A DNA stretch of 62,795 nucleotides, the filler included, from Syncephalis fuscata S228 (taxonomy: Eukaryota; Fungi; Zoopagomycota), in the NCBI GenBank assembly GCA_025786725.1. It is 3 parts of 3 records of this genome, joined end to end, with 100 filler letters (N's around TTAATTAATTAA, not from the genome) between each part and the next. Parts side by side here need not be neighbours in the genome. Positions count along the whole stretch, not along the records: positions 42,365 to 62,795 come from JAHLTZ010000165.1; 2 more parts are not named here. One strand, written 5' to 3'. Under the pieces are notes generated by a model. It worked only from the letters and a program-made list of their open reading frames with translations, made no database searches and was not told the DNA's origin. Numbering within the stretch: the stretch's first letter is position 1; each line of letters starts with the position of its first letter. The translations under genes were made by a program, and so were the position numbers. Shown here piece after piece: positions 1 through 62,795 of this stretch.

Positions 1-762
1 AAAAACAGTAATTACTAGTAATAAATTCTTTTTTAAAAAGAATACTTTTTAAAACAAAAATGTACAGAAATACAGTTGGTAAAAAGCTAAAAACTTATAT
101 AACCAACGCAATTATCGTATTGGCAATTGTGTCATATAGTAGCTGTACACAGTGACTGTGGTGCTTATATGCTGCAAAGTTAATGTATGTTTTAAGTTGT
201 TATAGATTGCCACTACAGATCATGCTGACAACAGTTTTTAAGTCTCGATAGCGGCAGATCGCACTGTCACTGTTAAGATTGCAAAGCTATTGCCAGATGA
301 CTAGCAATGATCTATAATAAAACATAGTATACAACTAGATTTCACAGCATATGCTTAGCGTAACATAAAAACAATTCAAAAATGCACCTACCGTGCCAAT
401 AAAAGTTGTCAAAAGCAATTATTGGAGTAATGATGATTTGCAAAAAGTGTAAGATTACAAAAGAGCAATGCAAGGACATAGTGTAAATAGTGTTTATACT
501 TGACTAGTAGTAATTCAAATACACACTATCTATATAGTATATATGGAGTGTACAAGTATATGCAATGGATATTGATATCAAGTGTGAAGAAGAGAAAGGG
601 AAATGTGATGACGTAGATTGTGAGATGTGAGCCTGTCAGTCAATATTTATAAACAGCCGAGTTTAATTCATTAATAAATGGAGTGTGAAATAATAAAAGT
701 CAATCTACCCAACATGTCAATAAATCATAGAACAGATTAATAGTAAATGAACAAATGCATTA

Positions 763-975
763 AGAATAAAAGTCATTTGACCCCCAAAACTGCTCATTAT
801 AATAGAACATATATTCAGTATAATAGCGAATGTAATAAAAGATTAATTAAAAGAATAAAAGTTATTTACACCCCCAAAAAAACACTCATTCATAAAACAT
901 ATATTCAGTATAATAGCGAATGTATTCAAAGAATAAAAGTCATTTGACACCAAACATCATTAAAATAAAACATAT
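763..975. repeat. Tandem repeat, ~80-90-bp unit, ~2.5 copies
   Basis: AAGAATAAAAGTCATTTGAC...AACATATATTCAGTATAATAGCGAATGTA recurs at ~763 and ~851, with a partial third copy at ~929. This explains the repetitive ORF 747..947. Confidence 0.85.
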
Positions 976-1136
976 CAATTTTCACCAAATTAGAGAGCAA
1001 TGATTTATATACTAATAAAGAACTATAATATTTATTCAAATAAACAAACGAGTAATAAACGAATGATATACTGCTATCTAAATATTTAAAATGATTAGTG
1101 CTATGGTTTGCGTAATTGTTAGCAAGTACTTACTTT

Positions 1137-2300
1137 TTAATTTAAAGTGGGCCTTTTTAAGGCGGGCTTATCGGAAAGGCTGCTCCGCTTTTTAATACTG
1201 GCTGCTGTTGCACTTTTGCAACCGGTAGTGCTTCTTCCAGCGGCAGAAGTAGAAGCGCCGCTGGAACTGCGCTTTCAAGTGATATCGATATACCCACTTA
1301 ATCTTGTTTGTCATTAAACTAATGGTGTTTTAATGCTTGTTTCGCAGTGAAGCGTGCTCTACTGTCGATGTCCAGTAGACGTTTCACTAGATCGACCGCT
1401 GCGCAATGTTAGTTATTGTTAATAAATATGTATTTGACTTACCTTTATGGCTGATTTAATCTGCTTCTTACCCAAAATTGAGCTGTGCAGTAAATACGGT
1501 CTTAATGTAAACAACAATACTAATGGTTAGTAATTGCATTAATAATAAATAAATATACTTACCACCATAAATAGTATCTTTGTCATGTAAATGCTAATAC
1601 AATGTTAGTAATTTAATTATTAAATTATAGTAATACTTACCTTAATTCCCTTAAGCAATTGTTTGAAAATATGTTTTACTTGCATTTCTGGAAGGGGAAA
1701 GTGGTGCTCAATATAACTCCCAAATCACCGCCTGCTGCGTACTCGATAAGCGAGTACGTATTCAGGTCGGTGGCTCCCTCTCCTAGCAGTTTTACGACAT
1801 GTAGATGGTCGCCCACCTCTTTCAAGGTGCAAAGCTCTCTTCTGAAGCTTCTATAGTCGCGATTGCACGACAAAATTTTGACCGCAACACGCTCTAACGT
1901 GTTGCGGTCTAGTCCAATACAAACTATGCCAAATTGGCCACTATTTCAATAAATTAATTAATCAGTCAGTTGTTTTATTTAGTTTTAATACTTACTCGCC
2001 AATAGATCCATTAAGGATGATATAGCGTGGGCGAATGACCTATAATATTAATAAATATGTTATTTTAATATTTAGTTATATTTATATACTTACTCGTTTA
2101 TATTGAATATTATTTTCTACTGGTGTTGAGCCAGTAAGTTTAAAACCGTAAACAATAGCAATATCATTGTTCTATATTGCTTTATAATTAGTTCAATTTA
2201 TTAAAATGTTCAATGTACTTACTGTTAAAGATTTGAGACAGCATCTAAGCATGAACTTTGAGTTCAGCTGATCGATGCTATATAACATTTTTGTATATTA
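1137..2300 (-). pseudogene. Decayed Ser/Thr kinase, paralog of the FHA kinase at 46892-49609
   Basis: Spliced reading VIRPRYIILNGSIG|GQFGIVCIGLDRNTLERVAVKIL...EYAAGGDL...|HLHDKDTIYG|...|AVDLVKRLLDIDSRARFTAKQALKHH*. Intron positions match the 47-49 kb kinase. The DIK/DFG/APE exons are absent and TAG stands where the paralog has Trp. The 5' limit is approximate. Confidence 0.75.
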
Positions 2301-5300
2301 TTATATGATAATCACAAAGGCGTAATAATAACACTCCAAATAAAAGTGATCAAACACAGTAATAATTAACAAAAATTATAAACAGATTACTATGGTAAAT
2401 AAAGGGAAATTTAGAATAAGAATTGTATTTGAAGTATGGATATATTATAAGGTTATGTTTATTAGTTGCAAATTAATGCCATATTTATAGTAGTTATAAA
2501 GCATCAGCAAATTATTCTTGGAACACTGGTTTGTACTGAATAACTAATTGAAATCAGTTCCAGTCGTCTTGTTAGTTCTGTTTAAGTGCGACAAGCATGT
2601 CAAATAAAACATTGGCATCTGTTGACGTATAACTATTATCATAAATATACCAGAAAATTGTAATTAATTAATTACTATTATAGCCTATTAGTATAATTTA
2701 GCAATCATAAGCAGTATTAATGTTTTATATTGCAAATTATCACTGAAATTTAAAATTTAAAAACACTTTATTGGCAAGTACAATGATATCAAAAGTTTTT
2801 TTGCGCTTTAAACAATAGCTATTATATTTTCAAAAATATCAATTTGATGACGTATTACTTGAAATGTCAAAAATGGTATGACACGGACAATGGCATGAGC
2901 AACTATGCTATTTTTATAACAATAATTATATCAAATCAGCATATTTTTATGCTTTAAAAGCTAACGTTGGATCTCGCACAAAATGACAGATAATAGCATT
3001 TTGATGTGTTAGATTTACTGCAGTATAACATTCTTTTTTTTTTTGAGGGGGGGGGGGGGGTAAAAGCAAGCGTTAGCCATTGTAATTTTTTTAAAAAAGA
3101 AGCAACAACAAAGACACAATGGTGTCATCATCATTGTTCCTATAACTTTAGCACATCTTTTACAATGACATTTTTTGATTGTGTAAAAATACAATAAAAA
3201 TTGACATGTTTGTTTAGCTCGCATATGCGCTAGGTAACTGACATTGTAATAATGTTTGTTTAGGTATTGAGAAAGTTAAAACAGATGCTTGATTATATAC
3301 TACAATGTATCAACTTATTTATATACTTATGCTTCAATCAAATGTAAGTGTTTTAATTGGCTCGCATTGCATATCAATGGTATAGTTCATATAATGCATT
3401 TTTTATATTTTAACACAACTATAGACTTAAATAGACCATATAGAACACACAAACAACCAGTGATATCATCATTAAACTCTGCTTTCTACTAGATAACCAC
3501 TACTAGTCATTTTATCCCAAGCATCCTGCATTGATCATTCTAATTTTTGGTTTAGCAAACCAATATTACTATAAATTTCTATTTTTATTATATGCATTAT
3601 TGTCGTGGCCTTTTTAGTCAATACAGTTATGGTGGATGCTAAAACAAACCAAGCTTGTTGCAGTATGTTACAATTACAATAAATGCGTAAACTGCTATAC
3701 TCACCCATACTATGTTTAATTAATAGTGATACTAGATGGTAGGCGGCGTCACAAACCAATAAAGTCTAAAAAATAACAATATTAAGTGGTAAGCAGCACT
3801 ACGAATTAACTGCCTATAAATAATCATATGCCATGCACCACATTTATTTATAAAAGTCCATCAATAGGCTGTAAGTGAAACTACATATTTAGAGACAATA
3901 CACTGATTGCATTCTTACACTGTGGGTGTAATAATTTGCAAATATACGTTTATAAACATAAAATAACTGGCACTTTAGGATATCGGCATAAGTAGTTTGA
4001 TTAAAATGCTAGCCCAATACAACTTAGGTATATATTTGGCAAGGATCAAAACCATTTTGGAAAAAGTGGGAGCATTTGCTAGTATTTGAAAATGTATTTG
4101 GTATGGTGGCACAATCAATTAAGAATTGCTGCATTGGGCAATTAAATCAACTAGCCAGTGTAAATATGACAATTATGCGCGGAAATGACCGGCAAATGGA
4201 AGGCAAAAAGTGAGCAAATATGGAAACAAGGAAGGGATTATAATCCAATTTACTGATAAGATGGTATCTGACATTAGAAGGTTTCAGTCAGTTGCAATAC
4301 GCCAATGAACAGTTACCACATACTATTTACCAATATTATCCATTCTAATTGGTAGATATGTTTTGGGGCAAGTTCATAAGTATGTATTGAGATTACTTTT
4401 GCTCATTACCTCGCCTTCTTCTGTTTCCAGTTGTTAATGTACTGTAAGTCGTTTGTTAATGGTATAGCATAAGGGGCAGTAGTCACATCCGGTGGTGTGG
4501 GGTCCCTTTTTGGTTGATCACGAAATACTGCGTTTCTGCTTGTGGGCTATATTGAGTGTATAATGCAGTATTTACAGACTACTGTATTATACAAGGCTTG
4601 ATAATCATGTGGTTGCCTGTAGTAGGCGACTGTATACTGGTGCAATGCGGAGACATGTGGAGTTTAAGGTGTGCAGTAACAATATTTAGCAAGTTGGAAT
4701 TGCCGCTGCACACTGACCTATGTTCAGGCGGCGACCTGTGATGGGTGGTCATACACTAGAGTCCATCTGCTTTTATTGCGCGCTGGAGGTGTGCTGGTAG
4801 GATTCAACTTGCGGAATAATACCACCACACACTATGTCGGATGTGGTATGCGAACACCCGTAGTAGGTGAACGTGTATTACCATACTGTTTACTTGTGAG
4901 CATTATTAAATGAATTACCTTATAGTACTAGTTTCAAACATCAGCTAGTATTCGGAGTTATCGTGAACTAGAGGATATAGGAACTGTAACGCTTTATGGC
5001 TTGATAGCCGAGGATCAATGGTATTTCTGCGATTGGTGACAACGTGGCAAAAACTAGTTACTATATTGTGGTTATTTGATAATGCAGCGGTATATGGTAA
5101 CATCAGCTCTTTAATCGTAATATGCAATGGTGTTCATTTGCTCAGCTTTACACACTAGCTACAATTGGGTGAACCAGTAGACTAGTAATGCTTATTGCTA
5201 CACTTGAATTACCGTTGCATATCATCCGTTTATTAGACCGTATTACCATCTTGATAGGAAGCTAGTATAGGGGCTATGTGCTTCTGACAACCGTTACTTA

Positions 5301-6021
5301 CGCCCAAGTCGTAGTACTGCCAGTATTCCAGGTGGACGCATAGTTTCTATATTAGACGATCATCATGATTAACAACTTTTAACAACCTTTACATTTATTT
5401 ATAATATGTATAACAAACAATATCCAAACAACAAAAGAACTATTTAGATGTGTTCTATAAATTACATATAGACAACAATCAACTAGATGTAAGTATTTTA
5501 TTACTACTAAACAATACTAACAATATTTGGTATAGCTATTCGAATATTGGTGCTGAGTCAACAAGTATATCTGGATTGCATTGGTCATTATTTGCCATTA
5601 ATTTTTCATGTAGTTTACAATATCAATTATTGCCTTCATCGGCACAAATATCAACAGTAGTATCATACATTGTTGCTAGTGCTATCACTTGACACGGTTT
5701 TCCAAATGAGAGAAATATATTCATTTGGTTTTTTATTCAGTCAAGTGTTAATTGGTATTGCTATTGCATGCCTGTTAAATTTGTTAGCTAATAAATGAAG
5801 AATCAGTGACGGCAAAAATAAGTGTGTATGTATTGAACTAAAATAATTTTAATAGTTTGTATGAAAGCGTTTATTGAAACAACGTAATACTATAATATTG
5901 ACTTCATTGCTATGGTTTATATATTTATATATTATATTTATTTATTTAAAAAAATTATTGATACTTAAACACATTATTGATTATTTATCGTAATACGGTA
6001 TTAAACGATTAGAGTTATTAA

Positions 6022-6170
6022 CATCTGCACAATTGAACTAGAATTTATTCTATTGAACATGGAATTAGATGGTGGGTGACGTCAGTGATTAAATGCTTAT
6101 TATCATAAACTGCTTATCCAGTATACATGCATCCTCATCCACCCATATCATTCCCATTTTATATTAATTC
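6022..6170 (+). repeat. Dispersed long-TIR (MITE/foldback-like) repeat family, one arm
   Basis: AATTGAACTAGAATTTATTCTATTGAACATGGAATTAGATGGTGGGTGACGTCAG...TATCCAGTATACATGCATCCTC matches copies at 25.6, 34.2, 42.5, 42.9, 46.6, 52.6 and 56.0 kb. A weak opposite end lies near 6700-6722. Confidence 0.75.
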
Positions 6171-7823
6171 TGTTTATTCTCTATAGGCTTCAACGTACTT
6201 TACTTACTACAGCCGTATACTTTTCATTCTTCATTTGTTATGTTTTATACTATTTCAAGCGTATTGAACATTGTTTTATCCAGAGCTGTTGTTTGTTTAG
6301 TGCTAGCTTTACGTGTTGCAGATTTGAATTATTTTGTTTATTGCATTATACTAGCAGTCATATTTGTTAACAGAATCACCATTCAACTTTATTTTTGAAA
6401 GAACAAATGTTTAGTTCAATTGCACGCCTATTATCAAATATTGTTTTTGACTCCCGATCACATTAGTTTATCAATAAATCGCTGATAAAACAAACCGCAT
6501 AATAGTATTAAATAATACACAGCATACTATATGATTAACGTGTTTTATTTAACTTATCAATAAACAGCAGTGTCCACACATTGAAATTAAAAGCTAAAAG
6601 TAAAATCGTACACGATATGTATGTATCAGTTTGATAACAATAGTATAGCCAATAACATAATAACATAATAACTACTAATGCCGTTATTCAAATGAGTAGT
6701 GTATTGTAATTACACCAGATGTAACTAACTGTAATGCATTTATACTTACAGAAAACGACGCTCTATTTAACTAGTAAAAGTGATAGTATATGATAGTAGT
6801 ATTGCAATACAAATATAATAACTAGATGGTGTATTAAAACAATGGAAAAACAAATATGCTGACTATCCAAGAGATAGGCACATAGTCACAAGAAGCAATG
6901 ATAGAACGGCACATGACATAGTTTATCAGCCACTTCAGTGTAGTTTATTTATGCTATGCACTTAGCTATGCCATACTGTTAGTAAAACTTGTTTGAAAAA
7001 ATGATGTGTGGCATAGAATGCTTGTTATAAATCTTTATAAGTATGTATAATACAGTTGGTACATGTTAAATTAGTGCATCAAGAATAGCCGACGAGAATG
7101 AAAGCAAACAACAAAAACCAGCAATATCCAATGATATGATCTTTTAATTCAACTAATTGTGGAGGCTTTAAACTAATGATCAAAATATCTTTTTAATATA
7201 TGTAAACTGTGCTGTATTTGTTTCTATTCAAACTTAGTAAGTTAGAATCCTTCATTTCAGTATAAGAACCCCATTCAGGATACCACTTTGTCATATCAAA
7301 CTACAATAAAAATCAAACCTAAGTATTTATAAAGTTTTTACTTTTAAGCATTAACTTATTTGCATTGAAACACAACGTTTTAAGAACATTGGAAACATGT
7401 ACAAGTGTTACCATGAATTGGCCAATTATGCAGCCAAGTTGTGGATATTATAAAAAACATTGATTTACATTTATTATAGATTAATGTAGTTAGTTGCCAT
7501 CATCGTAGTCTGTAATAAGCTATATCTTAATTATCTGTATTGAACCAATATTCAGTAATACAAACAATCATGTTAAACTGTTATTATTATAAGATAGATA
7601 TTAGACATGAGTAAAGCTTATGTATTGTTACGTGTTGTATATCATTTATTGTAAACGAATCGTATAGTAATTTTCTAACTACTTAAGCATAGCGACAAAG
7701 TGTAAACAAATACAGCTAAACATTTATTTACTATGTAATATTCAACTATAGCAGTAGTATTTATTCAACACTGCTTAATTATACACCTATGCAGGTGTAG
7801 CTTTAATTTCCAAAGTATTATTT

Positions 7824-9643
7824 CTACTGAGCAGGCAATTCCGCCAGATCTTTTAGTAAATTTTGATAAAAAGTAACACCTTCCAAATAGCCACTTTCAT
7901 ACACAAATTCATCGTGATCGTGGAGCAAGATTGGCGTGTTGCGCATCGGCGAAATGCCAAAGGCAATCAATCCAGTACCACGCACAAAGCGGGCATCTAA
8001 TTAATTGATTAATATGCCGTTTATCAATTTCATACTACAAAGTAAACTTACCTGTGGCAGCGGGAAATATTTCTGGATCAATGACAACATTACTGATCAT
8101 AATTGTTAGTATGCAATTATAGTAATTAATAATAGTGTTACTTACTGTTTCTTGCATGAATCACGTACAGCACGCCACCAAAAATTACTTTCATCCAATG
8201 ATGAATAGTCAGCACGATCACGATATTGAATAAACTCATAAGTGACGCTAACCATTACATTCATTAGTTAGAAATCTATTTATTATACAATACGCCAACT
8301 TACTCGTGCTTCTTGGCCAAATCATCTAACCAAGCGCGAAAAACAACCAAATCGGTAGTAGGTGTAATTCTTATATCGAATCCTATTAAAACTGTGTTAA
8401 TATTTTGTTATTGTTATATTTATTAGTAATTTACCAGCTTGCGCCATTTCCGGCACTACGTTGGCCTGGACACCAGACTAAACAGCAGATTTACCATTAC
8501 TTTCTATTTATATGCTCACACCATTATGCTAACCTTTAAGCTAGTAAGATTTACTGTTGTGACATCGCCCAATTTTAATTTCTTGCTGACCATAACAGCC
8601 TCTTGTTCATCACGGAATTTAAGCAAATCATTAATAAAATTCACCTGCAATTACCGATAAGCATCATTGATTAGACTAGGAATCAACAATATACTTGCCA
8701 CTTTTGGACCGACAGTATTTTGAATAAACTGGCTGCCATGGCCTGTATTTCCATGGCCTGTAACGGTAATCCACCAAGTTACACGTTCCGCATAGTATAG
8801 CTTGTAGGCATTTTCAGGATTAGCAAGACCTGTCCAGCCAAACATTAGATAGAGCCGGCTATTAATTCATTCCTACTACTAACCTTCATCCAAGCAGAAG
8901 CCAGGATTAAGTCCGGCAAATCCACCGCTTTCAATAAACGCAACCATGCCATCCTTACCACCAATTTCCTCATCTATCAAATGTTACACTAAAGCTATAG
9001 GCGGTCATTATCGATGGCTTACCTGGAACAAAAGTAAGATGTAGTGTACGACGTGGCTGCCAACCGGTCTGTTTGAGCCGACGTAGTCCTTCAGCATAAC
9101 TAAAGGTATGACGTAATCAGATATCGCCATACCAACAATGCCAAAAAATAGCAAACTTACGAAATACCAACGATTTTCATATCTTGAGCACCGCGGGCGT
9201 ATATTTTATAATCACCATCCTCTTGCAATACACGTGCTGCTCCAAATGGATCTTGCGTCCATTGATCCTAATAAAGTATTAATTGATTCATTTCAATGGA
9301 TAGCTACTATTATAGTTGACTCACTGGAAATACTGGCACCACGTCAGTGTGTGAATTGAGAATAATACTTGGCAATGAAGGTTCTGTGCCTTGCCAAGTG
9401 AGAATGACAACTGGCTTATTGGCAACCGGCTACATTGCTGGTCAGCAACAAGCAAAATGTCAAGTCAGGCTAGCGGCGACTTACTTCTACACGACGATAG
9501 TCGAAACCAATATCGTCGGCAAGTTCCTTTAGAAACGTGGCGCACGACTCATAGTCCGGCGTAGGCTGCACCGTTCGAATACGAAGGTACTTGCGGAAGT
9601 TTTCAACAGCAATAGTGTTATTTTCCTTTAGAGATAGCGCCAT
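7824..9643 (-). CDS. ACY1: Aminoacylase-1 (M20A N-acyl-L-amino-acid amidohydrolase), multi-exon
   Basis: [60 protein letters not shown] and final ...[12 protein letters not shown] introns plus one GC-AG intron (8645-8698). Confidence 0.93.
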
Positions 9644-9921
9644 TTTTAAATAGTAGAAATGATAAGCAGCACAACCATAGCAAATGGCAATAAGACGAAT
9701 TAGGTTGGGAATAAACTGACCATCTTTACTAGCTATATCGTTATCGCTAGTTTCGATACTCTGTTGTAACCAATCATTTTTGCAATCTGCTGTGTTACCA
9801 TTATGACGTTGAAATACACTTGCATGGCAGTGCCCACCATGTAAATAGGTGTCGTTAGTTTACAAGCTAAGCATTGTGACTAAACTTGCTTCCCTACTTC
9901 TTTTATATAGTTAGTGTTAGT

Positions 9922-12558
9922 ATGGAAGTGTCTGAGCCAATTGAATCGCTAAGCTTCTACGAGGTAAACCAGCGACAGACGAAGCATGAGCCGGTTAACA
10001 GCTCGGCCGATTTTGTTATTCGCTTTCGGTTTAAACCACCGTCGTCCAAAGGGAAGACACCTCGGGCTGAACGTGAAGCTTACGAAGCGAAAGTGCTTGC
10101 TGCTTATCGTAGCTTAGTAGCACGTATTACGGCTGCGTCACTCGAGTATGAAGTGCGTCGTGTCGATAACTCGCGACTACTACTGTTTATTCAATGCCCG
10201 TATGGCTTACTACGCCAACGCTTTGACCGTGCACGGTAAGTGAACACCACCACAATATACAACTAGAATGTTGTAAATACTAAATTTAACTTTATTATGA
10301 TGTAGCGTGCAAGATTGGGTTAGCGGTGTAAGTTTTGCCGCTCCAGGCGAACAAGATACATCGGCGGAAACGACTACACCGAGTGCTGATACGGCCACGG
10401 CTACCCCTAGTAAACCAGTCAATAGCAAGCGTCAACCACAGACCGATCGTGACTTTCAACAAATATCGACAGCCACCCGTATCCGACTAGCCCATGATTT
10501 AATTACTGGACCTGTCACTGAAGGTGGTGCTGGTATACGGGCCAATATGGACGAATTTGTCGAAGCGATTTATCCACTGCACGATAAAGCGTACAATATG
10601 GTAAGTAGTTGGTATATAGCACACACTATTACTACTACTACTAATAGACTAATAAATAAGGCGCTTATTAAAGATTGGGCCACTAAATGGTTAATTACAC
10701 AAGATGATTTACTATCAATTAGAAATCATTTTGGTGAAAAGGTAAGCACTTTTGCAATAATACTAATAATATTAATCATTAATGATATAAGATTGCTTAT
10801 TATTTTGAATTTCTACAATTTTATTTCGTCTGGTTGGGTATTCCCTCGTTGGCTGGTGTTTTTGTTTATTTCATCGATGCGGGATTCGCTCCTACTTACG
10901 CGCTGTTTAACGTGGGATGGTCGCTGCTTTTTGTCGAGATGTGGCGGCGTCGTGAACAGGAGTTGGCTACTTGGTGGTCAGTACGTAATTGTTCAAAATT
11001 AGAGCGACGCCGCCATGGCTTCCGTCCCGAGAGAATGGTTCTTGATCCAATAACCGATGAACAAGTGCCCTATTATCCAAGTTGGAAGCGTTGGATACGC
11101 CGTCTTGTAACAGTGCCAATTCTAGGCGCTATTGGTTGCGTATTCTTTATTGTTGTTGGATTTATCTTTGCCTGTGAAGTTGTCGTTTACGAGTATTATC
11201 AAGGACCATTTAAAGATATTGTGGTAAGTAGCAATAATAATAGCATTATTATTGTTGTTGTTAAAGGTTATTTATTTACTTATTGCTATACTAACCATCT
11301 ATTTAGTACTATGTACCATTGGTTGCTTACAGTGTGGCTATTTGGTATTTTAGTGATGCCTACACGGGTATTGCTCGATGGCTTAATGATTTTGAAAACT
11401 ATGAAACAGAAGAGCAGCACACACGACACTTTACCTACAAGCTATTTGTTATTAATTTTGCCGTGGGTTATATGTTTATATTCTACACTGCGTGGATACA
11501 TATTCCATTCAATGAAGAAATTGCCACTCTACTTGCTTATGTAACAGGCTGGCCCATCAAACCTCAGGCAGCCGGCGTAGAGAAACTACAGGAACGCGTT
11601 GTCTATTATGTATTAACGGCACAAGTCATAAACTTCTTCACTGAAGTGGGTCTACCGTGGTTAATGCGCGGTGCCACGACAGGTGCACAAAAGGTTACCA
11701 AAAAGATGACACGACCTGAAACGGCCATTAAACATCTTGAAGCCGACGTTGATGTACGTAAATTCCTCAAACGATGCTCAAATGAAGATGATTTGCCCGA
11801 ATATGACACCTATGAAGATTATGCTGAAATGATTACTCAGGTAATTAATACTAATTGTATTATTAACAATCTAGTCATTAACTGATTGGTTGATTCTAGT
11901 TTGGTCATGTTGTTCTTTTCTCTTGTGCCTGGCCTCTTTCACCATTACTTTCCTTTATTAATAACTGGGTAGAACTTCGATCGGATGCTTATAAGATTTG
12001 CGTACATACAAGGCAAGTGTTTTATTTAGTATCTTGATTGATGAAATATTAATATATTTGCTTTATTTCGACGGTATTTATTAGACGTCAAGTGCCAGCA
12101 CGAGTTGAAAGTATTGGTCCATGGATTAACGCCCTCGTAAGTCATGCCTACCATTTATATTCTATTAATGCTAAAAATGAGCAATTATTGTTACTTAGTT
12201 ATTCCTTAGTTGGTTATCTTCAGTGGCAAATGCTTTATTAATTCATCAATTTGGCGGTAATGGTGATCATAGATTCGAGGTAGTTTATCGTTCATTGGCC
12301 ATTACAATTGCCGCTGAACATTTATATCTTATCGCTCTCTGGCTTTTACGTGCCATATTGGCCGACATTCCTAGCTGGTCAACAAAACTTGCTCGTCGAC
12401 AAGAACACGACTTGAAGCGTCGCTGGCTTGAAGAAATGAACGTGCATCTACGCCGTACACGTAGTCCAAGTATGATGTCCCACCAAGAACAAGTAGAATT
12501 GAATGAATTTACAGATCTGGGTGTCCAAGAAATCAAGGATATCTTTAAACAAGAATAA
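9922..12558 (+). CDS. IST2: Anoctamin/TMEM16 lipid scramblase/channel (Ist2/ANO10-like), multi-exon
   Basis: YPLHD, IRNHFGEK, LNDFENY, YEDYAEMITQ|FG, NNWVELRSDAYK, RRQVPARVESIGPW and AEH motifs, with multiple TM segments. Divergent from ACY1 across ~280 bp. Confidence 0.92.
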
Positions 12559-12721
12559 AGACTAAAAAGACCCATTGATTAATAAAGATGCACTTGTTAA
12601 TACACCCGTTAATATTGGCGGCCCTTTTGATAATTGCCGAATAACTTTATTAAAAAAGAAGTAAAAAGCCTTGGCCGCATGAATAAGAATGGACAGTGAT
12701 TATTTAAAGGATATTTGCGAA

Positions 12722-17555
<4,834 letters not shown>

Positions 17556-18692
17556 GGTGGACTTGCTAATACGGCTATTCTGGCGATATGTTTTTAGTTT
17601 AAACAGAATAAAACAGATTGCGGCTCCAATTAATAGGAAATAGCCCAATAGTAGAGAAAGTAGCGTAATATTTGGAAATGACAAAAGTAAACAATGCACG
17701 CAATGACTGTCGTTGCTGTCACTGCTGTTATAATCTACCAATAACCAATCGTCAATGTTCAATCGATAGATTGAAAAGGATCTTGGCAAGTGAGCTGATA
17801 CAGTGTATATATGCACGTTTAACAGTGCATATACGTATCAATGCTTGAAGCAACAACAGTAGCTGTAATACGATTACTACGCAGTATGTAGTTAGCAGTA
17901 GCACAATAACCGTGACAATGGCGTAATCGCTACTGCTCTGTTGATTATACACTTGTATGCACGGTTATCAACTAAACAAGCGGCGAGTTAAGCAGGTTTT
18001 TCACCACTCTTGTCTGGATACCAAGTAGCCTTGGTAGATGTCAATAAGCAATCAATGACTAGTAGAGAGAAAAAGAGAGAATATAACTAGTATAGTAGTG
18101 GTTGACCAGAACGATAAGCACAAACACAATAAGAATTGTATGGCTAAAGGGAAGCAAGGCGACGACGACAATAACAACAACGGCGTCCCAGTAGTAGCTA
18201 TAGTGAGGGAAAGAAATCACTAAAAGAAAGCGGTAAAGCTTGTAAAAGGTGATTGACGTAGAAAATGGCGATGATGATGATGATGGTGTGTGTGTGTGTG
18301 ATTCACTTTCTGTGATGCAGTAATAGTTATCTTTTAATCAGTTATAGGTACTAATTAATTAATAGTTAGCTAGTTGGTTAGTTAGTTAGTTAGTTAATAA
18401 ATCTATTATTAAAAATGTTTTATTATATGTCTACTCTAATAATATCGTTATAATTATTAATAGGATTATAGTTGGGTATTAGAGTTAGCAGGGGATGATC
18501 CCTAGTGGTTAATCATTATAATGATTTATTGTTTCATAGCATATATGCGTGATTCCTTTTTCTATTGATTAGGCATACTCTTGTTTCGTTATTTAAACCT
18601 GGCACCTATTGTATCTGGTATTGATATACTCTACCACATCAACAAACACTAAAGATAAATAACTGTGTGTGTATGCCTGTGCGATCGTAACG

Positions 18693-20363
18693 ATGGCGGC
18701 CGAAGCACGAAAGCTACTTGAGGTTGGTTATTATACTATTTACTAGTCCTTCTATCTACTTGATAACATTAACTTTAATAATAATAATACTATAGGAATT
18801 GATGGGCGTTGAAGCCTTGGGCGGTGGACCACAAGAAAATATTCCATTTACTGATAAGCGTGTATGTCGGGCTTATCTATGTGGACTATGTCCACACTCG
18901 TTATTTACGTAAGTGATGACTATGTACAGTAGAGATGACAGCATATAGTCAATATCGATTGGCTAATACCTAATAACTGATATGATATACATTGTATGGC
19001 TATTAGTAATACGGTAAGACGGCATATAGCATATACTATGTGGATTAGAACAGTACAGCTTACAATCTATATCAAATATATTAGAAAATGGATCTAGGTC
19101 ATGTTCAAAGCTTCATTCGGATAAACTAAAGGAGGAATATGAAGCAGCTCGAAAAGAGCGCAGTTATGGCATTGAAGAAGAGTTTGAGAATACGCTACAG
19201 CAATTTGTACGCGACTGTGATCATCGAATTGATAGTGCACGTCGTCGATTGGAGAAACCTGCTGCTGAAGGGAAATGCTGCACCTTTGGTAGGAACAAAT
19301 ATAACAATTAGCAGTGTTTATTAAATACAAAGTATGTAACTATTAACAGTTAAAGGAAATTGCGGATTACACGACGGAAATTGCTACATTAACTGAACAG
19401 TTGAGAAATTAGGCAAGTAATCGATAATATTTATAATAAATAGGTATATTAACCTATAAATAATAGGTGAAGAAGGACAAGTTGATGAAGCAATGAAACT
19501 ACACCGCTAAAGTAGAAGAAATTACGGCTATGAAAGCAGAGAAAGAGGTAAATTAATTAAATAGTGGAATAGAATACTGATTATTTATTTGTTTAATTTA
19601 TTTAGGATGAATTACGACAAAAGCATGCCCAACATTCATCGGCACAAGAACAGAAATTACGTGTATGTGATGTGTGTGCTGCCTTTTTGTCTATTCTCGA
19701 CTCGGACAGCAGGTAAATAGAAAAGATTAATTGATTGATGCGATTATTAATGGAATTGAATTTTAATAGATTGGCTGATCATTTTGGTGGCAAGGTAATT
19801 TACACACAATCATTTAGCTTATCAAAATTCATATTAATATGTGTATGTGTATGTGTATGTATATGTATATAATAGCTTCATATGGGCTATGTAGCAGTAC
19901 GAGAGAGGCTTAAGGAACTTCAAGAACAGCGTTCCTCTGCATCAATGGCCCCTTCAATAGGGACAATGGCAGTTATCGTGATTATGGTCGCGGCAGCAGT
20001 GGTGGTGGCAGTGCTGGTGGCAGCCAATTAAACGATTACGACCGTCGTCGACGTGATTATCAAGGCAGTGGTAGCACTAATAATTATAATGGGAGTCATG
20101 ATCGATATGATGATCGTCGTGGTGGTGGTGGTAAAGGTCGTTACAGGTAATACACTGCTATTCATATTACTAGTATTACTATTTGATTGCCTATATTATT
20201 CTACTTGATAATAACTACGCTTTACTTTTACTGTTGTTATTTGTTACTGTTTAGACGTTCAGGACGTGATCGCTCCCGTTCACCAGACCGTTCACGCTAT
20301 CGAGGCCGTTCATCTCCACCGCCATCAAATTCATCATTATCTCGCCACGAACGACGCTACTAA
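18693..20363 (+). CDS. LUC7: U1 snRNP protein Luc7 (two zinc fingers + RS tail); contains apparent 1-nt indels
   Basis: MAAEARKLLE|ELMG...VCRAYLCGLCPHSLFT|NT|KMDLG(P)CSKLH, KLRVCDVCAAFLSILDSDSRLADHFGGK|LHMGY, and RS-rich tail RSRSPDRSRY. 7-nt micro-exon at 19007-19013. Frameshifts near 19099, 19400 and 19496. Confidence 0.93.
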
Positions 20364-20795
20364 GACCATTTACCCATGTATGTATATGTGTATGTGTGTG
20401 TATGTGTGTATGTGTGCAAATGCAGACTGGAAGCAAAACAATAGTCAAAATGAATGAGAAAGAGAGAGAAAGAGAGAGAAAGAAAGAAGTAGAAAGAAAC
20501 AGAGCCAAAATGCATATCATCAGTACAGATCAATATCAAATATATCTACTCATCTATTTAATATTCATAAATAACAATAGCATGTGAGTAATTTGTTTAT
20601 TTAGTGAATTTCTTTTTGTTTTTACACGTATTTATATACGCATTATTTGATTATAACATCATTAGATGGACGTAACATTATAGGAAGTCATGTAATGAGT
20701 TATTTCTTGGTATTTTCATCGATACATACAAACATATATATATATATATGATAGATATATGATAGATATAGATAGAATAATAGCAAATTTAATAA

Positions 20796-23700
20796 TTAAT
20801 TGAATTTTGTCAATGCGGTTCCTAATAATCAACAATACTTAAATCAATCATATACTCGCTTATTACATATGTAATACCTGAAAATCCGCGTTCTGGAACA
20901 GACATAGATGATATCATAGCATCTAATGTATTAAGTAAGCAATCTATGATAACAAAAGTTCAATCAATCAATTACCATGCAACAATGCTTGTTCATCTTT
21001 AACTAATTCTTCTAATGTTAACTGAGTACGAGGAAGTAGTGTTAGATCTGTCATTGTTTTGCATTATCAGTCAATTCTTCATCGCCGCGATATAATCGTT
21101 GACAAATAGGACTGATATTTAAACGTTTGGTGATCTATATAATCATTATAAGTAATATATATATATATATATATTACAAAGTAGTTAATTACCAATAGTT
21201 TTATATCTAATACGGTAAATGTTTTATAAATGTGTAAACGTATTGATCGGTGTCTTGATTTGGCAGTAGGATTGGCAGTATTAGTTACAGTACGCCTTCG
21301 TTTGAGTACTTTATTTAGTACATCATTTGTATTAGTAGAGGCAATGTTAGTGTCACGTACAACAATAGTAATCATTGTATCTTCATAGATCATTTGTCTA
21401 TATACATTTGAATTAACGATATTATTATAAAACATGCAAACCTACCGTTTTTGAACACAATCATGACAAATACTCAAATTACAAACTGTTTGTCCAGTGT
21501 TGATATTATCGCTTGGTGTTTCATATTCTATCCAGATTTCATTATCTACATTATAACTACATTAAATGGATGAGTTAGCTAGCTAATTAATAGAGATTTA
21601 ACTATCACCTACCATGATCGAAACTGTAACCAAAGATCGTTTGGTATTAAAATAAATGCGTCTGTATTATTTACAATAGTTGAACGGTCATCGATATTAA
21701 AGGGGAAACAATGATGTTGACATAATAAATGTTGATTTTCTATCATTAATGGTCTTGTAAACAAACAACCTGGTCGAACAAATCGCTTCCATTGATTTAT
21801 GAATTCTAATTTTTACATTAGATTATGTTTATACAACAAATAAATAGAAAATAGTTCTATTTCATTATTACCGGTAGATATAGCATAATAGCGGCAATCT
21901 TCCAATATACTCTCATTTTTATCGTACAATCTAATGTATTTTAACCATTTCTATCAAATAGCTATAAATAGGCGTTATATCTGTCATTGATACTTACTCG
22001 TTCTAGTAATCGTTGATCTAAACTGCTTAAATCTAAACCATTTCGTCCAGCTCATCCTTTTTCTGTTCTTCTTGCTTCTTTTCACATATCGTACAGTTAT
22101 CATTGATGGCATCTTGTTGCCATGCCACTGGTAATAATGGGTATATATTTTGTAGAAATACAATAATCTAATTTGCACCATTTAGTAATAATTCACTTAT
22201 AAATAACTAACTAACTGGTTTTGAAAAAGTATCTTTGTCTCTTCATTGGTCGTCATCATACCGTGTTCGCAGTAAATATCATTGTAATAATCGTTGCTAC
22301 TTGTTATATCATTCTTGTTGTCGATCAGTGTATCTGTCGATAAGTTTTGTTTTTACCATTTGACTTGTACCAATCTATTTTATACAAATTATTATATTTA
22401 ATTGATTATTTAAAATAATTACCATGCCACCATCGTTTTGAAATATATCCTTGAGGTTTTTGATCTTTTGACTGTTTCATTAACCCATTAACATAAGCTG
22501 TTTGATCTTTGTGCCGCATCTCTTCAAGTAGCCGAGTTGCCTCTTCTCGGACACATTGCTCACACAACGATGATATAGTCAATGCTGGCTCTGTAATGCC
22601 TAATGCTTTAACCAACTGGCACCGACATTCTAATTGTATTTAAATAATAGTCTATCTTTAAATAGTGGTACCACTTACTTTATGTACTTGTTTGGCCATT
22701 TTGATATAATCCAATCTTAGTTTGCCATGTGAACATTGTAACTTTTCATATGGTGACTGAATAAATTGAGCTTATCAGAAATAGCCTCTTTATCCGATAT
22801 CCTTTTCATTTGGTATTAATGGATCCCTAATCCAGGATTTTAATAGCTCTGTAGGTATAAAATAGCCCATATCCTATTTGTAGCCAATAATACATAGTAG
22901 ATACTATAAGAATAATTATAACTATAATTAGTGACTTACATCTGTGCTTGTAATCTGCCACTGATTAAAAATTGCATATCGTTCTTTGAATAATGTTTGA
23001 AATGTTGAATCCATTTCACTTTCTCTAATTTCAATCAATTAGTTAGTGAGTTAACTTTATAATACACTCACATAGATTCAAATTTGTTGATTTCTTCATC
23101 CAATGATTGTTCCGACTGCTTTAAATCATTAGCAATCCACTCGGGTATTTTACACGTTATTGACTCTGTGCCACGGCGTGTGTAAATTAACATATAAGCA
23201 TTCTTTGAAGTAAATCTAATTTTTTGTAAATCTTTAATTATTATTAACTTTAAATGTGCTTACATCTTCTTTTCATCTACAGGATCATTGTTAGAATGGC
23301 TAGCTAATCCATTTGTTTTGCCTTTATTTGTTGTTGTTTTTGTATATTTAATAATATCATGAACTATTGGATTTAATAGTTCCACTTGATCATCATTAAA
23401 TTTGTACCATTGTTGATTTCTAATGATTATTTATTAATATAAATGTTGCAATTCGATTAACATATTTACTTACTCTGCATCAAGTATATGAGCAATAAAA
23501 TGTCCATAATTGGCCTGCACACCATCATGAAGTAGTACGGCTGTTAGATTGTATAATATATCTTCATCAGAGGAGCTGGTTACAAAGTTTTTCATATTTA
23601 ATGTGGCTGGAAAACAAATACGCGTATTTATCTTTTTCTTTTCAAATGTTTTGCTATCATATGCAAATCGCATTAGTTGCAAATGAAGTACCTAACACTT

Positions 23701-25166
23701 CTACTGTAAGATGTATATTTGTTTATATGACTTAACGTAATTTACCTGAGGTAATGCGTCAATCGACAGTGTTCTTAAAGCATCTTGTTTTTCATTACAA
23801 TTCTCGCAAAAATATCTATTTTTACATATTACTACATATTACTATGGCTGTTAGTTAATACTTGATATAAGTACTCAACTGGTTATCTTCTGTTAACTTC
23901 TCGGATTTTAACAATTCTTGAATACATTCTTCCAATCGACCAATTTTCTGCAATTATATATTGAAGTTGCTATAAGTAACAATATTATAAACCACTTATA
24001 TTATATTTACTTGTATTGAAAGTTCAAGCTCAAAGAACGGCTCACGTCGAGTAGATAATCGATTGCATTGCTGACACCGGGTTCCGTAAATGTACTGACC
24101 TCCAAACTAGCACACTATATTCAGTCCCTATTAAAAAATTTAATAGTTTGTACTAAAACTTACTCGACGATGAATTAGTTCTCGATTCTTTTGATTTGGC
24201 AGCCATGCAAAAGCATTTGATATCATGGTAAGAAATAGTTTGCAAAATCTACAACCAGTTTAAATTAAGAAGTAGAAAACTAATAGCAAGCTATTTATAC
24301 TAACTCTTGAGCATCTTGCTGTTCGCCCGTACTCAGTCCTAGCAGATTTACTAAGCGAGACGGGTCATAGTAACGATATGAACCCGATTGCAAACAAGCA
24401 AATAATTTTTGAAGTTCAATACATGAATCATGCTAATTGCTATTAATAAGTATTATTTATTACATGTCATAACACTACCCACCATGGCTGGTCTATCCAT
24501 TTCATGATTTGGTATGGCATAATCATAGATACCTTGTCGAAATACATGATCATGATAGAGTACCTGTAAAAGCGCATTCATATAACAAGTAGCGCCTAAA
24601 TTCTATTTAATGCCATTAGGTATTTGTATTATATTAATGGGCGTATAAATACCTCAAGACCCGCTGGTAATCCTGGTTCACGTAATCGATTGCGTGGATT
24701 TGTAATATCACCTTGCTTTGCCTGTTTGAATTGTTTAAGTGCACCTAAGTGGTATTTAATCGAAAGTTTAGTAATAATCAACAATTTCAATTATATGATA
24801 TGACATACTTTGTTTTAACCAAGCATCTTGGCCAATATAATTAAGACACAGTGGGTTGACTCGACAGCGACAGACCTGGCACTTTGAATGGACCCGTTTT
24901 ACAGGTTTGTAGTGTTCTAGCATTCCCAACTCTACAAATAAAATATATCATGGCTTTATCAGCACCTTTACAATCTTACCTGCATCGAATGAATGTTGCA
25001 GACTAGTTGCATGTCTATTGGGACAAGCAGATATTATACTGTCTGACAGACCATAAGCTGTTAACACATGCTGTTTTGTAAGTGGTGCAGCAATTGCTTC
25101 TGGTGTTACCCATTCCCAGCACGTCGTTACAGCTGATCGTTTACTGCTAGAGCCACGCAAATCCAT
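20796..25166 (-). CDS. USP48: Ubiquitin-specific protease USP48-like (USP + DUSP + UBL), >20 exons
   Basis: N-terminal [17 protein letters not shown]|[53 protein letters not shown], repeated CxHG motifs and C-terminal ERGFSGTAL. Confidence 0.88.
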
Positions 25167-25589
25167 AGAGAATAAGAAGCGGAAATGAATGAGGAGATAA
25201 CAGCCTGTAAACACAAAGTCAACTAGGACACTCTACAGAACAAAAACCAAGACCAATGTCAATGTTTGTGCGAAATTGTTATTGTTACACTCAATGTAAA
25301 CGTGTTATTCTTTTATTTCGTATATGTACAAGCAGATTTTAAAATAGCGGTATATTGATATCAAGATTGATACCTTTTAAGTAAAATTTTATTATTAACC
25401 CAACAACTAGAAGACATTGCTTATTAATAATACATGGTTGAGTCTAGAGGACTATAGAATAGAATGGATAAATAAAATAAGCAATAATATGTATGATCGA
25501 GTGAGTGCAATGAGCTGAGCTCTGGTAAGCACAGTCAATAATAAGCAAATAGTTTTATTGATAAAATATATTCAGTATATTATAGAATG

Positions 25590-25725
25590 ATATATGGTAG
25601 TATTGATGTATGCATACTGGATAATAAAGCTATAATGATGAGTATTTTGACGATTGATGTTACTCACCACCCAGCATCATGTTCAATAGATTGAGTGTTA
25701 TTAAATTTAATAATTTAATTACAAA
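25590..25725 (-). repeat. Long-TIR repeat family copy
   Basis: TGCATACTGGATAATAAAGCTATAATGATGAGTATT...CACCACCCAGCATCATGTTCAATAGATTG is a reverse complement of the family arm. Confidence 0.75.
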
Positions 25726-25816
25726 TCATATTAGATTGTTAATAAATTGTTTATACGAAACAAAACTAGATATTATTGTAATGCAAACATAGACACAGAG
25801 GCACATCTAGTGTGAA

Positions 25817-26838
25817 TTATACTTGTCCTGGCATACCAGGAAGACTGATGCGTGGTAGAATATACACATACATAACAGTCCAGTAGAGCACGCCCATAAT
25901 CAAGCCGCTTATCTTTTCAGAAAGTGGATGAAAAGCGTATACGCTGCTCATTAATAGCATCCACCACCAAAGAGCAAGTAAGTAGCGAATACCTCGTGTG
26001 GCACGCCTTGCCATACGTGGATGAATAGCCGTGGAGTGAATGGCTGCCGCACGTAGACCTGATAGTTCCGAGTGTAGAAATAGTGAGGCATGGATTAGAA
26101 GCATAATATGGCCTGAAATATCGTGTCCACCATGCCATCGGCCACCTGCTTGACGACAAGTTACCGAAGTCGTGTACAAATCCATCAAATCAAATGGCTG
26201 TGATATCTCGCCATCATTCTCGACAAGTTGATTAGCCGTTGCGTCGTTCGATAATACTAATTGACCATTCATATCAACTGGATAGCATTGACCGCCAGAC
26301 CACCGATAAACACGATCGGACAGCGATGGACCCACCATCCACTGGGTAATAAGCCACCAGTAAACAGTCGATAGCAGCCAACGTAATACAGCAGCGCTAA
26401 ATCGCTGAACATTCTCGGCTTCAATCTTTACTTTAATTTGTTTCGCTTGTTCTGGAGTTAGTGCACCATTATCCTCCGACTCTGTAACAACAACGATAGA
26501 AGGTTGCTGTTGTTATAGTTCAGCGTTAATACGTCCATCACTTTCGTATACACTATTGCTGCACCTACCTCTGAACCCGATAGTTGCAGTTGTGGTCTTG
26601 GTCGACGCAGAAGCAAAACAAACCAGGCCCAAACAAAGAATACGGCCGTTGTCCAAAACCAACCAATCTTAACAAACCAAATATTAAAAATGTTGCGTTT
26701 ACTTGAAAAATAACTTTCTCCAGGCAGCGTGTTAAGCTGTTCTGCAATGCAGCCCAACGTAACGGTAAGCACGTAAACCACCGCGATAGACATGCCTTGG
26801 GGATAGTGGCGATCAGCCAACGTAGCAGCAGACGTCAT
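25817..26838 (-). CDS. SCS3: FIT family (Scs3/FITM2) ER acyl-CoA diphosphatase, 2 exons
   Basis: YFSSKRNIFNIWFVKIGWFWTT, YWWLITQWMVGPSLSDRVYRWSGGQC, GGHDISGH, WWWMLLMSSVYAFH and EKISG. Probable intron at ~26483-26567. Confidence 0.9.
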
Positions 26839-27096
26839 GGTTGTTAGGCTACAACAAGACTCATATGGATATGTATCGACCCTATTATTAAGCAGGGAAT
26901 GAGAAAGTTCCAACTAATGCAGTGCAACGTTCCAAACAAGCTATTATATCTTGTCGCAAAAATAGTTCGACGTTAACAATCAATGCAAATACGAATAGTT
27001 CGCGAGCGAGCAGGTGATACCAAACGAATAAAAGATACCATTAATATTTATTAACACTGTGCCACTTTACATATAATTGATGATTTATTATTAATT

Positions 27097-27401
27097 TGAA
27101 TTTGAATTTATTAGCTTAAGTGAGACAACGGTCCGTAGGACCTAACCGCGCATTTGCAACATTTGTCTGCCACCCCTAGGAGAATAGACGGTTCATTTCG
27201 AACCTATCCGCGCGCAACGCAGAACCTGCCATCTACAACTGAAACCGTTGGTGGCTCTCCTCACGTGTTGGAATATCGACCATTTCTTCTACGGAAGGAT
27301 CCCATCACGCATTTCCTGAAAACAAGATTCGAACTAGGCGAACCAACATTTTCCTACTTTAGGGAAGACGCGTTGACCGTTTAGGCCACCACGCCTCCCC
27401 C
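27097..27401 (-). mobile_element. tRNA-derived SINE (~305 bp) with near-perfect 18-19-bp TSD
   Basis: tRNA-like head GGCGTGGTGGCCTAAACGG (A box 27377-27388) and GTTCGAATC (B box 27326-27334), with no 3' acceptor strand. GC-rich body and an AAATTC-repeat tail. Flanked by TGATGATTTATTATTAATT (27078-27096) and TGATGATTATTATTAATT (27402-27419). Confidence 0.8.
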
Positions 27402-27523
27402 TGATGATTATTATTAATTATTCGATGGATCCCACAATCTTTTAGACACGTTGCCATTCGCATCGAGTACCATTCGATAAGGCAGCCTTCTTTTACGAAC
27501 TATATACGCATGCTTATTGTCAT

Positions 27524-27735
27524 ACTCGGTTGAACTCAACAAAACAGTAGTTCGTCGCCTCGTCAGAGGTGATTCCCCCGCTGTAGGTGCGCTGGGGGAC
27601 TGGCACGTGTGAGCGGTACAACGAACTGGCGTGCGTAAGAACAATCTTACGGCGGTCCTATTAGAGCACTTTTGGCTTGGAGAGTTCTTCTCCCTTCCTA
27701 CGGTCGAGGTGTGTCAAAGTGACCGCACATCATAT
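27524..27735 (+). ncRNA. Unassigned structured RNA candidate (~200 nt)
   Basis: GC-rich island with at least six nested or adjacent helices, several using G.U pairs valid only on the + strand. TATATA at 27501 upstream and an A-rich stretch downstream. Confidence 0.4.
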
Positions 27736-27809
27736 CAAGTAAAAATAAACAAACAGTGTAGTAATAGTTTTTAATCCTAGTAGTAGTATACATAGACAAT
27801 AATAGCGCG

Positions 27810-28721
27810 TTAATCGTCATCAATCTCCATTGAAGAATCATCTGAGGCCGAGTCTGGTGTTTCGATCTGTGCTGCATCTCGGCGCGTAATAGCCGACACG
27901 GCGTAACGTGCCGCAAATGAAACGACACGCTGTGCTCCATCGCCGGCTCGTCGCAGCCATGGTGTTGGGTGTCGATGGCCATTAGCGTTAGCTGTATCAT
28001 GTTCTGATGTTATTGGATTTAACAACGCATCACCTGCTACTTCATAAGCAACTCGATCGTCTGTTTCTAAATCTTCTAGCGACAATGATGGATTAATAGA
28101 AATAAACGGCGATGTGTGATCTTCCTCTTCCTCTTCTTCGTAGCCTTCTTCTTCTTCAGCTACGGCTTCTAATACCATATCACCATCATCCATCATAGTC
28201 ATCTCTGGTTCCATTTCTACCACTATTTGCTCAGTCTCTTCTTCTTCTTCTACATCCTCTTCATTTCCTCATTTGCCATATACTGCTCGCCTGCTTCTTC
28301 ATCCGAGCTTGATAATCGGCATTGTGGATAGCTAGTTCAGCATGAGCGTCTCGACTTCCAAGTATTCCAGTGCGCCGTCATTGCAGCCATTGGCAAAAAC
28401 CAACGTGCATGTAAGCCCAACTGTCGTCGCTAGTTTGTTTTAAATAAAACATAAAAGTGTTAGCAATGCATGGTTTATATGTTCTAATATGTAACCTACT
28501 CTTGTTCGTTGACGTATACGAAGTCGCTCAATAGATTCTAACCAATGATCATATCTTGGTCTATTCAATGAGTCATATTGGCTACTTGTAGATTTATTTT
28601 GTGTAGTGTTATCATCATTTCTATTCACTGACACAGCAGATTGAGGCGTTGTCTCGTCGGCCGAGTCATTTAAATAGCTTGATGGAAGCAAAGGAAAGAA
28701 TGTAGTGTCGGTAGGAGCCAT
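27810..28721 (-). CDS. Acidic protein, putative APC/C subunit Apc15-like; apparent indels in exon 2
   Basis: N-terminal TFFPLLP, then YDHWLESIE (resembles the ANAPC15 HQAWLQSIA segment), RWFLP, and a long D/E-rich tail ending SMEIDDD*. Intron at ~28430-28499. Confidence 0.5.
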
Positions 28722-28812
28722 AATAAACAAGTGGCTAAACAAAACAAATAAATGATCAAGCCGTGTTTATTAATAATTTGATACGAGTATTGCTGAAAAC
28801 ACGATCCAGTTT

Positions 28813-28912
28813 NNNNNNNNNNNNNNNNNNNNNNNNNNNNNNNNNNNNNNNNNNNNTTAATTAATTAANNNNNNNNNNNNNNNNNNNNNNNNNNNNNNNN
28901 NNNNNNNNNNNN
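28813..28912. other. Artificial contig spacer
   Basis: N44-TTAATTAATTAA-N44, a six-frame stop linker. Confidence 0.98.
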
Positions 28913-29913
28913 AGTTATTCTTTTGTACATTTGGCTAAGGTAGCTATACCTCGTATTTATACTATTTATCATTAATGCTGATTTAAATAATCTAAACATT
29001 ATCATTATCCCGACACGTTTGTAGATGTTGACCATGCTCGTGAATTGAAAAGAGTTGTGAACAAATGATTGATGAAGGCCTTACAAAAATCAAGTTTTTA
29101 CGCAAAGGTATTGCGAGCGAGCGTGGCGCAAGAGGCAACGCTAGATCGACCAATGAAACAAATACAAATAAGGTTCGATTGCCTAAAGGTAGTGCATATA
29201 AAGCTGCAACAAATAGTTCAATTTAACAGTGACAAATATACTAATGAACCAGTATTTTAAATAATAAACGCTATATGTATTGTGCACCAACAACGTGCGT
29301 GTGTGTGTGTGTGTGTGTGCTCGCGTGTAAATGTTTATAATAAACCGGTTGTTTTTAACATTAAATTTAAAGTTTCTATGTACCATAATTATGCTGCCTA
29401 AGACTACTAGCTCGACTGATATTTAATGTGTGTTTTAATCACGTTAATATTTAATATTATTGCGTTTTAATCGATGTAAATAGAATACACAGTTTATAAA
29501 TAAACTTTGCCCTTGATTTATTACCTATCAATTGTCAACAACGATTATACTTATTCTAAACTATCGAAATGTACTCTTAAGCTATAATTATTATAATATC
29601 TACTCTACACATACATACTTGAATAAAGTAAATAATTAATTAATTATTATACTTATAACATCAATATTTGCTGCCAACTAGCGCACAACTATTACCATTT
29701 ATGCTCTATATCATTTAATTTATTACACCGTATGCAAATAAACTATTCGTATAGTTTAATAGCAGTATTTACTGTCTTATCTAACACACACATTCTATTG
29801 ATCAAGTACTACGATAGTCAGAAAGTAGTGACTTTGACGACAAAGTAAAAAATGATCAAAACAATATTCAGCAATGTCATAGTCTGTGTAACATTGACAA
29901 CAAAAAGACAAAT

Positions 29914-29995
29914 CGACAGCTGCAGGATTCGAACCTGCGCTCCCAAAGGGAAACGCCTTAGCAGGGCGCCGCCTTAACCGCTCGGCCAAACTGTC
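29914..29995 (-). tRNA. tRNA-Ser(GCT)
   Basis: GACAGTT/AGCTGTC acceptor stem, anticodon arm GCGCC-CTGCTAA-GGCGT, long variable arm, T arm GCAGG-TTCGAAT-CCTGC, discriminator G and a downstream T-run. Confidence 0.96.
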
Positions 29996-30276
29996 ACTTT
30001 AAAAGTAATAAAGTAATTAAACTAATATACTAAATTAAAAATAATTAAACTAGCTAAATAACAGGTTTATACGATTTTGATATACTTTGTTTGAATTATA
30101 CAGTGTTTTTTAGATTGTTAAAATTATTAGGCTAAGTTTTTTTTATTTTGAAACATCTATTTAAAAAATATTGTAAACAATAGTGACGAATATATTTTTT
30201 ACCTGACTTTAATTAACCAATTAATTAGTCTGTGAGTAATGATTAACAAATTTCATTTAGTATACATTTTAACACA

Positions 30277-31420
30277 ATGGACTTTTATTAGCACGCATGT
30301 TTATGCATTATTATTATTATTTTTAGCTATATCATCTGTAAATATGAACATGAATGATGTATAGTTATAGATAAACAAATAACATGATTTGATTCATTTT
30401 TAGAACAGCAAAATACAGCGTAAAGTAGTCTGTGTATCAAATTAATCAATTCGTTTACTTGACAGGTTTAGTATTTCTAGTGTATTGTTTCTTGCTTAGT
30501 GTTTTAGTAAACTACCATGTATATCTTAGTTAAAGGATATTTAGACGCTGTTAGTAATTCATTTTATTGTTGGTTACATTCATCTGTGCAATACAAATAT
30601 TGTTCTCAAAATGATTATAGCGCAGTCACGTGCATTTGTTAAATGGTGTTATCTAACGCCCTCTTTACTGGGTGCAATGTTGCCAATTTATATAGTTGCA
30701 TTTTTTGTCAAAGAGATTAGTTGTCATAATTTATTCCAGTATACCGCATCTGATATAAGCATTTAAAATATATGCTACAGTGTCATTTTGTTGCAAAAAG
30801 CATACATAATATCTTATAAAATCAATGGCTACTTTTAATAGGCATTGTATCAATTATTCTACAAATGGCAGTTCCACTATGATGTTAAACGTTATTGTCA
30901 TTGTTAATATTGCTTTATATTGCCATGACTATTTTTATTATTCACGGGATTGGCTTCTATGGTGGTTCTGTACATCTTTAGCTACCAACTTATTTTTCTC
31001 GTCGGTATTTAGTTACATGACTTATAAACAATATCGTATAGTTAGTTCTAAAATCTGAAAGAATTTAGCCAAAAACGGCATTCAATTTATGCGCCTTGTT
31101 ATACTTTGTAATACAACCTGGGTCGCCATAACATTTGTTGTAGCATGTCGGGTGTTTTCATAGTTTCTATTTTATTGATTGGCAAGTCTAACTAATTGCA
31201 ATATTATTTTTAATATCAACGCAAAGCTATGTTAGCTCAGTTTGTTCAACTATTTTGACTGAGAGCTGCTGTAAAACATACAATGTATTAAGTGAAATGA
31301 ATCGCCCAAAAACTGAGAGAATGTTTTGCATTCACAAATACCATCGCCAATATATGAAAAAACAAACATTACTACAACTAACCAACCAGTTATACCATAG
31401 CATAATCAACATACTTATAT
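30277..31420 (+). pseudogene. Decayed multi-pass (7TM/GPCR-like) membrane-protein gene
   Basis: Hydrophobic reading RDWLLWWFCTSLATNLFFSSVFSYMTYKQYRIVSSKI*KNLAKNGIQFMRLVILCNTTWVAITF with in-frame stops and frameshifts. Boundaries are approximate and the family call is from recalled similarity. Confidence 0.5.
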
Positions 31421-32280
31421 TGTTTGCCAATTTGACGATAGTTATATTTTCTAATAAACTAGTTTGGCTATTGTTAAAATGATTCAATACAAATATCATT
31501 GTCATAGGTAGTATGTTGGTAAATGTTTAATCATGCAAATAATGCAGAGCCTTTACATAAACGTCAAGATGAATAGATTGATAGCTGATGCACATCCAGT
31601 TAACATTGTATATGACTCACGCACACACTACACATTATGTATTTGCTATATACTTGGAAGCAGCAATCATAAGAGTAATTTATCTGCTCATTCTAAAGAG
31701 TGATGATTTTTGTGATATTGCTAATACGTAATAACGAGCAGCTTACTATTGTATCAACTCGTCATTTGCATTCAATAATAAACAAATGCTACAAAAAATA
31801 ATAATATCTACAAGCTATTCTTATGCTCTGATTAAATTATGGCTTATTTATGTTTATAGGCTATTGTGTCTTTTATTGTATATTAACAACTACATCTAAT
31901 TGCTGCAAAATCTAAAAGCTATTTAAGCAAGAGTATCAGCCGATTTTAGATGATTCATTTCTTTTACTTTATAGCTGGCTTGGTACATTAATTGGTCTGT
32001 ATCATTCCCCTAAACGTCGCAGTAGTTGTCGATATGCTGCTTTATGACTAAAGGGATGGCATTATGAACACATATACAATCCATAAATACTATGGGCTAT
32101 AGTTAGAGTGGCTCATTTATAGTAGCGAGAATGAAGCGCAATGAAAGAAGACAAGATTATTTACATTTTAGTTTATAATGTTTATTTGTTAATAAAATAA
32201 TTGTGTTTATATATCAATAACAAAAGTAAAACTACTATTACTACTAATAATAAATGGTGCTAGTTTTTATTTTGGTTTAT

Positions 32281-33773
32281 TTATGCTTCAGACATTTCTA
32301 CAAAACCTGCCGCAGTAATGCTATATTTGAATGTACAAACTGGTGCCAACGGGGATTTTAGAACGGATAATTGGCGTGGCACGACTGATTGGTCTTTCTT
32401 AATAATAGTTGCTGGTCGACGTAGCTCAATGCGTGTAGTAATGGCGTGCGACCAAGTATTGCCTAGAGCAGCTATGTTGTAACCATCTAATAATTATAAA
32501 AATTCGTTAGAGCATTAATATGTCAATTGGCGGCTTACTCACCATTGCTTGCATCCGATCGCTCTAAACCAAGAACTGATGGCTGCTGAAACCGGGTAGT
32601 TACTTGATTCGTGACTAGTACCTGATACACAATAAGTGACAATTTAATAATACTGATAACTTACAGGAATCTGTTGTGTTTCGGCAATTTTTCTAATATC
32701 ACAAATGATTTTCAATAACTAATGGCAAATTAAATAATTTATTACTTACTTTAAAATCTTGGCTTCAGCAATAAGAAAATCATTTCGTTCAACGGCATGT
32801 TTTTGCGGTGATGTGACTGCCGATGGTGTTTCTATGCCTGGTGCCCGCACAAGTTCATGACGTACAAGTGCGGCTGTCGAGTCGATAATTACGCAGCATA
32901 CTTTCTTTTGTTTAATAAAATCCATTAGCGAATTCAATCTAAGCAATTGGTGTCAATTATGCATTAGTAAATCATTTCTACTAAGACAAGATGAAGCTAC
33001 CTTGTTAGCAGCTCGTCAGCACTGCGTATTACCGCGACATGAACACGATTTGTTAGACGACGAAGACGAGCCTGATCATTTACAAGCTCAGGAAATCGAT
33101 GCTGGGCAATTTCCACCAAACTAATATAAGTATTCGGTTAGCAGCCCTCGTTGTCTTAATGCAATGCTAATTTTAATTTACCGATCGGCTCGAAAGGTTC
33201 GTTCGGTGTCAAAATAGACGACATCACCATGAAGAGCGCTATCATTTCGGTCGTATGCGGCAAGTACTGCTAATGTATGGCATAATTGCGTTTTGCCACT
33301 GCCTGCCTGGGCCACCACCTATGCTACCCAGCAGTGTATCAGTATATATAAATAATAGTAAATCAGAGTTTATATTTGAGTACTTGCCTCAGTAATCGAG
33401 CCACAAGGTAGTCCGCCGCATAAAACACTATCAAGTGCGCGGTGTCCCGTTGATAGAAAGCCTTGCTGCTCTGCAGCTTCTTCAAACAATTCAAGTGCCT
33501 ATTGAGGAGCAGTAGCATGTTAGCATGCTATCATTCTACGCTCAGTTTTCCAACCGTCAAACTTTTAGGAGCCATTAGACGCGATACAGCCAGTAGAATT
33601 GTCCGCACTGTCAACAAGTCCCAGTCACACTGCTCTACTAGCTCGAATTCAGTTAATACTAAAAGATCGGCACAAGTGATTACGGGCGGCATTAGACTGG
33701 CCAAACGTGCCAATTGTGCTGGTAGCAATGGAATGCTGCCGCGTGTCGCTAGATCTGCTAGTCTGTCGTCCAT
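32281..33773 (-). CDS. RAD51B: RAD51 paralog, RAD51B-like
   Basis: LSTGHRALDSVLCGGLPCGSITE|VVAQAGSGKTQLC (Walker A), YFDTERTF, IIDSTAALVR (Walker B), VLVTNQVTT, AALGNTWSHAITTRI and KSPLAP. GC-AG intron at 33319-33387. Confidence 0.9.
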
Positions 33774-33869
33774 TATGCGACAATAGCTGGAATGTGTAAT
33801 TAGAAAAGTAGAGTAATGCGCTATATTTTGCCAAACAATAGTGGTCACTTGGTTTTAATAAACATATAC

Positions 33870-34290
33870 AGTTATAGATTTATTATTCAGTATGCATATA
33901 TCCTCTATCCACATATGACATTAATATTATATACTCATATATGTCAAAGTCTATTAATAAAAATATTGTGCTAAACAGACAGCTACTTTAAGTATATTGT
34001 AACCAATATACAATAAGTTAATATATTAGAATGGATATACAATGAAAAAGTATAATTAGTTATATTGAAGTCATATTGTGTATAATTTAATGAGTGAAAT
34101 GAGCGGAATATATTGCAGCATATTAACAATAGAATGTACCTACTATATCATAAACTGATACGAACGAATGGAGGATATATGCATACTGAATAATAAATCT
34201 ATGCTGATGAGTAGTTTAAGCTTTGATGTCACTCGCCACCCAGTTCCATGTTCAATAAAACAAATGACTAGTGCAATTGTATAAATGCTA
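33870..34290. mobile_element. Long-TIR repeat family element (truncated left arm, full right arm)
   Basis: ATAGATTTATTATTCAGTATGCATATATCCTC at ~33876 faces its reverse complement GAGGATATATGCATACTGAATAATAAATCTAT at ~34171, which continues into the family arm. Confidence 0.75.
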
Positions 34291-34538
34291 CAAAATGTCT
34301 TGCTTTATTGCTGTTCTTGCAGACATTCTAGCATATAATACATATAAAAAATAATATCTGTTTATCTATGTTTTATTTTTCTTTTCTTTTGCTTCTGTTT
34401 AACATTATGGAAGGAAAGACTGTTTATTGTCAATACAGCAATACATAGCAATGTAGGTCGTGTTAATTACTAACTTAATTTACTCATCGTAAATCATTAT
34501 GATAGCAATAAAACAAAGCAATTATTTAGAGTTTATTA

Positions 34539-36705
34539 TTAAGTGTGGGTACAGTCATCTGGTAAAGCACTACAGGCTATATTTGCACTATTACTTGTTG
34601 TTGGTAGCGCATTTACACCTAGACCGCGTTTTGAAAAAGCTCTCCAAATGGCACAGCGATGGAGACCGTGAGTAAGTAGTTGTTCAGCAAGCAGGATGGC
34701 ATCACGCGCACTAAGAAACGTGGGCCGACACGGCTGCAGTTTTAGACCGTCTATGACCAATTGTAAAGCTAATGTATTACCCCACTGTAGATCGGGACTA
34801 TCTACTTGATCGGTAACACCAAGCGTATCATCAACAAGTTGCCAGTACATTTCATAAAGCATTTCGCACCAAATCATACCGGTGTTGTGTGGTTGTTGCC
34901 AATAGGTCTCGTTCATAAGTGCATAGTTAAGCGGATTGTAAAGTAGATCAGTTGAGTAGTCGTAGAGACGTAGACCACGAGAATTAGCGTAGGTACCTAC
35001 GTTTAAACCATGTCCTGGCGCGTGTCGGATTGGTGATGTGCTTGTTGTTCCGGACGGGCTAACACTTGCCGTCGCTTCAAGCCAGATGGCAACAAAATCG
35101 CTCCATCCTTCGGCCATTCCCAGCCCTTCTCCTTCGGCAAGACAGTCAGAATTGGCCGGCCCTCCTGTCAATCGTGCGGTGAGGCCGTGCGTATACTCGT
35201 GGGCCACAACATCATTAAGAAAACCACCGTCTTTTAGTGGCTGAGTATAGTTGTAAAAATGAATACGCATGCGTGGCCGCTCACCGTCAGGCGGAACAAT
35301 AATGTCAGCATTATTTGTAGCGCCAGTATCCTGCGTATTTGCTAATAAAGCATCGTTTCCTAGACCACCCTTTTCCCAATTACTTTCTTGAAAGTTACCG
35401 GCTACTTCGTTAAAGCCATATTGATAAAAAAGATCATGCAACTATTAAAAGTAGCTGCACTTATTAGAAGTATTTCATTACTATCGTTATATTAAATTAA
35501 ATACTTACATAATTGATAAGATAAAATACATTAGTAACTGAAGCATTTTGATTAATTGTTGGATCATCGGCTGTCGCGTTGAACGCAAAATCAAACACAA
35601 GATTATCGCCGCCATCGGGCCGGTGACCTGCTGCCAAAAGATCTTTTGTTTGTTCTGCAGCCGAGCGATTGGCCAGATTTTCCTGTGCGTAGACATTGTT
35701 GCCAATAGTCACGGTAAAATTATGGAAACCGCCATCATATTCTTGCTGATGCCAGCCGTGGGGCGATGAGACTTGATTGGCCGGATTTATTACTAGTGTA
35801 CGCAGGTCAGGCCGAGGATCTTGGGATAAAGCTGGAATGACGCAATAAGCATTGCTTAGACTTGCATGATATTGCCAATTGGAAATGGCAAGAACACGCG
35901 AACCATCCATAGAAATTTGGACATGATAATGACCGTTAGCAGTGGCCACTCGATACGACCATACTGGAAGTATATGGTTGATGGTATTGTCATCACTATC
36001 ACCGTGTAGACCGGCTGCGCTAACCTGCACTGGACCACTGGCAAATGGAATATCGCGTAATTCGGTTGTATTAAATTGTGCAGCAACATTTGTCACATTT
36101 GACGGCGAATCAACTGGTAATACGTGCAATGACATTGCTCTGATGGGCATCTGAGAATTGAATAGCTTGGCTAATGCTCCCAATGCTTGATAAGGTGATA
36201 CAATTTTGTCTATTGGCGTAAACTTAGCAATGGGCGTGTTGTTATCATTGACATGCATTGCTACAGCTGTAGGTTCATTCGTTTCCGTGCAGCTGTGACG
36301 TTCTGGCAAGTTGAAACTATTGCTAAAAGCAACCATGCAGCCTGTGTCATTGATATGAATACCGGCATCACCATTGATTACCGGTAATTGATCAACTAGC
36401 TGCTTAATGTAAATGTGTGTAACGCCCATACTTGAAGATCGATATTGATTTTTAATTATATAATCTGTGTCTTTTAAACAATAATGTTCAAATAAAAATG
36501 ATCGGGCAATTTCAACAGGATCAGATGCAGTGCTGGTGAATAAGCAGGTGCCAATTCTTGGCAATACGTCAAAGACAACAGGTACTGGTGGACTAAAGCT
36601 TTCTAGTTGAGCCGATACACTAAATAACCGTAAAAATAGCACGAATAGCCAAAAATAGCCCGTAGATATATGGCCGAGTAAATTGCACTGCTTGTATGAT
36701 ATCAT
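34539..36705 (-). CDS. Fungalysin (M36) secreted metalloprotease, 2 exons
   Basis: Signal peptide, FTP propeptide (GVTHIYIKQ...INGD), SPHGWH, TIGNNV, HDLFYQYGFNEVAGNFQ, zinc motif HEYTHG, EGWSD and LQPCRPTFLSARDAIL. Confidence 0.95.
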
Positions 36706-37934
36706 AGCGGTATATGGTTGATATCGGCCTATTATTCTTGAATTTATTTAGCCGTAACTATTATCGTATAAAATATGGCTACAGTGTAGTAAAGCAAGTT
36801 TAATCTGTTACCATGTTATTGATACCCGATTGAACAAATCATTTATTGATAGACATTTATAAAACATATTACATTATATAATTTGCTAATTAACACTGAG
36901 GAAATGTGTTGTAAAGGAATGCAAAATATTAGTGTATGAATAATTGATTTTTTATTTTAAATTCAATAGTCCTTGATGATTAGTATTGGATTGAATAGAA
37001 TAAAACTAGTACATATAGGCTATATCACTTTTTCAATATCAATAGAAACAACCGAGATGTCATGAGGCCAAACGCACAGTTTGCATTGGGCCATATTTCT
37101 AATAATAGCCACGCCAGGACATAAAAATGGCGTATCGTCGCAGTCTGAAATATTATAATTGGCCGCCAGGGTTGCCACTTTAATAAGAGGGTTGTTAATA
37201 AAACTAATCCACGTTTATTACATATCTATATTAACGAAAGAGCAATAAAGTGATATCAAAATAATGGCCAACAAAACCACCAAAGAGGCCGAATGTCATC
37301 CGATGCTATTTGCATTTCTATAAGGAATATGGCCGAGAACCAATCATAATGGGCCAGCATGTCAGTGTTTTTTTCCTTGATAAATTGCCCCGACTTTTGA
37401 GTGGGTAGCTGCAGCCATTGGATTACCGATATAATTAAACTGCACTGCCCAGGCTAGCATAGCCACCAGTATTGCCAGTATTCGCTGGCAGTCAATATGA
37501 TGAACATCAATGATAACATCACTACATACAAGATAAAGTGTGTAATCTAACAGTTATTATATCCCCCCAATTTCTATTGTAATACATCAATAGCATCATC
37601 ATCATCATCATCGGTAGCCGTATAATAATCAGAGTAGCATCATCCACATGACACTCCCCTTTTGCTACTGACCAACCAGCGACACTAAAAACACAGCTCT
37701 TCTTCTCTTCCTATTGTACCACAGCTTGTCTTTTCATCCTCTTCATCATCCTGCACCTGCAGAAACGCACACTTCATCTTGTCTGTCTGCTTACCTTCCA
37801 ATTTGTGTATTCATTTTTGCTTTTGAACTAGCTTATCATCTACTATTATTCATCTTACCTTTTAACAACTATAGCCACCACTAGCACCACAACTACAGTC
37901 CAGTCTTCTCGGCTCCTTTGGTCTTTTTTTCATC

Positions 37935-39238
<1,304 letters not shown>

Positions 39239-39957
39239 ACACACAGACACATATACACACACATACACATAAATCCATACTATTTGGTTGGATATGCTTT
39301 CCTATGGTTCAACTTGTAGGCATGCCTATTTTTTTGAAAGGCACGATAAATGAGGGCAGATAAATGAGCTAGTACAATGTTTGGGGATATATATATTTTT
39401 CTATTTGTTTTGACAATCAAGAAAAACGACATATTAGACGCTCACACATCTTGGCGGCCGATATTGGTGCTATGATTGGCCTTTGACGATCTTGGCCAAT
39501 GCTTGTCGCAGTATCAAGTTTTTTATTTGTTTTCATTGTCTTTCACGCTAATGGCGCATGTTTTCATGTCCTGTTTTTGTTTTTACGACGTATGTACGTT
39601 TCCCTGTCATTGGTTCTCGATCCATCATTTCTTATTATTCGCTTTCGTCATATAGTTTCCTTCCTTGATTTGTGCATTGCATACCTCTATTCACAACACA
39701 AATACAACAACAGGCCGTGTAGGTTTGGATCAGATTATCCAGCCGTCGTTCCTAGTCTATTTTTCGTTATTCATAATTTCAACTGTTTATTCAAAAGTTT
39801 CATGAAATTGAAAGAGAGAGAGAAAAGAAAAATGTGCAGATACAAATATGTAGTATTAACAACAGCTATCGTGTAATGTATGGATAATTATTCTTTTTAC
39901 ACTAGAAAGAAGGAAAGAAGAAAAGTGCAGTGAAGCAAAGTGTACGATCAATATTGA

Positions 39958-42264
39958 CTAGTTAATTAGCCATTGATTAGCAAATGTAGTAAATTCGTCT
40001 AGAGTCATCATTTCATACTATTTAATCATTGATTAATATTGGTTATAATGCATATTATATACTATATAATGGATACTTGCCTGGAATATTGGACCTTGTG
40101 TACCTAGATAATCTGTAAATGGTCCAGTATCTTTTATTGAATTGGTAGGTGGCAAGGGGATTAGTTCACCTATAGCCTTTGGCACTGTTGCAGTTGCGGT
40201 GGTTGCCGTTATTGTAGTTGTTTCTGTCGTTGCCGTTGCAGCAGCTGTCAGTGAATTTTTATTAGAATCACTAACTAGTTCAATGACTCGACGCCATCTT
40301 AGTTGATCGGATAGAATCATTGTTTGCTTATTTGATATAGTCTTAGGTGCCTATACCAATAATAAAAATGATTAATTTAGTGCTGGTAATAAACTCAAGT
40401 TATACCGCTTACTGGATGAATGGATAAACGTTGTTCGACCGCTAACTGTTCAAGTATTTCATATGTTTCAACTGCCCTATTACACATAAATGAGTATCAT
40501 CAAATAAAAATTAATTGAGTATAGAACTTACCATTGCCATTCCATGACTGTATGTCGTGTACACGTGACAAGATGGGGATTCTGTATTTTTGTTACTAGA
40601 TCAACTAAATCAACATGGCTAATGGCTAATGTCCAACTAGGTAGCTATTTATAATGTTAATCAATCAATATTAAATACTCCGACTACTATTACTATAACA
40701 ACACTTACCTTATTTAATAAAACGTAAAGATCATCGAGCCAGCGATAACGTGATAATAGAACAGGTAGCGTGGCCACAATAACGCCACCAGGATAAAGAA
40801 TTTCTTTAACACCCAAATTGCCTAATTGTACACCATATTGAATAAATCTTAATGTAGGACGACGTGTTAATGCCGAAAACCTGGATGAGCGATTAGTGTA
40901 CGCAATGAAGCGACATGAACCTATAAAGTGTTAAATACTATTTACACTACTAGTGTCTAATCTACTCACAATGACTAGACGCAAATTTAATTCGCCTAGA
41001 TTCTTTGTTTCTGTACTGCCCTCAGGTAGCATTGCTTTAATAGCTTGTAGATGTTCACGATCATCGTTTTCACGGAATGAATCATAACTAGCCGTTTTGG
41101 GTGGCCCAATAATTGTATAAAGAATTGGCCAGGTTTAACGCCCTACCATACCAACCATAAGCATTAATAGATACAGCAAGCCATACTTGCCTTTATCGCG
41201 AGATCAATATCATGAGCAAATAATTCACGATGACTACTAATAGAAGCCATAGCAGTAGTGAATCATCTGCTAATAGTCTCATTGGATCATTTCTAATTCA
41301 TTAGTGTAATTATATGACTAATTAGCCAATTTAAAGGTGTATATAAACATGTAGCTTACCTGAATCTTCTTGACTGTACACCACTGGCCATTAGTGCCAT
41401 AATAAGCGGGGTCTGGCTGTCAATAAAATAGGATGGAACGGCCTTTGATAGTGTTGGAAACCAACGAAGCATAGTATGAAGTGGCATCAATGCAAATACT
41501 TTATCGCTAGACACAATAATACCAACCTATAAATAAATAAATTAGTAATTCAATTTACACAATATAGAAATGACTTACCGACTCTCGTTGTGTAAGGAAT
41601 TGGGAGAGCCGTGTCAATACAAAATGATAAGATGTTTCATTTGGATCGGACATCTCCGGCGACTGTAGTGCAATCATGATAGGCAAATTATTTTCACCTA
41701 CCACGGCACTTTGTAGAAATGATTCCGATATGGCATTGGGAAATAAATAGCGTACACGTAACGTGCAATCCGGCGCTCTACACCACATTACATTAAATGA
41801 ATACTAATATTGATGATATAAAGACGACAGGACACTTACAGAATAGAATGGGCTTCTAATTCATCATCAGATACACCGTAAAGCCAGGTCGCTTTACACT
41901 GACACGCTTGTTGGCCAGTGCCACAAAATAGTTCAATATAAATACTCGGCGGTGTTGATAGAATGGGATCATAACTACTATCGTCATAGTGTGGATGCTG
42001 GATATCGCCACCACTGCCACCCGTACTAGTGGTACTAGCCCCACCATCACTACTAATACGCTCCATAACCGAACTTAATAATGACTCTAATTTAATGACT
42101 GTCAATATGTAAATTGTTTAAATTAACTATTCTTTTACCTTCAAATGGGCGCTGTGGACTAGAAAGTGTAGAATAAATAGTATCAGGCGCTGAATATGGC
42201 TTTGGTTTTGGTCTAGCCGACAAAGATAATAATTGCTGTTCCTCGATTAAAGTTGGTGTAGTGG
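39958..42264 (-). CDS. 5'-truncated nuclear protein with putative SPOC and PIN-like domains (Chp1/TASOR-like); several apparent indels
   Basis: SPOC-like YHFVLTRLSQFLTQRES|VGIIVSSDKVFALMP. PIN-like RLVI|VHVASLRTLIAHPG(F)SALTRRPTLRFIQYG...EILYPGGVIVATLPVL...WTLAI...RWRRVIELV...YEMMTLDEF. Canonical introns. Cut by the contig end. Confidence 0.6.
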
Positions 42265-42364
42265 NNNNNNNNNNNNNNNNNNNNNNNNNNNNNNNNNNNN
42301 NNNNNNNNTTAATTAATTAANNNNNNNNNNNNNNNNNNNNNNNNNNNNNNNNNNNNNNNNNNNN
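42265..42364. other. Artificial contig spacer
   Basis: N44-TTAATTAATTAA-N44. Confidence 0.98.
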
Positions 42365-42451
42365 GTTTATTTGGAATGTGATTTGCATTAAATTTATTAA
42401 ATTATTACTAAGCAACTTATCAGAAATCTAATGCAATGGAGCTTGAATAAT

Positions 42452-43002
42452 TACATTTAATAGCATTCGTGTAGTTGACCTACATATTCGGTATATTGAA
42501 CATGAAACTGGATGGTGAGTGACATCAGCCATTAAACGTTCATTATCATAGATTTACTATCCAGTACGCATATATCCTTTTTCTAATTATATCATTTCTA
42601 CGTGTACTTTATTACTATATGCAATTTTATAGTATGCTAAACGCATTCTATTTATTATAGTTTGCAATGCGTTTTAATCATTCCACTCATTGTGTGACAT
42701 GCACTATAGCTTCAAACTGCCGATTTTGTAAGTATCGCTGTATACTAAATATACCGCATATTGTTTTAGCATATGACAATGCAAATTATCTATAAATTGC
42801 TGCAGTTTGGCCCTGGATTTATTGATAGTATATCGCAACTCACATGTGTATAGAATGTTAATAGTATGTGTAGCTAGAGGATATGTGCATACTGGATAAT
42901 AGATCTATGATGATGAGTATTTGGTGATTGATGTAACTTACCACTTAGTTCCATGTCAATAAAACGAATGTGTAGTTTAATTACACAGATATGATCAAAT
43001 AT
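42452..43002. mobile_element. MITE/foldback-like element with ~125-bp imperfect terminal inverted repeats
   Basis: Left arm GTGTAGTTGACCTACATATTCGGTATATTGAACATG...TATCCAGTACGCATATATCCT. The reverse complement of the right arm is GTGTAATTAAACTACACATTCGTTTTATTGACATG...TATCCAGTATGCACATATCCT. No ORF, and exact termini/TSD are unresolved. Confidence 0.75.
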
Positions 43003-43350
43003 AGCCTCTTGATCTTTAAAACATATTAAATGTCTGGTGAGTTATTTATAAAAACAATTGGGTATTATTACACGCAGTTAGACAAAATAAAGTATATAAA
43101 CTTGTCATTATCATATTGCATATTATGTCAGTTGTATAGTTGAGCTGTTATGATTATTATGCAACGGTCCTTGTACTAGTCAAATATATTTGTACAAATG
43201 AATGCTGTGGTATCTAATTGTTGTAAATGATAAAAATCATTAATTAGATTAATGTAATATTTAATACTCATCCAAATATTACTTGTCATAGCCAGATTAT
43301 TGCCTTGAATCAGCTGCTAGTTCAAAATTGTGTTGCTGTATTTTGTTGCC

Positions 43351-46300
43351 CAAATAATGATTGCTTAATGGTTAGTATTCGTATTAGAGTACACTGATGA
43401 GTAATGCTTATAAACTGATTTATTGATACAAAAATATAAAACTAATATAAAACCACTTGTGATACTGCGAATATGGGCTAGCCCATTAAACAGGTAGCTG
43501 CTGTTCCCAGTCCCTATCAGTTCCAATATAGAACGACGGGCCCGGTGTACAGCAGTTAGTTGCTTATTGGTCCCGCCCAATGTACTATTGCCTAGAATAA
43601 AGTTAGCACTGTTTTAGTTAATTTTGCATTAACTTACCATGTTGTACAGACTTGCATTTACTTGCACTTAATGGCGCAAGTGTTCCTTTTTAGCGTTGCG
43701 CACAGCAGTGCGACGGCGCAGTCTTGAGGCGGCAGTTCGGCGAGGTCCCCCACCCCGCGGAACTACCCGATAAGTGCTGTTGATCGCAACAGCAGCCTTG
43801 GTTGGTTGAGCCGGTGCCAATTTGAGGGCGCCGGTGTATTCCACACCATCCATAGGAGTGGTGTGGATAGAGGAGGAGGAGGAGGAGCAGTAGTAATGAC
43901 TACTGAATGAAAAGCCGGAAAGGCTAGTGATGGTGGTGTTGACTGCTTTGTTGCTGCTCAAAACCTCCTCGGTTTGAACAGCAACGCTGCACAAAGCAGT
44001 CTCCGCTTGCGTTCCTACGCAGCGGATATTTGGAGGCAATAGAGCCTGTGTTGCGACTGGCACAGACTCTGGCAGCTTGGCTTTTTTCAAAGCCGGCTTA
44101 CTGCCTGCCTCAATGTCCGTCTCAGAAAACAAACGTTTCTGGACGACAGGCAATGGCATCGTAGCATAAATAATGCTACGGGTATAAACAACTGTAGCAG
44201 CCATCGCTAACTACTTTACGCTATAAAAACACACAATACATACAATTAATACCATGTAAATAGTATATGTAATGCGAATACAAACACAGCATAACCAAAT
44301 AAACTATTCAATTCAAATGGATGAACAGTTTTAAGCAAACGCCAAGAATGCACTGCACGGCTAAACAAATCAAACACAGGTGCAACGCAACGTGTTATGC
44401 AACAGCGCAACTTGGCGCAGCAATAATATTCCCATTCACTGACAAACGTAGACGCAAACGCAACACTTGCTTACCTTTAAAAAAGTTTTTATAACAAAAA
44501 ACAAGGAAATGAAACTACAATATTGTAGTAGAACAAAAAGACAAGATAAAACAAACAAGATGAAAGCGTTATAGAGATCTAAATATCAATCTTGCGCGGC
44601 TTTTTACACAATAAATTGCCACTCAACTATTTTACACTCACACACCAGTAGCTTGTACCATCATTTATTCGTATCGAGTATTTGTATGTACAACTTGTAG
44701 TATCACTATTGTCTTGTGTAGTTCAATACGAGCTCACTAACCAAAACAGGCCTGCATCGGACATGAATATCAAATGGTCCGTGTACACCTTGCTAAACCG
44801 GTAAATAGTCCAATAAACTAGATGGCGTGATCACAACAGCAAATAGACACATAACACGTGATCTTGTGTTTACTTTTCATAAATACGCCACCACCATGAT
44901 TGTCGCGTATTAATAACGCGCGTACACGGCTGAAACAATAACATACCATTTATACAATACATGTAGCTGTAATAATATATAATAATATTTATTCAAGTCA
45001 CTTGTACAAATTCTGATAGTCATGATACACAGTGTATTGCTATTTATACGATTGCTTCATTACTTAGTTGATTGATTTATATTCCAGTATATCTGTATAT
45101 TTCTAACAACCATAAACAATGCCAATGCTTTATGCAACACGTTTATATTGAAACGTGGTTTTAAAGGTGGTTTGTTGATATATGCGTTGTAGTTACCGTA
45201 GTCTTGTTATTCATATAGATAGACGTCATTTTATCTTACTGCAACCAGCTCATTGTTACAGCAGCTTTTACTAGCTTCATTGTTATATAAAAACAATAGT
45301 TGTTATTATCTATCGTATGTGAGCCTTATAACATAAACGTGTATTTAGTGGGTATAGTTGTAGTGGATTTGATATACTAGATACAATATTGCACAAGTAC
45401 TTGGCAGTATATTTATGTATACACAGGCAATTATGTACTTAGTTATACTCGGCAGCATTATTAGTAGTAGCTGCCTTTGCTTTGTGCTTTAACATAAATT
45501 ATAAGCTGTCCGATTATCAGTAGATTATTGATGTATTAATAGTTTAGTTGCTTGAATGCGCTGGTATCCGGATCGGTTGGCATTATACCAAAATAACTAG
45601 CTTGTTTTAATAATCTCGAATGTTCAAGCATAATTATAATTTGTTGATATCGTATCCTAAACAGCATATGTTTGCTATTCTGCCTATATGGGAACGAAGT
45701 GTGAGACTGCATTTGGTTGGTTATCGTAACGTTGCAACGTCAGCAACTAAGCTATACCTTGATCGACATTATTAGTGGTTCTGTTTCTATTGCTTATACG
45801 TTTTGCTTTTGTTTAAGTAGCTATGAAGCACGTTGTGATTATTTTCTAATGAGCAATATAAAAGGCTTGTAACACCTATTTACTTCACCTCTTTAACCGA
45901 CATTATACTATAATAGCAACACCTACTTTAAATGGTGCATGCTATTAGCGGCAAAGTTCTATGCATACACGTAATGAGCAATTGAAGCGGCCTAAGTTGA
46001 GCCTTTCAACAAACATAGCTAGCAACAAGTAGGCTACTTTTACAAATAACGCATAGCTATTAGACTATGCAGCGTGTAAATAAAACAATATGGAAAAGAA
46101 AAGTGTATGAATAGTAGTGTTAACGTTATAGTGTTATACATGCATGAACGAACGAGTGAAATAAACAAAATGCATAACGAGTAGGGCTAGCGCCAGACGG
46201 TAAAACAGTTTCAAAAAAAGTACAGTTACTATATACTAAAGTGAGCATAAAATGGAAAGAATATGAAAACGGTGTTTGAGTTATTAAGCATATATGCATG

Positions 46301-46777
46301 ATCAATGAGCGGAATTAGTCGACATTTATAAATAATAAAGCTAGAACAAAAATAAAAGCAGTTTTGGATAGAGTGATGCCAAGAGATTATGGAACGATAT
46401 ATAAAATGATAAACGTACGGTGAAAAAGTATATAAAACAATATCAAAGTTACAGTGTGTATAGCGTAATGAGCATAATGAGCAAAGTTTATTGCAGCATA
46501 TAATGAATAAAATGTACTTAATATATCATAAAATGATATATAGTAGTGTGTAACAGAATGGGAATGATATAAACAAATAGAGCATATATACATACTAAAT
46601 GATAAATCTATGATGATGGGTATTTAATGATTGATGTTGCTTACCACCCATCATGTTCAGTAGATTGGATATTATTAAATTTAGTCATTTGACCACCAAG
46701 CAAACAATAAATGTGATGATGCGCTGATTAAATAAAACTCACCACTTGCCCCATGTTCAATAGATTGAATGTGCAGT
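43351..46777 (-). repeat. Left arm of 3427-bp inverted repeat
   Basis: Reverse complement of 52549-55975. Paired coordinates sum to 99326 at both ends and at all three paired ORFs, whose translations are identical. Confidence 0.97.
43668..44204 (-). CDS. Orphan 178-aa low-complexity protein (NLS, tandem TQ/VQT motifs, Arg-rich end), copy 1
   Basis: GC-rich ORF in AT-rich surroundings, with a 5'-UTR intron and a downstream GT-AG intron. Identical to 55122-55658. Confidence 0.65.
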   Translation of the reverse strand: MAATVVYTRSIIYATMPLPVVQKRLFSETDIEAGSKPALKKAKLPESVPVATQALLPPNIRCVGTQAETALCSVAVQTEEVLSSNKAVNTTITSLSGFSFSSHYYCSSSSSSIHTTPMDGVEYTGALKLAPAQPTKAAVAINSTYRVVPRGGGPRRTAASRLRRRTAVRNAKKEHLRH

Positions 46778-46891
46778 TCAATTACATTATTATTTATACA
46801 TAAAAACTATTGCGCTGCACTAAAATTTGATATTTATTAATAAAACTAACAAATAGAACAAATAGTTTGCAGAGTGATTTCTAACAATTGT

Positions 46892-49609
46892 TCAGTAAGT
46901 ACACGAAGCAAATAATTCTGTTAAGTACTTACAATTTTTGTTATTTTTTAACGAAGGTTGCTCGCTACTTGCATCTGACGAACGCGCGCGTTTAATACCA
47001 TGTTGATCCACAGGAACAGCAAGATGGTCTTGAGCTGCACTTTCCACGTTTGATGCAATTGAATTTTCGCCTGATTCTTCGACACTGTTTATTGCTATTT
47101 CTTCTTCCTTTTCAACGGGCTCTTCCTTTTCTACTGCCACTTCTTCTTGTTGTTCAGCTTCTGTATTTTCATTTGCATCTACCTTCTCAACGTTCTTTAC
47201 TTTTCTTCTTCTTTTTTATCCAATGTGTCTTGAATTGATTTTGGATTGCTGGATTCTTTTAAAGGTTCTGTAAACCAAGCACTCTCTAAGGCCTGTTCCA
47301 CTGTCAAGCGTGAATTGCGATCAATGGCTAGAAGACCGCGAACTAAATTGCGTGCTATAAAAATTAAAATTAGCTCATTTGTAGCATTGTTTTAAAATAT
47401 GCTTACCTTCTTTGGATACACTCTTCCAAAGATCACCAAATACCAATGGGCTATTTAAGACATTGATAATGTAGCTTCCATACTTGTTTTTGGTATCATA
47501 TGTATATGGCATCGTATCTAAATTAAAACAATAAATTAACAAGCTTATCAATTTACAAATACTTACTTGACAGAAGAGCATGTAATGTAACACCAAGGCT
47601 CCATTGGTCTGCATCCTTGCCATATCCTTGCTCAGTAAATTGTGATCCACATAGTATATTCTTTAAACTGCGCTCATTTCGCAGTATAATTTCAATTATT
47701 TTGTCATTATTCTTGGACCGAAGAATAACGTCCGGTGCCATATATCCAATAGTACCACATATGCCATTAATCGTTGGATTTTTTGAGACAAGTTTGCGCG
47801 CCAAACCAAAATCTGTAATAACGATAGACGGATATTTGGCATGTTGTCGGAGTAAGATATTCTCCAGCTAGCATATGGTTAGAATTAAAGATAATAAATT
47901 TAAGCCTTCATTTAGTTAATTACCTTAATATCTAAATAGTAGCAATAGTAGCAATAGCAATAATAAATTTGTTAATTATGTAAATAAACACTGTTTTTAA
48001 CTTACCCAAATGTACAATGTTTCTATCGTGAAGATGCTAGTTCGACGTTAGTAACTGATTATTAATTAAAATTATTGCTTACTTTAACACCATTTAATAT
48101 TTGTTGAAATATGTATTTGGCCTCTTGTTCGGGTAATGGGCCATGGCACATGCAATAATTGAACAAGTTGCCACCATTTAAATATTCAAGTATCAAATAG
48201 CTGTGCAGTTCTGTGTTGTGTGCACCAACTAGTTTGATAATACTTGAATGTTCTTGTGCTGCAATGATCATATCTTTTTCTTCATCAAAGATATTAAAAT
48301 GACCATTATTTGCTGCGCCTTTGGCCTTTTGCTTTTTAGATATTTTGGCAGCAATAGGCATTTTATTACGGCGCGTCTCGCCGTAATAAACCTCGCCAAA
48401 GCCGCCACTAAATTGGAGTTAGAAACAATATAATTTAAATAATAAATACTTACGCGCCAAGCTGCTGAGTTGTGACGGCATATCGACTGTTAATGACCTA
48501 TAATTGTGTTAGTTGTTATAATTAGCGTTACTGTAATATTAATGACTTACGGCGTCGAAATCATGGCTTTGATCGTCAGTTTTTAGCGCTAAGCTTTCAA
48601 CTTTGTATGCAATGTAGCATACTGCTATTGTTGATTAGTTTGATTACTATATGTTGATGAAACTTACCGTTAAATCCAACAGGATTTATAAAACTTTTAT
48701 TCTCGATGGTGCATGTGATGTTGGGCGAAACAGCAACACCATTTACTGAATATATAATTAGCATTTTAATAATTTTAATGATTGCTATTTACCCAGTATA
48801 TCCTTGGTCATGAAATTCTAATTACACAATTAGCATTATTATTAACTATTATGATGAATACTTACTGAGATCATTAAAAGATCGTTAATTTAAATATACA
48901 TTATCATTGTTATTACTGCCATTTTAGCACAAATTTGCGTGATACTTACTATAAATACCGAAAACCACCCGTTTTGATATTCCTTTTGTTCAGCACATTT
49001 GCTAAATAGCACAAAAATTATATTAATAAATTTATACAATATGATTCATTGATATCATGTGTAGACTAACTAATCAATTATTTAATGTCTCCACATCTTT
49101 TATGCAGCAATGTGCCATAGTATTATAACAATAAACACTACTACCACACATCGTACAACTTACTTTGCCGTGTTTTGCCCAAGGATGCATATCTCGTCTT
49201 TTTTTAACAAATACTCTTTGAATAAATGATTATTTTAAATTATTCATTAGCAATATATCCACTTACCTGTTCTATTTTCATCAAATGTTTCTAGCCAGCC
49301 CACTACCTCTAAACGCTCTGCTTCGCTCAATTGCGACCATGCCGCAGGAAGCTTCTCATATATGCCTTCTACAGCATCGTTTGATGTGGCAAACGGCAAA
49401 GCAAGAGCAGGTATACAAGCCGTGTTTGTCACTTGAACTGCTGAAGATAACTCATTGGAATCATCTTCAGCAGTAGAATGTGTAGTTGGTTCAACTACGT
49501 TTAACTCGGATAAAAAAAATGATGATGCTGACGAGGATGAGGATGAAAAAGAACTAGCTGCATCTGAAGTAGCGGCTGTAGAAAGAAATGGATTTGCTAA
49601 GCTATCCAT
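46892..49609 (-). CDS. FHA-like + Ser/Thr kinase of the Mek1/Chk2(Rad53/Dun1) group, divergent
   Basis: S/T-rich N-terminus, degenerate FHA (CILGQ...ILVNGVAV), LGA|GGFGEV, IAAK, EYLNGGNLF, HLHDRNIVHLD|IK|LENILL, YPSIVITDFGLAR, CGTIGYMAPD, YGKDADQWSLGV and an acidic tail. 8-nt micro-exon at 47924-47931. One A-run frameshift near 47200, and FHA splicing is uncertain. Confidence 0.85.
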
Positions 49610-51099
49610 AGTGTTTATGTGTGATTTTAGATATTCAAAAATTGTTCAAATACTGCAAGATAAAGGCAGAATGTAAGTACACTATGATAAAGCAAGTACA
49701 ATGTCTTTGCAAAGATGAAAATGCGTATATAGTATTATATGATTTCAACTGACGCACACGCTTTATTTTTGATAATATCGCTACGCTGGCAAACGCTGCC
49801 TGTGACTCATGGCATATTTGCGAGAGCAATATTCGCGTAACTCTGATTAAGGGCACTAATGTATTTTAAAATTTTAATTGGCTAGTATATGAAACATATA
49901 CCACCAAGCTACTGATAGCTGGACTTGCGGTTTTGTTCGCGATAACGCCATCGACCAATTAGGATACGAACAGTGCGCGCACATACACTAGCGCAATTTA
50001 CCCACTTCCGGTCTCAACATTCTAACTATCATCTGCGCACCAATGATGAATTATTTGCATTAGAGTTTGAATACCAAACAATTTTATGAAATGTTGCAGA
50101 TATAAGCAATACGAGACAACAGCTCATTTGAATATTAAATAGTGTTTATTAGTCTCATTTTGTAGCCACAATGCAGTAGAATGCTTATATGAAGTTATAT
50201 AAACATATACTATTGATGGTGTACGATAAAACGGTCATGAATATGGATGATGTTGCAACATTAGTGCAATTTAAACTCCGATTTAAACAGTTCGGCTTTT
50301 TGACAAAGAAAGTCGTCAGCTGGATGAAACTGTCCGTAAATGGACGGTTACACGTACTCGGGAATGCAACTTTGAAAAAACCCCAGAAATTTGGTTTATG
50401 AAAAACAAAGTGTTTGGTTTTATTTAAGGTCACTAAATACCGGTTAATGTCAGGTATTAATTAATTTTAAGTTGATCATGCATATTCATCAACTGATGAT
50501 GTTATAAATAGCATAATTGTTTTTAAATTTTAATACACAATGCACACAGTGTGCTAATCTTTCTAGTTAGCTTGTATATTTGCTGGCACTAGTATATACA
50601 CGCTCATTAAAAAAAGGTGTTACCCCGATTCAAAAGCAGCTACCCTGATTCAGTTAGTTCCGCGATTGTACTACCATGATAGGCAACTCGTATCGGCATT
50701 GCCTGTCCACACACACTGAACAATTTTCCAGTAAGCTCTACATCCGCATTCGGACATTTTTTGTTTCGCCGAACCATCGCACGGTTCAATTGGATAAAGT
50801 GGCACTCTGTCTTGCAATGACGTGCTTTCTTAGTGAGTTAGCCATGTACGCTACACGATATCACACAGCATTTCCTTCTTTAAGCCGGTTTATTCCGCTT
50901 TTTTGTCTGTCTCATTGTGACGATGGATTCAATTCATTGGATGGTATTACATGCCTGCTTTCACACTAATACATACAATGGCCTATATAAAGCACTTGCA
51001 TTACTCACTGAATCCACAACCTCAACTACGCCTTTTATTTCTACGCTATTCTTTAACTAATTACCAAACACATTCCGTCATTCTGTACATTCGTAGACT

Positions 51100-51900
51100 G
51101 TAATGCTAAGTATTATTCAAATATTTATATGGCGCACTGTAAACCGCTTGCTTGTGAAGCCATACACTATACAACTGCTTGGCATATTTAACTTGTTTAA
51201 AGCAAGTAAAATAGTCGAATAAACCACTGTGCAAAGATCGACAGCACGATGCTAAAGCATTTTGATCTATGCTGTAGACCACTGTGTATTGTATGGTGGT
51301 GTTTGTATGTATAAGCTCAGGTGGGCATTATGTATATCAACACTCCTTGCTTGTGGACAATGATTGACAGCCATCATAGTGGCATCATTGTTTTTAACAG
51401 TTGAAGTACATTTATTGGCACAGCTTTGATTTAAAGTATTATAGTGGTTTTACTATCTAAGCTGTTGTCTTTAACTGTCTAGAATGGTGGTGTAGCTGTG
51501 TTGGCTGTTTTGTGTTGTAACAATGTGCTATTGCGCTATCATTGTTGTATTCTAGATTTCTTGTTTGTATGTAGATGGCCTAGACGTGGGTAAGTGGTCA
51601 GTGCTATTGGTTGTTCGTTTGTGTTTATCTAATCATGTATGTCGCTTGGCTGAATAGTTTTCTGATATTGCTTGTGTTATAAGCAATGACAAAACAGCAG
51701 CCACAGCGCATCGTGATTATGATAGCTGAAGACCATATAGATCAGCACTGATGGGTGGGAGTCCAGGTTATCAACATACATCAAGTAGGCCATTCCTGGT
51801 GCAGTTGTTTTGCTATGATTGCATGTAGACTGTTGAATGCTACAGATATTTATTTAAATTTGGCAACAAAACGACGTAGTGACCATTATAAAGGTAAATA
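51100..51900 (+). pseudogene. Possible heavily decayed membrane-protein gene in the IR core
   Basis: TATATAAA at ~50984, hydrophobic fragments (NGGVAVLAVLCCNNVL) and a GTAAGT donor at ~51590, resembling the 30-31 kb relic. Many stops. Confidence 0.3.
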
Positions 51901-52548
51901 TCATTGTTTTTTACTGAACACTTGCTAATACGGAACAACATGCATTGATGAATGTCTGCTAAAATTGTGCTTATGCATACTGTACTAGCATGCACAGGTC
52001 GTAAGAATCAATATATTACTAACTGTTCAGCAATCTAATATGATCACTGCTGGAAACTTGAGCCAACGTAAATTATGCACTCTACTCGATATTATTTCGA
52101 CTTTATTTACTTATGCTAAAGATGTATATGTAAACTGGAATTTAAACAGCTTTTCTTTTTCACCATGGCCCATATCTTTATTAATACAATAAAAATATTT
52201 TGGTTATATTCTATAACATCTGTGGACAATGCAATGTCACAATGCCACTTCTTTGAATCATGAGTTAGCATGCTAGTACAACTACAAATATATTATCTAT
52301 TTAGCAGTAATATCAGTAATTTGTTTAGTTAGCTGTATTATTTATACTAATAAGCATGTGTTGTGTGATATTTCTTTTAGTTGTAATATAAAAGTATGTG
52401 AACCATGTTATTCATTAAATTAAACGACATACATGATGTGCTTAAAATATTTTATGTATTTTATTATAAAACTATTTTATAACATCTATTAACTATTTAA
52501 TGTAATTTGGGAACAAATGAATAAATATAGCAGTATTCGTATAATTGC

Positions 52549-55500
52549 ACTGCACATTCAATCTATTGAACATGGGGCAAGTGGTGAGTTTTATTTAATC
52601 AGCGCATCATCACATTTATTGTTTGCTTGGTGGTCAAATGACTAAATTTAATAATATCCAATCTACTGAACATGATGGGTGGTAAGCAACATCAATCATT
52701 AAATACCCATCATCATAGATTTATCATTTAGTATGTATATATGCTCTATTTGTTTATATCATTCCCATTCTGTTACACACTACTATATATCATTTTATGA
52801 TATATTAAGTACATTTTATTCATTATATGCTGCAATAAACTTTGCTCATTATGCTCATTACGCTATACACACTGTAACTTTGATATTGTTTTATATACTT
52901 TTTCACCGTACGTTTATCATTTTATATATCGTTCCATAATCTCTTGGCATCACTCTATCCAAAACTGCTTTTATTTTTGTTCTAGCTTTATTATTTATAA
53001 ATGTCGACTAATTCCGCTCATTGATCATGCATATATGCTTAATAACTCAAACACCGTTTTCATATTCTTTCCATTTTATGCTCACTTTAGTATATAGTAA
53101 CTGTACTTTTTTTGAAACTGTTTTACCGTCTGGCGCTAGCCCTACTCGTTATGCATTTTGTTTATTTCACTCGTTCGTTCATGCATGTATAACACTATAA
53201 CGTTAACACTACTATTCATACACTTTTCTTTTCCATATTGTTTTATTTACACGCTGCATAGTCTAATAGCTATGCGTTATTTGTAAAAGTAGCCTACTTG
53301 TTGCTAGCTATGTTTGTTGAAAGGCTCAACTTAGGCCGCTTCAATTGCTCATTACGTGTATGCATAGAACTTTGCCGCTAATAGCATGCACCATTTAAAG
53401 TAGGTGTTGCTATTATAGTATAATGTCGGTTAAAGAGGTGAAGTAAATAGGTGTTACAAGCCTTTTATATTGCTCATTAGAAAATAATCACAACGTGCTT
53501 CATAGCTACTTAAACAAAAGCAAAACGTATAAGCAATAGAAACAGAACCACTAATAATGTCGATCAAGGTATAGCTTAGTTGCTGACGTTGCAACGTTAC
53601 GATAACCAACCAAATGCAGTCTCACACTTCGTTCCCATATAGGCAGAATAGCAAACATATGCTGTTTAGGATACGATATCAACAAATTATAATTATGCTT
53701 GAACATTCGAGATTATTAAAACAAGCTAGTTATTTTGGTATAATGCCAACCGATCCGGATACCAGCGCATTCAAGCAACTAAACTATTAATACATCAATA
53801 ATCTACTGATAATCGGACAGCTTATAATTTATGTTAAAGCACAAAGCAAAGGCAGCTACTACTAATAATGCTGCCGAGTATAACTAAGTACATAATTGCC
53901 TGTGTATACATAAATATACTGCCAAGTACTTGTGCAATATTGTATCTAGTATATCAAATCCACTACAACTATACCCACTAAATACACGTTTATGTTATAA
54001 GGCTCACATACGATAGATAATAACAACTATTGTTTTTATATAACAATGAAGCTAGTAAAAGCTGCTGTAACAATGAGCTGGTTGCAGTAAGATAAAATGA
54101 CGTCTATCTATATGAATAACAAGACTACGGTAACTACAACGCATATATCAACAAACCACCTTTAAAACCACGTTTCAATATAAACGTGTTGCATAAAGCA
54201 TTGGCATTGTTTATGGTTGTTAGAAATATACAGATATACTGGAATATAAATCAATCAACTAAGTAATGAAGCAATCGTATAAATAGCAATACACTGTGTA
54301 TCATGACTATCAGAATTTGTACAAGTGACTTGAATAAATATTATTATATATTATTACAGCTACATGTATTGTATAAATGGTATGTTATTGTTTCAGCCGT
54401 GTACGCGCGTTATTAATACGCGACAATCATGGTGGTGGCGTATTTATGAAAAGTAAACACAAGATCACGTGTTATGTGTCTATTTGCTGTTGTGATCACG
54501 CCATCTAGTTTATTGGACTATTTACCGGTTTAGCAAGGTGTACACGGACCATTTGATATTCATGTCCGATGCAGGCCTGTTTTGGTTAGTGAGCTCGTAT
54601 TGAACTACACAAGACAATAGTGATACTACAAGTTGTACATACAAATACTCGATACGAATAAATGATGGTACAAGCTACTGGTGTGTGAGTGTAAAATAGT
54701 TGAGTGGCAATTTATTGTGTAAAAAGCCGCGCAAGATTGATATTTAGATCTCTATAACGCTTTCATCTTGTTTGTTTTATCTTGTCTTTTTGTTCTACTA
54801 CAATATTGTAGTTTCATTTCCTTGTTTTTTGTTATAAAAACTTTTTTAAAGGTAAGCAAGTGTTGCGTTTGCGTCTACGTTTGTCAGTGAATGGGAATAT
54901 TATTGCTGCGCCAAGTTGCGCTGTTGCATAACACGTTGCGTTGCACCTGTGTTTGATTTGTTTAGCCGTGCAGTGCATTCTTGGCGTTTGCTTAAAACTG
55001 TTCATCCATTTGAATTGAATAGTTTATTTGGTTATGCTGTGTTTGTATTCGCATTACATATACTATTTACATGGTATTAATTGTATGTATTGTGTGTTTT
55101 TATAGCGTAAAGTAGTTAGCGATGGCTGCTACAGTTGTTTATACCCGTAGCATTATTTATGCTACGATGCCATTGCCTGTCGTCCAGAAACGTTTGTTTT
55201 CTGAGACGGACATTGAGGCAGGCAGTAAGCCGGCTTTGAAAAAAGCCAAGCTGCCAGAGTCTGTGCCAGTCGCAACACAGGCTCTATTGCCTCCAAATAT
55301 CCGCTGCGTAGGAACGCAAGCGGAGACTGCTTTGTGCAGCGTTGCTGTTCAAACCGAGGAGGTTTTGAGCAGCAACAAAGCAGTCAACACCACCATCACT
55401 AGCCTTTCCGGCTTTTCATTCAGTAGTCATTACTACTGCTCCTCCTCCTCCTCCTCTATCCACACCACTCCTATGGATGGTGTGGAATACACCGGCGCCC

Positions 55501-55975
55501 TCAAATTGGCACCGGCTCAACCAACCAAGGCTGCTGTTGCGATCAACAGCACTTATCGGGTAGTTCCGCGGGGTGGGGGACCTCGCCGAACTGCCGCCTC
55601 AAGACTGCGCCGTCGCACTGCTGTGCGCAACGCTAAAAAGGAACACTTGCGCCATTAAGTGCAAGTAAATGCAAGTCTGTACAACATGGTAAGTTAATGC
55701 AAAATTAACTAAAACAGTGCTAACTTTATTCTAGGCAATAGTACATTGGGCGGGACCAATAAGCAACTAACTGCTGTACACCGGGCCCGTCGTTCTATAT
55801 TGGAACTGATAGGGACTGGGAACAGCAGCTACCTGTTTAATGGGCTAGCCCATATTCGCAGTATCACAAGTGGTTTTATATTAGTTTTATATTTTTGTAT
55901 CAATAAATCAGTTTATAAGCATTACTCATCAGTGTACTCTAATACGAATACTAACCATTAAGCAATCATTATTTG
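52549..55975 (+). repeat. Right arm of 3427-bp inverted repeat
   Basis: Reverse complement of 43351-46777. Begins inside a long-TIR family arm and ends abutting another (TTTG|TGTAATTGAAC). Confidence 0.97.
55122..55658 (+). CDS. Orphan 178-aa low-complexity protein, copy 2
   Basis: 5'-UTR intron ~54852-55106 (GTAAGC...TATAG), ORF, intron 55689-55734 and AATAAA at ~55902. Identical to copy 1. Confidence 0.65.
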   Translation: MAATVVYTRSIIYATMPLPVVQKRLFSETDIEAGSKPALKKAKLPESVPVATQALLPPNIRCVGTQAETALCSVAVQTEEVLSSNKAVNTTITSLSGFSFSSHYYCSSSSSSIHTTPMDGVEYTGALKLAPAQPTKAAVAINSTYRVVPRGGGPRRTAASRLRRRTAVRNAKKEHLRH

Positions 55976-56102
55976 TGTAATTGAACCAGGAATTTGTTTT
56001 ATTTACTATGGGACTGGATGGTAAATAGCATAAAATATCAAAATAATCATTGTATACGCACTCTATCATATAGCATTCCATTGTTTACTAATTACACGAT
56101 AT
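55971..56102 (+). repeat. Short degenerate copy of the long-TIR family at the IR outer junction
   Basis: ATTTGTGTAATTGAACCAGGAATTTGTTTTATTTACTATGGGACTGGATGGTAA resembles the family arm. An inverted TAATTACACGAT lies at ~56089-56100. Confidence 0.6.
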
Positions 56103-56226
56103 TAATAAATTAGTAAAGAAAATGAAAAAAGTTCTAGACACAACTGAAAAGTATAATGTTAAAATATTAGTAACGTTTATTTATAATTTACAACAAATGT
56201 AGTAAATTCAGGCTACATTACGTAGT

Positions 56227-57275
56227 TTACTGTTTGGTGTTCTGTTTAAGCTTTTCATTGAAAAGAGATTGTGTAAACGTCCATAAATTATCTTGTAGAG
56301 TTTCATCTTGTGCATAGCTACTGGGAGTTGATAGTTTGCCGTATGGAATAAAGTATTTGCCATTGTACCCTTTTTCCTTTACTTCATCCGACGTAGCAGC
56401 ATAAAGCGAAGTCAACGCACCATTTGCCGATGACATAGAAAACAAACCATAAAACAATTTGTTTCCTTGGTTTACAATCCAGCCATGAGAATCTTCAACA
56501 TTGCGACCAAGGTCAGAGCTGACTATTCCTGGATGCACTGCGTTGACTAGGACTGTTGGACGGTCAGTGCCCTGTGAAACTTGTCTGGCAAATTGGCTAG
56601 AGGCTAGGATATTGGCCAATTTTGACTGGCCGTAGCACCTCATCGAGCCAAATGCTTTTTTGTCATTAATAGCCTCCAAAGTAAGACCAACACCGCCACT
56701 GTACGTATAATAATGTCCCATGCTAGCAGTAAAAATGATGCGTGCAGGATCGTCAGCGGTGCCGCTATTAAGGATGGTTGGCAATAGGCGATGCGTAAAT
56801 AGCGTTGGACCAACGTGGTTTACTCCAAATTGCGATTCGATCCCGTCTTCAGTCAACGCATAAGGCATTGCCATTATACCGGCATTATTGATAAGTATAT
56901 GAATCTGTGATTCGGCAGCTATTAACTCCTTCGCCGCAGCATCAACTTTAGCAAGACTGTTTAAATCCAAAGCTAGAAATCGAAGATCGGGTTCTGCTTT
57001 GTTTTCAGTACAGTTCTTTTTAATGTCCTCTTTAATCTTCTCAATGGCCGTTTGTGCACGCTCTTCATTGCGGCAGGCAACATACACTCGGCTCCCATTC
57101 CTGGCTAGCTCCAAGGCAATATGGTAGCCAATACCCGTGTTGGCGCCAGTAACAACAGAGACCTATGGAATAACAAATAGATTAGAGAGTAGCCAAGAAT
57201 AAATACACTAAACTGTACCTTTCCCGTTAGGTCTGGAATCTTTTCAGTGGTATATTCTTTGCATAACCAACCCAT
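56227..57275 (-). CDS. Short-chain dehydrogenase/reductase (RDH12/WWOX-like), 2 exons
   Basis: IPDLTGK|VSVVTGANTGIG, LINNAGIM, QFGVNHVG, catalytic YGQSK and VHPG. Confidence 0.95.
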
Positions 57276-59263
57276 CGTAAAGATTTAATAAACTGTATTT
57301 AATTCAAGTGCTGCTAATCGAGAAAAATAGAAGTGATAACTAATAAATGCTTACGCTTAACTCGTCAAATAAGCAAGTATTTATACACGGCCAATTATGT
57401 GATTTAGGTTGACGTAGAAAACAGAAGAAATACCGGGAGTGGAACAACTGAAAGAGCCGAAGCGTTTTACCCAGCAAGTTAAGCCAAGCTAGTTGAGTCA
57501 TGGGCACCACCCTATTGAGTGGCCTAATCAAAGCCAAACTATTCTACGTGGAAATCATGTGCTCGTCGCTGTCGTTTTAACATTATTCCGATTCACGTGT
57601 GCGCAAGTAAAATAGGCGGTGTTTCAACATAACCAGTTACAGCCTCTCTTATTGCATCATATTTTAAAAAACATTCTTATCTTAGCATGTAATCATTAGA
57701 TGATTATAACGTGCAAATTAAAATATTGGCTATTTTGGAGTTTGAATATTACCTAACTGAAATTCCCATTATACATCTAATTAGCCAGTAATAACTAATC
57801 ATCATTTAATAATCCACCGTCGAAATTACATCATATGAACACTGGCAATGTAAATTATTATTGTCATTACCATCATTATCAGAATATCAACACTATTATT
57901 GTATCCAATGAACAATTGGTATGTAAATTTGGCTATTTATTAAACAGATAAACATTATTTTATATCAAATCACAACATGCTTTGTTTATTTCTGAAACTA
58001 CTTTTGCTAGTAAGTGTACGCTATCATACCTAAATATAACGAGTTTAGCTATAAATAAAAACAGTAATTACATATGCATAATCAAGTTGTTTTTATAATA
58101 AAAATAAAGTAAATAAGCATAATTTATTTTGTGTTAAATACCAGAACAAATAAAATAATGAAGGCTTTTGGCAGAAATTATAAAGGCGTCGTCATTAAAT
58201 GGCAAGCACTACAAAACATGGCATATAAATAAACAATGTAATTTGAAAGCAATGGCATGTAGAGTAAGATATCTAGCCATGGCCTATCAATGAATAATTT
58301 AGTTTGTATTATGGCAGAAGTATTATCACTTGCATTATCAGTAGCAGTATGTGTTTGTAATCAAGTGGAAAATGCTGCATTAAGTGCTGCTTCTACATCA
58401 AATCAAATTATAAATTAAATTTTGTTAGCTGGATTACTGAGGACTTTTTGGCAATCCAAAACAACTAGCCATTGCTTAGATAATACCATTTAAGCAGACT
58501 TATTAATTGCGCTAGTTTAGGCAAAAAATAAATGATTTGCTATTTAAAATTGCAGCATACTATGTTCAAAGGCGGTACAGAATAATGGCACATAGTTATT
58601 TGCAACACATGCAGTATTATTGTATATTTAGACATGTATTATTCAAGTATTTACATTGTTGAAATTAGTAACATGGATATAACAAAATACTATAATGTAT
58701 TAACAACTAGCGCAATATTTTATTACTAATGTTTCACTGCGATCAGTTATTATTAAGAATGAATGGATACATACAAGTATAGATAAATTAAAGATGACAC
58801 AAAAACTTAATAAAATGCTACTGTGTCTTTGTTTTGAATACAAAAGAATCATAATTAATCAACTAATCAATTAATTTGACTATCTTGTGAGCAAAGACAT
58901 GGTAAAGTATCTTTATTATATCTTGACTGGTCTGGTATAATTCTAGCACGTAGAAAGCATGTTATTTTAGTACTGGAGCAATATGACATGCGCTATACTA
59001 TATTTGCTTTCAGCTGTCTGGTACCAATTACATGACATGCCTTGACAAACATTTGCATGGCAATAAGACTAGACATGAACGGCTTTAACTAATGTCATGC
59101 CGTCAATGATTTGACTGAAGCCAGGCAAAAAAGCATATTGATAGCACAAATAACTGCAAGCATAGAATATAAATAAAGCTTATCATGTATTTCTATTGAT
59201 ATGTTGTAGGACGACTACAATTCAAAATCTTGTTAATAGTAATTGCTCATTGATTTCTTCAGC

Positions 59264-59467
59264 ATGGATTTATTGCATAGCAGCGTATTCTATATCTGCA
59301 TCTTTGTTGGAGTTTTTGCTATAGCAACACCAATGTTCATTTTTGGATGGTGCCGCAAGAAAAGAGTCCCACCCGACACTGCTTCAGAAAGAGCACGCGC
59401 CGATTTTCAAGCTTGGCTGGCAGACAATAATGCCGGAAACCGTCGTGAATCTCAGATTGCTGTGTAA
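59264..59467 (+). CDS. Small single-pass membrane protein (67 aa)
   Basis: Hydrophobic helix VFYICIFVGVFAIATPMFIFGWC followed by a basic stop-transfer RKKR. TATA-like element at ~59168 and AATAAA downstream. Confidence 0.5.
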   Translation: MDLLHSSVFYICIFVGVFAIATPMFIFGWCRKKRVPPDTASERARADFQAWLADNNAGNRRESQIAV

Positions 59468-59619
59468 ACGGCTGATGAGCAATGATATGCCATGTGTGTC
59501 TGTTATTATACCACAAATATAAATGCTTTCTTTTAATAAATAAGCGCGAATTATGCCCAAAAGAAGTCAAACTGCCATTTTAGTGTGTATAATCTATCTA
59601 TAGATTTTTATCTGGATCC

Positions 59620-60393
59620 TCTAGCGTTTTATTGTCTACTGTACCCATATTTAAGCAAATCTATCTACAATCTGCGTAACTATATTTCAACTATGCCACA
59701 AACTCTTTTAACTGATTCATATACTACAACCATTGGATATAACTAATACCAATATGGCGAATTATAAAAAACAATGACATACTACAATCACTGCTTTTTA
59801 TTTGTTTTGATCATGGCATTTTATTTCACATTTGTCGATACAACATTCATGATGTCAGGTGCAGTTAGACAAATAACTCATAATATAGTATTATACTAAA
59901 CTCTGATTCTTTACGGATTTAAAAACCACACTTATTCATCGACATGGCTTCTTGGCAAAAAGATGCATTTAATCAATCCAGAATTAATACCAAATCATTA
60001 ATAAAAATAAAACAGAATTTGGTTGTTGCAAATGCTAAATATACAAAAAATGGGAAAACTAATGACACAATCGTTAAATATTTTGAAAAAAGTACATAGA
60101 TTATAGAAAATCCAATTCATGGCCAATATATGTAACACTCTACCATGTGCTTGCTGGTAGATTTCCATACAATGATCTACTAAAGGCAATTTTGATTATA
60201 GTACGCTTGGTTCTATACTTAAAGAACTTGAAAGCCAAGAACTATGTGCGCTGCCACCAATATCAGAAGATGCAGAGACACTTAAGACATTGCTGTCATT
60301 AATAGAAATAATAAACAATATAGCGGTTTCTGACCCATCAAAAAGACCAACTTTCGAGAAATATTTGCAGTATGCCAGAGTAAAGATGGCATG
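59620..60393 (+). pseudogene. Protein kinase C-lobe relic
   Basis: SWPIYVTLYHVLAGRFPY (subdomain IX-like) and, after a frameshift, IAVSDPSKRPTFEKYL (subdomain XI). The upstream part is broken by stops. Confidence 0.5.
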
Positions 60394-60661
60394 ACTAATA
60401 AGTTGGGAAAGAGATCGAATAAACGCCCAGTTAAAATACATGATTCTATAAATGATACAGCAATAAAAACGCTATTTTTATATAATCATTATTTATTATT
60501 GTGTAAATAATATCAAATACGAGTTATTAAGTATATCTTATAAAAGATTCAACAGGTTGGTAGCATTTGCACTAATTCGCCTATGCATTTAAGCAACCTG
60601 AATATCTAGATGGCCAACTGCGCTTTTACTAAAGCACAGCAATGATTGGGCATTATTAGAT

Positions 60662-61168
60662 TTAAATAGAAATGCTGACACTTTTTTGAGCAGAAGTAAG
60701 ACGAGAGCCGATGTTAATATCGGCACAGTTTTCGTAGTGCTCAATTTTGCCTGGGCCCAAATGAGCGGCATTCCACACCCAGCGAATGACCTTGCGACCG
60801 CTAATACCAGCTGGAATGTTGACGGTCCATGGGCCAACCTTGCCTGGAGCAGCACAGTTGTTCTTTTGGGCAATACGACGGGCATTGCCGAGATTAGTGT
60901 CTAAGATATAGACCTCGCACATACCGATATGTGGAGCAGTGATGGTAAAACCGAGCGTAACGCTGCGGCCCACGTTGGTGACTCGGCCAGCCGGCTCACC
61001 ACGACAAACGCCTCGAGCGTTGGGATTTTTCAAATCGTCAATTCTGGTTGATGCTTTTTCGATAGCACGCGGAGTTGGGCTGGACATGTAGCCATGGGCA
61101 GCAACATCCGAGATTGCAGAGAGTGCCACAATGGCAAGCAGGCAGAGAGTGGCACCAATGCGAACCAT
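60662..61168 (-). CDS. Secreted His-brace LPMO-like protein (intronless)
   Basis: Signal peptide ending VAA|HGYMSSPTPR (His1), second His in APHIGMCEV, then IRWVWNAAH and EHYENCADI with an axial Tyr candidate. Confidence 0.85.
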   Translation of the reverse strand: MVRIGATLCLLAIVALSAISDVAAHGYMSSPTPRAIEKASTRIDDLKNPNARGVCRGEPAGRVTNVGRSVTLGFTITAPHIGMCEVYILDTNLGNARRIAQKNNCAAPGKVGPWTVNIPAGISGRKVIRWVWNAAHLGPGKIEHYENCADINIGSRLTSAQKSVSISI

Positions 61169-62795
61169 TTTAATAGCTGACTAGAGGGAAATAGCAGTAG
61201 TTTGTAGGGCGACGAATTAGCTGATAGGAATAAAAAGATTAAGTTAGTGTTGCTTTCGAGTGTTTTTTGAATCAATCAATATCGATAGCAGAAGAAGTGT
61301 TTAAAATCGTTAGACTACTTGAGTGTTAATAGCTGAGTAATGAGCGTATGAATGTTATGCGGAACTAGAGAGAATGTATTTTATGACTTTATTTATAGCT
61401 TTCCAAGTCCATATAGACATGGCCTTAAGATACATTAATAATCCTGCAGCATCAGTAAATAATTGCTCCTGTAGCATAGGCTGTAGAATAGATACATATT
61501 ACAGTAGTAGCACAAATGGACAATTGATGTGGCTGCTTTTCGTTAGAATACACCAACCGACTCCCGTTCCATCTTGCGACTCCTCTGCAGAAAAGCCGTC
61601 GTATTCACTCAGTGGATTTGTAAAACACAAAATAGTAAAATGTTTATTCATTTAAGCCTTAACTAGGTAAAACAGCCATTATCCAACCTTGTAAATGGCT
61701 TTTAGAGTACTGAGAATAACAAATGGCGTGATATGTAAATGTTACATTGATACTATTATGTGGCTGTGGCCAAGGATTTTCATAAAGTGCAGATTCTGAT
61801 GCAATATGATAATTGTCAAGTTTTTGTGTCTATGTTAAGACAGCACGGTACTCCAAGGCCTATATGTTAAAATAAAACTACTGCAACCAGCTTGTTGTAT
61901 ATAATTTGTTCATATTTTACTTACTAGTGTATTTTATTTCTATTAAAATACAGGCTAAAAATAAAAAAGCATAAGCACCATTCGAGTATATACTTTTATC
62001 CATTATTTTGCTTAGTATTTCAGCTAAATTAAGCTTTTACTGGACATTGTATTAATTGCTCATATTTGTGTTACAGTGTATTTAAAAAACTGAAAAATAT
62101 GCCTGTGTAGCTTATAACTTGTTGACGGTACACGGCCCTCAACGGTATTGTTTCCATCACTCGAGGACCATATGTTGGCCCATGATCTCAATAAGCGTAT
62201 TATTATGGTTTCTTAGTACTACCAAGCCTTGTGGTTTAATTTGCCCCTTCTACAGCGTTGCACTATATCGGTTCATCTATTTAGCTAATTTGTAGCCATT
62301 AGCCAGTTGAACGTGAACGATTATAATAAAGCCAATAATAATAATGGATAGTATTATTGTATTAATACAATTCATAGTATTGCGTTAAGTATCCAAGTTT
62401 AGCTACAAGTACCTTTATTACAATTGCTTGCTTGCTTAAAAGTATAATTAGTAATAATGGTAACACATCTCAAAGTTAAATAGGCTGGTATTGCAGCGCT
62501 GTAGGATGATTCAATGCACGGTTAACTGAAACAGGTCCAAATGCTGGTCACTTGCTCAGCCAATGTCTATTCCCGTAACATGGTTTTACGTCGACCAAAT
62601 TAATGGGCAGGACCATGTCATCTGTTCGCAGGATATCCAATCAGAATGTGACCTCTAATGCCGCCTCTTCGATAGGCTATGCTGCCGTCGCAGTCATTAT
62701 TAAAACAGCCATTTCGAATATTCGATCAATACACAAATATATTGCGGAGAAGGATATAGGCCAAATGTGTAACACCTGGTGATCTACAGCAATTG

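Follow-up and report, generated by a model that had tools for sequence, protein, structure and literature searches.

Organization of the palindromic cassette

The window, a 62,795-nucleotide stretch assembled from three records of the Syncephalis fuscata S228 genome (Zoopagomycota; GCA_025786725.1) with filler letters between the parts, contains a palindromic cassette of about 12.6 kb. A repeat search and a base-by-base check found that the left arm (43351-46777) and the right arm (52549-55975) are perfect reverse complements over 3427 bp, with 0 mismatches and no indel, and that the coordinates of paired arm positions sum to 99326. The preliminary description had reported this palindrome, its coordinates and its outward-pointing arm genes correctly. 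Outside both ends of the inverted repeat, the identity between the arms is lost at once. The arms enclose a single-copy spacer, or core, of 5771 bp (46778-52548). Each arm is composed of kinase-gene 3' flank and a complete 178-aa gene unit with a conserved upstream block, and both 178-aa ORFs point outward. The features of the locus are as follows.

42437..43019, unstranded: inverted pair of E200 repeats in the left flank (42437-42653, minus; 42847-43019, plus), by nhmmer profile search and repeat search
43351..46777, minus: left arm, by repeat search and base check, with paralog homology through its outer boundary
43668..44204, minus: left 178-aa arm gene, by ORF search (Syncephalis-specific family)
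44221..44474, minus: putative 5'-UTR intron of the arm gene, 254 nt, by sequence and paralog alignment
44750..44990, minus: conserved upstream block of the left arm, about 550-790 bp before the ATG, by paralog alignment
46279..46777, minus: inner ~500 bp of the left arm, kinase-gene 3' flank, by paralog comparison
46504..46707, plus: full-length E200 at the inner end of the left arm, 70 bp from that end, by nhmmer
46707-46773: partial E200 after the left full copy, by nhmmer
46794..49609, minus: intron-bearing protein-kinase gene (start 49609, stop codon 46794-46796)
49626..52546, unstranded: non-coding, conserved stretch of the core on the upstream side of the kinase, by paralog comparison
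52509-52619: partial E200 that crosses the arm boundary and reaches 40 bp into the core, by nhmmer
52540-52548 and 55976-55984: imperfect 9-bp direct repeat around the right arm, TATAATTGC (TATAATTGA in GCA) and TGTAATTGA
52549..55975, plus: right arm, the inverted copy, by repeat search and base check, flanked by the 9-bp direct repeat
52619..52822, minus: full-length E200 at the inner end of the right arm, by nhmmer
54336..54576, plus: right-arm copy of the conserved upstream block, mirror of 44750-44990 (sum 99326)
55122..55658, plus: right 178-aa arm gene, by ORF search, mirror of the left copy

The 9-mer flanking the right arm also follows the left arm, as its reverse complement. The cassette is carried by a short contig, which extends 986 bp outward from the left arm before it ends. 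The whole cassette also occurs in a second sequence, contig JAHLTZ010000052.1 (contig 52) of GCA_025786725.1; there it is collinear, has the same outer and inner boundaries, and its arms of 3434 bp are 99.8% identical. Since all four boundaries recur in contig 52, the cassette is almost certainly no chimera of a single assembly. Its two flanks are unique and run collinear with this second sequence, and the left flank is also about 99% identical to a paralogous segment. The two sequences may represent two haplotypes of one culture rather than independent strains. Chance does not account for a perfect inverted repeat of 3.4 kb, for which there is no chance expectation.

Arm gene and its upstream region

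Homologs of the arm protein were found in S. fuscata only, in a family of about five diverged loci. The dN/dS ratio of the arm gene against its paralog P0002 is 0.31, and the gene is under purifying selection. No Pfam domain was found in the 178-aa protein, a search of the ESM Atlas returned no usable match, and the AlphaFold2 model had no secondary structure (pLDDT 46) and gave no confident fold. The protein contains 2 TQ and 0 SQ motifs, which rules out an SQ/TQ cluster and with it the TQ-rich kinase partner that had been proposed from the first inspection.

The donor (AAAG|GTAAGC) and acceptor (TATAG|) of the putative intron upstream of the ORF are kept in all five paralog loci. This conserved GT...AG pair is consistent with the 5'-UTR intron of the preliminary description, as predicted from sequence. 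Further upstream, identity among paralogs is 86-95% for the block at 44750-44990, against 72-80% for their ORFs. ACGCG-type motifs and a CACGTG box occur in the block, which probably serves as a promoter or a cis-regulatory module. The block gave no signal of RNA structure (z -1.1 and -0.4, 0 compensatory pairs). No Rfam match was obtained in the block, the arms or the core at E<=1, and no tRNA was found in the arms or the core.

Core kinase gene

The core kinase is the ortholog of a 598-aa S. fuscata protein, P0006, which served as the stand-in for the spliced model, the exons in the window being searched separately. Its stop codon lies 16 nt from the arm boundary. The multi-exon gene is intact and is conserved in four paralogs. 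The domain matches Pfam Pkinase at E = 3e-56 and has a non-RD catalytic loop (HLD), with the DFG motif and a VAIK-type lysine present. DAPK1, CaMK1, Chk2 and MSK1 all score about 1e-31 against it, and from these similarities the domain is classed as a generic CAMK-like kinase of the CAMK group. For the FHA domain, Pfam gave no match at E<=10 on residues 1-230, and no GR...SxxH signature was visible in the alignment. A profile search of solved structures returned a weak best hit (6hc0/6hc1, E = 0.34). The AlphaFold2 model placed beta strands at residues 100-200 with low pLDDT there (52-62; 43 overall) and was too poor for a fold search. With four CAMK kinases tied, a negative Pfam search and a best structural E of 0.34, the earlier designation as an FHA kinase of the Mek1/Chk2 type was not upheld.

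The segment at 46279..46777 shares 73-76% identity with the kinase-paralog 3' flanks of L010, L011 and L012; for that at 49626..52546, identity is 88.5% with L011, 94-97% with L012 and 73% with L010. Within the second segment, about 2.9 kb long, small ORFs lacked Pfam matches and no Rfam match was found. Hidden coding exons were considered for this segment and rejected, since tblastx similarity occurs in all frames and the small ORFs match no Pfam domain.

E200 repeats at the arm boundaries

E200 is a dispersed repeat of about 200 bp. In five of five cassettes, each arm has a full copy at a distance of 0-200 bp from its inner boundary, always turned with the same end towards the core. The inverted E200 pair in the left flank lies downstream of the left arm gene, and the same pair is found downstream of the paralogs in L002, L003 and L007; it belongs to the ancestral arm-gene unit.

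Related cassettes in the genome

By following the arm-gene and kinase families, at least five related palindromic cassettes were found in the genome, with arms of 0.3 to 3.4 kb. A kinase cassette on contig 51 is built on a separate inverted repeat (at least 2514 bp, 98.2%), with a boundary shifted by about 126 bp relative to the window cassette. The preliminary description had proposed a search for co-occurrence of the kinase and the arm gene elsewhere, and both are together in this second palindrome. A palindrome with 3020-bp, 100% identical arms surrounds an intact hexokinase gene (479 aa), and another with arms of about 2.37 kb (99%) surrounds peptidase fragments; both carry sequence of the arm-gene unit. 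On contig 38, a near-identical kinase core (5.4 kb, 97%) sits without the arm gene in a different gene neighbourhood, within a minimal inverted repeat of about 300 bp; the tract of high identity stops 4 bp from the arm boundary on one side and 335 bp short of it on the other. Across the cassettes, the arms are related and the cores are not.

Homology with the paralogous units V (L002) and L011 continues through position 43351 into the left flank. Because it passes through this outer boundary, the left arm is considered to be in its native context. On the inner side of the right arm, window positions 49626-53047 align contiguously at 86% identity with the contig 51 kinase cassette (P0009) across the junction between core and arm. 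This junction is also crossed by homology in L012 and is common to the diverged kinase cassettes of contigs 51 and 38.

Concerted evolution and age of the repeat

A four-way alignment of the window and contig 52 arms contains 24 sites at which the two sequences differ but the two arms of each sequence agree; the pattern was already apparent in the inner 958 bp. Arm-specific sites numbered 0 in the window and 6 in the contig 52 arms of GCA_025786725.1, four of the six being 1-bp indels. The arms of one sequence are thus more alike than orthologous arms of different sequences, and since the 24 differences are common to both arms of each, the arms evolve in concert. This pattern directly shows the arm-to-arm gene conversion that had earlier been put forward as a capability of long inverted repeats; frequent intrachromosomal conversion keeps the arms identical. 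Consensus polishing with cross-mapped reads could exaggerate their perfect identity but would not readily generate 24 of 24 shared substitutions. GC-biased conversion was not evident among the six polarisable sites, of which four changed from G/C to A/T and two from A/T to G/C.

The repeat is not young, because it is shared with a sequence 0.5-2% different and its junction with cassettes that are 14-34% diverged. It predates the split of the window and contig 52 sequences, contrary to the 'very recent duplication' initially listed among other readings. Between the window and contig 52, the core differs by 1.9-2.2% and the arms and flanks by 0.5-0.8%, a threefold higher divergence for the core, and the core copies of the window, contig 52 and contig 38 are equidistant. 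A simple palindrome model leaves both the threefold divergence of the core and its equidistance from the contig 38 copy unexplained.

Orientation of the core

The core has the same orientation in the window and in contig 52. Among paralogous cassettes the orientation differs: the native flank is on the kinase-upstream side on contig 51 and on the kinase 3' side in the window, so that the core is inverted between them. At its end, contig 34 repeats the hexokinase cassette's flank and arm at 99.1-99.7% identity, and there the core is entered from the side opposite to that on contig 71; this flipped end could be a repeat-induced misjoin. The flip-flop inversion suggested for the core finds indirect support in the contig 51 paralog and in the hexokinase sister, but the locus itself shows a single orientation in both sequences. 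As the arms are identical, the first 3.4 kb on either side of the core read the same in both orientations, so that inversion is probably a neutral by-product rather than a switch. No cell-type regulator domain (HMG, homeodomain or alpha-box) was found; Pfam gave only the protein kinase in the core and nothing in the arm ORFs.

Origin and maintenance of the cassette

Collectively, the cassette is probably a real and long-lived palindrome with arms homogenised by gene conversion, in which outward growth from an E200 seed and occasional inversion of the core would also have taken part. An inverted E200 pair on either side of the kinase probably seeded the repeat. The repeat would then have grown outward by repair synthesis or template switching, and the arm-gene unit would have been copied from its native left side to the right side, a step that the 9-bp direct repeat around the right arm may mark. 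Crossovers between the arms would occasionally invert the core. The paralogous cassettes seem to capture different stages of such a history: a 0.3-kb seed, arms measuring 2.4 to 3.4 kb, displaced boundaries, and cores that have been flipped.

Several other accounts were weighed against this one. A chimeric inverted join or a collapsed repeat, arising in assembly or amplification, might produce perfectly identical arms on a short contig that ends soon after the left arm, with a left flank almost identical to a paralogous segment, but all four junctions are present in an independent contig, the flanks are both unique and collinear, and the same architecture occurs in four further cassettes; an artefact is thus extremely unlikely. 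Absence of mismatches over 3427 bp would equally be expected of a one-off inverted duplication whose arms are identical merely through youth. We consider this highly improbable given the same repeat and boundaries in a second, diverged sequence, the 24 substitutions common to both arms within each sequence, and the junction shared with much older cassettes. The cassette might instead be a mobile or copy-pasting unit, with the kinase core, with or without the arms, as cargo, the E200-containing inverted repeats as element ends and the palindrome as a terminal repeat. The core on contig 38, with its different neighbourhood, its tract ending 4 bp from the arm boundary and its short inverted repeat, speaks for mobility, as do the diverged whole cassette on contig 51, the imperfect direct repeat around the right arm and the three equidistant core copies, which suggest exchange among them. 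This account nevertheless appears unlikely: Pfam detected no transposase or recombinase domain in the arms or the core, the L012 repeat ends have no target-site duplication and no direct repeat is common to the cassette's outer flanks, the 9-mer brackets one arm and not the whole cassette, paralogous-unit homology passes the left outer boundary, the contig 38 tract stops 335 bp before the arm boundary on its other side, and the copies are few and diverged rather than a high-copy family. The selfish or mobile two-gene module of the preliminary description meets the same objections, and in addition the arm-gene family also surrounds hexokinase and peptidase cores and the kinase core exists elsewhere without the arm gene.

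A functional invertible element, acting as a regulated flip/flop switch or as a centromere of the inverted-repeat type built around a mid core, would resemble the flip/flop mating-type (MAT) loci and the centromeres of Komagataella phaffii and Candida tropicalis in architecture (PMC5720833, PMC5010909, PMC7292649), and would suit cores that are inverted in sister and paralogous cassettes and arms that are related between cassettes when cores are not. It is very unlikely, as the cores, in contrast to the gene-free cores of centromeres, are full of intact conserved genes (the kinase and the 479-aa hexokinase), no domain of mating-type kind was detected, inversion alters no sequence context within 3.4 kb, and the locus has one orientation in both sequences. 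The long-lived palindrome with converting arms may also be one member of a genome-wide system, in which gene-bearing palindromes are seeded by E200 pairs, grow, persist by conversion, invert, and swap or copy their cores between loci. The 97%-identical core on contig 38, with its tract ending at the arm boundary, and the three equidistant core copies speak for such exchange. We regard this wider proposal as doubtful; if true, repeat-bounded gene cassettes would be shuffled by recombination with no transposase, and the Syncephalis-specific arm-gene unit would be favoured as an arm constituent or might even drive the process. Palindromic cassettes of the kind described here interrupt assemblies, as at two contig ends in this genome, and can lead gene counting and annotation astray.

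Comparison with known systems

A literature search found nothing on the assembly accession, and the papers naming S. fuscata leave its genome structure undescribed. Sex-chromosome palindromes such as P6 of the human Y have gene-bearing arms that are kept alike by intrachromosomal gene conversion, and their spacers are sometimes inverted (PMC3723533; review PMC3403216). The S. fuscata cassette is similar in its gene-carrying inverted arms, its unique spacer, and an identity between arms (99.8-100%) that exceeds the orthologous identity. It differs in that it measures kilobases rather than tens to hundreds of kilobases, lies in a fungal and presumably recombining genome, has several related cassettes with a common short dispersed repeat at the inner boundaries, and gives no evident sign of GC-biased conversion at its six polarisable sites.

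Centromeres of K. phaffii and C. tropicalis have inverted repeats of 2-5 kb around a unique mid region of 1-10 kb and are orientation-polymorphic by repeat recombination; in C. tropicalis, the repeats are related between loci and the cores are unique (PMC5010909, PMC7292649). The relatedness of arms and not of cores between S. fuscata cassettes recalls the latter. In contrast to these yeast centromeres, the S. fuscata cores hold intact protein-coding genes and the arm gene is under purifying selection. An inverted-repeat-type centromere, whose mid core would be gene-free, untranscribed and bound by CenH3, is accordingly very unlikely, the kinase gene here and the hexokinase gene in the sister core both being intact. 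At the mating-type locus of Ogataea polymorpha, a pair of inverted repeats lets the enclosed segment invert reversibly between flip and flop (PMC5720833). The cassette differs from that locus in having no MAT genes, no known neighbouring silencing region through which orientation could matter, and one orientation in both sequences.

In the plastid inverted repeat, gene conversion homogenises the copies, the borders advance into and retreat from adjacent unique sequence, and flip-flop isomers occur. Unlike it, the S. fuscata locus is nuclear, with multiple small cassettes and a boundary shift of about 126 bp. The most familiar palindromes maintained by gene conversion are those of sex chromosomes and plastids and those at a small number of yeast centromeres and MAT loci. 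The S. fuscata cassette provides a compact, sequence-level example in an early-diverging mycoparasitic fungus, with two versions that show concerted evolution directly, and it can serve as a small natural model for the origin, growth and persistence of inverted repeats and for their effects on the genes between them.

A second copy of the palindrome rules out a single-assembly chimera

A repeat search found a single large inverted repeat in the piece. When 43351-46777 and 52549-55975 were compared base by base, the two arms proved to be perfect reverse complements over 3427 bp (0 mismatches, 0 indels, coordinate sum 99326), so the coordinates in the preliminary description were exact. Directly beyond both arm ends, about half of the positions mismatch.

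Features of the palindrome (window coordinates)
43668-44204, minus strand: arm-gene ORF of the left arm, 178 aa, pointing outward
46778-52548: core, 5771 bp
46794-49609, minus strand: kinase gene, ortholog of the 598-aa database protein P0006
55122-55658, plus strand: arm-gene ORF of the right arm, 178 aa, pointing outward

An exact look-up of the arm protein returned only GCA_025786725.1, contig JAHLTZ010000052.1 (contig 52). This result and the names of the homologs make the window either a close relative or a second haplotype of S. fuscata (Zoopagomycota). The piece is collinear with this contig from 42365 to at least 58900, and via locus L001 to 62795; the remainder of the contig 52 locus was retrieved using P0006. 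Contig 52 also carries the palindrome (arms 3434 bp long, 99.8% identical), and all four junction sequences are identical to those of the window, which excludes a chimera peculiar to one assembly. The right arm is bracketed by an imperfect 9-bp direct repeat (8/9 in contig 52), and the reverse complement of the right-arm 9-mer stands after the left arm. The left arm lies in its native context, because homology with two other loci, unit V (a third copy of the arm-gene protein P0001) and L011 (contig 51), continues through 43351.

Relative to the window and unit V, contig 52 lacks about ten single bases across its left flank and left arm (equivalent to window 42600-43900). The deletion equivalent to 43881 frameshifts the left-arm ORF, and no gene is called there for that reason. 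Given that the unique left flank is also full of 1-bp deletions, the frameshift may be an assembly error, and the deletions are probably consensus errors. In its non-coding core, contig 52 further contains a tandem duplication of 467 bp (93%), at record-forward 14272-14738 and 14979-15446; it is missing from the window, with a gap of ~710 bp near window 51200-51530.

In the window, the right flank of the palindrome holds a short-chain dehydrogenase gene and a 168-aa protein, at 56227-57275 and 60662-61168. In the latter, the N-terminus is hydrophobic (by eye, a putative secretion signal) and a His adjoins the presumed cleavage site. It also matches LPMO_10/AA9 weakly (4.8e-09), so this protein of a mycoparasite may be a lytic polysaccharide monooxygenase.

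The arms evolve in concert

Both window arms and both contig 52 arms were placed in a four-way alignment. At 24 sites the window differs from contig 52, yet both arms agree within each sequence. No site differs between the window arms; the contig 52 arms differ at 6 sites, 4 of which are 1-bp indels, including three one-bp deletions in the left arm, one of them breaking the ORF. If the arms did not convert each other, a change arising after the split would be confined to a single arm. The 24 shared differences therefore indicate that the repeat predates the split between window and contig 52 and undergoes homogenisation, bearing out the proposed gene conversion between arms.

Related cassettes and probable inversion of the core

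Further cassettes, i.e. inverted arms with an enclosed core, were found in GCA_025786725.1.

Related cassettes
Contig 71: arms of 3020 bp, 100% identity; hexokinase gene in the core; P0002 in each arm, pointing inward
Contig 12: arms of about 2.37 kb, 99%; peptidase-S8 fragments in the core
Contig 51 (contig end): repeat of at least 2514 bp, 98.2%, around kinase paralog P0009
Contig 38: repeat of ~300 bp, 92%; core with kinase P0156, 97% identical to the window core; without the arm gene

The contig 12 arms consist of the P0003 upstream region plus the first 12 nt of P0003, and a decayed arm-gene unit adjoins the contig 51 repeat. Around kinase paralog P0007 (contig 27) and arm-gene paralog P0005 (contig 13), a large repeat is absent. 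Window 49626-53047 aligns contiguously with contig 51 across the core/right-arm junction (86%), and the contig 38 alignment also crosses it; this junction therefore predates the divergence of the three kinase cassettes. Together with the age of the repeat relative to the window/contig 52 split, this contradicts the suggestion of a very recent duplication.

The preliminary description had also raised the possibility of an invertible core. In contig 51, the native flank of the arm-gene unit, which shares homology with window 42767-43350 that continues through the outer boundary, lies on the kinase-upstream side; in the window it is found 3' of the kinase. At least one inversion of the core therefore separates these two cassettes, and the palindrome can probably invert. 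The kinase cassette has one core orientation, common to window and contig 52. The last 12 kb of contig 34 are a 99.1-99.7% copy of the hexokinase-cassette flank and arm, and the final 196 bp enter the core from the end opposite to contig 71, representing either an inversion polymorphism or a misjoin.

Between window and contig 52 (L008), substitution divergence reached 1.9-2.2% for the core (46778-52548), three times the level of the arms (0.70-0.76%) and flanks (0.5-0.6%). The three core copies, in window, contig 52 and contig 38, stand at equal distances from one another, with 107, 118 and 119 differences across 4492 sites. Changes specific to one lineage occur in clusters, e.g. around 47451-47700 and 49451-49700, and the 97%-identity tract of contig 38 stops 4 bp from the left arm boundary. 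Ectopic conversion among copies, core copying between cassettes and a raised mutation rate of the spacer are possible explanations.

The kinase and the non-coding core

The stop codon of the kinase gene (46794-46796) and the arm boundary are only 16 nt apart. The kinase domain is CAMK-like, matching DAPK1, CaMK1, Chk2 and MSK1 all at ~1e-31, and has an HLD (non-RD) catalytic loop, the DFG motif and the VAIK-type lysine. Its description as an FHA kinase of Mek1/Chk2 type is unproven, because these scores are generic, Pfam gave no FHA match in residues 1-230 even at E<=10, the best profile match of the N-terminal region to solved structures was weak (E 0.34, to 6hc0/6hc1, an FHA-domain entry), and the AlphaFold2 model was poor (pLDDT 43). 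In the exon at 47565-47867, 11/101 residues differ from P0006, most of them in an insert after the APE motif that varies among paralogs too; fast or diversifying evolution or a conversion tract could account for them.

The remaining core, 49626-52546, is conserved non-coding DNA (88.5% identity to L011, 73% to L010, a further kinase-paralog locus). Its tblastx similarity is present in every frame, and its small ORFs gave no Pfam matches.

The arm gene

Homologs of the arm protein carried only Syncephalis fuscata names, on contigs of GCA_025786725.1, and form a small family (P0001-P0005) seen in S. fuscata only. The protein has no Pfam domain and no secondary structure predicted by AlphaFold2; its N-terminus and basic C-terminus are conserved in the family alignment, and dN/dS against P0002 was 0.31. 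With 2 TQ and 0 SQ, it does not deserve the label TQ-rich. A GT...AG pair conserved across five family loci in the DNA alignment fits a putative 254-nt 5'-UTR intron at 44474-44221. There may also be a short 3'-UTR intron at 43592-43637, where a conserved ATG|GTAAGT donor 30 nt past the stop is joined by a branch-like CTAAC and, 46 nt downstream, by an AG.

A block of about 240-290 bp (window 44750-44990 and 54336-54576; L002, the unit V locus, ~9230-9470; L003 ~9215-9455), about 550-790 bp before the ATG, is 86-95% identical among paralogs vs 72-80% for the ORFs (dS 0.6). ACGCG-type motifs and a CACGTG box occur in this block, which gave no Rfam match or RNA-structure signal and reads as a conserved putative promoter module. 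The inner ~500 bp of each arm are homologous to the 3' flank of kinase paralogs.

Paralogs P0003 (L005/L009) and P0005 (L007) look decayed: in P0003 an in-frame TGA stands in place of the Arg of other paralogs, in P0005 two 1-nt deletions are separated by 221 nt, and the database protein models bridge these defects. Unit V has VPS9 and FancD2 as neighbours, on the contig that also carries the cassette, 44 kb away. Upstream of unit V (L002 1100-5750), units of ~1.1 kb in both orientations, 93-100% identical and with sub-repeats of 11 bp and 22 bp, form an array 4.6 kb long.

E200 and the proposed origin of the cassettes

A profile search of about 170 kb gave 36 matches to E200, a dispersed ~200-bp repeat (roughly one copy per 5 kb sampled).

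E200 in the window (a further 30 matches in L002-L012)
42437-42653
42847-43019
46504-46773
52509-52822

E200 is unclassified: it matched neither tRNAs nor Rfam families, and target-site duplications were not seen. In 5/5 cassettes, each arm has a complete E200 at 0-200 bp from its inner end, always turned the same way relative to the core, and the contig 38 repeat is little beyond E200 itself. An inverted E200 pair thus probably seeded the repeat, which would then have extended outward via repair synthesis or template switching, its junctions presumably forming with microhomology during this growth. E200 also bounds the arm-gene unit itself, as a single copy at about -2.3 kb and, on the downstream side, as an inverted pair, which would explain why units entered arms in either orientation. 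A mobile module, as had been proposed, is a minority possibility: Pfam found no transposase domain in arm or core ORFs, and neither the whole cassette nor the contig 38 repeat is flanked by a target-site duplication.

Collectively, the palindrome is real and old, is kept homogeneous through gene conversion, and adds a new fungal example to a known class of structures, within a small cassette family. Its nearest parallels are Y-chromosome palindromes (PMC3723533), yeast inverted-repeat centromeres (PMC5010909, PMC7292649) and flip/flop MAT loci (PMC5720833).
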